From Polyangiaceae bacterium (GTDB lineage: Bacteria; Myxococcota_A; Polyangia; Polyangiales; Polyangiaceae), in the NCBI GenBank assembly GCA_050287085.1, contig JBNKBE010000020.1, positions 32,001-96,000 of the forward strand: 64,000 nt of DNA, given 5' to 3'. A program made the translations under genes and the position numbers. This document shows, one piece after another, positions 1-64,000 of this stretch (its first letter is position 1; each line of letters begins with the position of its first letter). Under the pieces are notes generated by a model. It was not told where the DNA came from and made no database searches. It saw only the letters and a program-made list of their open reading frames with translations.

Positions 1-1438
1 CTTCGCCGCAGGGCTCAAGTCGATGCAGATCGGCCAAGACCCGCTCGAAAGGCTCAGTCGTCAACACAACCGGCATCGGTTCAGGAGCCTCCGTGTTCGC
101 GGCCCAGGTGGCCCGCACGGCGGCCGGAAAGCGAGCCCGAAAGGTAGCAAGCCGGTCGTGGGCGAGCGTCAACCCCGCAGCAGCCTGGTGACCGCCAAAG
201 CGTTCGAGACAATCGGCCACCTGTTGCAAAGCTGAGTAAAGACGAGAGCCGCGCGGCGCCCGCACCGAACCGCGTCCCACCCCGTCTTCGAAACCAATCA
301 CCGCAACCGCCCGGCCGTAGCGCTCCGCGAGCCGGCCCGCTACGATCCCGACAATACCGTGGTTCCAACCCTCCCGCCCGACGACAATAGCGTCGTCGGA
401 AGCGTATCCATGGGCCTCTATCTCTTCGATAGCTGCCGCGACCATCGCTTCCTGCTGTTCGCGGCGCGTCGCGCTCGCCTGGAGCACGGCCTGGCATAGC
501 TGCTGCGCCCGCTCCGGATCTCGCTCTGTGAGCAGGTGCAGCGCCAGATCGGGAGCCCCCAAGCGCCCCGGTGCGTTGAGCTGCGGAGCGATGCGAAATG
601 CTACGTCGCGTCCCGTGAGATATGTCTCCTGATCGAGCTTCAGCTGCGTCAGCAAAGCACGCAGTCCGGGCCGTGGCGTCGCCGCCAAGACGGCCAGCCC
701 TGCCCGCACCAACACGCGATTGTCGGACGTGAGTGGCGCAACGTCGGCAATGGTTCCGATCGCCACCAGGTCGAGCCACTTGCGAACGTCGAGCTTGACC
801 CCCAGCTCTTTGCGGAGCGCCGCCAGGGTCGATAACGCCAGACCGCAGGAAGCCAATCCCTTGTAGGGGAAACCGCATTCTGGGCGATGTGGGTTCAGAA
901 ACGCAACAGCCGGCAGCGGCTCTGCCGGCACCAGGTGATGATCGATGACAATAACCTCCACCCCCGCGGCTACCGCCCTGCGCAGCGACTCGTGATCCGA
1001 TGAACCACAATCACACGTAACCAGCAACGAGGGACGCTCGACAAGAAGCCGATCCAGCGCCGGCCCAGAGAGCCCGTAGCCCCCCGCAAAGCGGCTCGCC
1101 AAATGGACGGAAACGTCGACTCCCAGCTCCTGCAGCGCCTCGGAAAGGATAGCCGTCGAGGTGATTCCATCGCAGTCGTAGTCGCCAAAAACGGCGACGC
1201 GCTCTCCGCTGCGTACCGCTCGAGCAAGGCGTACGGCCGCAAAGTCACGGTCGGCCATCGCGTCCGGCGGGGTCAAAGCAGTTAGCCTGGGCTCGAAAAA
1301 CTGAGGTAGATCTGCGGAACCCAGATGAGGCTGGCGAGCCAACCAGCGGGCCACCGCGGGCGTCAAACCGTAACGTTCGCTCAGGCGCTGCGCACCAACT
1401 CGAAGTGAGCTATCAATAGAGGAAGTAGCCGCAGTCAT
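1..1438 (-). CDS. recJ: Single-stranded-DNA-specific exonuclease RecJ (partial; C-terminus runs off the window start)
   Basis: Not in the ORF track because its stop lies outside the window. Hand translation of the minus strand from ATG 1438 gives MTAATSS..., with DHH-family motifs FGDYDCDG (~1165-1190), LVTCDCGSSDH (~993-1025), VIDHH (~935-950) and DHHA1 motif FGGHQAAAG (~175-200). Confidence 0.93.
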   Translation of the reverse strand, partial: MTAATSSIDSSLRVGAQRLSERYGLTPAVARWLARQPHLGSADLPQFFEPRLTALTPPDAMADRDFAAVRLARAVRSGERVAVFGDYDCDGITSTAILSEALQELGVDVSVHLASRFAGGYGLSGPALDRLLVERPSLLVTCDCGSSDHESLRRAVAAGVEVIVIDHHLVPAEPLPAVAFLNPHRPECGFPYKGLASCGLALSTLAALRKELGVKLDVRKWLDLVAIGTIADVAPLTSDNRVLVRAGLAVLAATPRPGLRALLTQLKLDQETYLTGRDVAFRIAPQLNAPGRLGAPDLALHLLTERDPERAQQLCQAVLQASATRREQQEAMVAAAIEEIEAHGYASDDAIVVGREGWNHGIVGIVAGRLAERYGRAVAVIGFEDGVGRGSVRAPRGSRLYSALQQVADCLERFGGHQAAAGLTLAHDRLATFRARFPAAVRATWAANTEAPEPMPVVLTTEPFERVLADLHRLEPCGE

Positions 1439-1548
1439 CACGAAGGAATCCACGCTCCCGACAATTTCACGCTCGGACGCGGGCTGCAACGCTCGAGAAG
1501 ACAAAGGACGTCGGAGCACGGCTTTTCCGAGTTCGACGCTTATGGTAA

Positions 1549-2259
1549 ATGAAATTCATGATCATACGCTTCAGTCACACCTTGACCCTTTCAGCCTTAT
1601 TATTCCCCAGCATGTTGGCGGGCTGTGGTGACGATGGGATGACCCCAGCGTCCTCCGCCGGGGCCGGCGCGGCAGGCCTTGGTGGGACCGCTGGAGACCC
1701 GGCTGGCGCCGGAGGAGGACTGGTGGCCGGCATGGCAGGAGTGGCCGGCATGGCGGGCGAGGCTGGCGTGGGCGGCATGGCGGGCGAAGCCGGCGTGGGC
1801 GGCATGGCAGGAGTGGCCGGCATGGGTGGCATGGCGGGCGAAGCTGGCATGGGCGGCATGGCAGGCGAAGCTGGCATGGGCGGCATGGCGGGCGAAGCCG
1901 GCATGGCAGGCGAAGCCGGCATGGGTGGCATGGCGGGCGAAGCCGGTATGGCAGGCATGGGTGGCATGGGCGTCGACGACGGCGCTATCACCTTCGCGGA
2001 CATCCATCCCATAATGACGGCCTACTGTGGCGGTGGAGCGTGCCACGGTGACGGGGCGATTCTCAATCATCCCGAGTTCGCAAGCATGGATGCCACAACG
2101 GCTCAAACGGCAGTCGACGGCTACATCGAGGAGATCCTCATCCGAATCAATGTCGACGACTCCCTGCCGAACCAGCCACGACGCATGCCCCCCCCCGACG
2201 ACGAGCCACTGACCGACGAGGAAAAAGCGCTGGTTCAGGAATACCGTGACTCGCTCTAG
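1549..2259 (+). CDS. Lipoprotein with Gly/Met/Ala repeat linker and a C-terminal cytochrome c-like domain (CX4CH)
   Basis: Lipobox LAGC; long (A/G)-G-(M/V/E) repeat; C-terminal ITFADIHPIMTAYCGGGACHG...RMPP...LTDEEKALV resembles a class I cytochrome c with a distal Met. Confidence 0.7.
   Translation: MKFMIIRFSHTLTLSALLFPSMLAGCGDDGMTPASSAGAGAAGLGGTAGDPAGAGGGLVAGMAGVAGMAGEAGVGGMAGEAGVGGMAGVAGMGGMAGEAGMGGMAGEAGMGGMAGEAGMAGEAGMGGMAGEAGMAGMGGMGVDDGAITFADIHPIMTAYCGGGACHGDGAILNHPEFASMDATTAQTAVDGYIEEILIRINVDDSLPNQPRRMPPPDDEPLTDEEKALVQEYRDSL
1726..1971 (+). repeat. Degenerate in-frame 9/18/27-bp coding tandem repeat (GGCATGGCGGGCGAAGCCGGC-like)
   Basis: Directly visible; encodes AGMAGVAGMAGEAGVGGM... 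Confidence 0.9.
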
Positions 2260-2483
2260 ATGATTCGGCGGTGCCCTAAGGGTGCACTCCCGCGCTCAGC
2301 TCCGGGCGGGTGACGGCCGAGCTCCAACTGCCTCACCCAACCGCCCCCTCCCCGCGTCGTTCGACGCAGAACCCGCTGGGACGTCTCGCTGGGATCACCC
2401 TCGACGAGAACACCGCCAAGTGATAGCCATGGCTCGTTCCGCCGCGATCTAGTTAGACGATCGCAGGCGCTGCCCATCGCACC

Positions 2484-3458
2484 ATGTTTATCCCCAAGAC
2501 AGTCCCGTTGTTCGTCCGCCCGGAGCTGTTAAACCAAGACCTGAGCGCTAAGACCTACGTCGTCACGGGTGGCAATAGTGGACTTGGCCTGGCGACGGCA
2601 GCCCAGTTGGCGCGCCAGAAGGCGACGGTAGTCCTTGGGTGTCGAAATCTAGAGCGAGGGCACGCCGCACTCAGCCAGCTGAAGCGCGAAACCCATAGCA
2701 CACGGGTCAGCACGCTCGAGCTTGATCTGGCGAGCTTCGTCTCAGTGCGCGACTTTGCAGCTCGCTTCAGCGCACTTCACCGGCGACTGGATGGCTTGGT
2801 CAACAACGCAGGGATCATGAACACCCCGAAGCAGTTGACGGTCGATGGCAACGAGCTTCAGTTTCAAACCAACCACCTCGGCCACTTCCTGCTAACCCAG
2901 CTGTTACTGCCCGCGCTGCTCGACAGCACACCGTCGCGCATCGTTGTCGTATCCAGCTATTTTCACTACCGTGCCTTTGGCCACCGTGGCGAAATCCGCT
3001 GGAATGACCTCAATTTTCAGCGCACGAAGTACAACGGCTGGAAAGCCTATGCCCAGTCCAAACTGGCCAATCTGCTGCACGCCAAAGAGCTTGCCCGTCG
3101 TCTCGCAGGCACGGGTGTTACCGCCGTAAGTGTGAATCCGGGATGGGTCCGCACGCAACTCATCCGCAGCTTCGCGCCCGTCTGGGCTCAAGATCACGCA
3201 GTGCGGCCGCTGCTCCGGCGCCTTGGTATGCTTGAACCCTGGGAGGGTATCCAGCCCACGCTGCACGCGTTGCTAGCCCCCGAAGTCGAAGCTCAATCAG
3301 GAGCGTTCTTCAGCCAGGCGGTGGGCTATGCCCATCCCGCCTTCGCGACTGGTGGTTGGCCCTTGGAATCACCCAGCGCGGCTGCGCACGACTCGCGCAT
3401 GGCCGAACGGCTCTGGGAGGCGAGTGAAAGTCTGGTGCAGGGCTCGACCCATACATGA
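2484..3458 (+). CDS. SDR-family NAD(P)-dependent oxidoreductase (retinol dehydrogenase-like)
   Basis: TGGNSGLG, NNAG, catalytic YAQSK, NPGWVRT. Confidence 0.92.
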   Translation: MFIPKTVPLFVRPELLNQDLSAKTYVVTGGNSGLGLATAAQLARQKATVVLGCRNLERGHAALSQLKRETHSTRVSTLELDLASFVSVRDFAARFSALHRRLDGLVNNAGIMNTPKQLTVDGNELQFQTNHLGHFLLTQLLLPALLDSTPSRIVVVSSYFHYRAFGHRGEIRWNDLNFQRTKYNGWKAYAQSKLANLLHAKELARRLAGTGVTAVSVNPGWVRTQLIRSFAPVWAQDHAVRPLLRRLGMLEPWEGIQPTLHALLAPEVEAQSGAFFSQAVGYAHPAFATGGWPLESPSAAAHDSRMAERLWEASESLVQGSTHT

Positions 3459-3507
3459 CACCCAGCTCTTGCTCGCCTGGCTCTCCGGGCGGCCTCTGGC
3501 TGGAAAC

Positions 3508-4878
3508 TCAGGCCAGCTTGAGTTCAGCCGCAACCGTCTGAATCGGCAGTTCCATCGATACGGTCTGCCGCTCGGATCTGGGAGCGGCAAATCCTTCGTG
3601 AACCGATGCGGGGATGGGCTCCAGAGGATGAACGAATTGGTTGGGTCCGCCAGCGCTGGCAAGACGCAGAGCCCTGCGCGCCTGATCGAGCAGACCTCTC
3701 GCCGAGTCGCCATTGTTTGGAAATGAGGCTCCACCGATGCAGACCGTGAGCAATAGCTCCGTCCGATCGTAGCTAAACGTCGTTGCAAACGCGTTGAGCA
3801 CGCGCTCCGCGGGACGTTCCAGATTGATCTGGTCGGAAAGTTCCTCGACGACAAGAGCAAACGTATCGTTGCTGAAACGCAGCAATGCGTCGCTCTCTCG
3901 AACCGTGTCAGCAAGCCGACTCGCCGCCATTTCCTGCAATTGACGAGTCCCGTCCTCCCCCAGGACGTCGGCGATTTCCTCGAGCGGCTGCAGCTGTACC
4001 AAGAGCAGTCCGGCGCCCTCTTCATGACGCCGCGCCCGCGAAATGGCCTGACGCAGTCGGTCTTCAACAAGCGCCGGGTTGGGGTGAGCGCAAGCCGCCC
4101 GCTGCAAGACGCGCGCGCCACGTGCAGCCACCAATCCTAGAACACGCTCCACCTCGCGGGCGGATAGGCGCTCCAAATCAATCCAATCTTGAGCGCCTGC
4201 GCGCACCGCTCGTGACGGCCCACTGGAGCTTGACTCGCTACCAACGACGACGACTGCCAGCTCCGAACGCACCTTGACCAACGCGCGAACGCTCCGCTCC
4301 ATCCCCGGATGGTCACTGACCACGACACAAGCCACGCGGCTCTGCTCCTCCAAATACCTGGCCGCCACCTCGGCGTCCGCCACGTTCTTCAGCTGGTATG
4401 CAGCGGGCAGCAAGCTGTTGAGTCGCCGGTGAATATCCTGGGTCGCAGCGACCAACAAGACCTCGGCCGCTTGGTTGGTGGGAGCAGGCTCAGACATCAA
4501 CAGTCGGCGAGAACGGATCCGGTATTGCCCCAAGGCCAGCTCCAGCGCCGCCGCCAACTGCTCCGCTGTCCAGGGCTTCTTGATCACCGAGACGTCGGCC
4601 TGATGTGCGCTTGCGTCGACGTCGCTGGCTCCCGTTACCAACAAGCAGATCGTATCTGGCTGCATCTCGCGGATCTGCTCGATCAACATCATGCCCGTGA
4701 TGCCCGGCATTCGCAGATCGGTCGCGACCACGGCATAGGGGAAATGGCAGGCGAGCTCCCATGCCTCCTCGCCATCGCTAGCCAAGTCGACGATCAGGCC
4801 GCGTTGTCTCATCGCACGGGCGAACGACCGCCTCGCCACGGGGTCATCATCGACAAAGAGAATGCGTTCTGAAGTCAT
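3508..4878 (-). CDS. Response regulator: REC + degenerate REC + degenerate GGDEF domain
   Basis: First REC is intact (FVDDD, ATDLRMP, KKPW). GGDEF-fold context VRESDALLRFSNDTFALVV...IGGASFP. Start placed at ATG 4878. Confidence 0.82.
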   Translation of the reverse strand: MTSERILFVDDDPVARRSFARAMRQRGLIVDLASDGEEAWELACHFPYAVVATDLRMPGITGMMLIEQIREMQPDTICLLVTGASDVDASAHQADVSVIKKPWTAEQLAAALELALGQYRIRSRRLLMSEPAPTNQAAEVLLVAATQDIHRRLNSLLPAAYQLKNVADAEVAARYLEEQSRVACVVVSDHPGMERSVRALVKVRSELAVVVVGSESSSSGPSRAVRAGAQDWIDLERLSAREVERVLGLVAARGARVLQRAACAHPNPALVEDRLRQAISRARRHEEGAGLLLVQLQPLEEIADVLGEDGTRQLQEMAASRLADTVRESDALLRFSNDTFALVVEELSDQINLERPAERVLNAFATTFSYDRTELLLTVCIGGASFPNNGDSARGLLDQARRALRLASAGGPNQFVHPLEPIPASVHEGFAAPRSERQTVSMELPIQTVAAELKLA

Positions 4879-5100
4879 GGCGGGGGGCTCGGGTACCGGA
4901 AGGGGCGGTAGCACTGAGAAAAACGGTCCCGTCCGAACGCCCTTGAGTAGATTTCTAGCTTCCCGAAGTTTTTTGCCGGGCTAGCCCGCGAGTCATTCTC
5001 AGTGTAAGCCCCCTCCTGAGTCGACTACCGTCCCAACCACCGCTCCCCCCGCGGAGGCCGTTCGTCACCCGACGCCGCCGCGCAGCCACTGCTACTCGTC

Positions 5101-6261
5101 TTGCGACTTGCGCTGATCACTCAGGACTTTCCGCCCAGCGTCGGAGGAATACAGACCTATTGCTGGGAGCTAGCTCGCCGCTTTGCGCTCTCCGCGAATG
5201 AGTTTGTCGTGGTAGCCCCAACCGTACCAGGCTGTACCGAAACAGACCGCGCCGCCCCTTTCGAGGTCCTTCGCTGTCCAGGAGGTAGCCATCTGCTGCC
5301 TGGCGCCCTCGCGCTCGCCCTGCCTCAACTGGTGCGTAGCCGCCAGCTCGATGCCGTATTCCATGCTCAATGGCAGACGCTGGCCATCTCCACGTGGCTG
5401 AAGCGGCGCAGCGCGCTCCAACGAGTGTTTGTGGCCGCGCACGGACGGGAGTTGTGGCTACGCCCCTTCGGCAAGCTACCGCTCTTGCAGCGCCGCTACG
5501 ACGCGGTGCGGACCGGACTGCTTCGGCATGCTGACGGCGTTTTTGCGGTTAGCGCATTCAGCCGAACCCACGCACTTCGCGAAGGCGCTCTCCCAGAGCG
5601 AACCTTTGTCGTCGGCAATGGCACCGATCCGGAGCGCTTCTTCCCCGTCGATGCCGAACCCCTGCGCCGCCACCTTGGGCTCCACGGCGCCCGCGTGCTG
5701 CTATTTGCGGGACGTCTGGCTCACAACAAAGGTGTGGACACCGCGATCGCCGCCATGCCTCATATCCTGAGGGAAGTGCCCGATGCCGTGTTGCTGATCG
5801 CAGGTCAGGGTCCCGATCGCACGCGGCTTGAGGGTCTCGTCCACCACCACAACGTCGCACGACAAGTCCGCTTCGTAGGCCGGGTGCCGGATGACGCCCT
5901 TCCTACGTATTACTCCCTCGCGGACGTGTTCGTCACTTTGTCGCGAGAGGAGCCACCCGCGGTGGAGGGCTTCGGCATCGTGTTCCTGGAGGCCGGCGCG
6001 TGTGGCACCGCGGTCATAGGCGCCCGAAGCGGCGGAATCCCCGACGCGGTACAGGACGGTACGACAGGACTGCTTGTGGCCCCGGGCGATCCGCTTGGCT
6101 ACGCACAGGCCGCGTGTCGCCTATTGATCGATTCAAACCTGAGACGTCAGCTCGGGGATGCTGGGCGCCAGCATGTGTTGGCCTGTGGCAACTGGGACGC
6201 CGCTCATGCCTGCCTGAACGGTCATTTCAAGCGCATACTCGGCGAAGCGGCCCCGGCGTAA
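5101..6261 (+). CDS. Glycosyltransferase family 4
   Basis: DFPPSVGGIQTY N-terminus, FAGRL...KG, EGFGIVFLEA motif. Confidence 0.92.
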   Translation: MRLALITQDFPPSVGGIQTYCWELARRFALSANEFVVVAPTVPGCTETDRAAPFEVLRCPGGSHLLPGALALALPQLVRSRQLDAVFHAQWQTLAISTWLKRRSALQRVFVAAHGRELWLRPFGKLPLLQRRYDAVRTGLLRHADGVFAVSAFSRTHALREGALPERTFVVGNGTDPERFFPVDAEPLRRHLGLHGARVLLFAGRLAHNKGVDTAIAAMPHILREVPDAVLLIAGQGPDRTRLEGLVHHHNVARQVRFVGRVPDDALPTYYSLADVFVTLSREEPPAVEGFGIVFLEAGACGTAVIGARSGGIPDAVQDGTTGLLVAPGDPLGYAQAACRLLIDSNLRRQLGDAGRQHVLACGNWDAAHACLNGHFKRILGEAAPA

Positions 6262-6282
6262 GCCAGGGCCCCGGCAGCCTCG

Positions 6283-7512
6283 CTACACGACCGCCGCGGC
6301 CTTCTTGCCGCGAGTAGGACGCTTCTGCTGGGACGCCGCCATGTGGCTGAAGAAGCGTCGGTCGAGCCAATGAGTCAAGGGTAGCGCGACGTAGATGGAT
6401 GAATAGGTTCCGAGAATCAACCCAACGATGAGTGTGAAAGCGAAGTCTTTCAGCGCGCCGGTTCCCCAATAGAAGAATGCCACCAAGCTGAAGATGGTCG
6501 TTCCGGAAGTCAGGACAGTTCGACTCAGCATCTCTGAAAGGCTGACGTTGATCACCTTGGTGAAGCCAGCCCCTCGCAGTTTGCCAAGGTTCTCACGGAC
6601 GCGGTCGTAGACAACCACGGTGTCGTTCACGGAATAGCCCACGATGGTGAGCAGCGCGGCGACGGTCGTCAGCGACACTTCCATCTGCAACGCTATCAAG
6701 ATGCCAAGCGTCACGAGTGCATCGTGAATGAGGGCGATGACGGCCCCCGGAGCAAAGCGTAAGTCGAATCGAAACGCGATATAGACCATCACGAATACGA
6801 GCGCGATGGCGATGCTCTTGAGGGCCGCGTCGCGAAGCAGGGCGCCCGCTTTGGGACCAACCCACTCCACGCGTAGTGGGTCTGCCGGCACAACCTCGGC
6901 GCCGAGCGCGCTGCGCAGCCCGTCCATGAGCTGATCGCCTTTGCTCTTGAGCTCGATCTCGATCTTGTGCTCGCGCGCATTCTGCACGGAGACGCTCCCA
7001 TCCCCCGAGCGCAGCACAACCCCACCTGGTTTGGCCGCAAACTGGCCGCGGATGGTGTCCAAATCAGGGGCCTGTCGATAGCGAACGCTGATCTTGTCAC
7101 CGCCGGGGCTGAACTTGACCTCGGTGGCTTGTTTCGCCTCGGGGCAGCGCGTCGCATCGAGTTGATCGCCGAAACACAATGCAGTCTCGATCGCTCGTCG
7201 ACCAGCATCGTCAATTGCGGAGACTTCCTGGACGCGGATCAAGAACCGACGTGGCGTTTCAGCCGCGTTGACGCGGATGACGTCGGGGGACAAGAAGCCT
7301 GCCCCCTCCACCGCTCGACGGACGTCGGCGTCGTCGAGATCGCTGAGAAACTCCAGCTCGACCTCAGTACCACCTTTGAAGTCAGTGCCGAGATTGGGAC
7401 CGGGAACAAAGAGTCCAGCGATCGATCCAAGGACCAACAGCAAGCTCATCACGGCGAGGACTCGCCGCTGGCCCATGAAGTTGTAGACCTTACCTATCGG
7501 GAATAGCTGCAT
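6283..7512 (-). CDS. secF: Protein translocase subunit SecF
   Basis: LGTDFKGG, GYSVNDTVVVYDRVREN, SRTVLTSGTT; follows secD. Confidence 0.96.
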   Translation of the reverse strand: MQLFPIGKVYNFMGQRRVLAVMSLLLVLGSIAGLFVPGPNLGTDFKGGTEVELEFLSDLDDADVRRAVEGAGFLSPDVIRVNAAETPRRFLIRVQEVSAIDDAGRRAIETALCFGDQLDATRCPEAKQATEVKFSPGGDKISVRYRQAPDLDTIRGQFAAKPGGVVLRSGDGSVSVQNAREHKIEIELKSKGDQLMDGLRSALGAEVVPADPLRVEWVGPKAGALLRDAALKSIAIALVFVMVYIAFRFDLRFAPGAVIALIHDALVTLGILIALQMEVSLTTVAALLTIVGYSVNDTVVVYDRVRENLGKLRGAGFTKVINVSLSEMLSRTVLTSGTTIFSLVAFFYWGTGALKDFAFTLIVGLILGTYSSIYVALPLTHWLDRRFFSHMAASQQKRPTRGKKAAAVV

Positions 7513-7515
7513 TGT

Positions 7516-9615
7516 TCAGCCCATATCCAGTTTGGAGTCACGGCCCATGCCGCGAACCCACAAGTCAAAGAGCAATCGCGTGACGACGATGCCCGTGAAG
7601 ATGCTGGTTGTTACGCCCACCATCAGCGCAACGGCAAACCCCTTGATCGGGCCGGTGCCGAATTGAGCCAGCACCACGGCTGAAATCAGCGTGGTCAACT
7701 GCCCATCCACAATGGCGCTCAGCGCCTTGCTATAGCCGAGCTCGACAGCGGCTCGCGGGCTGCGACCGTCGCGCAGTTCCTCGCGAATGCGCTCATTGAT
7801 AAGCACGTTGGCATCCACGCTCATGCCGACGACCAGCGCTAGCCCCGCAATGCCGGGCAAGGTCATCGCGGCTCCAAGCGTGGCCAAGATAGCCAACTGG
7901 AGCATCAGGTTTGTCGTCACCGCAATGATGGCGATCGTTCCTGCTCGTCGATAGTAGAGCAGCATGAACGCGAAGACCGAAAGGCCGCCGACGATGGCGC
8001 CTCGCAACCCCATGTCGATCGACGCCTCCCCCAAGGAAGCGCCGATCCGCTGCTCGTTTGACGGGGTGATGGGCGCAGGCAGCGCTCCCGAACGCAACAC
8101 CAATTCGAGCTTCCGCGAGTCTTCGAGCTGGCTTTGCGGATCGCTGGCACCCATTGTGATGCTCGCCCGCCCACCGGAGATCCGCGTCTGAATCACAGGG
8201 GCGCTTTCCACGCGGTCGTCCAAGATGATGGCAAAGCGTCGCTTGATACTAGCCGCGGTGATGCGATCGAAGATGCTACCGCCCTGGTCGGTGAACTCCA
8301 GCGCAACATACCACCCGCCCATGGCACTTCGCCCCTGGTCGGGCACCGCCTGGGCGTCCCGAATCAGATCGCCCGTGATCTCAGCCCGGGACCGCAGCAG
8401 GTAGGTGCGCCACCCGATTTCGGTCTCTACCCCACTGTCGTCCGTGCGGTACTCGAGCTGATAACCCAGCTCGCGATCGGGCGGCAGCGAAAGCGTGCTC
8501 GTCCATTCTTTGAAACGAGCGAGGGCTTCGACGCTGGTTTCGCCGTCTCGCTTCTGAATCATCGCGTAGTAGTTGGTGCGCGTCTTGGTGTCGCCCTCTT
8601 CGTCGAGCCCTACCGGCGCGTTCTCACGCAGAAAGTCAACGCCTTCCGGTAGTTGCTGCGTCGAGTCTTTGGCGATTGTGGCGAAGAAGTCAGTGTCGTC
8701 GTCGAGCAGCTTGAACTCGAGCCGTGCTGTCTGACTGATGATCTCGCGAATCTCGTCAAAGCGCTCTTCGGACTCACCCGGTACCTCGACGATGATGTCC
8801 TCGTCCCGAGTGGACACCGCGGCCTCCTTGAGGCCCAACTGATCGACGCGCCGGAGGATGATCTCCTTAGCTTGTCCCACGGCCGTGGCCCGCAGCTCGC
8901 TCTCGGCCTCCTCCTTCATACGAAACGTATAGGTCCGCAGATCCTCTGAGCGAGAGAAACTGAGATCGCCGGAGAACTGATTCAGGAAGCGAGCGTCGAT
9001 CATCTTCGGATCCACACCCTCCCTGAGCTTCAGCGTGATGAGATTGGCTTGCGCTCGTGATGGGGTGAGCTCGACCTTCTCACGTAGCTTCGCCAGGGTG
9101 GCATCGTCCATCGGCTCGTCGCCTTCATGAACGTCAAAGAGCTTTGCGAGTTCCACCCGCATGTCCTCGTAGCGACGGTCGCGCCGATCGCGAATCGCTT
9201 CGCCCACGTCAACCGTGTACACCAATCGAAGACCGCCGCTGAGATCGAGTCCTGCGACCAGTTCGAAATCTACGTTCTTCTGGATGTACTCAGGAAGCGG
9301 AAGCATTCCGCCACTCATGCGAGCTGCCGTAGGCCACAATGCGACCAACGACACGGCGAAGATTCCGAAGACGATACCCGCCCGGACGCGCCAACTGCCG
9401 TCGACCAGCGAGGTCGCGCCGATCAGCCCAGCCACTGCGAGCAGTGCGAGGCAAACGGCGGCCCAGAAAGAATCGTAATAGGCCGCCGTCGCCCCGAATA
9501 CGGCAGCGATGCCGCCGAACCAGAGAGCTAAACGACGGCTTCGATCGGAGTAGCCCCAGAGCAAGAGCAGAACGCCCAAACCGGCGAGGGTGTACGCAAA
9601 GTATTGGTTGACCAC
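7516..9615 (-). CDS. secD: Protein translocase subunit SecD
   Basis: GLDLSGG, RRVDQLG, LRSGALP, GMSVDANVLINERIREE, FGTGPIKGFA. Confidence 0.97.
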   Translation of the reverse strand: MVNQYFAYTLAGLGVLLLLWGYSDRSRRLALWFGGIAAVFGATAAYYDSFWAAVCLALLAVAGLIGATSLVDGSWRVRAGIVFGIFAVSLVALWPTAARMSGGMLPLPEYIQKNVDFELVAGLDLSGGLRLVYTVDVGEAIRDRRDRRYEDMRVELAKLFDVHEGDEPMDDATLAKLREKVELTPSRAQANLITLKLREGVDPKMIDARFLNQFSGDLSFSRSEDLRTYTFRMKEEAESELRATAVGQAKEIILRRVDQLGLKEAAVSTRDEDIIVEVPGESEERFDEIREIISQTARLEFKLLDDDTDFFATIAKDSTQQLPEGVDFLRENAPVGLDEEGDTKTRTNYYAMIQKRDGETSVEALARFKEWTSTLSLPPDRELGYQLEYRTDDSGVETEIGWRTYLLRSRAEITGDLIRDAQAVPDQGRSAMGGWYVALEFTDQGGSIFDRITAASIKRRFAIILDDRVESAPVIQTRISGGRASITMGASDPQSQLEDSRKLELVLRSGALPAPITPSNEQRIGASLGEASIDMGLRGAIVGGLSVFAFMLLYYRRAGTIAIIAVTTNLMLQLAILATLGAAMTLPGIAGLALVVGMSVDANVLINERIREELRDGRSPRAAVELGYSKALSAIVDGQLTTLISAVVLAQFGTGPIKGFAVALMVGVTTSIFTGIVVTRLLFDLWVRGMGRDSKLDMG

Positions 9616-9642
9616 GATAGATCCCTGGCTCCCGGCTGGGAG

Positions 9643-10047
9643 CTATTTCTTCTCTTCCGTTTCGGCTTTGACGTCAGCCTTGGCAGTCCCGACCGGATCG
9701 GCGTCTCGGCCGACCAAGCTCGAGCGCAGCACCTGAACTTTCACGCCCGGCGCAAGCTCTAGTTTCACGACGCGGGAGTCGCTCTCCAACAGGCGCCCGA
9801 TGAGGCCGCTCTGAGTCACCACACGGTCACCCTTCTTGAGCGCAGCGATGGCCGCATCTTGCTTTTTTTGCTGGGAACGCGGCAACCAGTACATGAACAC
9901 CAACAAGGGGATGAACATGAGCAGCATGAACGTAGGGGAACCAAGCCCCATCGGCGATTCAGGCGCGGACTCTGCCGGGGGCTGCGCCTCGGAGGCACCG
10001 TGTTCTGCGGGCGGAACCGCTTGCATTGCTATTACAGCTGGACTCAC
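9643..10047 (-). CDS. yajC: Preprotein translocase subunit YajC
   Basis: One TM helix, then PRSQQKK...LKKGDRVVTQSGLIG. GTG 10047 has a GGAGG Shine-Dalgarno. Immediately upstream of secD. Confidence 0.92.
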   Translation of the reverse strand: MSPAVIAMQAVPPAEHGASEAQPPAESAPESPMGLGSPTFMLLMFIPLLVFMYWLPRSQQKKQDAAIAALKKGDRVVTQSGLIGRLLESDSRVVKLELAPGVKVQVLRSSLVGRDADPVGTAKADVKAETEEKK

Positions 10048-10205
10048 TTCATTCCTCCAGGGGGCGGCCTCATACCGGGTTTGTGGGGTGGGCGCAAGCT
10101 GAGCCGCCCGCCCTATGCGGCCAAGCTCGGCACATGCCAATCCCACATGCAACAAACGCATGGCCCGGTTGGCTGTGAAAATCGCCCAGCGGGGCCAGTG
10201 GCGAC

Positions 10206-10234
10206 TTGACAGCCTCCGACACCGATCGTAAGTC
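10206..10234 (+). promoter_or_regulatory. Putative sigma70 promoter of tRNA-Val
   Basis: TTGACA (10206-10211), 17 bp, TAAGTC (10229-10234), about 24 nt upstream of the tRNA. Confidence 0.6.
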
Positions 10235-10257
10235 CCGGCCCCTGTTACGGAAGACTC

Positions 10258-10329
10258 AGGCGCGTAGCTCAGTGGTAGAGCACTACATTGACACTGTAGG
10301 GGTCGGCAGTTCAATCCTGCCCGCGCCTA
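10258..10329 (+). tRNA. tRNA-Val(GAC); CCA not encoded
   Basis: Acceptor AGGCGCG/CGCGCCT, D-arm GCTCAGTGGTAGAGC, anticodon arm CTACA-TTGACAC-TGTAG, T-loop GTTCAATC. Confidence 0.96.
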
Positions 10330-10809
10330 CTGCCTGGTTGCTCGCGGGGTCCGCCCATAGGGAGACGGTCGACCTGATGGTGAGCGCGGCAGTAGGGCCT
10401 ATTGCTTTGGGAATGGGACGTCAAAGCGTCCGTTCGACAGCGAGAGGCATTGTGGCATTGACGCTGCGGTCGACGTCGCGACGAGTGGCGCTGGATGGCC
10501 ACAAGGTTGCGGCGCGCAAGGCCGGCGCAAGAACGTCTCCGAACCCGCACGCAGCACGCACGGATCCAAAAAGTCGTGTTTGAGTGGCAGACCGACCAAG
10601 GACACGTGCTGGTCTCACTTGCAGCCGACCGCGGGACGGCAGACCCTTCGGGCGCGACGGCCGAGTGGGCGGCGCAGCCTATACACAATTCAGCATGGCC
10701 GAGCGTCAGAGGCTTGGTCGCAGTAACGAGCACTTAGCGCTCGAACATGACCACGGGTCCACGACCCAGGTCATGCAAAGAGAAGCAATCGAGGAGAACA
10801 CCGCAAGTT

Positions 10810-11616
10810 ATGGCAATGGGAAGGCGCCCGCGACGCGAACCGCGTGGACCACAAATTCGGGTCAACCATCGTATCAGAGTTCCAGAGGTGCGGGTCATTG
10901 CTGACGATGGCGAGATGCTCGGCGTTCTCAGTACGCAGGAGGCTCTGCGCAAGGCTCGGGAACGCGGACTGGACTTGGTTGAGGTCAACCCTAAGAGCAA
11001 TCCTCCTGTCTGCAAGATTCTCGACTTCGGCAAGTACAAGTACGACGAGAAGAAACGCGCCAATGAGGCCAAGAAGAAGCAGACGGTCGTCGAGCTGAAA
11101 GAGGTTAAGCTCCGCCCCAAGACCGACGATCACGACCTCAATGTTAAGCTTCGGGCAGCCCGTCGTTTCGTCGAGGCCGGCAACAAGGTCAAGTTTACGG
11201 TGCGCTTCCGGGGGCGTGAAATAACTCATCCGGAACGGGCTCGCATGCAGCTCGATTGGATCCTTGATAACATCATGGATATCGCCAATCTGGAGCAGCG
11301 TCCGCAAATGGAGGGCCGCACGATGAGCGTCATCATCGCCCCCAAGCCGCAGATCATGCAGAAGATTCAGGCAGAAAAGGCCTCTGCGGCGAGCCAAGCG
11401 AAGCGCACGAGGGACGCTGGCGGCGTCCGCGACGCCAACTCGCCGGATGACGATGACGACCAGGACGACGATGACATCCTGGACGACGACGACCGGGACG
11501 ACGACGACGACGACCGGGACGACGACGACGACGACCAGGACGACGACGACGACGACCGGGACGACGACGACCAGGACGACGACGACCAGGACGACGACGG
11601 CAACCGGGACGACTAG
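10810..11616 (+). CDS. infC: Translation initiation factor IF-3 with an Asp-rich C-terminal extension
   Basis: RVNHRIRVPEVRVI, LDLVEV...PPVCKILDFGKYKY, KEVKLRPKTDDHD, VRFRGRE. Start uncertain (ATG 10810 or 10816). Confidence 0.95.
   Translation: MAMGRRPRREPRGPQIRVNHRIRVPEVRVIADDGEMLGVLSTQEALRKARERGLDLVEVNPKSNPPVCKILDFGKYKYDEKKRANEAKKKQTVVELKEVKLRPKTDDHDLNVKLRAARRFVEAGNKVKFTVRFRGREITHPERARMQLDWILDNIMDIANLEQRPQMEGRTMSVIIAPKPQIMQKIQAEKASAASQAKRTRDAGGVRDANSPDDDDDQDDDDILDDDDRDDDDDDRDDDDDDQDDDDDDRDDDDQDDDDQDDDGNRDD
11446..11613 (+). repeat. (GAC)n-based coding repeat with CAG/CGG interruptions (poly-Asp tail of IF-3)
   Basis: 56 codons, 44 of them Asp. Confidence 0.92.
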
Positions 11617-11638
11617 CCTCTCATCAGGCTTACCTTGG

Positions 11639-11679
11639 CTTCACTCTAGGACACGTGTCGTCGTCTCCCTAGAGTGAAG
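11639..11679. terminator. Inverted repeat between convergent infC and kinase genes
   Basis: 12-bp perfect stem CTTCACTCTAGG/CCTAGAGTGAAG; no clear U-tract. Confidence 0.55.
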
Positions 11680-11770
11680 GCCGGGGGGCTGCTCGCGACC
11701 ACAGCTCAGCTCACACTGGCTAGTATTGCACGCTAGGGGCTCCTAAGGAGCGTCTCGATCGCGGTATGGC

Positions 11771-13249
11771 TCAGAATAGGCCGCTCAGAAACGCCCCCGC
11801 CAACCCCGCGGCCGCGACAGCCACCGCTACCACTGCCAGTACAACTCTTGAGCCGGATTGGGCCCGTGGTGCAGCGGCAACGGCTTGAACCTCCCCCGTC
11901 GGGGAAGCACCGGCCGAGGGAGCGCCAACGGTGGCTGTGGCCTCGATGTTCGAGGAAGCCGCGGCCGAGTCGGGATCGGGGGACGGGCGAGACTCACTCA
12001 CCGTAGCCGCTGACGGAAAGCTGGGCGGGTTTGTCGTAACCACAGCGGGTACCGGTTGATGAGAGGCAGAGGGCTCCTCCAGCGCGGCCAGATTACCGAG
12101 AGAATAGCCCCCCGATGAGCTCTGCGACGGCGCGGAGCCGAAGCGGGCCGACCCCCAATCGGCCCCGCCGCCCAAAGAGTCGAGGGGCTGAGCTGCCAAC
12201 GAGGTCGTCGTCGAGTGGAGCGTCTGAAACTTATTATGCGAGTCCCCGCCCTGGAGAGACGTGAATTCCATCATCGCATCCTCGATCAGGGTGCCGATGA
12301 CCGAAGTCTTGGTTTCCTTCTTCTTCCGAGCGCGCTCTGCCGCGACCTCCGCGACTAGCGCCCCCACATCCCGCGCCGCGACCGGCTTGCCCATCTCAAA
12401 CAACAGATGATTGAGTGCTTTGCCCAACTCTTGGGCGGACTGAAATCGCTGCTCCGGATCCTTTGCCAAGGCCTTGGTCAGAATGCCTTGCAGCTCCTCG
12501 GGAACTTGCGCGTTAAACCGAGTGATTTCTGGAATGTCGGCAGCCTGTACCTGGCGCACGGTCTGCAGATCGGTTTCGCCTAGAAAAAGCCTGCGCCCGG
12601 CGAGCAGCTCCCACAAGATAATACCGACCGCAAACAGATCGGTGCGTAGATCGACCGACTCACCTGACGCGGCCTCCGGCGAAAGATAACCGAACTTGCC
12701 CTTGATGATCCCGGGTTCGCTGTGCTCGAGCTGAGAATTGGCCTTCGCCAAACCAAAGTCGACAACCTTGACCTCGCCGTAGCGAGTGATCAAAATGTTG
12801 GGCGGCGAAATATCTCGATGGACGATACCCAGCAGGCGCCCGCGGTTGTCTCGAGCCTCGTGGGCGTAAGCTAGGCCCTCGCAGATGCGGCAACAAACGT
12901 ACACCGCGACCTCAACCGGGATCTGCTGGCCGCGCTCGTCGAGCGACGCCATCAGCGCCTTTAGGTCGGCGCCGTCGACGTATTCCATCACGATGAAATA
13001 CGTGTTGTCGCCCGCGCCGATGTCGAACACCTGGACACAATTAGAATGGTTCAGGTGCGCTGACAGACGAGCTTCGTCCAGAAACAGACCGATGAACTGC
13101 TTCTTCTCAGACAGGTGTGGCAGGACGCGCTTGATGGCAACGGTCTTCTTGAACCCCTCAAGACCGGCACTCTCGGCACGGTATACCTCTGCCATCCCGC
13201 CGGCCGCGATCCGCTCTAGCACACGGTAGCGCTGTTGTTGCTGGACCAT
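11771..13249 (-). CDS. Hanks-type Ser/Thr protein kinase with a C-terminal membrane anchor
   Basis: GGMAEVY, VAIK, HRDISPPNIL, DFG, YLSPE; Ser/Pro/Ala-rich linker; terminal hydrophobic helix. Confidence 0.95.
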   Translation of the reverse strand: MVQQQQRYRVLERIAAGGMAEVYRAESAGLEGFKKTVAIKRVLPHLSEKKQFIGLFLDEARLSAHLNHSNCVQVFDIGAGDNTYFIVMEYVDGADLKALMASLDERGQQIPVEVAVYVCCRICEGLAYAHEARDNRGRLLGIVHRDISPPNILITRYGEVKVVDFGLAKANSQLEHSEPGIIKGKFGYLSPEAASGESVDLRTDLFAVGIILWELLAGRRLFLGETDLQTVRQVQAADIPEITRFNAQVPEELQGILTKALAKDPEQRFQSAQELGKALNHLLFEMGKPVAARDVGALVAEVAAERARKKKETKTSVIGTLIEDAMMEFTSLQGGDSHNKFQTLHSTTTSLAAQPLDSLGGGADWGSARFGSAPSQSSSGGYSLGNLAALEEPSASHQPVPAVVTTNPPSFPSAATVSESRPSPDPDSAAASSNIEATATVGAPSAGASPTGEVQAVAAAPRAQSGSRVVLAVVAVAVAAAGLAGAFLSGLF

Positions 13250-13502
13250 TCGACTCTCTTCACCTACTCAGCGTTTCGCCCGGGCCCTACCCGGCAACAA
13301 GCTGGCTTATGGCTGCTCTGGACCGCTGTCGTCAAGCATGGCCCGGCTTTTGGCATCACTGAACCCCTGACACAGTGCGGCATTGGTACCCTGGTCGGCA
13401 CTGGCCCGGCGTACAGATGTCAACAGGTCCCCTATTTTGAGAGGCCGCACAAAAAGCCTCGCGTTTTGGGGCGACGTTGGCTACACGTCGCCCCCTCACT
13501 CA

Positions 13503-13575
13503 GGGGCCGTAGCTCAGCTGGGAGAGCGCATGACTGGCAGTCATGAGGTCAGGGGTTCGATCCCCCTCGGCTCCA
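13503..13575 (+). tRNA. tRNA-Ala(GGC); CCA not encoded
   Basis: Acceptor GGGGCCG/CGGCTCC with the G3:U70 Ala determinant; anticodon arm CATGA-CTGGCAG-TCATG; T-loop GTTCGATC. Confidence 0.97.
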
Positions 13576-13576
13576 C

Positions 13577-13614
13577 AAGCAAAGACCAACCCAAATGGGT
13601 TGGTCTTTTTGCTT
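13577..13614 (+). terminator. Rho-independent terminator after tRNA-Ala
   Basis: Hairpin AAAGACCAACCC-AAAT-GGGTTGGTCTTT running into a T-tract. Confidence 0.85.
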
Positions 13615-13847
13615 CAACTGGTTTCGTTCGTGTGCGACGGGCTGACGGGCCCTTCACAGCCCTTCACACTCCATGGCGGGCATCGGCGAGAAGGCTAGCC
13701 GTCCGCCCTCGACAATGGAGTCGGCCCCCGCCCTGGCTCTTCACACTCCGTGGTAGGCATCGGCGATGGGGACGAACCCCGCGTGACAAGAGCCAGAGCC
13801 CAGTTTTCCTTTGTCTGCATTGCGAGGACTTTTCTAGACTTCGCGAC

Positions 13848-14939
13848 GTGATAGGAGGTTCAGATCCCGCGTTGGCGCCCGTAGTCGTCCTGGGGCACCA
13901 CGAACCTGACTACCCAAGGAATCAGGCGCTTCAGCGAGCGCTGACGGCTGCCGGCAGGCGGTTAATCGTATGTCACTCCAGGGCTACGTTCCCCTGGTGC
14001 CACCTGGTCTTGGCCACCAAACTGCTAAGGGCACCTCGGTCCGCCAAAGTGGTCCTGGTGACAGAAGGAGGACATCGCCTGGTCCCTTGGGTGAAACTGC
14101 TGTCTTGCTTAACAGGCCGCAGAGTACTATTTGACCCGTTCACCTCACGCTACAATACGCGCGTAGAGGACAGACAGTGGTTTGCCCCGGGCACTCTTCA
14201 AGCCCGAATTGCACACTTTCAAGACTGGTCCTCGACTCGCGCGGCCGATGCCCTGCTATTTGACACCGAAGAGCATAGGGAGTACTTCTTCTCCCGTTAC
14301 GGCCTTCGCTGCTCGAGCGCGATCGTTCCGGTAGGCGTTCCAGAAGACCTCTTCGTGCCAAGTAGCGTCAGTCGCGCGACTTCGAGAGACACCGAAGTGC
14401 TGTTCTACGGAACGTACATTCCCTTGCAGGGCATCGAGACTATCGTCGATGCGGCGGCGCTCGTTCGAGAAGAATCGTTTCGCTTCTCAATCCTAGGTGT
14501 GGGCCAGACCTTTGAAGGCATCAAGCAGCGAGTATCGACGCTGAACTTGGATCCGTCTCGCGTACAGCTGCTTCCCCCGGTACCGTTTTCAACGCTGCCG
14601 CAACGCTTGGAAGCCGCGGATATCGTGCTTGGCATCTTTGGAACGGGGACCAAAGCGTCCCGCGTCGTCCCCAACAAGGTCGTTCAGGCTGCAGCGCTCG
14701 GACGACCGATCATCACGGCTGACACGCCAGCTATTCGTCGATACTTTGCGCACTGCGAAAGCGCCTACCTGGTGCCGCCGGGTGTCCCCCATGAGCTCGC
14801 CCGGGCCCTTAGAGAACTGGCGCGAGACGAATCCTTGCGAGCGCGTATTGGGCTCGGTGCGCGCGCGGCTTTCGTCAAGCACTTCAGCCAATCCGTCGCG
14901 ACGCATACGCTAGCCGGGGTGCTTCAGCAGTTGGAGTGA
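13848..14939 (+). CDS. Glycosyltransferase family 4
   Basis: DYPRN N-terminus, LFYGTYIPLQGIETI, GIFG...VVPNKV. True start is GTG 13848 or TTG 13872; the track's longer ORF crosses the tRNA. Confidence 0.88.
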   Translation: MIGGSDPALAPVVVLGHHEPDYPRNQALQRALTAAGRRLIVCHSRATFPWCHLVLATKLLRAPRSAKVVLVTEGGHRLVPWVKLLSCLTGRRVLFDPFTSRYNTRVEDRQWFAPGTLQARIAHFQDWSSTRAADALLFDTEEHREYFFSRYGLRCSSAIVPVGVPEDLFVPSSVSRATSRDTEVLFYGTYIPLQGIETIVDAAALVREESFRFSILGVGQTFEGIKQRVSTLNLDPSRVQLLPPVPFSTLPQRLEAADIVLGIFGTGTKASRVVPNKVVQAAALGRPIITADTPAIRRYFAHCESAYLVPPGVPHELARALRELARDESLRARIGLGARAAFVKHFSQSVATHTLAGVLQQLE

Positions 14940-15100
14940 GAGGGGGCCCCCTCACCAGTAAGCGAGAGTGCCACCGCGTGAGGCGTCGACTCGATTTGGA
15001 GCTGAGCAGGTGAGACAGAGAGCCCTCGGCGCTGCCTCAAATGTCGATCTGAACCACGTCTTCGAGTGACAGGTGTTTAGCCAGTGCTACCCTGTCGCCA

Positions 15101-15586
15101 ATGGCTGACCAGAAAGCTCCAGTCGCGCTCCGGGCCCTAGAGGCCCCGCCGCGTTCCAAAAACTCCGCCTACCCCGCGCAGTTTGCTGCTGTGGTAAAAG
15201 GTCGGGAGAAGAGAGCCTTGGGTGATATCTTTGCGCTCTCCAACTTCGGGGTCAATCTCACGCGCCTAGCTCCTGGAGCGGCCTCGGCGCTTCGTCATGC
15301 CCACGAAAAGCAGGATGAGTTCGTCTACATCCTGGAGGGGACACCTACCTTGTATACAAATGCGGGGGCAACGTCTCTCGAACCCGGAATGTGCGCTGGT
15401 TTCCGGCACGGTTCGAAGGATGCGCATCGTCTCGTCAACGAATCCGAATGCGACGTACTTTATCTCGAAATCGGGGATCGGACCCCGAATGATAGCGCCT
15501 GCTACCCAGACGATGACATCGCGGTGCGACAGGTCGATGGGAAGTGGGTCTTCTCACGGAAAGACGGTGCCCCCTTTCCGTCGTGA
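15101..15586 (+). CDS. Cupin-domain protein
   Basis: RHAHEKQDEFVYILEG...GF...AHRLVN metal-binding cupin motifs. Confidence 0.88.
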   Translation: MADQKAPVALRALEAPPRSKNSAYPAQFAAVVKGREKRALGDIFALSNFGVNLTRLAPGAASALRHAHEKQDEFVYILEGTPTLYTNAGATSLEPGMCAGFRHGSKDAHRLVNESECDVLYLEIGDRTPNDSACYPDDDIAVRQVDGKWVFSRKDGAPFPS

Positions 15587-15618
15587 CAGGGGCGCCCTGA
15601 ATACGAAGAACACGCCGC

Positions 15619-17013
15619 ATGACCCGGTCAGCGACCTATCTGGCGATCACCGCGCTTTCCGCATTCACAATACACTGCTCTTCCGGCGGTTCCGGAACGG
15701 CTCGCAACCCACGAGCCAAGCCCGAAGCGACCCCAGCAGCGGAAGCCACCCCAGCCGCGGCGCCGACCCCCAACAGCTGCGTCGACGCCGCATGTGCTTT
15801 CCCCGGTGCGGAAGGCTTCGGCACCGGTACACCGGGTGGGCGAGGTGGCCCCGTACTTGTCGTAACAACGCTAGCGTCAAGTGGCCCCGGCTCTCTGCGC
15901 GAGGCTCTATACACGAGCGGTCCACGGATCGTCGTATTTGCTGTCTCGGGGGTCATCGACCTGGATGGCGAGGACCTGGAACTCACGGAAGAACACTCCA
16001 ATCTAACCGTGCTCGGTCAGACCTCCCCTGGTGGGATCACCATCACGGGTTCAGCTACATTGCTGAGCTCCTACCACACAGGTCTGCACGACGTGGTCCT
16101 ACGGCATCTGCGGTTCCGAGGCCCATCAGGAGATACCATCAGCTTCGCCTACGTGCAGAACGTCGTCATCGATCATTGCGACTTCTCGGCGGGCACTGAC
16201 GAAACTCTCGATATCACCTCCTCGGAGAACGTCACCGTTCAGTGGAGCACGGTGACCAACAGTGTGGCTGGCGATGGCTCGCAGAACTACGGCTTTCTGC
16301 TCGCCTATCGCCCCACGACGAATATCACGTTGCATCACAACTTCCACGCGCACCATGGAGGACGTTGCCTTGCGAATGTGCACTGGGAGGGTGATGGGGA
16401 GCTGTCGGGACCCGCGCATATCGATGTTCGAAACAACGTGATCTACAACTGCGCCTTTGACGTCGCACTCTACATGAATGACGCCCCCGCATCCGGAATG
16501 GGGTGGAATTGGGTAGGCAACTATGGAAAGCCGGGCCCGAACTCACCATCATCGCTGGGGTTCGCGAACATCGCCACGGATCTCTACTCAGACGACAACG
16601 TCTACGAGGGCAGCGACCCCGCCGACGTCCCTTTCTTCCACTACGGCGCTTGGGATCCGGTGGGCGAGGCGTTCGACTTTCCCCCGGTGACCACCACGAG
16701 CGCGCCCCAAGCATTTGCCGACGTACTCGCCTACGTCGGCGCCTGGCCCCGCGACGCCATGAATGCCCGTACAGTTCTGGAGGCCCGTGACGGCACTGGA
16801 ACCCTGGGTCGCATTGATGATCCACTGTTCACTGGACCTGGCCCTATGCCACCGGCCGATGCCGACGCTGACGGTCTGCCCGACGGTTGGGAAGAAGCCG
16901 AAGGGCTCGATCCGATGGACAAGAACGACGCACAACAGCTCGATTCCGTCAGTGGCTACGCCCACATCGAGCGCTACGCAAACGAACTCGCGCAATCGCT
17001 CATCGGACTTTGA
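15619..17013 (+). CDS. Exported PL1-like (pectate lyase) beta-helix protein, probable lipoprotein
   Basis: AFPGAEGFG...GGRGG, SGPGSLREA, GQTSPGGI, VIDHCDFS...DE, C-terminal DADADGLPDGWE. Confidence 0.8.
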   Translation: MTRSATYLAITALSAFTIHCSSGGSGTARNPRAKPEATPAAEATPAAAPTPNSCVDAACAFPGAEGFGTGTPGGRGGPVLVVTTLASSGPGSLREALYTSGPRIVVFAVSGVIDLDGEDLELTEEHSNLTVLGQTSPGGITITGSATLLSSYHTGLHDVVLRHLRFRGPSGDTISFAYVQNVVIDHCDFSAGTDETLDITSSENVTVQWSTVTNSVAGDGSQNYGFLLAYRPTTNITLHHNFHAHHGGRCLANVHWEGDGELSGPAHIDVRNNVIYNCAFDVALYMNDAPASGMGWNWVGNYGKPGPNSPSSLGFANIATDLYSDDNVYEGSDPADVPFFHYGAWDPVGEAFDFPPVTTTSAPQAFADVLAYVGAWPRDAMNARTVLEARDGTGTLGRIDDPLFTGPGPMPPADADADGLPDGWEEAEGLDPMDKNDAQQLDSVSGYAHIERYANELAQSLIGL

Positions 17014-17053
17014 GGCCCCACTTTCATCGGCTCTTGCTGAAGACAGGAAAAGC

Positions 17054-18427
17054 ATGGACTTTCACCGCCCTACGCGCGTACTCGCCCTCGCCGCATCCCT
17101 GTTTGGCTCGATGGTGGCGCCTGCTCTCGCAGACGTAGTCGACGAACTTGAGCCGGGCCAGTGGTTGGAACTCCCCGGCACCCAACTCAATTCGGTCGCC
17201 CCGGCACCGCCACCGCCGGGCGTCCAAAGCGCAGCCGAGGGCGTTTTTGCCTACAGTGGAGCAGCGTGGGATGACGCACGTGAGCGCCTGCTGATCTGGG
17301 GCGGAGGCCACAGCGACTACGCCGGAAACGAAGTGTACGCTTTCGATATGGCCACCCTGAGCTGGACCCGCACCTGGGGCCCTACGCCGAACTCCGACAT
17401 CCCAGCTTGCGACAGCGGGTGCGAAAGCTACGACGACAACAATCCCGCGTCGCGACACACGTACGACGCACTCGTATACGTAGGTCTCTCAGCCTCAACC
17501 CCAATCGATGCGCTCTATTCGCTGGGAGGCTCACGCTATCAAAACGGCAATGGTAGTTCACAGGTCTGGCGCTTCGACTTTGGCGCCCTGTCCTGGCACA
17601 ACCTCGGTGAGTATCCCGGCTCGGACATGCTCGGCAACAACGCGGTCTTCGATCCGGTGAGCGGGCAGGTCATCCTGCGCAACAACACGCATATCGTACA
17701 ATACGATCCAGTCGCCGACTCTTGGACGGTGCGCTACACGCAGGACGGGATGTTTTGGGCGGGCGCTACGACAGCCGCACTCGATCCAGAACGCAACCTC
17801 ATCGTCTTTGTCGGCGGCATCGCAGGGGTCTCCACCTTCGATCTTGTAACGGGCGAATACGCGGTACGTCCTACACGTGGCGGCGATTCGTTTGTTCATG
17901 GGGTGGCGCCAGGCTTCGCCTATGACAGCGCCACTCGCAAGATGGTGGCATGGCACGGCGGCAGCGACGTCTACAGTCTCGACCTAGACACCTGGACCTG
18001 GGCCCAGCACTCGGCGAGCAGCGCGACCGTGCCAACAGCTCCAGCAGAACCTGGCACCTTCGGGCGCTTTCGTTACGCACCCTCCCGCAACGTGTTTGTA
18101 CTGGTCAACGCCGCCGATGAGAATGTGTTCGTCTATCGCCTCTCGGCGGGTGAAGGCATCGAAGCGAAACCAGGGTTCTCGCTCGACGGGGGCGTCACCA
18201 ACGTGGGCAAGAGCGGCGACGCGGGCACAACACTCGAAGAGGACACAGACCTCGTCCCCGAACAACACGCGCCCGGCGCGGCCGGCTGCAAATGCCACGT
18301 GAAACGGTCGTCCCCAGGCGCCGCAGAAGCATTCTTAGTTGGGCTCGCCCTCATCCTGGTGCAACGACGCCGCGAACGCTCCGTGAATGCGACACCCCGT
18401 GCGCCGCAGAACGCGCGGCGCACGTAG
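17054..18427 (+). CDS. Secreted Kelch-like beta-propeller protein with MYXO-CTERM-type sorting tail
   Basis: Signal peptide; WGGGHSDYAGNEVYAFD, PASRHTYD, repeated YD/FD...W blade motifs; tail GCKC..., TM helix, RRRER. Confidence 0.72.
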   Translation: MDFHRPTRVLALAASLFGSMVAPALADVVDELEPGQWLELPGTQLNSVAPAPPPPGVQSAAEGVFAYSGAAWDDARERLLIWGGGHSDYAGNEVYAFDMATLSWTRTWGPTPNSDIPACDSGCESYDDNNPASRHTYDALVYVGLSASTPIDALYSLGGSRYQNGNGSSQVWRFDFGALSWHNLGEYPGSDMLGNNAVFDPVSGQVILRNNTHIVQYDPVADSWTVRYTQDGMFWAGATTAALDPERNLIVFVGGIAGVSTFDLVTGEYAVRPTRGGDSFVHGVAPGFAYDSATRKMVAWHGGSDVYSLDLDTWTWAQHSASSATVPTAPAEPGTFGRFRYAPSRNVFVLVNAADENVFVYRLSAGEGIEAKPGFSLDGGVTNVGKSGDAGTTLEEDTDLVPEQHAPGAAGCKCHVKRSSPGAAEAFLVGLALILVQRRRERSVNATPRAPQNARRT

Positions 18428-18653
18428 CGCTCGCTTCATGCTCGCCCTCAGCAGCTCGCTGCGATAGCCGTCCATAGCTAAACACACCGCCGCAGCGGCC
18501 GCACGTTCCCACATGGTAGCGTGCAGCGTCGGCACACCCGCCCCTCGCCGTTCGACCTGAGCGGCCGAATTCCATTCGCAATCGGTCGCACCGTGCTGGA
18601 AAATCGCGGACGTCGACCTATACTGCTCATCTTCACGAGGGAGCAGGTAAGCA

Positions 18654-19388
18654 ATGAACGAGCTGTTGGCGACCAGTCTGGCATTTCCAACGGTTGTCTA
18701 CAGCGTGGCCCTCGGCGTGTGTCTGCTGTACTGGGCGCTGGTATTCTTGGGCGCGTTGGGTGTCGACTTGACCGGCGACGGGGACGCCGATGTCGACGCC
18801 ACAGATAGCACAGGATCGGCCCCGGCGGTTATGGGGCTCATTGGATTGAGTCACTTGGGCCAAGTCCCCATCACGGTGGCCTTCAGCCTGGTCTCCCTCT
18901 TCGGCTGGTTCGTCAGTGGCTTGCTAAGCCGTAGAGAGGCTCTACTCGGGGCGTTTGTCTCCGAATCCGTCCTACACATCCTTGTACTGTTGGTAGCCTT
19001 GCTCGTAGCCATACGCATTGCGGGGTGGGCCGCCCTTCCACTGGCTCCGCTGTTTGACGCCCACCACGCACCGTCGCGGCATAGCTTGGTTGGGCGTGTG
19101 GTCGAGGTCTCAACGGGCGAGGTCAATCGCCGCTTCGGTCAGGCACGCCTGGAGGACGGCGGCGCTGGACTGGTTCTGCAGGTCCGTTGTGACCCGAGTC
19201 GCGAACTACGGCGCGGTCAACAGGCGCTCATCATCGAACACAACGATGCGCTCGAATTCTACGAGGTCGAACCGATGGACGCACTGCTGCATGCAACCTC
19301 CAATGACCACCACCTCCCGAGTCTTTCAGCCCCCGAATCAACGGGGTTCAAACCAGGAAAGGCTACAACCCCAAATGAAGATACGTAG
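18654..19388 (+). CDS. YqiJ/DUF1449-like (NfeD-type) membrane protein with C-terminal OB-fold
   Basis: Three TM segments, acidic DLTGDGDADVD loop, G-x-VP motif, SLVGRV...FGQARLEDGGAGLVLQVR...RGQQALII; directly upstream of a flotillin. Confidence 0.8.
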   Translation: MNELLATSLAFPTVVYSVALGVCLLYWALVFLGALGVDLTGDGDADVDATDSTGSAPAVMGLIGLSHLGQVPITVAFSLVSLFGWFVSGLLSRREALLGAFVSESVLHILVLLVALLVAIRIAGWAALPLAPLFDAHHAPSRHSLVGRVVEVSTGEVNRRFGQARLEDGGAGLVLQVRCDPSRELRRGQQALIIEHNDALEFYEVEPMDALLHATSNDHHLPSLSAPESTGFKPGKATTPNEDT

Positions 19389-19517
19389 CCTGAGACGATA
19401 GGTGACTGAAGCGGAGTTCAAGACCCCGAGGCAGCTGTTGCGTGCAAAGAAGGACACGCAAGACGCGGAATGCCGGTGAGCAATGACCACCGGTCATCGC
19501 AGAAAGTAGTACGGATC

Positions 19518-21722
19518 ATGAGTGAAATAATGCAGGTGGACCTGCTCGGACTGGGAATCGCAGTAGGACTCATCTTCATCATCCTGGTCGGGTTGTTGAC
19601 CCTGGTTGCGCGCTTCTATCGCAAGGTGGACCAAGGGCGAGCCCTCATCGTGAACACGATGCGGCAGGAGCCGATTGTGACCTTCACTGGGCGCACGGTA
19701 TTTCCGATTATTCACCGTGCTGAAGAGATGGATATTTCGGTCAAGACGATCGAGATCGATCGTCGCGGAAAAGATGGCCTTATCTGCAAGGACAACATCC
19801 GAGCTGACATAAAGGTTACCTTCTTTGTCCGCGTCAACAAGACGACGGAAGATGTCATGAAGGTCGCGCAAGCCATTGGGTGCGCACGCGCCTCGGACCA
19901 AGACACATTGGAGACCATTTTCGTTGCGAAGTTCTCCGAAGGCCTGAAGACGGTAGGTAAGCGGCTTGAGTTCGAAGAACTCTATTCTAAGCGCGACGAA
20001 TTTCGCGACGCGATCATTGATGTGATCGGCAAAGACCTCAATGGGTTCATTCTCGACGACGCCGCGATCGACTATCTGGAACAGACGTCTCTTGCCGCGC
20101 TAGACCCGAGCAACATCCTGGACGCCCAGGGTATTCGCAAGATCACCGAGCTGACGGCAGCGCAGAACGTGCGCACCAACGATCTCAAACAGGAAGAGCG
20201 GAAGGCAATCCGCAAGAAGGACGTCGAGGCGGAGGAAGCGATCTTGGAACTGGACCGCCAAGCCGCAGACGCAGCAGCCAAGCAGCAACGAGAGATCGCT
20301 GTCATTGTGGCGCGTGAAGCGGCGGAGACCCTCCGGGTGCAAGCTGAGGAACGCAAGAAGGCCGAGCTCGCGCGCCTCAAACAGGAAGAGGACGTCCAGG
20401 TTCAAGAACAAAGCAAGTTGCGGCAAATCGAAATCGCCCAGAAAGGGAGAGAGAGAGTTGTCGCGGTGGAGAATGAGCGAGTGGAGAAAGACCGCGCGCT
20501 CGAAGCCATTGCTCGGGAACGTGAAGTCGAACTGCAGCGCATCGACAAGGAAAAGGCGCTCGAGGTTGAGCGCAAGGCGATCGCCGAGGTCGTCGCGGGT
20601 CGCGTCAGCGTCGAGAAAGGCGTGGCTGAAGAAGAAGAACGCATCAAGGACGTACGGGTGGTCGCAGACGCCAAACGCAAGAAAGAAGCAAAGGTGATCG
20701 GCGCCGAGGCAGAGGCGCAAGAGAAGCTCGTTGTTCAGATAAAGTCTGCTGAAGCCTCGGAGCAGGTCGCTCGCCACAAGGCCAAAGAGGAGTTGGTCAT
20801 CGCCGAGGCGAAACTTGAGGCATCCGATCGCCTGGCCCGTGCAAAGATCCGTGAAGCAGACGGCGCACAAGCCGAGTATGCAGCTCAAGGACTCGCCGCG
20901 GCCAAGGTCAAGGAGGCCGATGCCCTGGCTGTTGAAAAGCTTGGCTCAGCAGAGGCCCGCATCGCGCTGGAAAAGGCTCAAGCCGAAGCCAAGGGAGAAG
21001 AAGAAACCGGCATGGCGCGCATTCGCGTACGCGAAGCCGAGGCCCATGCGATCGAGCGACAAGGGGCTGCGGAAGCCACCGCCACCAAGGACATGCTGGT
21101 CGCCCAGGCCGCAGGCGAGGAGTCCAAGGGACTGGCCGCGGCCAAGATCAAAGAAGCGGACGCCGCAGCGACAGAAAAGCTCGCCGTTGCCGAGGCAGCA
21201 GGCATCAAGGAGCGTATGAGCGCGGAGGCCTCCGGCCTAAGCGAGAAAGCAAAGGCGCTCCAGGCACTGTCCGGCGAAGCGCGTGCCCACGAGGAATACC
21301 GACTGCAGCTCGAGCAGCAATTGCAGCTGGAAAAGGAGCGCCTCGCTGCGCGACGTGACATTGCATCCGACCAGGCCCAAGTGATGGCCACCGCGATGGG
21401 CCAAGCCAAGATCAATATCGTGGGCGGTGACGGCTCGTTTCTCAATCAATTCTTCAAAGCGGTAAGCCTGGGACAAGCGGTCGATGGTGCCGTCGGCAGT
21501 AGCGAACTGCTGACATCCGCGACGGACGACTACAAGAGCGGCGCAGCTAGCCTCCGGCAGGACGTCAAAGACGTTCTGAGCGGAGCTGCGCTCAACTCGG
21601 AGAGCCTGAAGAACCTATCTATCGTAGCCGCTCTCAACCACGTGATGCAGGCGTCTGGCCCTGAGCAGCAGTCGAAGCTGACTCAGCTTATCGAGCACGC
21701 CCGAAGCTTGGGGCTGAAGTAG
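19518..21722 (+). CDS. SPFH/band-7 flotillin-family protein (YqiK-like) with a very long coiled coil
   Basis: N-terminal TM; RFYRKVDQGRALI, GLICKDNIRADIKVTFFVRVN, NILDAQGIRKIT; about 400 aa of AEA/EAE-rich coiled coil. Confidence 0.92.
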   Translation: MSEIMQVDLLGLGIAVGLIFIILVGLLTLVARFYRKVDQGRALIVNTMRQEPIVTFTGRTVFPIIHRAEEMDISVKTIEIDRRGKDGLICKDNIRADIKVTFFVRVNKTTEDVMKVAQAIGCARASDQDTLETIFVAKFSEGLKTVGKRLEFEELYSKRDEFRDAIIDVIGKDLNGFILDDAAIDYLEQTSLAALDPSNILDAQGIRKITELTAAQNVRTNDLKQEERKAIRKKDVEAEEAILELDRQAADAAAKQQREIAVIVAREAAETLRVQAEERKKAELARLKQEEDVQVQEQSKLRQIEIAQKGRERVVAVENERVEKDRALEAIAREREVELQRIDKEKALEVERKAIAEVVAGRVSVEKGVAEEEERIKDVRVVADAKRKKEAKVIGAEAEAQEKLVVQIKSAEASEQVARHKAKEELVIAEAKLEASDRLARAKIREADGAQAEYAAQGLAAAKVKEADALAVEKLGSAEARIALEKAQAEAKGEEETGMARIRVREAEAHAIERQGAAEATATKDMLVAQAAGEESKGLAAAKIKEADAAATEKLAVAEAAGIKERMSAEASGLSEKAKALQALSGEARAHEEYRLQLEQQLQLEKERLAARRDIASDQAQVMATAMGQAKINIVGGDGSFLNQFFKAVSLGQAVDGAVGSSELLTSATDDYKSGAASLRQDVKDVLSGAALNSESLKNLSIVAALNHVMQASGPEQQSKLTQLIEHARSLGLK

Positions 21723-21733
21723 CAGTAGGCCCG

Positions 21734-24700
21734 ATGTCTGCAGAACTAGACGCCTCTGAGCGCAGCGGTGGCAGCTACGAGGTCATCCGTGCCCGTTTGC
21801 TCAAGCACGCCGCTGTGCTCCGCGAACGCGCACAGAAGCTCAACACGGAGCGCAGTGAACGGTTCGGCGGTCAGGAGCTACGCGCGGTAAAAAACCTGCG
21901 CGTGCGCACCGAGAACAACTGCATTCCGTGCGACATCGCCCAAGTCCAAGGGCATCTGCTCTTTGGCTTCAATGTGTTCATGGGACTTAAGCCGGAAACG
22001 ACAGTGCCGGACGTCCTCACCCTGCACCATCTGGCAACAAGTGCCGAAGAAGTCGAACTTTCGCGCCTTTCCTCCGACTCCCCGAGCGCCGCGTTTTTGT
22101 CGGAGGGCGCGTTCGTCAATGAGTTCACGGAGCTGTATCGCTTCTACAAGGAAACGCGGCTCGCGCAGCTGGTACGACAAGAGAACAAGCTGCTAGCCAT
22201 CTTCCGAATTGGACAGCGAGCTGAGGACAAGCGCGTCTTTCGCTGGGCCCTAGGTAGCGACGGCGCAGCTACATACATCGACAATCGCGGTGAACGCGAC
22301 CATCTGCCCCCGCCCCAGCACGACTTCGAATGGACCCTGGCCACTCGCAACGACCAGGTTTCCGGACGACATCCCCATGTGTCGATTCTAGGTGAAGTCT
22401 TCGTGGAGACGGTGGGGGGAGATCTCACCATCAAGGTAGAAAACAACACGGAAAGCGGCGAAGGCATCCTTTCGGAGCCCGTGGCGGAGCCGCGTCAAAC
22501 CCTGGACGACGCAGAATACTCCTACGCCCGGCTGGGCGCTCTCATATTGCTGCGGATCCTTCCGTACAACGAGCAAAACCACCGCTACTTCGTCTTCGAC
22601 ATCCGTACGCGCAGGGTCGCTCGCATCGATGCTATCGGGCTGTCCTGTGTCCAACTACCGGAAGACCACGGCATCATCTTCCCTGGTGGCCATTTCCTTC
22701 CGGGCGGCGAAAGCAAAGTTTTCGACGGCGACTTTTCTGGGTTCACGTTCGAGCGCACGGTGCGTTCACCGAATGGCGAAGATGTACTCTACGTCTTTCA
22801 TCGAGTTGTGGACGGCGCGTACCGGCTTCTGTCTTACAATCTGATCCGAAAAGAACTGCAGACCCCGCTCTTGTGCCACGGCTACTCCCTCTTTGAGGAC
22901 GGCGCTATGGTCGTATTCAAGGCTGGTGACGAGCCCACCCGGGTGCATGTGTTGCAGCTCTGGAGCACCCCATTCGTGTCTGCCGAGCATGCGGCAAAGC
23001 AGCCCGAGGACCACAGCCCTCTCGGCCGCATCGGCAACGCGGAGCTCGTGCGTGGCATCTCCGACGTGCTGACGATAGTGCGGGATTCGGAGGCAGCGAG
23101 CACGCGCCAAGGCTTCGAAGATCTCGTCGCCGGCTGCGTGCGAGCCCTGGACGGCTACTATTGGCTGGGGCAGGAAGAGGTCTTCAATCTTGCAGCCGAA
23201 GTCAAGGCCGTTCGCGAAAGCGCTGAACGGGTCTTGGACGAGTTTGACAAGGTGGTCGAAGCGCGTCGCATAGCGAGCGAAGCCCTGGCACAAGCAAAGT
23301 CAGCTCAGGAAGCGTTGATAGCGTCACTTCGCTTGGACAGCTTCACAGGGGTGGCGCAGTTTATGAGTGCCCTTGCGGACCTTCGCCGCCAGCGTGGTCA
23401 CCTCATCTCCCTCAAGGAAACGCGCTACATCGACCTCGAAGCGCTCTCGAAGCTCGAGCGACAGGTAGTCCATGCCTTCGAAGCGACCGGTAGCGCGACG
23501 GCTCAGTTTCTGCTCCGTCCGGACGCTCTAGCACCCGTCGTGTCGAACTTGGAGGATATTCTCCAGCAGATCGAAACGGCGCAGAAGACACCCGTGCTGG
23601 TGCAGCAGTCCACACGACTCGAACGCGTCAGCGAGGGACTCAATGTGCTTTCCGACGTGGTTGCCAGCCTCCAAACGGATGACCCAACGGACCGTACACG
23701 GATCCTGCAGCATGTAAGCGAGGTGTTTGCTCATCTCAACCGGGTGCGTGCCACCGAGACAGCCCGCCGCAAAGAACTCATCACCGTGGAGGGCCAGGCC
23801 GAGTTCGGAGCCCAGTTCGCCCTGTTCGCACAAACGCTTGCAAGTGCACTGACTGCCGCCACCACCGTGTCCAGCTGCGACGACCAGCTGTCGCGATTGC
23901 TTGTGCAATTGGAAGAGCTCGAGGCCCGATTCTCCGAGTTTGACGACTTCGTGGTGCAACTGGCCGTGAAACGCGACGAGGTCTATGAGACCTTCACCCA
24001 GCGCCGCCAGTCGCTGCTCGACCGACAGCAGGCGCGCGGGCGGAGCCTCGAACAAGCCGCCGCTCGCATCGTCCAGAGCATCGCGAGACGCGCCGATTCG
24101 TTCAAGAATGCCAGTGACCTCAATGCCTATTTCGCCAGCGACGCGATGGTGCTCAAAGTTCACCAAATCGCGGAGCAACTCAAGGAGCTGGGCGACGCCA
24201 CGCGCAGCGACGAGGTGGAATCCAAACTGAAAACAGCGCGTCAGAACGCGCTCCGGGCCCTGCGCGACAAGAGCGAGCTGTTCGCCGCCGGTGAGAATGT
24301 TATTCAGCTGGGAGACCATCTATTCAACATCAACACTCAGGCTCTTGAGTTGACGCTCTTGCCTGAGGAGAAGCAGCTCGTGTTCTCACTCACGGGTACA
24401 GACTTCAGAGAGCCCGTCACGGACGCACGACTGACGGGTAGCGAGACGTTTTGGACGCAAAGCCTCGCGTCCGAGAATGCCACCGTTTATCGCGCCGAAT
24501 ACCTGGCCGCGAGCCTGCTATTTGCCGCCGAAGACGGAGCCCAGAAGCTCTCGCTTCAGGCGCTGCGCGATGCTCTGCGCGAAGAGCGGCTACTAACTCT
24601 GGTGCAGGCGTTCGCTGCAGACCGCTACTCCGAGGGCTACGAGCGGGGAGTGCACGACACTGACGCTGCCCGGATCCTAGAGCAATTGCTTCCCTTATAC

Positions 24701-26962
24701 GAGGCCTCACCCGCACTCCGCTTCACGTCTGTAGACCGGGCCCTGGCAGGTGCCTGGTGGTGGCTTCACGGGCAGACCGACTTCGGTCAACGACTGCTGC
24801 GGCAAGCGCGAAGTTTCAAGCGCATGCATGAACACTTGGGAGGCCACTGGGCGGGCACAGAGTTGGAAGCGGAACTGACTTGCGTGCTGCAGAACGACCT
24901 CAAGCAGGCGGGGTTCACTTTGCAGGGCGGACTGCAGGGCAACTTGAGCGACGCCGCCCGCTTCTTGATTGGGCAGCTGGGCAAGGAACGCTTCGAGCTG
25001 GACACCGCGCGCGCCGCTGCGGAGCTCGCAACCGGGCTACGACAAGAACTGGAACGCCGGAGCGCCCGCCGCGAACTGGAGCAGGAGCTAGCGGCCTTGG
25101 AAAAGGCACCAGCCCAGGCGCTCGAGCTCGCGACACATTGGTGCGCGCAGTTTGCAACGGCACACGCCCCAAGCCAGCGCGAGTTTGCTAGCGAAGCCGG
25201 GCTACTCCTCCTTTCTGAACGACAGGTGCCACGCTCCGTGACCAGCGCGCGCGTGGATACGACGGTCGCCGACCTGCTCGGCTCTCACCCGCGGATCATC
25301 GACCGCCAGCTAAACCTCCGATTGGACGAATTTCTAGCACGGCTGGGGCGCTTCGCGAAGGAGACGGTGCCGGCCTACAACACCTACCGCGCGCTGCGAC
25401 AAGTGCTGATTGAGGAGAAGCGACACCAGCTGCGCCTGGAAGAGTTCAAGCCGCGAGTGCTTTCGTCCTTCGTGCGCAACCGGCTGGTGAGCGAGGTCTA
25501 TCTCCCGCTCATTGGCGCAAACTTCGCCAAACAGCTCGGTGCTGCGGGCGCCAAGAAGCGCACCGATCTGATGGGGCTACTCCTACTCATCTCGCCCCCC
25601 GGCTACGGAAAAACCACTTTGATGGAATACGTGGCAAATAGACTTGGCCTCGTTTTCGTCAAGGTCAACGGCCCGGCCCTGGGCCATTCGGTCTTGTCGC
25701 TGGACCCATCAGAGGCGCCCAACAAGACTGCCCAGCAAGAAGTCGAAAAGCTGAACTTCGCGCTCGAGCTTGGCAACAATGTAATGCTGTATCTTGACGA
25801 CATTCAGCACACCAACCCTGAGTTTCTGCAGAAGTTCATTTCGCTATGCGACGCTCAGCGCCGGATCGAAGGCGTTTGGAAGGGTCGGACGCGCACGTAC
25901 GACCTGCGTGGCAAGAAGTTCTGCGTCGTCATGGCAGGAAACCCATACACCGAGTCCGGAGAGAAGTTCCAAATCCCCGACATGCTCTCAAACCGCGCAG
26001 ACACCTACAACTTGGGCGACGTACTGGCAGGAAGGGACGATGTGTTTGCGCTGAGCTACCTGGAAAATGCCCTCACCTCCAACCCGGTACTCGCACCACT
26101 CTCGCTTCGGTCACCGCGCGACGTACACACCTTTCTGCGCATGGCTAGCGATCCGGTCGGACAAGAGCTCCCCGCTTTGGAACATGCCTATTCGGCAGCA
26201 GAGTCAGATGACATCACCCGGACGTTTCGTCTGCTCATGGCCGTGCAGCGTATCGTATTGCGAATAAACATGGAGTATATCGCCTCCGCGTCCATGGACG
26301 ATTCGTTCCGAACGGAGCCGGCTTTCAAGCTGCAAGGAAGCTACCGTAACATGGCCAAGCTGGCCGAAAAGGTGGCTCCAGCCATGAACGACGCAGAACT
26401 GCAGGCGCTGCTCGACGACCACTATACGTCAGAAGCACAAACGCTCACAACGGGCGCAGAGCACAACCTGCTGAAGCTGGCGGAGCTACGGGGGCGTCTC
26501 ACACCGGAGCAGACGCAGCGTTGGGAGGACATCAAGAGAAGCTATCAACGCGAGCGTGCACTAGGAGGGCAAGGAGCGGACTCAGCGACGCGTCTGATAG
26601 GGCAGTTGGGACAGGTCGGCGAACAGATCGCAGGGATTCGCGAGGTGATTGCACTCAGTGGCAAGCGTGAGCAGCCACCCTGGGTGGCCGCGCATATGCA
26701 GCGGCTAGAGTCCGCCATCGAGCAGCTGAGGGGCGCGCGCTTCGATATCTTGGTCAAGAACGAGCCGCCGCCGGGGATCGGTGAGCTATTAACCCAGCAG
26801 GTTGATATCCTCGAGAAGACACTGGTACCCTTTCTGCGCGTCGCAACGGAGCGACTCGACGATAGTCTCGAGTTGCGCAAGCGTCTGGACACGTTCATCG
26901 CGGAGCTGAGAACGGTGGACGGGCTACTGCGCAGGCAATCGGATCTCGGGCCCAAGACGTGA
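21734..26962 (+). CDS. Large AAA+ ATPase (DUF3686 / so-called 'DNA repair ATPase' family)
   Basis: GGSYEVIRARL start; beta-rich N-terminal ~420 aa; long helical/coiled-coil middle; Walker A LISPPGYGKTT, Walker B MLYLDDIQH, MAGNP, candidate Arg finger MLSNRAD. Confidence 0.85.
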   Translation: MSAELDASERSGGSYEVIRARLLKHAAVLRERAQKLNTERSERFGGQELRAVKNLRVRTENNCIPCDIAQVQGHLLFGFNVFMGLKPETTVPDVLTLHHLATSAEEVELSRLSSDSPSAAFLSEGAFVNEFTELYRFYKETRLAQLVRQENKLLAIFRIGQRAEDKRVFRWALGSDGAATYIDNRGERDHLPPPQHDFEWTLATRNDQVSGRHPHVSILGEVFVETVGGDLTIKVENNTESGEGILSEPVAEPRQTLDDAEYSYARLGALILLRILPYNEQNHRYFVFDIRTRRVARIDAIGLSCVQLPEDHGIIFPGGHFLPGGESKVFDGDFSGFTFERTVRSPNGEDVLYVFHRVVDGAYRLLSYNLIRKELQTPLLCHGYSLFEDGAMVVFKAGDEPTRVHVLQLWSTPFVSAEHAAKQPEDHSPLGRIGNAELVRGISDVLTIVRDSEAASTRQGFEDLVAGCVRALDGYYWLGQEEVFNLAAEVKAVRESAERVLDEFDKVVEARRIASEALAQAKSAQEALIASLRLDSFTGVAQFMSALADLRRQRGHLISLKETRYIDLEALSKLERQVVHAFEATGSATAQFLLRPDALAPVVSNLEDILQQIETAQKTPVLVQQSTRLERVSEGLNVLSDVVASLQTDDPTDRTRILQHVSEVFAHLNRVRATETARRKELITVEGQAEFGAQFALFAQTLASALTAATTVSSCDDQLSRLLVQLEELEARFSEFDDFVVQLAVKRDEVYETFTQRRQSLLDRQQARGRSLEQAAARIVQSIARRADSFKNASDLNAYFASDAMVLKVHQIAEQLKELGDATRSDEVESKLKTARQNALRALRDKSELFAAGENVIQLGDHLFNINTQALELTLLPEEKQLVFSLTGTDFREPVTDARLTGSETFWTQSLASENATVYRAEYLAASLLFAAEDGAQKLSLQALRDALREERLLTLVQAFAADRYSEGYERGVHDTDAARILEQLLPLYEASPALRFTSVDRALAGAWWWLHGQTDFGQRLLRQARSFKRMHEHLGGHWAGTELEAELTCVLQNDLKQAGFTLQGGLQGNLSDAARFLIGQLGKERFELDTARAAAELATGLRQELERRSARRELEQELAALEKAPAQALELATHWCAQFATAHAPSQREFASEAGLLLLSERQVPRSVTSARVDTTVADLLGSHPRIIDRQLNLRLDEFLARLGRFAKETVPAYNTYRALRQVLIEEKRHQLRLEEFKPRVLSSFVRNRLVSEVYLPLIGANFAKQLGAAGAKKRTDLMGLLLLISPPGYGKTTLMEYVANRLGLVFVKVNGPALGHSVLSLDPSEAPNKTAQQEVEKLNFALELGNNVMLYLDDIQHTNPEFLQKFISLCDAQRRIEGVWKGRTRTYDLRGKKFCVVMAGNPYTESGEKFQIPDMLSNRADTYNLGDVLAGRDDVFALSYLENALTSNPVLAPLSLRSPRDVHTFLRMASDPVGQELPALEHAYSAAESDDITRTFRLLMAVQRIVLRINMEYIASASMDDSFRTEPAFKLQGSYRNMAKLAEKVAPAMNDAELQALLDDHYTSEAQTLTTGAEHNLLKLAELRGRLTPEQTQRWEDIKRSYQRERALGGQGADSATRLIGQLGQVGEQIAGIREVIALSGKREQPPWVAAHMQRLESAIEQLRGARFDILVKNEPPPGIGELLTQQVDILEKTLVPFLRVATERLDDSLELRKRLDTFIAELRTVDGLLRRQSDLGPKT

Positions 26963-27171
26963 CCCACCTCGAGACGCGCACAGACATAACCTGTCCGGCC
27001 TGCGGTCATTCCGAGACCGAAGATATGCCCCTTGAGTATTGCCTGGTGCGCTACACCTGCGCGCACTGTGGGGAGCTGCTGCGCCCGCTCGCGGGCGACT
27101 GCTGTGTCTTCTGCTCCTACGCCAACAGGCCGTGTCCACCGATACAACTATCAGGCAAGACCTGCTGCTGA
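26959..27171 (+). CDS. GDCCVxC-domain small Cys-rich (metal-binding) protein
   Basis: ITCPACGH...EDMP...C...YTCAHC...LRPLAGDCCVFCSY...CPPIQ; 11 Cys in 70 aa; GTGA overlap with the ATPase stop. Confidence 0.88.
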   Translation: MTHLETRTDITCPACGHSETEDMPLEYCLVRYTCAHCGELLRPLAGDCCVFCSYANRPCPPIQLSGKTCC

Positions 27172-27205
27172 ACCATATGATGCCCGTTGGCTCTTGGCGA
27201 ATTTC

Positions 27206-28768
27206 CTAGACGCCGCCCCAAACTCCGTCGACGGGAGCGGCGCCGTTCTTGTTGAACACCTCGTCCTGCAACTTGGACAGCGGATCCGCCCCCAGGAAGG
27301 GCTGCGCCGCCGTCAGCCAAATACTGTTGTGATGCCCATCGACTCGCTGGAAACCGCCGGGCTTCATCCCCAGCTTGGAGCCGCCAATGATGAGGGCCGA
27401 AGCGCCGTTGCGGTCGTGAGAGGGGTTGCCCACCTCGCTGACCATCGTGATGACGGTGCGATCCAACAAGCTCGCGCCGTCAGTCGCTAGCGGATCGGGC
27501 GTGGAGAGGAAGTCGTTAACGAACTTCGCCGTGTTTTCGAAGTACCAACGCTGAACGCTGACCATCGCATCCCAGATGTAGGCATTGTTGCCAGGACGCG
27601 CACCCTGATAGAAAGACGAGTCCAGGTTGCGGTGGCTGAGTGGGTGATGCATCCAGATGCGGTTCGGATCGTTCGGATCTGCACCCTTGAACGATACGTG
27701 ATTGGTACCGGGTGACCATTCGAAAGTGCCGACGCGGATGATGTCACACGCCATCGCCGAACGGATGATGCTCGCGTGAGCGGCGCCCACCTCCGCGTGC
27801 AGCGGAGCGTCGTCGGCACGAGCCTCAGGGTTACGGTAGTCACTGTTCGCATCCGAGTTGGCGCCCGTCAGGTTCGACTGCGGCAGCAAGGGCGCTTCAC
27901 ATACCGCGGCTTCCGGCGGGTTGTTGATCTGCTCCGAAAGCTGCATCTCCAACTTGCGAATTACGTCCGCATGAGCGTCGATCTTGGAGCGCTCGTTGGC
28001 CGGAGCCAGCGCCGACAGACGAGCCAGTTCACGCTGCGAATGGTCCAGCACGCTCTTGCGTTGCTTGAGCAAGCGCAACGCGTCCACGTCCGTCATCGCC
28101 CCTCCCGCCTGGAAGTCGCTGAACAAGTCGTTGTAAGCCGTTACGGGACTCAACGTCGGGCGCAGCGGCTCGTTCTCCATGATCTGCCCACCGGGCACCG
28201 CCGCCTGAATCGACTGCTTGCGGTAGCCGTAGGATAGGCAACGCGTGGACGTCTCGTAGGAGTCGACGCGCGAGTCGCAGATGACGTTGTAGTAGTCACG
28301 ACCGCCGCTCTTGAGATCCTCGACGTGGTTGAGGAGGATCTGATCCCAAGAGGGGCCACCCGCGCAGCCATCGTCGGTTTCACCACCGTTGGCACGCGTT
28401 CCAGGACCGTTGGCGCCGGTCGTCGAAAACGGGGTTCCGGCTTCGTGAGCGCCGCCACCAGGACATTGCATGCCATTCATGTTGAAGCCCAACATGATGT
28501 GGGTGTGGGGCTTCAGCTCCGGCGTAGCAAAAGGAGCAATGATGTAGCCCGCGCCGCCGTGGGTATCCGATACGGTGTAGTCAGCCCCGGTACCGGTTGG
28601 AACGAAGGCTTGTTGGATCGACCCACAGGGCCAACTGACCATCAGAAAACGCGGCGGCGAACCCGCGCCCTGGGCGGAGGCCTCCATATTGCGAAGGATA
28701 GCACCGTAACCAACGGCTCCGCCGACGGCGGCGAGAAATGAGCGTCGCGCAACTCGATAAGACTTCAT
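27206..28768 (-). CDS. DUF1552-like Tat-exported protein
   Basis: Twin-Arg ARRSFLAAVG; PPRFL, GGAHE, GPSWDQ, RKSVLD, KIDAH, AMACD, HHPLSH, SLLDRTV. Confidence 0.85.
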   Translation of the reverse strand: MKSYRVARRSFLAAVGGAVGYGAILRNMEASAQGAGSPPRFLMVSWPCGSIQQAFVPTGTGADYTVSDTHGGAGYIIAPFATPELKPHTHIMLGFNMNGMQCPGGGAHEAGTPFSTTGANGPGTRANGGETDDGCAGGPSWDQILLNHVEDLKSGGRDYYNVICDSRVDSYETSTRCLSYGYRKQSIQAAVPGGQIMENEPLRPTLSPVTAYNDLFSDFQAGGAMTDVDALRLLKQRKSVLDHSQRELARLSALAPANERSKIDAHADVIRKLEMQLSEQINNPPEAAVCEAPLLPQSNLTGANSDANSDYRNPEARADDAPLHAEVGAAHASIIRSAMACDIIRVGTFEWSPGTNHVSFKGADPNDPNRIWMHHPLSHRNLDSSFYQGARPGNNAYIWDAMVSVQRWYFENTAKFVNDFLSTPDPLATDGASLLDRTVITMVSEVGNPSHDRNGASALIIGGSKLGMKPGGFQRVDGHHNSIWLTAAQPFLGADPLSKLQDEVFNKNGAAPVDGVWGGV

Positions 28769-28773
28769 GGTTT

Positions 28774-30651
28774 TCAATTTCCTGGCGTGCGGATGGAAAG
28801 GGTATCCGAGGCAACAATCTCGGCAACAAGAGCACTGAAGCTCTTTTCCGGGAGCGCCTCGAAGGCGTTGGTGACCGCGCGAACCGCGCAGCTATTGGTG
28901 GGATGGTCCGGTTGTTCGGCGCGGGCGCTGCCTTGGCCTTCGTCAGCTAGCGCGTAGTTGATGAAGTTCATCGTCATGCACCGGGTGAGCGCGTTCGTCC
29001 CCCACGTGGGCTCCATCCGCAGCAACGCTTCGGCAAACTGCTCGGGTGTGCTCACCGTCGCGCGATCGGGAACCTGATCCCCATCCTGGTCGTAGCTGAA
29101 GGCCGTTGGCAACTTGGCCACCGTCCAGTTGGCGTCGATGGGATTGCCGTCCTTATCCGCGGTGCGATAACGTCCCACCGCATCGTAGTTCTCCAACACC
29201 ATGCCCATCGCGTCGAACTGCCCATGGCAGCCAGCACAGACCGTGCCTCGCATCGGATCCGCACGGAAGTCCGCCTTCTCCTTCTCGGTCCAGCCTTCTT
29301 GATCCGCAATCACACCCAGAATGGCAGGGTCGGTGGGCGGCGGCGGATTTTGGGAGCAAACCAGAGCTGCGTTTAGCGCAAGCCCGCGTCCCACAACCGA
29401 CGTACCGTTGGGACGAGACTTTGACGTGAGGAACGCCGCCAGGGTGAGCAAGCCGGAACGCCCTTCGGGCAGCTCCACCTCGGTAAACGTATTCTGGTCG
29501 TCCGTGGGTGCGTCGATGCCATACACGTCGTTGGCCAGCATGTTGTTTACCCAGCCCCGCCGCGTGGTGATGAGATCCCCGAGCGACCCTTCCCACAACA
29601 CGTGGGAGAGGAACTCCTGAGCTTCTCGATACATCGAGTTCTTCAGGCCGGAAGTCACCTCAAAGCCAGGGGTGGCATCCTCGTCCAGAACGATGCCCGG
29701 AACGGTGGTCAACTGGAAGTAGCCCGTCATAGCCGCTTCTAGATTGGCCTTGGCCTCGGGGGTCGCTAGCAAGCGCATCGCATGAGCTCGCAGTGTGTTC
29801 TTGTCAGACAGCTGCCCCGCGTCCGCCGCAGCTCGAAGCTCAGCATCCGGCGGGCCGTCGGTGAGGAAGTACGAAACCTCGCTAGCGATTTCGTGTTGGC
29901 TCAAGCTGCCCTGAATTTCGAAGCCATCACCGATTTCCGTACGGTACAAGAACCCCGGCGAAAGCAAGACCGCGTCGTAGCCGAATTGAACGGCCTCCGC
30001 GACGCTGCCCCCGTTGGTCTCCGTGAGCTCCGTCCACAGGGTCTGATATGAAGTCTTCTCCTCCTCAGACAAGGGACGTCGGTAAGCCTCCGTGGCAAAC
30101 GACAAGACCTTCTCTAGACCACAACCTGCGTCACACGCAGCTTCACCTTCAAACTCGCTCGCGACCAGCGTCATGGCACCGCGCGCGGCGCGATCCCGCA
30201 GGTCAAACTCGCTTTGGCCGAGGGTGGTACCCAACGTGGCCAGCGGCGGGAATGCGCGCAACGTCGCATCTACAACGTCCTCGCCTGCAAACAACTCGGC
30301 CGCTGCCTCGCCGAAGAGGGCCATGTAGGTATTGACCAACTGGTTGTCGGTCAACTTCACGACACGCTTTTGGGTCGTGACCTGATTGCCCACACACTCC
30401 CCCTCGGGAGGAGGAGGCAACACCATGCCACCACCGTTGCTCGTCCCGGCCGAATTCCCGGCGGCGCCACCGGCTCCGGCCATATCCCCACCGCCACCGG
30501 CTGTTGCGCTTCCAGCGCTGCCCGCCTGCGAACCGGCCATATCGGGGGGGTTGGCGTCGCCAGAACAGGCCGCCAAGGAGCTTGCCCCGAGCACCACGAG
30601 CGCAGCGCTCAGGGGTGTCATGAATCTAAATTTTAGCTGTCGCTTCGTCAT
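28774..30651 (-). CDS. DUF1592/DUF1588/DUF1595-type lipoprotein with a CxxCH motif
   Basis: Lipobox LAAC; FATEAYRRPL, LLSPGFLYRTE, SYFLTDGPPDAEL, RSGLLT, TSVVGRG, CAGCHGQFDAMGMVLENYDAVGRYR. Confidence 0.88.
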   Translation of the reverse strand: MTKRQLKFRFMTPLSAALVVLGASSLAACSGDANPPDMAGSQAGSAGSATAGGGGDMAGAGGAAGNSAGTSNGGGMVLPPPPEGECVGNQVTTQKRVVKLTDNQLVNTYMALFGEAAAELFAGEDVVDATLRAFPPLATLGTTLGQSEFDLRDRAARGAMTLVASEFEGEAACDAGCGLEKVLSFATEAYRRPLSEEEKTSYQTLWTELTETNGGSVAEAVQFGYDAVLLSPGFLYRTEIGDGFEIQGSLSQHEIASEVSYFLTDGPPDAELRAAADAGQLSDKNTLRAHAMRLLATPEAKANLEAAMTGYFQLTTVPGIVLDEDATPGFEVTSGLKNSMYREAQEFLSHVLWEGSLGDLITTRRGWVNNMLANDVYGIDAPTDDQNTFTEVELPEGRSGLLTLAAFLTSKSRPNGTSVVGRGLALNAALVCSQNPPPPTDPAILGVIADQEGWTEKEKADFRADPMRGTVCAGCHGQFDAMGMVLENYDAVGRYRTADKDGNPIDANWTVAKLPTAFSYDQDGDQVPDRATVSTPEQFAEALLRMEPTWGTNALTRCMTMNFINYALADEGQGSARAEQPDHPTNSCAVRAVTNAFEALPEKSFSALVAEIVASDTLSIRTPGN

Positions 30652-31049
30652 CGACTTCCTCGCCAAGGAGTTTAGAGCGAGAGCTCGGTTGTCGAGCGCT
30701 CTGGATGGTGCGCAGCGCGTTGGATGCGCCGAACATGCTTCTCAATCGTGATAACTACCCCTTCCGAAGGCAGAAATTCACTGAGTTCTCCACTGACAAG
30801 AGGGCGCTGCTAGCCATGGTGACATTATCCGTCATAGCGACAATTTGAAGAGGGCGATTGTGCGCTATCGTCCAGGAAGGAACCCCCGGACAACGATTTG
30901 AGGACACCACGAGAAACCAGCGTCTGGACTCCGGGCGGCAAAGAACAGGGTCCGCGCGCGCAGCTCGTCCGCGGTATCCACCCGGGCTGGGCAATTTCGA
31001 CGGGGCAGGTTCGCGGGTACACAGCTCGTCCGCCCAATGCCCGTCGCCC

Positions 31050-32768
31050 TCAGACGTTCCCGGAAATTCCTGCGCGGTGGACGCCACCCGCGATCGCCTC
31101 GGCGAGGGCGTGGGTCACAGATAGGCTCCCAAGGTCCAACTCTAGCAGCAGGTGACCTATCGGCTCGCCGCACCACGTCAACGCCTGCACCGTGTAGGAG
31201 CGGCCGTCATGGCCCCCTGCGGTGGCCAGCTCTTTGGGAAGCAACTCGCGGCGTGAGAAGGTCTTGCCGTGAAATGCACTCAGATCCGCCTCCGCGTCGA
31301 ACGCGCAGAGTAGCCGTGCCGCTTCGTCCTCCGCCGCCGCGTAGAGCGCGACGAAGGCGCCTTTGATACCCAAGACCGGCAGGTGCTCACGAAAAGCGCC
31401 TTGAAGCTCGCCAAGGTCCGTCGCACAGGAAAAGCGATTGCAGATGGTGGCCACGCTCCGATTCCAGCGCAGCAGGTCGATGCGATCGTTCTGGAGCGCC
31501 CGCTGTGACATCTCGAACAACATCGTACGCGCCACGTGCATCAACGCTTCCAGACGATCCCGCTCCGTCCGACTGTCCTCTCCGAATAGCGGTACGAGCT
31601 GGTGGCGGAGAACCCGAACGACCTCGTCCAGCCGTTTGAGCTCAGTGGTACCCGGCAGTACTCGCTCCGCAATGGCCTGAACGGTCTGCAAGAAGGCGCC
31701 GCCATCGCTCTGCTGCAAAGCGTCTACGACCGCGGCAAAGAGCCGCTGCTCCCAACCGCGCCCAGCCGCCCCCAGTGTGCCTTGCGAGCGCCGTGTTAAC
31801 TCCAACTGAATGCGCTCGCGATTGATCAGCAACCCCCCGCCGAGACGGCCGAAGCTGGGCGCGCGAATCGAGTGCTGGTCCGCCGTGAAGCCGCTGCATC
31901 CGCAGGAGCGACGAACCACCAGCTCGACCTCCAGCACCTGGTTTTGTGGCTGGCTGCGGTGTTGAACCTGGGCGAGAACCAGTCGCATGGCTTCCTGCCC
32001 AAGGCGCGGCATCGGCTGCCGCAGGGTAGATAGGGGCGGGTAGGTCAACTCCGCCTCGGTGATATCGTCAAATCCGGTGACAGCCACGTCGGCAGGAATG
32101 GCCACGCCCCGATCCTGAAGCGCCCGCATGACGCCTATGGCCATCCGATCGTTGCACGCAACGACGGCATCGAGATCCGTCAGGCCCCCGCCCAGGGCGA
32201 GCGCGAGCTCCGAAACCGCTCGGACGCCGCTTTCGAAGCTGAAGTCCCCCGCCACCACGAGCTTCTCATCCACCGGCAGCTTGTGGCGCTGGAGCACGGA
32301 ACGAAATGCGCGCTCGCGCAGATCCGCCTCGTCATTGTCTGTCGGGCCCCGCACGAGAGCTAGGCGCCGTGCGCCGTGGGACTCGATCAAATGTCGCACC
32401 ATCCGCTCCATCCCACGCTCGTTGTCGGGCGTGACGGAAAGGGTGCTGCTGGAATCCCCGCCGACGCTGCAGCAGGGCGAGCCAACAAAACGCTGTTGGA
32501 ACTGCCGTAGGCCGTCAACCCCGATTTCGTGATTCAAGCCCGTGCCGGAAAGCACGAAGCCATCGCAGACCGCCTGAGACGCGAGCTCGTAGACCCAATG
32601 ACGACCGTCACCCAGCGTGGCCTCACGCGGCAACGCGCCGCCTACGAAACACAGCAGATTGGCGCCCCCGGAGCGGGCTGTCTCGAGTAGGCCGCGAACG
32701 ATTTCTACTTGATAGGGATCGGAGAAACCGTCGGCGAGGTAGCCAATGGTGTGGGCTTGAGCGCCCAT
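31050..32768 (-). CDS. Protein with a LacI/GalR-type sugar-binding domain (no HTH) and an unassigned C-terminal region
   Basis: DNERGM...HL...HG, ACNDRMAIG, VAVTGFDD, PPLSTLRQP, ELVVRRSCGC; begins directly at the ligand-binding domain. Confidence 0.82.
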   Translation of the reverse strand: MGAQAHTIGYLADGFSDPYQVEIVRGLLETARSGGANLLCFVGGALPREATLGDGRHWVYELASQAVCDGFVLSGTGLNHEIGVDGLRQFQQRFVGSPCCSVGGDSSSTLSVTPDNERGMERMVRHLIESHGARRLALVRGPTDNDEADLRERAFRSVLQRHKLPVDEKLVVAGDFSFESGVRAVSELALALGGGLTDLDAVVACNDRMAIGVMRALQDRGVAIPADVAVTGFDDITEAELTYPPLSTLRQPMPRLGQEAMRLVLAQVQHRSQPQNQVLEVELVVRRSCGCSGFTADQHSIRAPSFGRLGGGLLINRERIQLELTRRSQGTLGAAGRGWEQRLFAAVVDALQQSDGGAFLQTVQAIAERVLPGTTELKRLDEVVRVLRHQLVPLFGEDSRTERDRLEALMHVARTMLFEMSQRALQNDRIDLLRWNRSVATICNRFSCATDLGELQGAFREHLPVLGIKGAFVALYAAAEDEAARLLCAFDAEADLSAFHGKTFSRRELLPKELATAGGHDGRSYTVQALTWCGEPIGHLLLELDLGSLSVTHALAEAIAGGVHRAGISGNV

Positions 32769-33100
32769 CTTGGTCAAAGAGCGAAACACTATCGATGCTT
32801 CCAGCCAGCGCAGAGAAAACGCGACCCTGCGAAACTGCTGGTTCCCCACCGCCCAGCGCGGCGATGGATTTATGCCTCCAAATGCTCGCCCGCGCCAGGC
32901 GTACTCCACGCCGGCCCCCAAGACACATGCCCCTCTGCCAGGGGCAGGCTACAACCGCCCGGCCGGCGACGGGCCATCTACGCGCCTCGCAGGCCGAGGC
33001 GGCGCCCTCGGGCTTGCGGCACTCTGCTCCTCGGCGACGCTGCAGCCAAAGCGCGTGCCCCGCCGGAACCAGCGAGGCTGCGCCGCTCAACGAGGCCCTC

Positions 33101-34042
33101 TCACGGAAGCGAAACGCGAACCGCCGTGTACGGGGTGTCGGGCTCAGGCGGCGTCGCGAAACGCGCATTGGCTGCGTAGAGCGAATGCCCCACTGCGGCT
33201 ATCGTGGCGGGAATGTCAAATCCGTCACTGGTGAGCACATGGGTCACCTCGCCGCTGGTGAAGTCGCGCGACAGCGAGACCTCTGCGATCTGATTGAAGA
33301 AATTCTGCACTACGTACAGCTTGCACCCGACGAATAGAATGCCGTCACCGAAGCTCAAGTCCGCGCCGCCAAGATCGATTTCCTCGGCCACACCGGTGTC
33401 TGGGTCGACCTTGTAGAGCACCCCCAGCGTCGTGTGGACAATGACGAGCGAACCGCCAAAGTAGCGCGCTTCGATGCCATTGCTGTTGAACTGACCGTCG
33501 AGGTGCTGGTAGTCGCCACTCAGCGGGATTTCTTCAATTGCCGCATCCGGCGCCAGCCGACCAGAGTGACCGAGCGGCAATCGATAGACGACCGGACGAA
33601 ATGAGTCCGTGATATAGACCGCGCGGCGAGTGACCACGACGTCGTTGACGAGGGTAGCCGGCGAGTTGGTTGCCTCCAACACGGCAACCTCGGCGCCCGT
33701 GATGGCGTTGTAAACGAACACCTTGCCCGTTGGGCCACCCGCCACGTACAGGTTGTTGGTGCGACGATCCCACTTCATGCCGAGAGCCGAGCGCCCCTCC
33801 ATCGCGGGAACAAAGACGCTGCCGCTACCCGTACGCGGGTTAACACGGTAGATGCTACCCGTAGCGATGGACCCTACGAAGAGGGAACCCCGCGGTGCCA
33901 CGGTAATACCTTCGGGCTGAAAGCCATCCGGCAAGTCCAGCGTGTCCTGCAGTCCGTAGTTGAAGTCGTGGGCTGCTGCTGGTTTCGAGACGGCAAATAA
34001 CGAGATTGCCATCGCGAATGCGAACGAGATTAGAGATTTCAT
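33101..34042 (-). CDS. Secreted SMP-30/gluconolactonase-like beta-propeller protein
   Basis: Signal peptide; GFQPEGI, LYVAGG, VNDVVV...YITDS, NSNGI, GDGI...LYVVQN. Confidence 0.75.
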   Translation of the reverse strand: MKSLISFAFAMAISLFAVSKPAAAHDFNYGLQDTLDLPDGFQPEGITVAPRGSLFVGSIATGSIYRVNPRTGSGSVFVPAMEGRSALGMKWDRRTNNLYVAGGPTGKVFVYNAITGAEVAVLEATNSPATLVNDVVVTRRAVYITDSFRPVVYRLPLGHSGRLAPDAAIEEIPLSGDYQHLDGQFNSNGIEARYFGGSLVIVHTTLGVLYKVDPDTGVAEEIDLGGADLSFGDGILFVGCKLYVVQNFFNQIAEVSLSRDFTSGEVTHVLTSDGFDIPATIAAVGHSLYAANARFATPPEPDTPYTAVRVSLP

Positions 34043-34367
34043 TTTTTACGGGTCCTCCTCTTTCGCTATTTTGCTAGATCAAGTCGTCATCAAGCGCCAC
34101 CGCGCCGTTGCGCCTGCAGCCCTATTCAGTTTCCAGGCCGGCGCCCCTTGGTAGCGTGTTTCCAGGATCGTCACGGACGGCCCCGCTGCACGCAGGCACC
34201 CCTCCGCACCGGCACGGCACGACCTGCCCAGGCGATGGTCCGCACGCACTAGCCCAGGCGCGAGCCCCAGCGCGCATTTCCGCGCAAACTGCACCCGGTG
34301 AACCATTCCGAACCCGAACGCGACGCGCCGCGTGCCCACGGGCAATCGTCGTGACCCGAAGCTCCGA

Positions 34368-36206
34368 CTACTGAACGAGCAAAATCCTGCAGCCATGACA
34401 AGCGCCGTCGACAGCGTCGTCACAATCTTCTCCATGAGTCACGAGACCGTCACCGCAGAACTCAGCGAGCATGCAGTCGGTGCCGCAATGATTGTACTCA
34501 TCGGCATTGAGTTCGCCGTCGTCGCACTCCTCACCAAATTCGACGGTTCCGTTGCCACACTCACCCGCACACGCTGAGCGGATGGGAACAAAACCAGACA
34601 AAGTGAGGCGAAACGTTGAGCCCGTCGTGTGCCGCTCAGCGTGAAACACCTTGATTGGATAGACGTTGCCGGGCGTCATGCCATGAGCACTCCCCGTCCC
34701 GCCTACGAAATGATCGTCAGAGCCGGAAACCATCACTTCGCCGCCAACAGCTGAGTGAAGGCCTCCTAGGTCCAGTGCTAGGCGGCCATTGATGAAGACC
34801 CATACGTCATCGTCACCCGCAAAACGCAGAGTCGCCTGCGTCGAGTCTTCGAAGGGAAACCAGTATTCGACCTCCGATGTGAACGAGAAGTTATGCAGCG
34901 GACCTGAGCCGGTCAGCTCGAATTCGCTGTACAGCACCCCGTTCAAGCCGTACTCGGTGGTCGCGACTTGCGCGGTCGACACTGCGTCGCCACGAGCATC
35001 GTCAATGCCGTCGATGGGGAAGAAGAAAGGTGTCCCGTAGAACGGCCCGCAATGCGGAGCCGTCGCACAATCGGTGTTCTGGTAGCTACCCACCTTCGTG
35101 TACCAAGGCTCGCCGTTGGCGCCGTGACGATTGACGTAGTTGCCGTCTCCGTCGTCGTAGAGCACTAGCTCGGTCGGATAGGTGGTGCTGCTCGGGCCAT
35201 CGTTGTACCAATCGGCAAAGCCGCCGGTGCACATCTCGCTGCCCGTGGCAATCGGCTTGCCATCGACCAAAGCGGGTTCTACCAAGCCCAGAGTGGGCGC
35301 GCTCCCGGAACACGTGGACTCGAAGTCGGGGTGAGTGAAATCGAAGTCGCGATAAACAACAGGCACGCGAAGCACACACTCATCGGTCGCCTCAGAGCGT
35401 TCGCACTCGAGCAGCCGTGCTTCGCATGAATAGCCCGGCTCGATCTGACAGTTCGCGTCGCAGCCGTCACCGGGTAGCAGATTGCCGTCGTCACACGCTT
35501 CCCCAAGCACGATCCCGTCGCCGCAAGCGGACGTGCAGGGGCCGCTGCCGGAGCAGTCGGGCGCAAACTGACACTGCGACGTGCAACCCTGATCGCTATC
35601 AGGCTCACAACGCTCGGTGCCTTCGACCTTGCCATCGCCACAGACGGTGGGCTCACACTCGCTAGGCTGCCCGGAACACTTGAACCCAGACTCAAGCTGA
35701 CACGCAGCATCGCAGCCATCACCCTCGTCTAGGGCGCCGTCATCACACTGCTCAGGAAAGCCGACAACTCCGTCGCCGCAACGAGTGAAGGGGATACACT
35801 CCTGCGGCGCGCCAGCGCGAGGAGGCTTGCACACATAACCCGGCTCGATGAGTAAGCAGTTCGCAGCACAGCCGTCGCCGTCGGCCTGATTGCCGTCGTC
35901 GCAAGCTTCGCTGTCGCCCAACAGACCATCGCCGCAAACGCCAAGCGTATTCATGGGCGTCTGAATGAGGGTCTCCTCCGGACCGTCGTCCCCAGGGCCT
36001 CGATCCGGGACGCTTGCGACCGCCCCCGCGCCGGCACCGGCAGACGCAGAACTACCGGCGGAACCCTCCGACTCGGGCGACTCTCCACTGTTGGAACAGG
36101 CTATGAGACCCACGCCAGATACGAGGAGAAGGCTTGCCACAATGCCCGGGAAGGCGGCCGGAGTCGGTGACAGCGAGCGGGAACGAAGAGAGGAATGCGG
36201 TGCCAT
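34368..36206 (-). CDS. Lipoprotein with myxobacterial Cys-rich repeats (DUF4215-like) and a fibro-slime/PA14-like domain
   Basis: Lipobox LIAC; repeated CGDG...CDDGN...GDGC...C; YRDF...HPDFE, HNFSFTSE, GDDDVWVFING...LDLGGLH, FHAERHTTGS. Confidence 0.9.
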   Translation of the reverse strand: MAPHSSLRSRSLSPTPAAFPGIVASLLLVSGVGLIACSNSGESPESEGSAGSSASAGAGAGAVASVPDRGPGDDGPEETLIQTPMNTLGVCGDGLLGDSEACDDGNQADGDGCAANCLLIEPGYVCKPPRAGAPQECIPFTRCGDGVVGFPEQCDDGALDEGDGCDAACQLESGFKCSGQPSECEPTVCGDGKVEGTERCEPDSDQGCTSQCQFAPDCSGSGPCTSACGDGIVLGEACDDGNLLPGDGCDANCQIEPGYSCEARLLECERSEATDECVLRVPVVYRDFDFTHPDFESTCSGSAPTLGLVEPALVDGKPIATGSEMCTGGFADWYNDGPSSTTYPTELVLYDDGDGNYVNRHGANGEPWYTKVGSYQNTDCATAPHCGPFYGTPFFFPIDGIDDARGDAVSTAQVATTEYGLNGVLYSEFELTGSGPLHNFSFTSEVEYWFPFEDSTQATLRFAGDDDVWVFINGRLALDLGGLHSAVGGEVMVSGSDDHFVGGTGSAHGMTPGNVYPIKVFHAERHTTGSTFRLTLSGFVPIRSACAGECGNGTVEFGEECDDGELNADEYNHCGTDCMLAEFCGDGLVTHGEDCDDAVDGACHGCRILLVQ

Positions 36207-36484
36207 GGCGAATCGGGTGACTACACCTTACACGCAATCGTGGGCGCTCGCAGCGCTGCCGTGTGCAGGGCCCCCTAGCTCCCCCTAAATGCGTGCGTCC
36301 GGGCCATGCGACCCATCAAATGCGGAAACTCGGACAGACAGACGAGAATATCCCGCCAGGGGTGAGGTCCACTTCGCCCTCTTCGGGCTGAATTCGCCGT
36401 GAAATTCGGCGTCGCTTTTCTCTCGCGCTGCCTCGCCGAAACACTCACGACGCAAGGCGCCGCTACGCTCGCCAATCAAACCCA

Positions 36485-36991
36485 ATGCAGAGCCCAGCGA
36501 TGCTAAAATTGGACCCTCTCCAGATCAAACGCCTCCGCGATGAATTGCAGCGGCGCGGCAGCGTTTCCCAAAGTCCCCGTCCCTACGATCGCGGGGACGG
36601 GCGTACAGCCGCCGCGTGGACTCGTCTACGTCCTTTGGTCGAGGGGATGTTTCTGGTCATGGCGGCCGACGGAGAGATCTCAAATGCAGAACGGGACGTG
36701 CTGCGCGGAGCCGTGCGCACGCTCACGGGAGATCAACTGGGAACCGCGGCTGCCGACGATATGATCCTGGAGTGTGATGCTCTGCTGCACACCTACGGCC
36801 GAGATGCGCGCCTCGACGTAATCGCATCTGAGCTCTGGTCAGCGCGGCACGATCAGCAGCTGGCCCTGTCATTGGTTCTAGCCATGGCCCGTGCCGACGA
36901 CCACATCGATCCGGCGGAACGAGATGCCATTGTTGAACTGGCGGAACGCCTCAACGTACCGGAAGCGCTAGAAACGCTCGATAGTATCTAG
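36485..36991 (+). CDS. TerB-family protein
   Basis: MFLVMAADGEISNAER and MARADDHIDPAERDAI...LAERL. Start could be ATG 36500. Confidence 0.82.
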   Translation: MQSPAMLKLDPLQIKRLRDELQRRGSVSQSPRPYDRGDGRTAAAWTRLRPLVEGMFLVMAADGEISNAERDVLRGAVRTLTGDQLGTAAADDMILECDALLHTYGRDARLDVIASELWSARHDQQLALSLVLAMARADDHIDPAERDAIVELAERLNVPEALETLDSI

Positions 36992-37005
36992 GCACAGTCC
37001 GTGTC

Positions 37006-37761
37006 CTAGCGACCTTGATCACGACACAGTCCAGCGTGACGCTGAGGACAGGCGATCCGTACGTGAAAGTGGTCGTCATGGGGCGATGCATTGTGCGGTT
37101 GGAGCATGAGCTCTGCCGCAGCGTCCACGAAAGGCGCGAAGGCCGGACGCGAGCTGGCGAACGCCAGCAAGCGCCGCCGCAGGTGAGCGGCCACGAACAC
37201 GTGACGAATATCGGCTCGCTCGTCCTGCAACCAGGTCTGAACCATCAGCCAGTTGCGGTAGTCATCAAAGCGTAGCCCGCTACCATCTCTCGCCTTCCCC
37301 TCGGCGTCGTAGGCCACGAAATGGTCCAAGCTCCGGGGCTGCCCCGCCTGGTCCAAGGCAAAGAAGCCGACGTCCGCATCGCGACCACTCTGATGCGAAC
37401 GATGCCCGTACAAGGGCCCACCTTGCTCGGACGACAGATCTCCGACCAGAAGAGGTTCACTCTGGACGTTGCGCACCATCTGCTTGGCGGTGCGCTGCAG
37501 CATCAGAACTAGCGCGGGATGACCGAAAGCAACCGTCTCGCTCCGCTCTTTGATATGGAGATATTGGGTCGCTCTCAGCCTCTTGGCTCGAAGCTGCCAA
37601 CCGCTCGCAGGACTGCCCACGGAAAGTGACATCACCGAGTAAGGAGCCGCGCGATACTGAGGCGGCAATTGCCGCCCCGAGCCTGCTGCGGCCACACTGC
37701 CCGCAAGCCCTACGAGGCCCCATGCCCCCACCAATACATACCCGACTACCGCGCGAACCAT
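37006..37761 (-). CDS. Penicillin-insensitive murein endopeptidase (MepA family)
   Basis: VGDLS...GG...GHRSHQSGRDAD and HDDHFHVRIACP Zn motifs; signal peptide. Confidence 0.87.
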   Translation of the reverse strand: MVRAVVGYVLVGAWGLVGLAGSVAAAGSGRQLPPQYRAAPYSVMSLSVGSPASGWQLRAKRLRATQYLHIKERSETVAFGHPALVLMLQRTAKQMVRNVQSEPLLVGDLSSEQGGPLYGHRSHQSGRDADVGFFALDQAGQPRSLDHFVAYDAEGKARDGSGLRFDDYRNWLMVQTWLQDERADIRHVFVAAHLRRRLLAFASSRPAFAPFVDAAAELMLQPHNASPHDDHFHVRIACPQRHAGLCRDQGR

Positions 37762-37996
37762 CGATTTCGGTGACCCCTAGAGCAGTCCCTCCAGCGGGGC
37801 CAAGTCTTTGCCCAAGGAGTGCTTTTTCGTCGCTCTCCAAGGGCGTTCGAAGGCAGCGCCAGACCCGACCCTGACCACGACGGATACCAGACCTCTTGCT
37901 GCTCCTCGGACTCAGCGACCGTCGCCGCTGCCCTGGGGCTCACGGCCTGGGGCTTCTCGATCGGCGGCGACATCCGGCACCGGCTGGGTGCCGCAC

Positions 37997-39625
37997 TCAA
38001 TCGCCAAGCAGACCTTCATACAAATAGGCCGCTCCGGCTTCCGGAGTGGCGTTGTCGTCCAGATCCCCTCCTAGGCCGGTCGATGAGCTCGCCTCTCGAT
38101 CGGCCCCAACCGCCACCCAAGAGCCATCTCCGGAAAGCGAAAGCGACCATCCGAAACGGTCCCCAATACCCGGCTTGGTAGCTTTGATGTACGCGCGCTG
38201 CGACCAAGTCGACTCGGCGACGCGGAATAGGTATGCGGCTCCCGACTCGCTCGCAGAATCATCGCCCTGCGCAGCGCCCGTATCGCGCAGCACGCTGTCC
38301 TCGAGGGCCGCACCGACTAGCGCGCTCTTTCCGTCTGCGGCCAGCGCAACGCGAAAGCCAAACTCGTCCCCAACTCCCGAGTTGGAAGCTTTGAGGTACG
38401 CCGCATAGCTCCAAGTCTCACCCGCGCGCTCGATCACGTACGCAGCCCCCGCATATGGCGCGCTCGTATCGCTGGAATCACCATCGACGCCACTGGCCGC
38501 GCTAGCGTCGCCGGGAGCCCCAACGAGCAGCACTTGGCCATCACCAGACAACGACACCGCCGTGCCGAAATTGTCATCACCGACGCCCCCGTTGGCGGGT
38601 GGCTTCAGGTACGCCTGCTGTTGCCACTCGCCCTCTCGCTGCGAAAAGACGTAGACGGCTCCGGTGCGCGGCGCGGAATTATCCATCGGATCGCCATCGA
38701 CACCATTGGCGACACTGTCCTCCCAATAGGCGCCGACGGCCAGCCACCGACCGTCTCCCGAGAGCGCAACCGTGCCCCCGAATTCATCACCCGCGTCCGG
38801 ATTGGATGCCTTCAGATAGGCGGTGGGCGTCCAGCCATCGTTGGCGCGCGTGAAGGTGTATACCGCGCCGGCGCCGTACGCGAGAGGCTCTCCGGGCTCT
38901 GGGTCAACCCCGGTCGCCGCACTCGGCTCCCCCTGGGCGCCCACCGCCAAGACGTCGCCATCTGCAGAAAGCGAGAGCGAGATCCCGAAGAAGCTCCCCT
39001 CCGAAACATAAGAGGCCTTGACGTATGCCTGCTGTTCCCAGCCGGATGGGCCCCGAGCAAATACGTAGGCGGCGCCCGTGTCGGACGCCGAGTTATCACT
39101 CGCATCGCCGTCGACCCCGGTGGCCGCGCTTGCCTCAAACGGCGCGCCTACCGCCAGGGTCGAGCCATCCGCGGAAAGCGCCACCGCACTGCCGAACATG
39201 TCTCCGCCTTCGGCATTGGACGCCTTCAGATATGCGGTCTGCTCCCAGACTCCCTCTTCACGTTGAAAAATGTAGACAGCTCCGGCTTCTTTGGCGCTGT
39301 CGTCCGCTTGATCACCATCAACGCCCGTGGCGGCACTGGCTTCACGACTTGCCCCAACCGCCAACGTATTGCCGTCCGCTGATAGTGCCATCGCTACTCC
39401 GAATAGGTCACCGGCTCCGGCATTGGACGCCTTGAGATAAAGCGGACCGCCGGGAGCTTCGAGCGCCTCGCCTGCATCCGGCGCGCCGGCTTCCGCCATC
39501 CCCTGGCTGCCGCCCTCGGAACTCGGCTCGGGACCGAAACTGGACTCCTTGTCGGAACAGGCGAGAGCGAGAGACAATGCGCCCAACACAAGTGCAACGC
39601 GGCACGACGGGATCCGACACTTCAT
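37997..39625 (-). CDS. FG-GAP / integrin-alpha-like beta-propeller lipoprotein
   Basis: Lipobox ALAC; seven repeats of YLKASN...GDxFG...LSADG...VGA...S...GVDG...DNSA...GAxY. Confidence 0.9.
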   Translation of the reverse strand: MKCRIPSCRVALVLGALSLALACSDKESSFGPEPSSEGGSQGMAEAGAPDAGEALEAPGGPLYLKASNAGAGDLFGVAMALSADGNTLAVGASREASAATGVDGDQADDSAKEAGAVYIFQREEGVWEQTAYLKASNAEGGDMFGSAVALSADGSTLAVGAPFEASAATGVDGDASDNSASDTGAAYVFARGPSGWEQQAYVKASYVSEGSFFGISLSLSADGDVLAVGAQGEPSAATGVDPEPGEPLAYGAGAVYTFTRANDGWTPTAYLKASNPDAGDEFGGTVALSGDGRWLAVGAYWEDSVANGVDGDPMDNSAPRTGAVYVFSQREGEWQQQAYLKPPANGGVGDDNFGTAVSLSGDGQVLLVGAPGDASAASGVDGDSSDTSAPYAGAAYVIERAGETWSYAAYLKASNSGVGDEFGFRVALAADGKSALVGAALEDSVLRDTGAAQGDDSASESGAAYLFRVAESTWSQRAYIKATKPGIGDRFGWSLSLSGDGSWVAVGADREASSSTGLGGDLDDNATPEAGAAYLYEGLLGD

Positions 39626-39849
39626 GACCCCTCAATCTACCCCGTCTGGGACGTTCGTGTCGCCCCTAGAGTCGCCGGTCGAAAGAACCCCACACGCGAG
39701 TACGCGAGGGAGGCCAAACGAAGTCGCACGGGTTGCAGTGCGACCGCCAACTTTCTCCCGTGGGGGGGCACGTTCCGTGTCGGGATGGCGTCTCCCGTGG
39801 CTCGGCAGAGCTCTCTCGGCGGGACCGTCTGATGTCGCTCGCATGAAGG

Positions 39850-41247
39850 CTAGGGCAAGGTAGCCCCAGCCGCACTCAACACCGACGCTTTCACGCACTC
39901 CGCCGGCTCCGGCGTATACTCATAGCCGAGTTCGTCTTCAGGGAACGCTGCGGTGCTCTTCCAATCGTCGGCATTGGCCAACGTGTCGGCGCTGACGGTC
40001 CAGCTGATACCCTCACCGACGAAGTTGTCCCGCAAGTCCCAATACCCCGCCTCTGCGCTATAGCGAGAAGTAATGGGGTTCGTCGCATGCTCGAAGTAGT
40101 TGCTCTCGATCAGCGCAACGGCTCCCATCCGCACGTTGATGCCACTGCTCTTGATGTGGCCGAAGTAGTTGTTGAACACGTGGATGTAGCCAAAGCGAAC
40201 GAGCGGAGTCCGCGACGCGACATTTTCGTAGCGGTTGTGATGAAAGGTGACATAGCGCTCGGTATTCTCCGTGTCGCTGGACCCTAACAAGCCCGTCTTT
40301 TGATGGTCGTGCAGGTAGTTGTAAGAAACGGTGATGTAGCGTGCACCGCGCTTGATATCAATCAAGCCATCGAATTCGGTATCCCCCGCGCCAGGACAGT
40401 CGTCTTTGGTCGAACTGAAGAGCTCGTTGTGATCGATGAGCACATGCTCCACGTCCCCGTTGGTGTCGTTTCCCTCCAGCGTAATCGCGTCAGCGCTACC
40501 TCCGCCCGGAAGAAGGCCCAACGTCATGTTGCGGACGATGATGTTCTTCGCACGGCTGATCTTGATGCCAAAGTTTGCGCTGGACCCCGGCGCCCCTTCG
40601 AACGTGACGTTTTCCATCTCCTTGATTTGGAGCTGATTGGCGGCCTTCTCATGCTGGGCACAGACGTCCGATATCGTGGTGAAGTCGAATATTCCCGCGT
40701 AGCGGATCACGAGCGCCCCACGGTCTCCAGCTTTGAACGCGTCGCGATAGGCCGCCAGGGCTGCCGCCGCCTCATCAAATGAGTTCACGACGATGGGCGT
40801 CTGATCGCCACCACCGGTCGCGGCCCGGCCATATCCAAGCGCCGCAGTCGAGGCCCCGGCGCGCGCAAGACACCCATCTTGCCCCTGCGCTGCACTGCCG
40901 CCGGCTGCCGCGGCGCCCCCTTCGCCGATATCATCCACATCGGGCGCAACGGGGTTACTGCCCGCATCTCGGCTTTGCGCCGTCGCGCCCGCGCCACTTG
41001 CCGCAGTCTGCCCGCCCGCGCCACTTGCCGCAGTCTGCCCGCCCGCGCCACTTGCCGCAGTCTGCCCGCCCGCGCCGTTTCCAGAGGCCTCCGACGGCGC
41101 GCCGGGGCCCTGGCCCATAGTGCCCCCGACGCCCGCCGTCGCATCCGTGACAGCGTTTTCAGGCCCACTTCCCCCTTCCGTCCCACAGGACGCAGCAACA
41201 AGGCCGACCACCAGCCAACACGCGAAACTGAAGGAACGGAAGGTCAT
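39850..41247 (-). CDS. Pectate lyase (PL1) lipoprotein
   Basis: Lipobox AASC; NIIVRN, VLIDHNEL, DGLIDIK, KTGLLG, TFHHN, SRTPLVRFG, HVFNNY. Start ATG 41247 or 41259. Confidence 0.92.
   Translation of the reverse strand: MTFRSFSFACWLVVGLVAASCGTEGGSGPENAVTDATAGVGGTMGQGPGAPSEASGNGAGGQTAASGAGGQTAASGAGGQTAASGAGATAQSRDAGSNPVAPDVDDIGEGGAAAAGGSAAQGQDGCLARAGASTAALGYGRAATGGGDQTPIVVNSFDEAAAALAAYRDAFKAGDRGALVIRYAGIFDFTTISDVCAQHEKAANQLQIKEMENVTFEGAPGSSANFGIKISRAKNIIVRNMTLGLLPGGGSADAITLEGNDTNGDVEHVLIDHNELFSSTKDDCPGAGDTEFDGLIDIKRGARYITVSYNYLHDHQKTGLLGSSDTENTERYVTFHHNRYENVASRTPLVRFGYIHVFNNYFGHIKSSGINVRMGAVALIESNYFEHATNPITSRYSAEAGYWDLRDNFVGEGISWTVSADTLANADDWKSTAAFPEDELGYEYTPEPAECVKASVLSAAGATLP
40987..41076 (-). 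repeat. Three perfect 27-bp tandem copies plus a partial copy, in the pectate lyase linker
   Basis: Unit GCCCGCGCCACTTGCCGCAGTCTGCCC at 40987, 41014 and 41041; encodes GQTAASGAG. Confidence 0.95.
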
Positions 41248-41597
41248 CCCGAAGTGCATGCAACAACTGCGTGTGGCCGTCAATTCGCCGCCGCACGCAG
41301 CTTCCACACCGCAGTCAAATCGAGAAAATTGTGTCAGCACCACGGCGCCGTGGCCCGAGTTGTGCGCATGATCGGCGAACAACCCGCGGCCCGGCGGCTC
41401 TCTCGAATGCGCCAGCACTGGCTAAGATTCGGCAAGGATTGCACAAGCACCTCCTTTCCGATCCGCTCCAGGCATTCTGTGCGCGCCGCGGACGGCTCGG
41501 GCCAAGCGCTTCCGAGTCCAGCTTGACGAACCGAGTCCAAAGGTGCTCGTGTGTCAGAAAGAGCCAGACACTCGTACTGACAAGGAAGGAGTCTCAG

Positions 41598-42416
41598 GTG
41601 AAACCAACAAGACTAGACCGAATGCTGTGGTGGGCGGTGCTGGCAGGAGTGGTGGGATGCGGCGGCTCCAAACCGGTGGCCACCTCGGCACAAGCTTCAA
41701 CGGAAAGCACGGCTCCGTCCGAGGAAGTGGCCAGCACTAGCTCGGAAGGCGCCCCCACCGAGAGCGCTGAGCCCGAAGCCGTCGCCCCGCGTCCAGACGT
41801 TCCTCCGGAAGGTTCGTCGCTCGATCGCGTGATGCAGGCTCACTTCAAGGACGCCCTTCTGATACGGGAGGCCGTCATCGCAGGCAAACCGGAAGACGCC
41901 GCAATGCCAGCCGACGTCATCGCCAACCTGGAGAACCTCGATCGATTGCCCAAGGGCTGGCAACCGTTCGTGGAAAACATGAAGGCCACGGCACGACGTG
42001 TGAACAACAGTACAACGTCGGCTAGCGTCGCCGCAGCCGTCGCAGATCTCGGCGTATCTTGTGGGCTCTGTCATCGACAACATGGTGGACCCAGCGCCAG
42101 CGCAGAGGCACCGCCGGCCACTGGCACTACGCTGGAGGAGCGCATGCAGCATCACGCCTGGGCCACAGAGCGGCTGTGGGAAGGGCTCTCCGTGCCGTCG
42201 AGTGAAGCGTGGAACGCGGGTGCTAGTGCACTGGCCACAGCGACCTTTCCGAAAGAGCTATTGGAGAAAGGTGGCGTGGATGTTCGAACCTCAGCCGCTG
42301 ATTTCACACACCTTGCGACGAAAGCTTCAAAGCAGAAGCACACGGAAGGGCGCGCCGCCGTATACGCTGAATTGCTCGTGACGTGTGGGACCTGTCACCA
42401 GGCTACCGCCCACTAG
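41598..42416 (+). CDS. Diheme c-type cytochrome lipoprotein (two cytochrome c'-like helical repeats)
   Basis: AAGGAG RBS before GTG 41598; lipobox VVGC; CGLCH and CGTCH each end a helical repeat starting MQAH / MQHH. Confidence 0.8.
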   Translation: MKPTRLDRMLWWAVLAGVVGCGGSKPVATSAQASTESTAPSEEVASTSSEGAPTESAEPEAVAPRPDVPPEGSSLDRVMQAHFKDALLIREAVIAGKPEDAAMPADVIANLENLDRLPKGWQPFVENMKATARRVNNSTTSASVAAAVADLGVSCGLCHRQHGGPSASAEAPPATGTTLEERMQHHAWATERLWEGLSVPSSEAWNAGASALATATFPKELLEKGGVDVRTSAADFTHLATKASKQKHTEGRAAVYAELLVTCGTCHQATAH

Positions 42417-42423
42417 CGCTGGC

Positions 42424-42466
42424 GAGCGGGGCGGAGTCCAAACGAGCTCCGAAGGCCGCCCCGCTC
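42424..42466. terminator. Inverted repeat between convergent genes
   Basis: 11-bp stem GAGCGGGGCGG/CCGCCCCGCTC. Confidence 0.5.
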
Positions 42467-43341
42467 TAATCGCTGCGCGCGGGCGAACACATCAACTGAC
42501 GAGCGTCCAATAGCAGGGTCATAACACCTCCCACGTCCGCGATACCCGTCGTGAGGCCATTTTGGCTGGCAAGCACATTGTTGATGGGTTGAATATGCTC
42601 CGCCTCAATGCTGCGGACCGCTTGCACTTCATCCACCAGAAAGCCACACAATTCCCCGTCCAAGACCATAACCAGCACGACTTCACGGGACGCTCTGAGG
42701 ATGTCAGCCACCTCGTCGAATAGCCCGATCAGTTCCGCCAGCTCCGTATCACGGGTCTGCTTGACCAAAGACTGTGCTTGAGCAACCTGTCCGGCTTCGA
42801 GCAACGCTGCCGCCCGCTTTGCCACCGCATGGATACGCTGGTGGGGCGCGTCAAACTTCTTTAGGTGAAACGCAAGCTGGGTGTTGTCAGTCTCGTAGGT
42901 GTCATACCACTGGCCAAACGCGCACTGATGCGGGTCCGTCGTCAACTCGAAGGGGCGCCCCTCGTCTATCGAACGAGATAGCTCCTCCAACCATTCAATA
43001 TGGTCTTGTTTGCGCTTCTGGATCAGAGCGTCGAATTCACGACGTTCCGTGTCGCTGGCAGTCATGCCTAGCCGACGCCTGAGGTCCAGAACAGGCACGG
43101 CCTTGTTCCTCACCATCGCGATGCCACGAATGTGGTCGGGGTAAGTAGCCGGTTTCACGAGCTCGTCGAGCACCACCATCTGGGCCAGGTTTTCGATCGG
43201 CAACGCGTACTGGCGCCCGCTCAGAAGTACGATCGCCCAACCGACTTCCGACCTGGTGTCGTTATCCACCTCAAGTGCCTCTTGTGCCATCACTTCGTCT
43301 TCTAGCCTCTGGCTCGCCTGGGACGCGTCGAACTTGAGCAT
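42466..43341 (-). CDS. CheW-like protein with an inserted CZB (chemoreceptor zinc-binding) domain
   Basis: CheW halves YALPI...IRGIAMVRNKAVPVLDLRRRLG and GFLVDEV...LLLD flank CZB motifs QDHIEW, DPHQCAFGQWY and PHQRIH. Start could be 43341 or 43290. Confidence 0.87.
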   Translation of the reverse strand: MLKFDASQASQRLEDEVMAQEALEVDNDTRSEVGWAIVLLSGRQYALPIENLAQMVVLDELVKPATYPDHIRGIAMVRNKAVPVLDLRRRLGMTASDTERREFDALIQKRKQDHIEWLEELSRSIDEGRPFELTTDPHQCAFGQWYDTYETDNTQLAFHLKKFDAPHQRIHAVAKRAAALLEAGQVAQAQSLVKQTRDTELAELIGLFDEVADILRASREVVLVMVLDGELCGFLVDEVQAVRSIEAEHIQPINNVLASQNGLTTGIADVGGVMTLLLDARQLMCSPARSD

Positions 43342-43524
43342 CTCCAACGCCGGAGTACGGCCGGGCGCGGCCGTTCTTTAGAAACGAATCGCACCGGGCC
43401 TAGGGTAGCGCCGCACGAACCGCGTACCTTCACACCCACCCCCTCACCTTGAGGCGAACCTCTTCGGGAAGCGGCAGGCGAAGTTACTGAAACAACACGC
43501 AATGCCCCAGACGACACCGAGAAG

Positions 43525-43612
43525 GACTGGGTGCAACAAGGCTTGGTGCACTCAGTCTTGTTGCATCCACCCGTGCATTCCTGGTCTTGTTGCACCCACC
43601 CGTGCATTCCTG
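43525..43612. repeat. Intergenic hairpin followed by a 29-bp tandem duplication
   Basis: GACTGGGTGCA/TGCACTCAGTC stem (43525-43557); GTCTTGTTGCA(T/C)CCACCCGTGCATTCCTG at 43555-43583 and 43584-43612. Confidence 0.85.
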
Positions 43613-43749
43613 ACTGTGCTCCGCCACAACCCGTGGTAAGTTTGCGTTTGCGCCTGCATCCATTTCCCCGGCATGGTTCTACAAGCAATCCACGCCGCCA
43701 GCAAAGCGCGACAGCTCAGGCAGCGCCCGACGGCTCAAAGGAGAAGAAC

Positions 43750-44184
43750 GTGGTCATTCCGCTCGACCTCGACCATTCGATTCAGCACCGACAGTTAGTC
43801 TCGCAAGGCGAGTGTACCACGCTCTGGTATTACGCTGAACTTCGGATCATACACCATCAGATCTCGGCGCCCCCGTCGTCGCAGGAGTTTCGCGAGCTGT
43901 TGACTCGTGGTGCAGATGTGCTCGAGCGATTCCATGTTCAGAAATGGTTGTCGGACGATAGCGGCAACAACCTAATCCGCCCCGACGACGAGACATGGGC
44001 GCGCAACGAGTGGCTCCCGCGGGCTCTACGTGGAGGCTTCAAGTATTGGGCGATCGTGCGTCCCTCCACGGCGGTTGGTAAACTCTTGATGCACCGTCTC
44101 GCAGCTGAGCACGCGCAGATTGGAATCGTCTCCCACTTTGGCGCAACTCCAGATGATGCGCTTGAGTGGCTCATGTTGCAGTAG
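43750..44184 (+). CDS. Small SpoIIAA/STAS-SEC14-like hypothetical protein
   Basis: AAAGGAG RBS before GTG 43750; KWLSDD, W...WLPRA...GFKYWAIV, C-terminal DALEWL. Confidence 0.65.
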   Translation: MVIPLDLDHSIQHRQLVSQGECTTLWYYAELRIIHHQISAPPSSQEFRELLTRGADVLERFHVQKWLSDDSGNNLIRPDDETWARNEWLPRALRGGFKYWAIVRPSTAVGKLLMHRLAAEHAQIGIVSHFGATPDDALEWLMLQ

Positions 44185-44270
44185 GGTTGGGACCGCACGT
44201 GGACCGGGCAGCGAAGCCGCAACGCCTCACGCCGCTCCCCTGGAGTACCCACTGCGGCGCGCGCCGCCCT

Positions 44271-45257
44271 TCAACGCGCGTCGAGAGTATGCTCGGTTAG
44301 TTCTTCGTTGCGATCGGTCGCGAGCGGCGGGGCTGGTGACAGAGCTGCGATCTCTCGATAGAGCGCATCTGACATAGTGTAGCTGGCAGCGGCCAGCGAG
44401 GGCTGCAGTTGCTCTGCCGTGCGCGCCCCAATGAGGGGCGCAGTGACCGCCGGGTGCGCCGCAACCCACGCGATGGCAAGCGTTACGGGGTGAACCCCTT
44501 CGCGCGCCGCAAGCGCCGTGAAGCGCGCCGCGATATCCAGATAGCTGGCCTCGCCATAGCGAGTTGCGTCCGCCTTCAGCTTCTGAAGACGCCCTTCACT
44601 ATCCGCCGTTCCATACTTGCCGGTAAGCAATCCACCCGCAAGCGGACTATAGGATATAACCCCGAGTCCTTCGGCCGCTGCCATGGGCAGCAGCTCGACC
44701 TCAGCTTGGCGCTTGACCAGGCTATACATGGGTTGAATTGCCACCATCGGCGCAAATCCGAGTCGCTCAGCGTGTCCTAACGCACGCGCCACCTGCCAAG
44801 CGGCAAAGTTGCTGACGGCCGGATACAAGACCTTGCCCGATCGGACCAAGTGTTCCAGCCCCCGCAAGGTCTCTTCGAGACTGGTCACGTCGTCGAAACG
44901 GTGCAGATACAGCACGTCGAGGCGATCGGTGCCCAGACGTTGCAGACTCGCCTCCACAGCGCGAACCAAATGGTAGCGAGACGTACCGCGCGCGTTGGGA
45001 TCGGCGCTCGTCGGAAAGTAGGCCTTGCTGCACAACACCAGCTCATCGCGGCACGGAGCGATGAGCTCTCGCACGATCAGCTCCGATCGCCCCCCCGCAT
45101 ACACGTCGGCGCAGTCGACCAAGTTGATGCCCGCGTCTCGACACTGCGCAAACATGGCGGCGCAAGCTTGCTGATCCGATTCCCGGCCGAAAGTCATGGT
45201 ACCGAGGCCCAGCCGCGACACTCGAACGCCAGTCTTGCCCAGGAAACGATAGTCCAT
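44271..45257 (-). CDS. Aldo/keto reductase
   Basis: MDYRFLGKTGVRVSRLGLGTMTFG, DCADVY, SLQRLGTDRLDVLYLH, YSPLAGGLLTGKY. Confidence 0.94.
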   Translation of the reverse strand: MDYRFLGKTGVRVSRLGLGTMTFGRESDQQACAAMFAQCRDAGINLVDCADVYAGGRSELIVRELIAPCRDELVLCSKAYFPTSADPNARGTSRYHLVRAVEASLQRLGTDRLDVLYLHRFDDVTSLEETLRGLEHLVRSGKVLYPAVSNFAAWQVARALGHAERLGFAPMVAIQPMYSLVKRQAEVELLPMAAAEGLGVISYSPLAGGLLTGKYGTADSEGRLQKLKADATRYGEASYLDIAARFTALAAREGVHPVTLAIAWVAAHPAVTAPLIGARTAEQLQPSLAAASYTMSDALYREIAALSPAPPLATDRNEELTEHTLDAR

Positions 45258-45454
45258 GACCCCATGGATGGCACACCCACGCCGTTGCTGGCAACCATGC
45301 TCCTGCCCGCCGAAACTTTGATCGGGGGAGCAAGAGCGAGCTTGCTCGGGCCCCGCGCTTCGGGCTTCGGCCCGTGGGAGGGGTTCGGCTTCGGGGCCCT
45401 CACTCGTTCGACCTCGAATCTCAGCGTCGTGGCGCGCCCGCACCTGCTGGCCCT

Positions 45455-46015
45455 CTAGTGCTCTGTGCGCCCGCACTCGGCCGCCATCTGAAGCAGCCTT
45501 GCGACAGTGTTGGCATTGCGTGCGGTCGCGCTTCCAGCCAGCGCCCGTCCCACCTTCTCTGCCAATTTCGAGCGACCTATACCGTCCGGCGCGTAGAGAT
45601 AGAACACGTTGCCAACGCGGCGGAAGTCTTCGCGTTTTGATTTGACAGCATCCAGGGGCGCAGTGTCGAACACCACTGGCGACCCCGCCAGAAAGAAGTA
45701 GTGCAGCTGCTTGCCCTCCTCGGGCTGAAACGGATTGCGCTGCACTGCCGACGCCAACTCCTCATGGCTTAGGTAGACAATCTCTGGTCGAAACCCAAAG
45801 TGCTGCTCTACCAGCAGCGCCAATTGGCCCTTCGGGCGCTGAGCAGAGCGAAATACGATATTGCCGCTCTGGATATAGGTGCGCACGTCCTCGAAACCGT
45901 TGTCGGTCATCACCCGGGTCAACGCGCTCATCGGCAGGCGATTTTTACCGCCAACGTTCACACCACGCAACAAGGCAATCCAAACTGTCATTGGCTCAGC
46001 CTCCACTTTGCTCAC
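45455..46015 (-). CDS. DUF1697-domain protein
   Basis: IALLRGVNVGGKN, VRTYIQSGNIVF, TARNANT. Start could be ATG ~45991. Confidence 0.9.
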   Translation of the reverse strand: MSKVEAEPMTVWIALLRGVNVGGKNRLPMSALTRVMTDNGFEDVRTYIQSGNIVFRSAQRPKGQLALLVEQHFGFRPEIVYLSHEELASAVQRNPFQPEEGKQLHYFFLAGSPVVFDTAPLDAVKSKREDFRRVGNVFYLYAPDGIGRSKLAEKVGRALAGSATARNANTVARLLQMAAECGRTEH

Positions 46016-46037
46016 TCACTTCACATCCATTGGACCA

Positions 46038-46700
46038 CTAGGTCTGCTGCGCCACAAAGGTCAGCAGCAAACACCAGAAGCACAAGACGAGGTTGAAGAG
46101 GATCAGCTGCAGTGCCGACGGCAACGAATAAACAATACACACCGCCGGCACCCACACAACCCACGTGGACACCAGCACGACCAAGACGCGGCGAATGAAC
46201 GCCCGAGGCCGAAGCTCCGGCGCCACCCTACGAAACGAGAAGCCAGCGTCTTTCCAGAGAAAGAAGAGGCACTGAGTTGGCGCTGCCCACAGCGGGTTAT
46301 AGATGAACTGGTCGACCAGGACCTTCTTGACGATCACGTCAACCGATGCATCGGCGCCGAAGAGCCAAGCTTGCGCGCGGTAGAGCCCATCCACTTCGAC
46401 GCCCTTGTAGCACCAGAAGACGAGGTAGAATGCGAGCTCGAGAAGCCCTCGTTCACGCTGAATCCGGCGCCCAAACCACAACACCAAGAAAGGCACCAGG
46501 CCTCCAAAGAACGCCGTGGAGGCCGCCGAAAAAGCATAACCCCATGCCGTCTTCAGGCGACCTATCGCATCGAGCCAATGGCCCACCGGCGCGCTGAGAT
46601 AATACGCCCCAACAATGAGCAAGGCGAACACTGGAAGCACCAATCCGGGCACGAGATTGGCCCGAACACCACGCCAGATAACCGGGAGGATAGCCGTCAT
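46038..46700 (-). CDS. Mpv17/PMP22-like membrane protein
   Basis: Multi-TM; KVLVDQFIYNPLW and W-x-VW-x-P...YSLP...LQ. Confidence 0.72.
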   Translation of the reverse strand: MTAILPVIWRGVRANLVPGLVLPVFALLIVGAYYLSAPVGHWLDAIGRLKTAWGYAFSAASTAFFGGLVPFLVLWFGRRIQRERGLLELAFYLVFWCYKGVEVDGLYRAQAWLFGADASVDVIVKKVLVDQFIYNPLWAAPTQCLFFLWKDAGFSFRRVAPELRPRAFIRRVLVVLVSTWVVWVPAVCIVYSLPSALQLILFNLVLCFWCLLLTFVAQQT

Positions 46701-46701
46701 C

Positions 46702-47019
46702 CTATTCCAGCCCGGCGTCGCGACGAAACTCGTGGCACTGACGACTTCCCGCCTGAAAGTCGCGACACGTCGTACCCCTGACTTCGTAGATCTGGCAGGC
46801 GTGGGGGCTCTCAGCTGTCCCCAGCCAAACGCACGCCCCCTTCGAGTCGGTCGCGAAGGCCTGCAAACCGAAATGTCCGGGTTGCACTTGCTCAGCAATG
46901 TCCGCGCGCCCGATCCGGCGCCAACGGACCAGGTCTTCCGGTGGGATCAGGATGCGACCGTCGTGCCCAGTCCGGCAACACACGCCGCAGGCAAGGCAAT
47001 CAGGAACTGCGGTGTTCAA
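46702..47019 (-). CDS. YkgJ-family (CxxCxxCC) cysteine-cluster protein
   Basis: DCLACGVCC...CVWL...CQIYEVRGTTCRDF...C; stop is 1 nt from the next start. Confidence 0.85.
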   Translation of the reverse strand: MNTAVPDCLACGVCCRTGHDGRILIPPEDLVRWRRIGRADIAEQVQPGHFGLQAFATDSKGACVWLGTAESPHACQIYEVRGTTCRDFQAGSRQCHEFRRDAGLE

Positions 47020-47168
47020 GGCGCCACGCTTTCAAGAGGCCGCGACTGCGGAAGGAGCTCATGAGTAGAAACCAGCGACGCAGCCACGGGGTGATTGTAG
47101 GCAGCGGCGGAGACTTGGAGTATCGAAGCCTGGAAGCCCAACCGAGGTCGGCCGGCCCGGGGATGTGC

Positions 47169-48401
47169 TCAAAACCCTACGCCGAGTCCGAGGCGAGCGC
47201 CCGTACCCTCCGGCCCAAACAAATACAGCGCTGTATCGACCACAAGCGGCCCTCCGTGAACCCCGGCCGAGATCAGCAGACGCACCTGACTGTCCGACCG
47301 ATGAAGCTCGTCTTCCACGATGCTGGTACCGGCCACCGTCGCCGTGCGGTCGACAATGGCATCCCATTGGCTAGCCACACCGACGCCCACGCCAACACCG
47401 CCTTCCGCGTCCCCCCGGTACGCCGACAGCTCAAGCTCCACCAGCCAACGGTCTCGCTGACTGAGTTCGAAACTCGACACAACCTCGGTATCACCCCACA
47501 GGCGAGCGCCGCGAACAGCCACCCCCCAGACGTTTCCGAGTGCAACGCGGACTCCCGCAAGCACCCCGCTGAGCTGGTATTCCGCCGACGGTATCCACGC
47601 GAGCTGCCAGCTGAAGCGGCTGAACTCCGGCGCAAAGACCCCCTGCGAATCGATACGCTTCGCCAACGCCTCCAATTTTGCCACGGACGTGGCAAAGGAG
47701 ATCCCATCCGCCTCGGCAATGCGTACCACAACAACTCCCACCACATCGCCATCGGTCGTCAGCAGCGGCCCGCCTGAGTTTCCTGGGTTAACAGGCGCAT
47801 CCGTCTGTACATAGTCAGCGGGTGGTGCGCTGACTACGCCCTGGCTGATTGCCAGAACAGGCTTCTCGGAGCCCTTTCGGCGACGCTGCTCGGCGCCCCA
47901 TGGATTGCCGATCGCGGCCACCGGATCTCCTACTTGTCCGAGCTCAGCAGAAACTGGCTGGAGCACAGGTGCCTCGAGCGACGCCTCGAGCTCCAAAATC
48001 GCAAGGTCCCATTCCGCGTCCCACGCAACCACCCGCGCCGCGAGCTTGCGCCCCTCGGTGGTCACGACGGTCAGCACGCCAGGGCGGTTCACAACGTGCA
48101 GCGCGGTGGCCACATGCCGGCTGGAGTGGAAGAGAAAGGCGGTGCCTTCCGCGTCTCCGCAACTCACGAGCACGATGCTCTTATTGACTTGGTTGTAAAG
48201 CCTGCGACCCCAACCTTCAGCTGCCGGGCGCGCCGCTGGCGCCGGCGCGGGCGTGGTCTCCTCATCCGGCTGCGCTGCGTGCGCCGGACCTGCCACCGCA
48301 ACGCCCACCAAAGAAACCCCCAAGAGCCTGTGGCCAAGACCTGCTCGCCTAGCGCCCACGGCCTGCGGGACACGCGCCCCGTAACGTCGTTCGATGCTCA
48401 C
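47169..48401 (-). CDS. Exported trypsin-like (S1C) serine protease with a beta-rich C-terminal domain
   Basis: Catalytic triad TALHVV / DLAIL / GNSGGPL; AIGNP, QTDAPVNPG; no PDZ; ends ARLGLGVGF. Confidence 0.87.
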   Translation of the reverse strand: MSIERRYGARVPQAVGARRAGLGHRLLGVSLVGVAVAGPAHAAQPDEETTPAPAPAARPAAEGWGRRLYNQVNKSIVLVSCGDAEGTAFLFHSSRHVATALHVVNRPGVLTVVTTEGRKLAARVVAWDAEWDLAILELEASLEAPVLQPVSAELGQVGDPVAAIGNPWGAEQRRRKGSEKPVLAISQGVVSAPPADYVQTDAPVNPGNSGGPLLTTDGDVVGVVVVRIAEADGISFATSVAKLEALAKRIDSQGVFAPEFSRFSWQLAWIPSAEYQLSGVLAGVRVALGNVWGVAVRGARLWGDTEVVSSFELSQRDRWLVELELSAYRGDAEGGVGVGVGVASQWDAIVDRTATVAGTSIVEDELHRSDSQVRLLISAGVHGGPLVVDTALYLFGPEGTGARLGLGVGF

Positions 48402-48514
48402 AGATAGACTTGTGCCATGAAGTACACCTTCAGCACACCCTCCTGATCGCCGGGCGGCCGATTCACAGCACTCGCTTCTCTCGAGCGTTCCGAGAGTTTC
48501 GCTATAAGACGGGG

Positions 48515-49120
48515 ATGAACGTGTTCCTGGTGCGGCACGCGCAGACCGAGTGGAACGTCGCCTCGCGGCTACAGGGGCAACTGGACAGCCCCCTCACCCC
48601 GGACGGGACGCGGCAGGCCGAAGCGCTAGCTGCGCGTTTGCGCCATCGGGTAACACATATCGTCACCAGCCCGCTCGGCCGCTGCTTGCAGACGGCCCAC
48701 ATCATTGCCGAGGCCAGCCAGCTGCCAGCCCCAAGTCCAGAGCCCCGTTGGTCTGAACAACACCTCGGACGCCTACAAGGCAAAGCTATCGCGGAGCTTC
48801 GAGGCGCTGACTTTGCCCAATACCTCGAGTGGAAACAGGGTTCACCAGACTTCCGTATCGAGGGTGGCGAGACCCGCAGAGACGTACTGGCCCGCAGCAG
48901 CGAGGCCCTGCAAGAGATGGCACGCGCCTGCCATGTGGAGTCCCTTTGTGTCATCACTCATGGCGGTGTACTGAGCGTCTTGCTTCGCGCCCTGCTCGGC
49001 ATCTCGCTGGAAACACCCCGCCGCTTTCGCCTCGACAACTGCGCATTCAATCACCTGCGTTACGAACACGGTAGCTTCACCGTAGAGACGCTTGGGGACA
49101 GTTCGCATTTGCGCCCCTAG
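48515..49120 (+). CDS. Histidine phosphatase (phosphoglycerate mutase-like) family
   Basis: LVRHAQTEWN...LQGQLDSPLT, SPLGRCLQTA, GGET, ITHGG. Confidence 0.92.
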   Translation: MNVFLVRHAQTEWNVASRLQGQLDSPLTPDGTRQAEALAARLRHRVTHIVTSPLGRCLQTAHIIAEASQLPAPSPEPRWSEQHLGRLQGKAIAELRGADFAQYLEWKQGSPDFRIEGGETRRDVLARSSEALQEMARACHVESLCVITHGGVLSVLLRALLGISLETPRRFRLDNCAFNHLRYEHGSFTVETLGDSSHLRP

Positions 49121-49603
49121 CTGTCCCATACTCCAGGGGACGCGGCGGGCTCATCCGCCCCTTCGAACTTGCTCGAGACCCAACGGTCCGGGCAGCACTC
49201 CGGGGCACTTCGCATTTGCGCCGCCACCGCAACCCGACGTCCGGTCCGCAAGGGTCGCGTTTGGAGCCTGGGATCTGGAGGGTTTGGGTCGAGACGCGGC
49301 GCGACGCGGTCAGACGCCTCTCGCTCCGAGTGCGCTTTTACGCTGGACTGACGTGCCGAAACGCTCCCTCTTTGCGGCCCAAGTGGAATCACCCTTGACG
49401 CACCACACGTCTAGAAACGGAGTGCTCCGTTCTGGATGCGGGCCAGATCGCATGGCTTCCGTCGAACGCACAACAGCGATAACTCGCTACAGCAGCCGAT
49501 AGCGCAGCTGATACGGTGCGCGGGTAGGCGCCACGAGCATAGCCACTGTGCCGGCACCCGAACACGCCCGCGCGACTCATCGCCCGGGGCGAGAGCGACT
49601 GAT

Positions 49604-52600
49604 ATGACAAAAGCACTTTGGACTTGGACCCTTGGATTCAGCGGAGCCCTCCTGCTGCTCCTGTCTTTGACCGGCTGCGCCGATAGCGCACCGGCCAACA
49701 CAGGCAGGGTGGTCCTCGCACTGCAAGGCGACATGTCGTTCCCCGATGACCTCGACACGTTGCGACTTCAAGCAACGATCGCGGGAGAAACAGTCGCCGA
49801 CGAACACTACGACATCGCGCCTACAGGACGCACCCAACTGCCAGTCACCCTCGAGCTCGGTGAAGGCTTCGGTCCCCGTTCAGAAGTCACGGCCACCCTC
49901 CTCGGTCTCTCCAAGGGCCGCACTCTCACTCTGGCCCGTGCTCAAACAACCTTACCTGAACACGGAAAGCGACTGCTGCACCTTGCCGCGCAGTGGCTGT
50001 GCCGCGAGCCGCTAGAGGGCACGGATCCCAAGACTACTCGCGGCCAGTGTCGCGACGACGAAACATGTGTCGCTGGCAAATGCGCCAGCGCTCGGATCGA
50101 CGTCGCATCGCTCCTTGAAACCGACGGGAGCGGCATCTTGGGTGACGGATCGGAAGATGGCGGCACAAACACGTGCTTTCCGACGGTGGAGTGCTTCGCT
50201 GGAGGCGTCGATCTCGCGGTCGGCGGCGACTGTACGGTGGAGCTCAACGTGCCGACGGAGGGAGCTCCAAACTTCGGTCTCGTGATGGCCCCAGGGCAGG
50301 GCGGCATCGGCGAAGGCGAAGGCGAAGGCGAAGGCGAGCACTACATCCCGCTGAATGAAGGCCAACTAGGATGGCTGCGCCTAACGCGGCGAGGGGCGAC
50401 GCGAGTCAAAGCCCAACTCCCCACGGCCGTCTGTGATGAACTCAAAGCAGGTACCGTTGTGGCAGTGAGGGGGACTGCCACCTGCCCAACGAAGACACTG
50501 GCGCTGCCAACTTGTGGTCCATGGTCGAGCGTCGACGACAAAGTGGAGGTGGCCGTTTTGCACAACGCCCCCCCGCCTGAAGAGCCGCGGGACGCTGCGA
50601 CTCCCACGGACGCTGGGGCTCCAGGCGACGCTGCCATTCCAGGCGACGCAAGCGCCCCCGCATCTCCCACCGACCCGCCCCCCCCTACGCTCATCATCGA
50701 ATTTCCCACGGGTGAAGCGCCCGAAAACCTGCCGCCAGGCGCATCGATCCAATTGGAGATCCCCGGCATTCCCCCGGCGGACGCAGCCTGGACTTCGGAC
50801 GACGAGGCCGTGGCAACCGTCTCAAAGGACGGTGTCCTGACAACCCACGCACCCGGAACGGCCATCATCCGAGTCACAAGTAGCGCAGGCTCCGGCACCG
50901 TGTTGATCACCGTTGCCGACTCGGGACTCGGCGTCGTCATCAGGTCCAAGCTGGTCGAGCTCACGATCGTGTTCGATGGGACAGGACAATCCTCGTTGCT
51001 TGTAGACGAGACGCTTCAACTGAGAGCGTCGGGCACCTACACAAACGGGGACGTTCGCGACGTGACCGCCCAAGCCACTTGGTCTTCGAGCGCAAGCGAC
51101 GCGCTAGAGTTCACTAGCCCCGGAAATATACTGGGATTGAGCCCCGGCACCGCACTGGTTCGGGCCGAGCTCGACGGCGTCGCAACAAGCCTGGTGGTGA
51201 GCGTGGGTGAGGCCGCGGAACCCAGCGCTGACGCTGGAAGCACGCCCCGTCCCATACCAGTTGCCCTGACAGCTAGCGGTCTGAACGGCCCCCTCTGGCC
51301 CGGAGAAAGCGCCTCCCTGATAGCGCAAGCCACCTACGACGACGACAGCGTCAGGATGGTTACCACCGACGTCGCTTGGCGCAGCGACAACGAGAGTGTC
51401 GTTCGCGTTTCCGCAGGCGGAATCGTTTCGGCGCTGAGCGTTGGCACGAGCACCATTCACGGCACCTGGAACAACCTGTCGCTAGCGCTCGAGGTAGATG
51501 TCGTGGCCGCCGAATTGGTCACGCTCACCCTGGCTCCGATCGAACCTTTGCCCGCTGGCCTCGGCGAACAGCTCTTGGTTGTGGGCAGCTACGGCGACGA
51601 TACAGAACAGCCCCTGACCTCCGGACTGTCGTGGAATAGTAGTGACGAAGGTGTCGCGACCGTGTCACCCACCGGTTTGTTGACCGGCATCAACCCGGGC
51701 GCAGTGACGGTCGAGGTTGTGGACGAAGCAAGCGGACTATCCGACGCGATCGACGTGATAGTCACCGACGTTGTCCCAGTGAAACTCTCAATCCCGGCGA
51801 TTGAAGCCGTTCCAGCTGGCATGTCAACGTCGCTTGAAGCGCTCATGACACTCAGCGACGGTAGCGAGCGCGTCGCGCCCCACGGTGGCGAAACCGGGGT
51901 GCAGTGGAGCAGTGGTGATACCACCGTGGTCTCTGTCACGAGTGCCGGGAGCGCAAAGGCGCTCATTCCCGGGACGGCCAAGGTCGTTGCAACCCTCGGC
52001 GACCTCTACGCCGACGCCGAGTTTCAAGTCACAAGCGCCATCCCGGTAGCACTGACCTTATCCCCCGCCCGCGCCCAAATGGCGGTTGGAGATAAGCTCA
52101 GCCTCACGGCCCAAGGCAGCTACAGCGACGGCAGCACCGAGGATGTTGGCAAGGCCGCCACGTGGACCACCGCCGACGATACTCTCGCCAGCGTAAGCGC
52201 AGGTGTGGTTACCGCCGTGAAGCCCGGCGCGACCTCCGTGACTGCCAGCTGGAACGGCTTCGTCGCCAAGTCCGAGCTCACGGTAGAGCAGGCGCCGTCT
52301 CCCTTTGAGCTGTTGATGGTCGACGATAGCGGCATGCATCAGCCAAGTCGCCCCTACCAGTACCAGTCCGTCCGCTACGCCCTCGTTCAGACCCGCTCGA
52401 ACACCGTAGTGGCGTCAACGCTGAAGGTCGAAGGCGGAGAGCTGCTCTCGAGCAACCAGGGGATCCATACGGTGCGCTTCAACGCCCAATCGGCCTCATT
52501 GGTCGTTGGCTACCAAAGCGAAACCTACGTCCTCGATGTGCAGCCCCTTCCGGCACAGAAGCTACACTTCGCGACGGATGGCAGCCTCATTCCCGTCGCA

Positions 52601-53953
52601 TGGACGGTTCCGTGGGGTACTCGCTATTCCCCGCAATTCGTGTTCGAATACGAAGACGCAACCCACCACACGGCCCCCTCAGACCTCTCGGTCACGCTCA
52701 GCGTGGTCGGCGCGGGCTACGCGGCAGGAGTGGTTGCCTTCGATGAAGCCGCCAGCGCACGTCTGCAAGCGTCGTTCGGCAACCTGTCCACAACAACAGA
52801 CGTCACCGTCGAGGCCGTAGCGCTCGCCCTCGACTTGGTGCTGCGCGATCCTTCAGAAACGCTCTTGCCGCCGGAAGCCACCTTTCCGGTCGGCACGATT
52901 CTAGAAGTAAGCGTCCGCGCCTCGCTCCGCAATGAACCCGCGCGCGACGTCACAGCCCAAGCCCGCTGGACGCCACAAGATGCGGTAGAAGGCGTTGCCG
53001 GAGCACCGCCCCTAGCCCGTTTGAGGCTCGCCACCGCAGGCTCAAAGACCTTCGCGGTGGCTTGGGGCGGCATCGAGCGCAGCTACACCGTGACCGCTAC
53101 GGCTCCGACGCCACCCCAAGTGGTGGTGACCCCGTCGCTCTTGGTGGCCGAGGTTGGAACTGACGCCGCATTCCGAGCCCAGTTGAAATCGGACAACGGA
53201 AGCGTCGACATCACGGATGACGCGACGTGGCCCACGATCCCGGGACTCACCATGGGGGCTCCGGGATCCTACCGCATCGGATTGGCGACGACACTTCAAG
53301 ACTATCCCATTACGGTCAAGTACGAAAAGGCTCCGTCCACCCCCGCAACCGCGACGCTGCGCGTCGTCGCGCGGCAGCCCCAGCTGCTCATCGTCAACAA
53401 AGACGACGGGGCCCCCGGCCCACTCGCAGTCGACGCTGGTGAGACCTGGCACCTCTTGCTCGTAAACAACGATCAGTCGATACGAATCCCGGCATCCAAG
53501 GCGACCTGGAGCGTGAGCGACGGCATCACGTTCGAGGGACGGTCTGGTCACGCCGTTGGGAGGAGCGTCGGCGATTGGGTGATAAGTGCCACCTACACTT
53601 CCGACGCTGGCCCCCTCGTCGCCCAGGCCACCGTCAAGGTCGAACCCACTTGGCGCTTCTCGCCCGATATCTCCCAGCTGCCGATGAAAGGGTCGACCAC
53701 AATCTCCAGCGCCACGATGTTGGTAGCGCCAGGGGTCGCTGTCGAAGCACACGTCCTCTCAGCCCAAGGGCAAGTCAGTCTCAGTCCCGATGACGACCGA
53801 ACGCTCCTAACGCAGGACGCGGGCTCCGGTTCGGTGACCTTTGAGGCGACCTACAACACCAAGGTGTACACCTACCTACAACCAGTCACAGTGCTGCCGA
53901 TTCAGCTAGCAGCAACGGAACCTAGCACCAGCCCCGGGTCCGTCATCCCGTAA
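49604..53953 (+). CDS. Large surface lipoprotein with a Cys-rich N-terminal domain and tandem bacterial Ig-like (Big_2-type) domains
   Basis: Lipobox LTGC; repeated W-x-S-x-D/N-x-x-V-A-x-V-S...G...PG/VG units and Y-x-D/N-G motifs; Pro-rich linkers. Confidence 0.82.
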   Translation: MTKALWTWTLGFSGALLLLLSLTGCADSAPANTGRVVLALQGDMSFPDDLDTLRLQATIAGETVADEHYDIAPTGRTQLPVTLELGEGFGPRSEVTATLLGLSKGRTLTLARAQTTLPEHGKRLLHLAAQWLCREPLEGTDPKTTRGQCRDDETCVAGKCASARIDVASLLETDGSGILGDGSEDGGTNTCFPTVECFAGGVDLAVGGDCTVELNVPTEGAPNFGLVMAPGQGGIGEGEGEGEGEHYIPLNEGQLGWLRLTRRGATRVKAQLPTAVCDELKAGTVVAVRGTATCPTKTLALPTCGPWSSVDDKVEVAVLHNAPPPEEPRDAATPTDAGAPGDAAIPGDASAPASPTDPPPPTLIIEFPTGEAPENLPPGASIQLEIPGIPPADAAWTSDDEAVATVSKDGVLTTHAPGTAIIRVTSSAGSGTVLITVADSGLGVVIRSKLVELTIVFDGTGQSSLLVDETLQLRASGTYTNGDVRDVTAQATWSSSASDALEFTSPGNILGLSPGTALVRAELDGVATSLVVSVGEAAEPSADAGSTPRPIPVALTASGLNGPLWPGESASLIAQATYDDDSVRMVTTDVAWRSDNESVVRVSAGGIVSALSVGTSTIHGTWNNLSLALEVDVVAAELVTLTLAPIEPLPAGLGEQLLVVGSYGDDTEQPLTSGLSWNSSDEGVATVSPTGLLTGINPGAVTVEVVDEASGLSDAIDVIVTDVVPVKLSIPAIEAVPAGMSTSLEALMTLSDGSERVAPHGGETGVQWSSGDTTVVSVTSAGSAKALIPGTAKVVATLGDLYADAEFQVTSAIPVALTLSPARAQMAVGDKLSLTAQGSYSDGSTEDVGKAATWTTADDTLASVSAGVVTAVKPGATSVTASWNGFVAKSELTVEQAPSPFELLMVDDSGMHQPSRPYQYQSVRYALVQTRSNTVVASTLKVEGGELLSSNQGIHTVRFNAQSASLVVGYQSETYVLDVQPLPAQKLHFATDGSLIPVAWTVPWGTRYSPQFVFEYEDATHHTAPSDLSVTLSVVGAGYAAGVVAFDEAASARLQASFGNLSTTTDVTVEAVALALDLVLRDPSETLLPPEATFPVGTILEVSVRASLRNEPARDVTAQARWTPQDAVEGVAGAPPLARLRLATAGSKTFAVAWGGIERSYTVTATAPTPPQVVVTPSLLVAEVGTDAAFRAQLKSDNGSVDITDDATWPTIPGLTMGAPGSYRIGLATTLQDYPITVKYEKAPSTPATATLRVVARQPQLLIVNKDDGAPGPLAVDAGETWHLLLVNNDQSIRIPASKATWSVSDGITFEGRSGHAVGRSVGDWVISATYTSDAGPLVAQATVKVEPTWRFSPDISQLPMKGSTTISSATMLVAPGVAVEAHVLSAQGQVSLSPDDDRTLLTQDAGSGSVTFEATYNTKVYTYLQPVTVLPIQLAATEPSTSPGSVIP

Positions 53954-54033
53954 AGAACAGCGCACAGTCCCGGTTCAGGTCTACCGATCACGACCCGCTA
54001 CAGAAGGGTGGCAAGCAGCCCGTTCTGAGAGAG

Positions 54034-54477
54034 ATGCACCCGGCACCCACCATCGTCTACGAGGTCATCAGCGAACCGAAGCTGGTCCTCACCGTGCAGC
54101 TTCAGGCCAGTCCACGGGACGACGAGTGGTCGAGGTATCTCGACGTGGTCTTCAGCCAGGGGCGCGAAAGACTGGCGTGGAGCACCCTCGTCGTCTCCCA
54201 CGGTGGCCGCCCTTCCCGATCGCAGATCGCCCAGCTTCAGCAGCGCGCCGCGACAAGCAAGCCAGCCCCCGTCGCGATGGTAACCGATTCACCTGCCATT
54301 CGCTTCATCGTCTCGGCGCTCTCCTTATTGAACCCACGTCTCCGCGCTTTTCGGCTCAGCGATCTGGAACTGGCGCTAGAGTACATGCAGGTCCCATCCG
54401 CGCGCCGGCAATTAGTGCGCGACACTCTTGTTTGCCTCGAAACAGCTCTCAGAGACGCGCAAAACGTCGCGGCATAA
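54034..54477 (+). CDS. Hypothetical protein, STAS/SEC14-like (myxobacterial type)
   Basis: P-x-DDEW...Y, LVVSHGGRPS...Q, VAMVTDS...IRFIVSAL...NP, AF...ALEY. Confidence 0.6.
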   Translation: MHPAPTIVYEVISEPKLVLTVQLQASPRDDEWSRYLDVVFSQGRERLAWSTLVVSHGGRPSRSQIAQLQQRAATSKPAPVAMVTDSPAIRFIVSALSLLNPRLRAFRLSDLELALEYMQVPSARRQLVRDTLVCLETALRDAQNVAA

Positions 54478-54589
54478 TCTGCGTGGGTCCCTCACCCATG
54501 GTCACCGCTCAACCGCTGGGACGTGTCGGCCCAAGGCGCCCAAGAGCAAGAGACTTGCGCGAACACAGACGCTCACAGAAGCTCGCTTC

Positions 54590-54973
54590 ATGGTGTGCAT
54601 CTATGGCTTGGCAGGCCGCCTCGACCCCATCAAGGCGCAACTCTCAGACGTCGTCCATGGCGCGATCTGCGCCACGCTCGGGCTACCGGAGGACAAGCGG
54701 GCTCACCGCTTCTTCCCGATGGCAAGAGACGACTTCTATGCTCCTGCCGGGCGCAGCGACGCGTACACGGTGATCGAAATATCCATCATGCAGGGGCGCT
54801 CCGTCCAAGCGAAGAAGGCGCTCATCAAGCAGCTCTTCGAGGACCTGCGGTCGCGGCTAAACATCTCCCCGGTTGACGTTGAAATCACCCTCTTCGAGCA
54901 GCCTCCTCATTGCTGGGGCTTCCGAGGTATGACAGGCGACGAAGCCAAGCTGGGCTACAACGTCAACGTCTAG
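54590..54973 (+). CDS. Tautomerase-family protein
   Basis: IYGL...LSDVVH...LGLPEDKRAHRF, RSDAYTVIEI...GRSVQAKKALI, WGFRG. Confidence 0.85.
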   Translation: MVCIYGLAGRLDPIKAQLSDVVHGAICATLGLPEDKRAHRFFPMARDDFYAPAGRSDAYTVIEISIMQGRSVQAKKALIKQLFEDLRSRLNISPVDVEITLFEQPPHCWGFRGMTGDEAKLGYNVNV

Positions 54974-55012
54974 AGAGCTGCGACCGGGAGCTCGTGCCAG
55001 ACTTCGCTTGGC

Positions 55013-56197
55013 TCAGCCAAAGCGAACGCTATAGATGGGGGGCAGGTTGTTGGCGAGCGTGCGCCAGGTCTCGCCGCGATCCTCGCTCAGGTAGAGGTTC
55101 CCGGTGGTGCTGCCAAACGCAACCCTATCGTCGCAGACACTCAGCGCATGACGGTACACAACGTCATAGGCATTATCTTGGGGCAGTCCGGTGCGAAGCT
55201 GTTGCCAACTCTCACCACCGTCTTGAGTTCGAGCTACAAAGAGGCCCCCATCCAACGCCATACGCTTCTGGTCGGACACTCCAGGCACCACCCACGCCGT
55301 CCTGCCGTCTCTCGCGTCTGCCGCAATCGGGAACCCGAAGTGCACACCTTTTTCCGGCTGGCTCACCTTCTTCCAGGAAGTCGCCCCATCCGAGCTATAG
55401 AAGACACCGCAGTGGTTCTGCTGCCAGACGTGTTCCGGCGCCGCGGCACAAGATTGCACATAGTGGGCGTCATGCCCCCACTCAGCATTAGGATCGGGCA
55501 AGTAGTCGTTGGTCATGCCGCGATTGCTGCCGCGCCAAGTCTGCCCGCCATCATCGCTGGACAACACGCCAGCGGTTGAGATGGCGACGCGGATTTTGTC
55601 GGGAGCCCCAGGGTGAATATCAATGGAGTGGATGCCAGGCGCGAACTCCCCCCCTTCCGAAGCCGGAGTACCAAACCAATGGGTGGCACGGTCGCGCAGC
55701 TCCTGCTCCGTCAACGCTCCAACGAATAGGTTCCCGCCGCGGCTGTAGTGATCCCATAGGGGGCGATTGAGCTCAAACGAAGCGCCTCCGTCGCGAGACA
55801 CAAAAAGCCCGCCGGGGATAGTTCCCACGTAGACATGCCCCGGTGCACCAAAAGCAATAACCCAGAGCTTGAGCAGAACTGCGTCCCGCAGTGTGAAACG
55901 CGTTGGCTCGTCTTCGCCCTCCTCACCTGGGTTCGGTGGCGCCAAGTAGCGAGCTCCCTCAGGGTACTTGACTTGGGCCGCATCGCTCCAGGTTTCTCCG
56001 TAGTCTGTCGAACGGGATAGTTTGGCACCCCAATGCCCAAACCCAAGCGCGGCCCAAAGATCACCGCTATTCGGATCGGCGACGAGAAAGTTGACGCTCG
56101 TACCAGCGTGCCCGATCAGGCGCGGCCGGTAGCCCGTCACACCGGACTCTGCGACGAAACTCCCCTTGCGGGTCCCAATCAGTATCCGAGCTGCCAT
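55013..56197 (-). CDS. Cytoplasmic BNR/Asp-box repeat beta-propeller protein
   Basis: Asp-boxes STDYGETW, SRDGGASF, SDDGGQTW, SSDGATSW, TQDGGESW, SEDRGETW; no signal peptide; HVWQQNHCGVF, FGFPI. Confidence 0.88.
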   Translation of the reverse strand: MAARILIGTRKGSFVAESGVTGYRPRLIGHAGTSVNFLVADPNSGDLWAALGFGHWGAKLSRSTDYGETWSDAAQVKYPEGARYLAPPNPGEEGEDEPTRFTLRDAVLLKLWVIAFGAPGHVYVGTIPGGLFVSRDGGASFELNRPLWDHYSRGGNLFVGALTEQELRDRATHWFGTPASEGGEFAPGIHSIDIHPGAPDKIRVAISTAGVLSSDDGGQTWRGSNRGMTNDYLPDPNAEWGHDAHYVQSCAAAPEHVWQQNHCGVFYSSDGATSWKKVSQPEKGVHFGFPIAADARDGRTAWVVPGVSDQKRMALDGGLFVARTQDGGESWQQLRTGLPQDNAYDVVYRHALSVCDDRVAFGSTTGNLYLSEDRGETWRTLANNLPPIYSVRFG

Positions 56198-56265
56198 AAC
56201 AACCTCCGGCGTGTGACGCTAGCCTCCTCCGGATGTTGACGCAACGGGTTGTGTGCCTCCCGCCA

Positions 56266-56544
56266 TCAACCCCCACTCAAGGCCTGCGCGATGAATACGC
56301 GACTCGAGGGTGCCACCACGTCCCGCAGAGCGGTACGATCAACCACCAATTGGTCATCCACGAAGATGTTGACATGGCGCCTCAGCCGGCCCCGTTCATC
56401 ACAAATGTAAAAGCCGACGCCCGGAGCCAGCAACTCCAGTTCGGCCACCAAGGCTGCAACCGTGGTGCCTTGCAGATGAAAAGGTCCCTCGCGGAGGGAC
56501 GGAAAGAGCGCCGGCAAATGGCGAGTAAAACTCACTTCGGCCAC
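56266..56544 (-). CDS. MoaD/ThiS-family ubiquitin-like protein (C-terminal Gly-Gly)
   Basis: GTTVAALV, DERGRLRRHVNIFVD, ends QALSGG-stop; start placed at GTG 56544. Confidence 0.88.
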   Translation of the reverse strand: MAEVSFTRHLPALFPSLREGPFHLQGTTVAALVAELELLAPGVGFYICDERGRLRRHVNIFVDDQLVVDRTALRDVVAPSSRVFIAQALSGG

Positions 56545-56993
56545 CGACGGAGTCTGCGCTCCCCCCTCGTTCGGGGCAATACTTTTCCCTACTGGCAAGC
56601 TCGAGTGGGCCTACGACAACCTCGCGAGGCGCGTCTGCTGCGCTCACAGATGCTTTCTGGCGGCCTCACCGCTAAGCTCCGAGCGGCCGCGGGGGCCGTC
56701 GGAACAGCGCGACCGACTGCCCCCTGGCACAGCTGCATCCGCCCTATGCCACGCTCCGAACCCACGCGGGCCGCCGGGGCTTGTGTGACTCCCTAAGGCT
56801 ACCAGCCCCGTTTCCGGGCAGACCATGCACTGCTCCCCCCCCCGTAGGACCCCGCGGCAAGGCAAACGGCTCACGGTCGACTCATACCAGCCGGACCGCG
56901 TACCAGCCGAAACGCGGGCGACCGGCGGAGTCGGCGGAGACCTGCAATGGACTTTTGAACGCCCGTCCGATCCTTGCTACGACTCGTTCAGTC

Positions 56994-58136
56994 GTGTCAA
57001 AAGCCGCCCTGCAAAACCGGATCGTAGCGCTGGACGGAGTGCGTGGGGTCGCAATCCTGATGGTGATGGCGCTGCACTTCTTGTGCAGCATGTCGCGCGG
57101 GGGAGACGCGCTGGATCGAATCCTCGGGAAGCTGGCGTCTTATGGCGTCTATGGCGTTGACCTCTTCTTCGTGCTGTCCGGATTCCTGATTACCGGGATT
57201 CTGGCGGACACGAAGGGTCGCCCCAACTACTTCAAGTCGTTCGTTCTTCGAAGAACGTTGCGCATCTTCCCATTGTACTACGGCGTCGTGGCCCTCGTGG
57301 TTGTCGCGCCACATATTGGGGTCACCGACGCCGTGGCCCCCCATCTCGCCGAGGTTGGGGCCGTGCAAGGCTGGCTGTGGTCGTACCTGACCAATTTCTA
57401 CCTCGCGACAACAAACTCCTTCAGTATTCCCTACGTATCCCACTTCTGGTCGCTGGCCATTGAGGAGCAATTCTACCTGGGTTGGCCGCTCCTCATCGCC
57501 CTGCTCTCGCGACGGGCTGCGATGAATACCTGTCTGGTGTTGTGTCTGCTTGCGCTTGGCGCCCGACTCGGCATCGTCTGGGGCACAACCAACCCACCGC
57601 TTGCGCACGTCGTCCTGACCCCCTGCCGCCTCGACACCTTGTGCGCTGGCGCATGGTTTGCACTGCTGCTGCGAAGTGATCGCGGGATATCTCAAGCCGC
57701 CCGAGCCAGTCGGCTTGCCTTCTTTGGTGGAGGGGTTCTAGTCGTCGGCCTATCCGCAGCTCATCTGCTGCTAAGGGGTAGTCCCATAGCTCAGAGTTTC
57801 CGCGGACTAGCGCTCTCCGTCTTCTTCGCTGGGTTCATCTGCTACATCGCCATCTCGGACTCAGGCAATCCACTGCGCCGGTCGATGGAGCTCGGGTGGC
57901 TCGGGTGGCTCGGCAAGTACAGCTACGGACTCTACGTATTCCACGGCATAGTAGCCTTCCTGATGGAAGAGCTCGATACACTCAGGGAGGTCGTTGCTAT
58001 CGTAGGCGCCCCAGGGCTCGGACTGGTCGCGCATGCTCTGCTCGGCACGGCACTGTCCGTCGGCATTGCGGTTGTCAGCTATGAGGTCTACGAGAAACCC
58101 TTCCTGCGCCTGAAGTCGCTCTTTCGTGCGGGGTAA
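56994..58136 (+). CDS. Acyltransferase family 3 (OafA-like O-acyltransferase)
   Basis: LDGVRGVAIL...H, GVDLFFVLSGFLIT, RRTLRIFPLYY, HFWSLAIEEQFY, GKYSYGLYVFH. Confidence 0.93.
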   Translation: MSKAALQNRIVALDGVRGVAILMVMALHFLCSMSRGGDALDRILGKLASYGVYGVDLFFVLSGFLITGILADTKGRPNYFKSFVLRRTLRIFPLYYGVVALVVVAPHIGVTDAVAPHLAEVGAVQGWLWSYLTNFYLATTNSFSIPYVSHFWSLAIEEQFYLGWPLLIALLSRRAAMNTCLVLCLLALGARLGIVWGTTNPPLAHVVLTPCRLDTLCAGAWFALLLRSDRGISQAARASRLAFFGGGVLVVGLSAAHLLLRGSPIAQSFRGLALSVFFAGFICYIAISDSGNPLRRSMELGWLGWLGKYSYGLYVFHGIVAFLMEELDTLREVVAIVGAPGLGLVAHALLGTALSVGIAVVSYEVYEKPFLRLKSLFRAG

Positions 58137-58197
58137 CGCCAGACCTGCTAGCTCGGCCGGCTATGGCGCCACTTCGAACGACATCGAGGGTCCCGCA

Positions 58198-59115
58198 ATG
58201 ATGAAGAACCGCCATACGCACTTCCCCGGCCGCCGACTGTCGCTTCTGCTCATATGCGCTATTCAGGGCACCACTCTCAGCAGCGCGGTGGCCGCTGAGA
58301 GTGACCGTGACGAGCCCTACCCGGCCATGTTGCCCGCTGCGCCAGCGGGTAGTGCCCATCCCGCCGCAGCCAGAGCCCTCGCCGATCTCGGGGTTTTCAG
58401 TATTGCTGCCGCTGGTCTGTGGGGAGCTGCCCTCACCATGGAAAGCGATCGCAGTGGCAAGGGCAACACGCCCCATGCCCTCGATCTGACTGCGGCACGC
58501 TGGAGTAATCTGACGGCCGTGGGGGGTCCCGGACTGCTCGGCGCCACGGCTCTGCTATTGGACGGCTCTCGTCTCAACTGGAAAGCGGAATCTTGGAACT
58601 CCGTGGTCGTTGCGGCGGAAAGCATCGAGCTGGCTATGGGCCTCAATCAGATACTCAAGCGCACAGCGGGTCGCTGTCGTCCGGTAGCTTGGCGCCGCGA
58701 TGCAAACGGGAATCGTCACTGTGACCCAGACGCCGTCCCATCCGCGCTCGATCCCGATCCAGACGCCGCCTATCTGTCGTGGCCCTCCGGTCACGTTACC
58801 GGTATTGCAGCTGCCACCGGCGCCTACCTGGGCCTAAGCGCAAAAGCGAGCTACTACGGAACCCCGGTGTGGCAGTACTGGCTCGCCTCGGGCATTGGGG
58901 GAGTGCTGACCCTGACGACAATGTGGCTTAGGGTACGTGCGGGAGCCCACTCTTGGGACGATACGCTGGGGGCTGCGTCGATCGGCATATCTCTGGGGGC
59001 TGCTGTGGCGCTCATACACCCCCTCGCCGGTGGCCCCGCGCGCGAAACGAGCGAGCCCGCGAGCTTGCGACTCGATGCGGCGCAGAACGGCATCACAGTG
59101 AGTGGTTCTTTCTGA
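58198..59115 (+). CDS. PAP2-family phosphatase
   Basis: C1 KRTAGRCRP, C2 PSGH, C3 RVRAGAHSWDD. Confidence 0.87.
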   Translation: MMKNRHTHFPGRRLSLLLICAIQGTTLSSAVAAESDRDEPYPAMLPAAPAGSAHPAAARALADLGVFSIAAAGLWGAALTMESDRSGKGNTPHALDLTAARWSNLTAVGGPGLLGATALLLDGSRLNWKAESWNSVVVAAESIELAMGLNQILKRTAGRCRPVAWRRDANGNRHCDPDAVPSALDPDPDAAYLSWPSGHVTGIAAATGAYLGLSAKASYYGTPVWQYWLASGIGGVLTLTTMWLRVRAGAHSWDDTLGAASIGISLGAAVALIHPLAGGPARETSEPASLRLDAAQNGITVSGSF

Positions 59116-59250
59116 ATACGGATCCTTCATGGCTAGGATCTGAGTACACGCCGCGGCGCGAGGCTGGCCAAGGGCCCCCGCATGGGTAAGTCGGTCGCGA
59201 GCCGGTCGAGACCGCCTTACCCATCAACGCTTCGCCCACAGGCTGGGGCC

Positions 59251-59279
59251 TTGTGTCCCCGACTGCGGCGCCCTAAGCT
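59251..59279 (+). promoter_or_regulatory. Putative sigma70 promoter, probably giving a leaderless mRNA
   Basis: TTGTGT, 17 bp, TAAGCT; ATG 59286 follows after 6 nt; no Shine-Dalgarno. Confidence 0.5.
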
Positions 59280-59285
59280 GAAGTC

Positions 59286-60041
59286 ATGATGCTTGACTGG
59301 GGTGACGGCGAATATGAAGTCACGGCAGCCCGATTGGAGCCCGTCGCTGAACAACTGGTCCTGCAGGCAGACATCGGACCTAGTAGCCGCGTGTTGGACG
59401 CAGGTTGCGGCACAGGCAACGTCGCACTTGCCGCAGCGCGCCGCGGAGCTCGGGTCGATGCGTTCGATCCGTCCCAGCGCCTGCTAGCGGAGGCCGCGAG
59501 ACGCTGCACTGCCGAAGCGCTGGACTGCAGCTTCAGCGTCGGCAGCGTGGAAAGCATCGCTCAGCCTGACGAGACGTACGATCGTGTGCTGGCCGTCTTC
59601 TCCGTCATCTTCGCGGAAAACCCCCCAGTCGCGATAAAAGAACTACTCCGCGTAGCTAAGCACGGCGCTCGCATATTGATCACAAGCTGGCCCCCCGAGG
59701 GCGCTATTGAAGACCTGGTACAGCTGGCACTTCCTCCGGAAGCCAGGGGCGTCGTTTCTCCGTGGGCCACACGGGAGGGCATTGAGGGTCTGCTTTCCGA
59801 TACCGGCGCAGACCTGCATCTAACACAGCACACGCTAACGCAAGAAGCCGCCTCCGCGGAAGAGTACTTTGCGGAGCTGGAGCGCACGCATCCCGCCTGG
59901 AGACGCATGCGACAGCTTCGTGCAGCGGAGTGGGACACAATTCACACGCAGTCGTGCGCCATTCTGGAGGCCGCCAATGAGCAGCCCGGTGGCCTTCGCA
60001 TCAGCAGCCGCTACTGGCTTATCGATATTACACGACACTGA
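59286..60041 (+). CDS. Class I SAM-dependent methyltransferase
   Basis: VLDAGCGTGN, FDPS, YDRVL...F, ELLRVAKHGARI. Confidence 0.9.
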   Translation: MMLDWGDGEYEVTAARLEPVAEQLVLQADIGPSSRVLDAGCGTGNVALAAARRGARVDAFDPSQRLLAEAARRCTAEALDCSFSVGSVESIAQPDETYDRVLAVFSVIFAENPPVAIKELLRVAKHGARILITSWPPEGAIEDLVQLALPPEARGVVSPWATREGIEGLLSDTGADLHLTQHTLTQEAASAEEYFAELERTHPAWRRMRQLRAAEWDTIHTQSCAILEAANEQPGGLRISSRYWLIDITRH

Positions 60042-60155
60042 CTGGGCGCTGGAGTTGACCGTCCGTCATTACGTCGGAGCAATCGAGCCCCCTTTGGCAT
60101 GGCGCTTGGACGCGAAGCCAAAGCTCTTCCTTCGCTGTCGGCCTTTCGCGGCCAA

Positions 60156-61427
60156 CTAGGCAGCCACTCTTCGGCCATCCCAATAGCGCTTGAGCAACGT
60201 GTCGACACCAAATGCCGCCAACGTAGCGAGCAGCGGAATGATCGGAACCGAATAGCGGCCGAGGGGGATGAGAGCGGCGACGAAAACGTTCATCAACAGA
60301 ATCGGGGCTAGCACCAACCCGAATGGCCGCTTCTCTTCTCGCGCTCGGCGAAATCCAAATGCGGCCAACGTCCACGCCCCAACCGCCAATACAGCCGGTA
60401 CGAGGGAGTTGATGAAGGACGTCATCTCGTACCAGAAGGTGAATAGACCAACGACGAACTTGCGTACGGTGTCTAGCGGATGGGCTTTGATATACGCCAT
60501 CATGTACCGCTTGTTATTCTGGTCGTCTACGATCTCGTCTTCTTCCCAAGTCGTGCCGGCCTCTTTTGCGATTCTACGGAAGAGCGCGTTCGATTCGTTT
60601 TCCGCGTCTGTATATGGAGGCTTCTGCAGCGTAGCAAACTCCAGGCGCGTGAAGATGTAGCCGCGAAGAAACGCGTCGGGAGTTCCCGGTGTGAAGGGAA
60701 CGAAATGACCACCCGTCACCTGGTAGTTGCGGTATGCCCACGGCGTTAGGGTCAAACCCGCCGCCACACCCACCGCGAGAACCGCGACCAATTGCTGCAT
60801 CCGTCGAGGCTCACGGCGTACTTCTTGCCACAGCCAGAAGGCGCAATAGCCGGCCAGAACGGGCAGCACCACGCCCTTGGTTAGTGCCCCCAACATCCCC
60901 ACCACACCCAGCAAGATCCCGTTCGAAAACGTGCGCTCGAAGTGAAAGCGCACCGCGCAAACCACCGTGGCCATGGTCATGAACACGAGCATGGTCTCGT
61001 TGTGGAAGTCACCCACGTAGCGAATCACCATCGGATGCAACGTGGTAGCGAGGCCTGCAAGCAACGCAGTGCGCCGACCAAAGATGCGTTCCGCGACGTA
61101 GAACACCATGGCGCAACTTCCAACGTGGAACAGAACGTGGAATACCTGAATAATCGTCTCATTCCCCCCCAATTCGAAGATGAGCCACATCAGGTGCGGA
61201 TACAGCATCGCTCCACGACGGGTGAGTTCCTGCATCCCATGTTCGGCGTATTCGACGGCGATCGCCTTGTACATGTAGGGGTCGCCCGGGTTGTGCACCA
61301 TGCCGATCTTGAGCCCAACGAACACGAGGACGAGGGCCACGACGAACGCAACTCCCACGACAATCCAAAACTCCCTCGAGAACTCAAATCTATATGGCTG
61401 CGACTCAGCGTATGTCATGTGCACCAC
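60156..61427 (-). CDS. GT-C fold (ArnT/PMT, GT39/GT83-like) glycosyltransferase
   Basis: N-terminal TM then GDPYMY; MLYP; NETMLVF; multi-TM; PWAYRNY; GRYSVPIIP. Confidence 0.8.
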   Translation of the reverse strand: MVHMTYAESQPYRFEFSREFWIVVGVAFVVALVLVFVGLKIGMVHNPGDPYMYKAIAVEYAEHGMQELTRRGAMLYPHLMWLIFELGGNETIIQVFHVLFHVGSCAMVFYVAERIFGRRTALLAGLATTLHPMVIRYVGDFHNETMLVFMTMATVVCAVRFHFERTFSNGILLGVVGMLGALTKGVVLPVLAGYCAFWLWQEVRREPRRMQQLVAVLAVGVAAGLTLTPWAYRNYQVTGGHFVPFTPGTPDAFLRGYIFTRLEFATLQKPPYTDAENESNALFRRIAKEAGTTWEEDEIVDDQNNKRYMMAYIKAHPLDTVRKFVVGLFTFWYEMTSFINSLVPAVLAVGAWTLAAFGFRRAREEKRPFGLVLAPILLMNVFVAALIPLGRYSVPIIPLLATLAAFGVDTLLKRYWDGRRVAA

Positions 61428-61724
61428 GGCGTGTCTTTGGTGAAGAATGCGTTGGCGACGATACTTCGTTCCCTAAGCTGAGTCGACCCGCAATCGGTCC
61501 CGGGCAGCGGCAACGAAAGACGACGCTCTTCCCAGATTGGAGCTGGACCGCACTTGAACATCAAGCTGCCTCAGCCCGCGCATGAAGACACGCCGGGCCC
61601 AAGCTCCCACGATACACGGCGAAAACACGTCGACCCGGCGTCCGGGCATGACGCAGACATTCAAGCGACGTTTGACGCGCCGAGCGTCTAGTGCGAAAGG
61701 GAAACAAACCCGTTTCCGCGCTCA

Positions 61725-63212
61725 ATGCCCGCCGAGACCGCGCTCGCTCACTTCGTCGCCACGGCCCTGGCCGAACGGCTCCCGCTCTGCATCTCATTGG
61801 AGGGCGGCTTGATGTTTAGCGACGCGGTATGGGAAGCGTGGTTGCTGCAGCTGCGAGACAGTCCATGGCTGCTGCCCCGCGCAACAGCGTGGCTGGCGCG
61901 CGGCCGCGCTGCAACCGAACAGCAACTGGCGAGCCGCGGCGCCTTCAAAGGCGGCAGGTTGCCCCTGCGGGCTGACGTCTGTGAAGCGCTGGCACGCTTC
62001 AGGGCGCAGGGTGGTCAGGTATGCCTGCTCGCCGAGAGCGACAGCCCGGTTACGTCCAGCGTCGTTCAGCACCTGGGCCTCGACGACAGTCAGCAACTGT
62101 TCGGCCACGCACGAGCTCAATGGGCCGAAGAGCTGCGCCGGCGCTTTCCAAACGGGTACGCAGCCCTCGGCGTCGCCCACGAAGAATCGGTCTACCCCAA
62201 CGCGAAACGACTTTGCATCGTGGGAACCCGGCGCATGCAAGACCCAACAGCAGAAGACAACGACGCGCAGCGCGTCCTTCGACTGCCCGGCGGACGCTCA
62301 CTGGGTGGCGCGCTGCTCAAGGAGTTGCGCCCGCATCAATGGGCCAAGAACGGCCTGCTGCTCGTCCCGGTATTTCTCGCCCCGGGCGTGCCACCGCTCG
62401 GTCGCATCGGCACGGCCCTGCTCGCCGCGACCACGTTTTCGTTGTGTGCCTCGGCAGGCTACGTCCTCAACGATCTGCTCGACCTCGAGGCGGATCGCGG
62501 GCACCGGACAAAGCGCTATCGCCCCTTCGCGTCGGGTGACTTGCCAATCGCATTCGGCCCTCCCCTCCTATTCGCTTTGCTCGCGGCTGGCTTCGGCCTG
62601 GCCTGGATGGCTCTACCCGCGCCGTTTCTAGCCCTGCTCGGCCTCTACTTCATCGGTACGCTCGGCTATTCCCTCTGGCTCAAGAAGTTGCAGCTAATCG
62701 ATGTGTTGGTGCTTGCAGGCCTATATGCGCATCGCATTCTTGCAGGCGGCGTGGCCACCACCACCCCGGTCAGCACTTGGTTGCTGGGCTTTTCGATGTT
62801 CCTGTTTACGAGTCTGGCATTCGCCAAGCGCTACGTCGAACTGGACGCCATGGTGGCGGATACCCGAGTCAAGAATCGTGGCTACTACAAGAGCGACATG
62901 CGGGTCGTGCTCGCCATGGGCACCTCGAGCGGCAATATCGCGGCCCTAGTGCTGGTCCTGTACGCCGATAGCAAAGCCGTACGCATCAACTACCATGAAC
63001 CTGCGCTGCTCTGGTTGCTGCTACCCGTTCTGCTTTATTGGCTGGGTCGTCTGTGGTTGCTAACGGGTCGCGGAGAGCTGCAGGACGACCCCGTGAAGTT
63101 CGCGCTGAAAGACGGGCCGAGCCTGCTGTGCGGTGTCGTAGCCCTGCTGCTGCTCTTTCTGGCGCGCTTTCCGCCCAGCTACCTGACCGCATTTCTTTCG
63201 ACGCTAACGTAG
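61725..63212 (+). CDS. UbiA-family prenyltransferase (polyprenyl-phosphate phosphoribosyltransferase-like) with a degenerate HAD-like N-terminal domain
   Basis: LRPHQWAKN, YVLNDLLDLEADRGHRTKRYRPFASG, YSLWLKK, LAFAKRYVEL, DDPVKFALKD. Confidence 0.9.
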   Translation: MPAETALAHFVATALAERLPLCISLEGGLMFSDAVWEAWLLQLRDSPWLLPRATAWLARGRAATEQQLASRGAFKGGRLPLRADVCEALARFRAQGGQVCLLAESDSPVTSSVVQHLGLDDSQQLFGHARAQWAEELRRRFPNGYAALGVAHEESVYPNAKRLCIVGTRRMQDPTAEDNDAQRVLRLPGGRSLGGALLKELRPHQWAKNGLLLVPVFLAPGVPPLGRIGTALLAATTFSLCASAGYVLNDLLDLEADRGHRTKRYRPFASGDLPIAFGPPLLFALLAAGFGLAWMALPAPFLALLGLYFIGTLGYSLWLKKLQLIDVLVLAGLYAHRILAGGVATTTPVSTWLLGFSMFLFTSLAFAKRYVELDAMVADTRVKNRGYYKSDMRVVLAMGTSSGNIAALVLVLYADSKAVRINYHEPALLWLLLPVLLYWLGRLWLLTGRGELQDDPVKFALKDGPSLLCGVVALLLLFLARFPPSYLTAFLSTLT

Positions 63213-63217
63213 GGGCT

Positions 63218-64000
63218 TCAGCGTTGTGGCGCAGCGCCCGCAAGGCGCGATGCAAGGAGCTCCGCAAGAGCACGTCCCACGACGCGCGTACCCTCGGGAC
63301 TCAGATGCAGTTGATCTGCAAACGGAGACTTGCCTTCTTCGGTCGCGCGGGCCAGGACCGCGCGCAGCTGAAATACCGGAACATGCAGAGACTGGAAGTG
63401 CCTTCGCAGCTCAGCCCCGTCGGGCTCTTGCTCGTCGCGCAATTCCTCGACGCTGTAGTGTTGGGCAACTACCAGAGGGATGCCACTCCGCTCAAGGTGA
63501 GCAACAAGCGCCTCGATCGCGGCGAGCGTTTGTTGGCGAGCGTCCCCGGGAGGCGGGGCAACTCGAGCCGTCTTGCGTCGCAGCAGATTCCACAAGTCCT
63601 GGAGCGCAAGTGCAAACGGTTCCTGAGGCAAGAGCGCTGAGGCAGCCGGGTTGGGAACGTCCCTGAGGTCGTGGCTCGACAAGATCCAAGCGACAATATC
63701 GGCGTCAAACGTTCCAACTTTTTGCAAGAATGCCCATTGATTGACCGGACCCCAGCTACTCGTAGCCGCGTTGAGCACCTCGACCTGCTCAGCTCCATAC
63801 CGCTTGCTCAGGCTCTCGGCCAGCGACGTAGAGATCAGCTCGTTTTGGTCTGTGCGGAAAGTCCCGTGAACAATACTGTCGCCCAGCAAGAGCACACGAA
63901 GCGGGGGCTTGGAACTCCGCACGTCATCACCGCGCATGTAGTGCTGATTGATTCGAATCGTGCGATGAAAGCGCCGATACTCACCGGGACGGGTGAAGTA
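63218..64000 (-). CDS. SGNH/GDSL hydrolase-family protein (partial; N-terminus beyond the window end)
   Basis: Frame is open to 64000 (YFTRPGEYRRF...INQHYMR); LLGDSIVHG, VLNAA, DQLHLS. Confidence 0.85.
   Translation of the reverse strand, partial: YFTRPGEYRRFHRTIRINQHYMRGDDVRSSKPPLRVLLLGDSIVHGTFRTDQNELISTSLAESLSKRYGAEQVEVLNAATSSWGPVNQWAFLQKVGTFDADIVAWILSSHDLRDVPNPAASALLPQEPFALALQDLWNLLRRKTARVAPPPGDARQQTLAAIEALVAHLERSGIPLVVAQHYSVEELRDEQEPDGAELRRHFQSLHVPVFQLRAVLARATEEGKSPFADQLHLSPEGTRVVGRALAELLASRLAGAAPQR

Follow-up and report, generated by a model that had tools for sequence, protein, structure and literature searches.

What does a giant ATPase without a protease do beside a flotillin? The AAA+ proteins known to partner SPFH cages are membrane proteases enclosed by the cage. 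In the window (the whole 64-kb stretch of DNA that was analyzed), a long flotillin gene is followed almost immediately by the gene for a soluble AAA+ protein, and the initial annotation proposed that the flotillin builds an SPFH cage served by an AAA+ partner of its own that has no protease domain. Co-occurrence and fold both support that proposal. On balance, we favor as somewhat probable the view that the locus is the three-gene, bacCDE-type core of a membrane-stress module, with an ATPase that would remodel the flotillin cage under envelope stress.

Organization and inheritance of the locus

Four open reading frames, all on the forward strand, were confirmed. They encode a YqiJ/YuaF-like protein of the BacC type (18654..19388, 244 aa), a long BacD-type flotillin (19518..21722, 734 aa), a giant BacE-type ATPase (21734..26962, 1742 aa), and a small cysteine-rich protein of the GDCCVxC family (26959..27171, 70 aa). 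Homologues of the flotillin begin nearer the ATG at 19518 than position 19470, from which the protein would have 750 aa. The arrangement is as first described, with 11 bp between the flotillin and ATPase genes and a GTGA in which the ATPase stop overlaps the start of the last gene by 4 bp. Upstream of the YqiJ-like gene lies a gene for a kelch-like protein. Less can be made of the −10-like hexamer TATACT (18619..18624, forward strand, with TGGAAA 16 bp upstream), which had been offered as evidence. It is not above chance, because a scan returned 2 sigma70-like sites against 1.3 ± 1.1 in shuffles and the upstream regions of 50 homologues share no −10 box at a constant position. A sigma54-driven promoter was likewise rejected after a search of 51 upstream regions gave a site in none.

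The trio of YqiJ/NfeD protein, long flotillin, and giant ATPase is passed on as a single unit, as the following counts show. Among 61 related genomes, which are not independent samples, a flotillin orthologue (at least 61% identity) occurs in exactly the 11 that carry DUF3686 and in none of the other 50. Among 70 scorable GTDB loci, the flotillin gene is directly upstream of the ATPase gene in 67 and elsewhere in the same genome in the other 3. Full-length flotillins are in turn preceded by a YqiJ-type gene in 55 of 57 cases. The ATPase family is patchy: 2 of the 18 genomes in the genus and 11 of the 61 in the order carry it, and some copies are on plasmids. Among the 8 of 13 replicon hits that were fetched, the trio was found in Pseudomonas, Proteus, Vibrio, Halomonas, Hymenobacter, Streptomyces, Nonomuraea, and Deinococcus.

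The fourth gene is real, and it is a bystander. Its product matches NF041374, the GDCCVxC (seleno)protein family, at 90.5 bits (cut-off, 40) and probably binds zinc. The initial annotation counted this gene as a coupled part of the system, a partnership that we rejected since the gene is beside the ATPase in 0 of 80 homologous loci. Nor is the 4-bp overlap proof of partnership, because homologous ATPase genes overlap in the same way with genes for a rhodanese (3 loci), a PEGA protein, and a PspA. A literature search on "GDCCVxC" found no paper.

Relationship to known operons

The locus belongs to an operon family that has already been described. Ravi et al. (2024; PMC11237479) report, in the passages on these operons, an arrangement of CesT/Tir, PspA, YqiJ/YuaF, Band-7/flotillin, and a protein combining a beta-propeller, a coiled coil, and AAA+. 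According to the same passages, short operons of flotillin and YqiJ/YuaF, sometimes with the ATPase, are widespread and might function with a PspA encoded elsewhere. The locus has the identical three genes in the same order; relative to those passages, nothing essential differs, and the locus adds the GDCCVxC passenger. The PspA-less form, at first taken to be novel, had therefore been published, and because the fourth gene is extraneous, the locus adds little beyond another copy. A mechanism, the AAA+ clade, and counts of co-occurrence are absent from those passages. New here are the exact co-occurrence counts, an invariant DD Walker B, trio genomes without detectable PspA, and, from comparison of stalk sequences, an apparent whole-turn quantization of the flotillin stalk.

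The locus is also kin to the bacABCDEF operon of Pseudomonas aeruginosa (PA3732 onward; Mace 2008, PMC2587700; Wallart 2024, PMC10948618), as the initial annotation had noted. There, bacA-F are transcribed together and rise as a group (PMC10948618), and phage infection induces PA3728-32 (PMC12041424); both observations favor the membrane-stress reading. Our ATPase aligns over 1744 columns at 47.8% identity with a P. aeruginosa protein of 1746 aa named "DNA repair ATPase" (P0123), which we infer from organism, name, and gene order to be PA3728/BacE; the P. aeruginosa gene is also preceded by a short NfeD and then an SPFH gene. The bac operon has bacA (a YjfI chaperone), bacB (PspA), and bacF, whereas the window locus is without all three; no CesT/Tir (YjfI) and PspA genes lie directly upstream of it as in the full bac/PSP operon, and no sigma54 site was found upstream in the window.

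The flotillin and its membrane partner

The first product, a short NfeD, has hydrophobic segments at residues 13–31, 73–91, and 102–120 by hydropathy and a soluble C-terminal part, as expected of a three-TM YqiJ/YuaF-type protein. It matched nothing in Pfam, DUF1449 included, and it shares 30% identity across 223 aa (E = 1e-12) with a Hymenobacter protein annotated as DUF1449 that sits before the equivalent flotillin gene.

The flotillin in second place comprises one TM helix, an SPFH domain (Band_7, 44.4 bits, above cut-off), a helical stalk of ~390 residues that includes a zone of 11/29/40-residue repeats (about 460–560), and a C-terminal cap region. It scored 0.98 to flotillin clusters in the Atlas and is 42% identical to one annotated SPFH protein; the Pfam Flot domain gave no match, and a PDB sequence search returned no solved relative except a weak match to QmcA. 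Across homologues, the stalk takes 13 distinct lengths between 306 and 426 residues, which are in phase at a period of 3.64 with R = 0.96, a value that none of 5000 random sets attained. The pattern suggests that stalk length differs solely by whole helical turns, as a cage wall would. Because the length of the ATPase arm is uncorrelated with that of the stalk (rho = 0.12, P = 0.39, n = 50), we rejected the idea of the arm as a simple ruler of cage height. Deletion of the flotillin in P. aeruginosa lowers biofilm by only ~20%, with no tobramycin phenotype (PMC13086221), which weighs against the model proposed below.

Architecture of the ATPase

Pfam recognizes DUF3686 (641 bits), DUF7902 (78 bits), and AAA and AAA_5 (above cut-off) in the ATPase, a combination that joins an AAA+ module to a beta-rich and helical part at the N terminus (DUF3686). 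In the structural model, a helix at 14–44 and helices at 435–506 bundle around a beta-rich, propeller-like head (50–411). An arm of spectrin-like antiparallel three-helix repeats follows at ~511–850, then a helical domain, the AAA+ module, and a variable helical tail at the C-terminal end. The anatomy first read from the letters (beta-rich N terminus, helical body, one AAA+ module) holds, except that the body is modeled as a chain of spectrin-like bundles and not as a single long coiled coil. Foldseek with a 900-residue model containing the head returned WD40 propellers at prob 1.0, with TM ~0.4 and rmsd ~15 Å. The Atlas gave no usable match to the head beyond DUF3686, and a PDB sequence search with the ATPase gave P-loop matches only.

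The AAA+ module, with Walker A at 1288, Walker B at 1354, sensor I at 1401, the arginine finger at 1420, and sensor II at 1535, is single and was originally described as intact, a description that needs one correction. Its Walker B reads LDDIQH, with Asp replacing the usual catalytic Glu. Walker A, the arginine finger, and sensor II are invariant (240 of 240 homologues), and Walker B is DD in 236 of 240 and DE, the canonical form of MoxR and clade-7 AAA+ proteins, in 0. The best matching folds were CbbQ2 (Z = 17.3, rmsd 3.7, 251 aligned) and NorQ (Z = 15.8), followed by Mdn1 (14.3) and dynein (14.2), with Vps4 and FtsH at ~10.5 to 11. As modeled, the module is of the MoxR/dynein type, its predicted core closest to MoxR, dynein, and midasin; the MoxR remodelers CbbQ and NorQ are the nearest solved folds, and midasin/Rea1 and dynein are clade relatives. 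The window ATPase departs from these relatives in three ways: its Walker B is DD, it carries a head and arm of 1,250 residues at the N terminus, and no VWA adaptor gene lies next to it. A VWA adaptor is the usual partner of MoxR ATPases. No VWA gene flanks the window locus, and no recurrent VWA cluster was recognized among 80 loci.

In HflKC-FtsH and prohibitin-m-AAA, and in FloA-NfeD of Staphylococcus aureus, an SPFH oligomer likewise serves the quality control of membrane proteins with NfeD, an AAA+ protein, or both at its side. The window ATPase differs in belonging to another AAA+ clade and in being soluble: it has no TM segment by hydropathy, no HExxH of the membrane-anchored FtsH type, and no recognizable protease or nuclease domain. 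The FloA-NfeD pair is described as an ATP-independent holdase (PMC11222466).

A model for cage remodeling

We propose that the flotillin, held by one TM anchor and aided by NfeD, would oligomerize in the manner of known SPFH proteins into a tall cage that faces the cytoplasm and covers a patch of inner membrane; the stalk would be a single continuous helix, tuned in length by whole turns. Least certain are the steps that follow: the ATPase may form a ring, its conserved beta-rich head on the spectrin-like arm may grip the cage or its contents, and ATP might be spent in opening or disassembling the cage or in freeing trapped damaged membrane proteins. The head could stand in for the VWA adaptor of MoxR ATPases, and PspA, encoded elsewhere, would take part in this stress response without being required. 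In a stronger version, which we hold to be possible but doubtful, the ATPase would be a PspA-independent motor dedicated to flotillin-cage disassembly, like Vps4 for ESCRT-III, with a MoxR/dynein-type ring and a built-in propeller-like adaptor on the spectrin-like arm, and it would open a tall cage whose height differs between species by whole helical turns. If so, flotillin compartments in many phyla would be actively cycled and not passive rafts. A complex prediction of the head (10–510) with two copies of flotillin 495–734 scored 0.00, which is evidence for neither side, and a literature search brought up no experimental work on a BacE-family ATPase. An ATPase that is soluble, lacks a protease domain, and accompanies one flotillin across many phyla is the best candidate for a remodeler of SPFH cages.

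Alternative roles

The first rival makes the ATPase a bacterial Vps4 analog that acts on a PspA (ESCRT-III-like) polymer, with the flotillin a mere platform and PspA supplied in trans from contig C9. It was correctly noted at the start that no PspA adjoins the locus; two PspA genes lie elsewhere in the genome, one of them in a CesT_Tir_1–PspA pair on C9 that is of the same families as the operon pair. All 10 ATPase-bearing relatives have such a pair too, the trio is preceded by PspA in Hymenobacter, on pQBR103, and in P. aeruginosa bac, and a different PspA directly follows the ATPase in 7 of 80 loci. The suggestion by Ravi et al. (PMC11237479), in the passages noted above, that PspA may act from elsewhere in the genome points the same way. 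However, such pairs are near-universal across the order and show no specific tie to the trio, since among 50 relatives without the ATPase a Tir match occurs in 38 and PspA in 42. Furthermore, PspA is upstream of the trio in 0 of 50 close loci (at least 1.5 kb of flank) and searches found none in 17 of the 80 genomes with the ATPase, two of which, G113 and G124, are nearly single-contig assemblies. A divergent planctomycete PspA query, in a search without a positive control, gave no match in 5 PspA-negative genomes. Finally, the C9 PspA shares just 28% identity with the Hymenobacter PspA that is linked to the trio, and it groups with the order's own pairs in a quick tree with long branches. On that grouping, we rejected the literal split of one operon, the case in which this would simply be the known locus in two pieces, and we regard a Vps4-like action on PspA as unlikely.

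The Walker B motif bears on a second rival, in which the ATPase is a nucleotide-gated scaffold or sensor of slow turnover that docks on the cage and switches a stress signal without pulling. DD in place of DE may mean slow hydrolysis, a switch instead of a motor, and DDIQ is similar to the motif of the slow switch ATPase DnaA; in addition, no VWA, protease, or other effector gene is adjacent. Yet conservation extends to the arginine finger, sensor II, and the inserts characteristic of pulling clade-7 ATPases, and the proteins nearest in fold are mechanical remodelers. A pure switch therefore seems improbable.

A dedicated anti-phage or anti-competitor defense system at the membrane, which the initial annotation had entertained together with a defense-island setting, would fit the patchy spread, the plasmid copies, and the phage induction of PA3728-32 in P. 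aeruginosa (PMC12041424). That induction, however, is an ordinary Psp response. None of the four proteins matches a PADLOC model (2023 library), just 3 of the 39 remaining proteins in the window and 6 of 110 proteins from the flanks of 30 loci do so, mostly through generic domains, and no defense neighbor recurs in 80 loci; a defense role is, in our judgment, very improbable. The window and flank matches were kinases, an AAA domain, a sigma54-activator-type ATPase, a MotB-like protein, partial matches to a protease and mad2, and one RmrA. The arc antagonism-resistance clusters of P. aeruginosa, considered as a home for the locus, consist of other genes (PMC8926400).

A role in DNA repair, resting on Pfam and NCBI labels and a weak P-loop similarity to RuvB, has next to no chance, as first argued, given that RuvB scores far under cut-off with P-loop coverage only, that no nuclease or DNA-binding family was found, and that the partners are always membrane proteins. 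The "DNA repair" name is probably wrong for thousands of database entries (7,937 of 8,000 candidates match).

Gene content and linkage

The locus is real and conserved, and it belongs to a described kind of system. Reinspection of the sequence confirmed all four open reading frames of the initial annotation, together with the 11-bp spacing and the GTGA overlap. Gene 1 (18654 to 19388, plus strand, 244 aa) encodes a YqiJ/YuaF-like, short NfeD membrane protein with three hydrophobic segments by hydropathy; it had no direct Pfam match but is 30% identical to a DUF1449-annotated gene at the same position in Hymenobacter. Gene 2 is a long flotillin ending at 21722; ATG 19518, close to the start of most homologues, is its more probable initiation codon. 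It scored 0.98 against flotillin clusters (Atlas) and exceeded the Band_7 cut-off in a profile search of the genome; in hmmscan, where 10 of 58 flotillin family members matched, it fell below the cut-off. Gene 3 (21734 to 26962, plus strand, 1,742 aa) is a giant ATPase with DUF3686, DUF7902, and one AAA domain (Pfam). Its family is large (7,937 matches among 8,000 candidates), its closest homologues are from Myxococcota, several of them Polyangiaceae, which suggests that the host belongs to that group, and the proposed likeness to a Pseudomonas locus is borne out by 47.8% identity, over the full length, to a P. aeruginosa protein annotated as "DNA repair ATPase." The genes have the same G+C as their surroundings. 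The TATACT box is present but does not exceed chance (2 sites versus 1.3 ± 1.1 in shuffled sequences), and no such box recurred at a set position 5' of 50 homologues.

Genes 1 to 3 are linked. Among 61 genomes of the order (the host and 60 relatives), DUF3686 was present in 11, and exactly those 11 carried an orthologous flotillin (at least 61% identity over the first 261 residues); five others had distant flotillins only (28 to 33% identity). From the best 80 of 534 GTDB loci, 10 were dropped as their contigs end inside or just before the ATPase start. Flotillin lay directly upstream of the ATPase in 67 of the 70 scorable loci, and the other three genomes encode an orthologous flotillin elsewhere, each with a YqiJ partner. 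YqiJ was 5' of 55 of the 57 full-length flotillins, and the trio was intact in all 8 plasmid-collection matches fetched (of 13), spanning four phyla; the genomes are related, the sets partly overlap, and none of these counts represents independent samples. In one locus (L151, G034:C732:9373-14047), the YqiJ gene and the ATPase are separated by an orthologous flotillin and a distant one (34%) in tandem.

The fourth gene (26959 to 27171, plus strand, 70 aa), a GDCCVxC family member by profile match, is a passenger outside the system. Although it had been considered a coupled component, no such gene adjoined the ATPase in the best 80 of 534 GTDB loci, 73 of which had at least 500 bp downstream. 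It was found in 4 of the 60 relatives, in unrelated surroundings; of these, three are without the ATPase and the fourth encodes it on a different contig. We rejected the GTGA overlap as a sign of partnership, since homologous ATPases overlap by the same 4 bp with a rhodanese gene in 3 loci and, in others, with genes for a PEGA protein and a PspA.

Ravi et al. 2024 (PMC11237479) describe the same operon along with an abbreviated PspA-less form; that form is already known. In P. aeruginosa, bacA-F are cotranscribed (Wallart 2024, PMC10948618), phenotypes of the PspA gene have been reported (Mace 2008, PMC2587700), and PA3728 is tabulated as an ATPase (PMC8190622). PMC13086221 records a mild biofilm defect upon deletion of the P. 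aeruginosa flotillin and a patchy, probably horizontal spread. Related literature includes PMC2636767, PMC1468410, PMC9239133, PMC10936438, PMC8926400, and PMC11222466. We found no experimental study of the ATPase, though subscription journals and bioRxiv supplements, outside our coverage, could hold one.

The flotillin stalk

In 58 aligned flotillins, stalk indels were restricted to residues ~460 to 560, a zone of 11-, 29-, and 40-residue repeats. The 50 loci in which both anchors could be placed yielded 13 distinct stalk lengths (306 to 426) whose differences are whole numbers of helical turns (period 3.64, R = 0.96), a phase reached by 0 of 5,000 random sets. ATPase arm lengths had no such phase and did not track stalk length. 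Whole-turn spacing fits one continuous helix in which selection preserves the register of the SPFH base relative to the cap, as expected for a cage wall; at 1.5 Å per residue, stalk heights would range over ~18 nm. We moderately favor a reading in which flotillin and the NfeD protein would assemble a membrane cage that the ATPase would remodel, or whose contents it would release, during envelope stress; we infer the cage as well as the docking and substrate of the ATPase.

Relation to PspA

An alternative is that the ATPase acts like Vps4 on PspA, which we regard as unlikely, if the strongest of the rivals. The claim that an adjacent PspA partner is missing stands insofar as none adjoins the trio, but the host genome has two PspA genes elsewhere. 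One follows a CesT_Tir_1 chaperone gene (G000:C9:30046-31304, minus strand, equal to L103:4047-5305), the same family pair as at the head of the Hymenobacter operon and near-core in the order: it occurs elsewhere in the genome in 10 of 10 relatives with the ATPase, and among 50 relatives without it a Tir match was found in 38 and PspA in 42. A tRNA-like stretch lies just upstream of the host pair. Because this PspA groups with the order's own pairs (in a quick tree with long branches) and shares 28% identity with the PspA linked to the trio in Hymenobacter, the host locus is probably not one known operon split in two. A candidate PspA partner in trans is nevertheless available. The second, divergent PspA (G000:C15:39997-42633, L104) is flanked by a VWA-domain protein on one side and, on the other, by a small membrane protein without a Pfam family.

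Across the GTDB sample, PspA looks optional for the trio, since none of 50 close loci has it upstream, 8 of the best 80 of 534 have it anywhere in the locus, and it was detected in 63 of those 80 genomes, although a divergent PspA could escape the search. Of the remaining 17, most are Planctomycetota MAGs whose completeness is not stated, but two are almost single-contig assemblies.

Other arrangements were observed. Six loci whose titles name Acidobacteria or Candidatus Marinacidobacterales (L059:15411-17984, L060, L061, L066, L069, and L070) have, immediately after the giant ATPase and co-oriented with it, a divergent PspA and a second AAA ATPase (~580 aa), so that five genes, two of them for ATPases, stand in a row; in L058 (6896-7660), PspA alone follows. 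Pseudomonas fluorescens plasmid pQBR103 (L110:10-13214) carries YjfI-PspA, rhomboid, DUF2491, DUF350, DUF1190, glutathionylspermidine synthase, and the trio in one run, fusing two PSP operon classes of Ravi et al. 2024. The L156 assembly (G049:C10) has frameshifts in the ATPase gene and in both PspA genes, probably through sequencing error. In the host, a YdjI-like Band_7 protein precedes a zinc-ribbon protein (G000:C6:3321-5609; names by inspection), an arrangement similar to that of the pspA-ydj partners in B. subtilis, though here no PspA is adjacent.

The ATPase and other alternatives

Two AlphaFold2 models (residues 1 to 900, pLDDT 87.6; 846 to 1650, pLDDT 89.8) upheld the beta-rich N terminus and single AAA+ module of the initial annotation; the presumed long coiled-coil body was instead modeled as tandem three-helix bundles, followed by a helical domain and the AAA+ module. 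The bundles had weak spectrin-like matches (Z ~10 to 11, a range common for helical bundles). The beta-rich head (50 to 411), framed by a four-helix bundle, matched WD40 propellers only partially (Foldseek). In its number of invariant positions the head (~200 to 400) is second only to the AAA+ module with its flanks, which suggests a putative binding surface. The AAA+ module most resembled the MoxR proteins CbbQ2 (Z 17.3) and NorQ (Z 15.8); midasin and dynein ranked next, with Vps4 and FtsH lower. The ATP site is conserved: Walker A, the Arg finger, and sensor II were invariant in 240 of 240 homologues, while Walker B read DD in 236 and DE in none. That the ATPase is a slow nucleotide switch seems improbable. 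Hydropathy, motif, and Pfam checks found no transmembrane segment and no HExxH motif, in agreement with the proposed lack of a protease domain.

It is about as improbable, or slightly more so, that the trio is a defense system. The P. aeruginosa locus is induced on phage infection (PMC12041424), but none of the four proteins had a PADLOC match, and the suggested proximity to defense islands was not borne out: 3 of the 39 other window proteins and 6 of the 110 proteins sampled from the flanks of 30 loci (out of 153 candidates) had matches, mostly to generic domains. A DNA repair enzyme is very improbable despite the homologue's name, as the same checks found no recognizable nuclease family in the ATPase.

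Other features of the window

tRNA-Val (10258-10330) and tRNA-Ala (13503-13576) do not border the locus. An open reading frame resembling translation initiation factor IF-3 by inspection (10747-11616) has a very long Asp-rich C-terminal tail. Convergent with the locus, on the minus strand, is a DUF1552 and DUF1592/1588/1595 gene pair (27206-30666), a combination common in Myxococcota and Planctomycetota.
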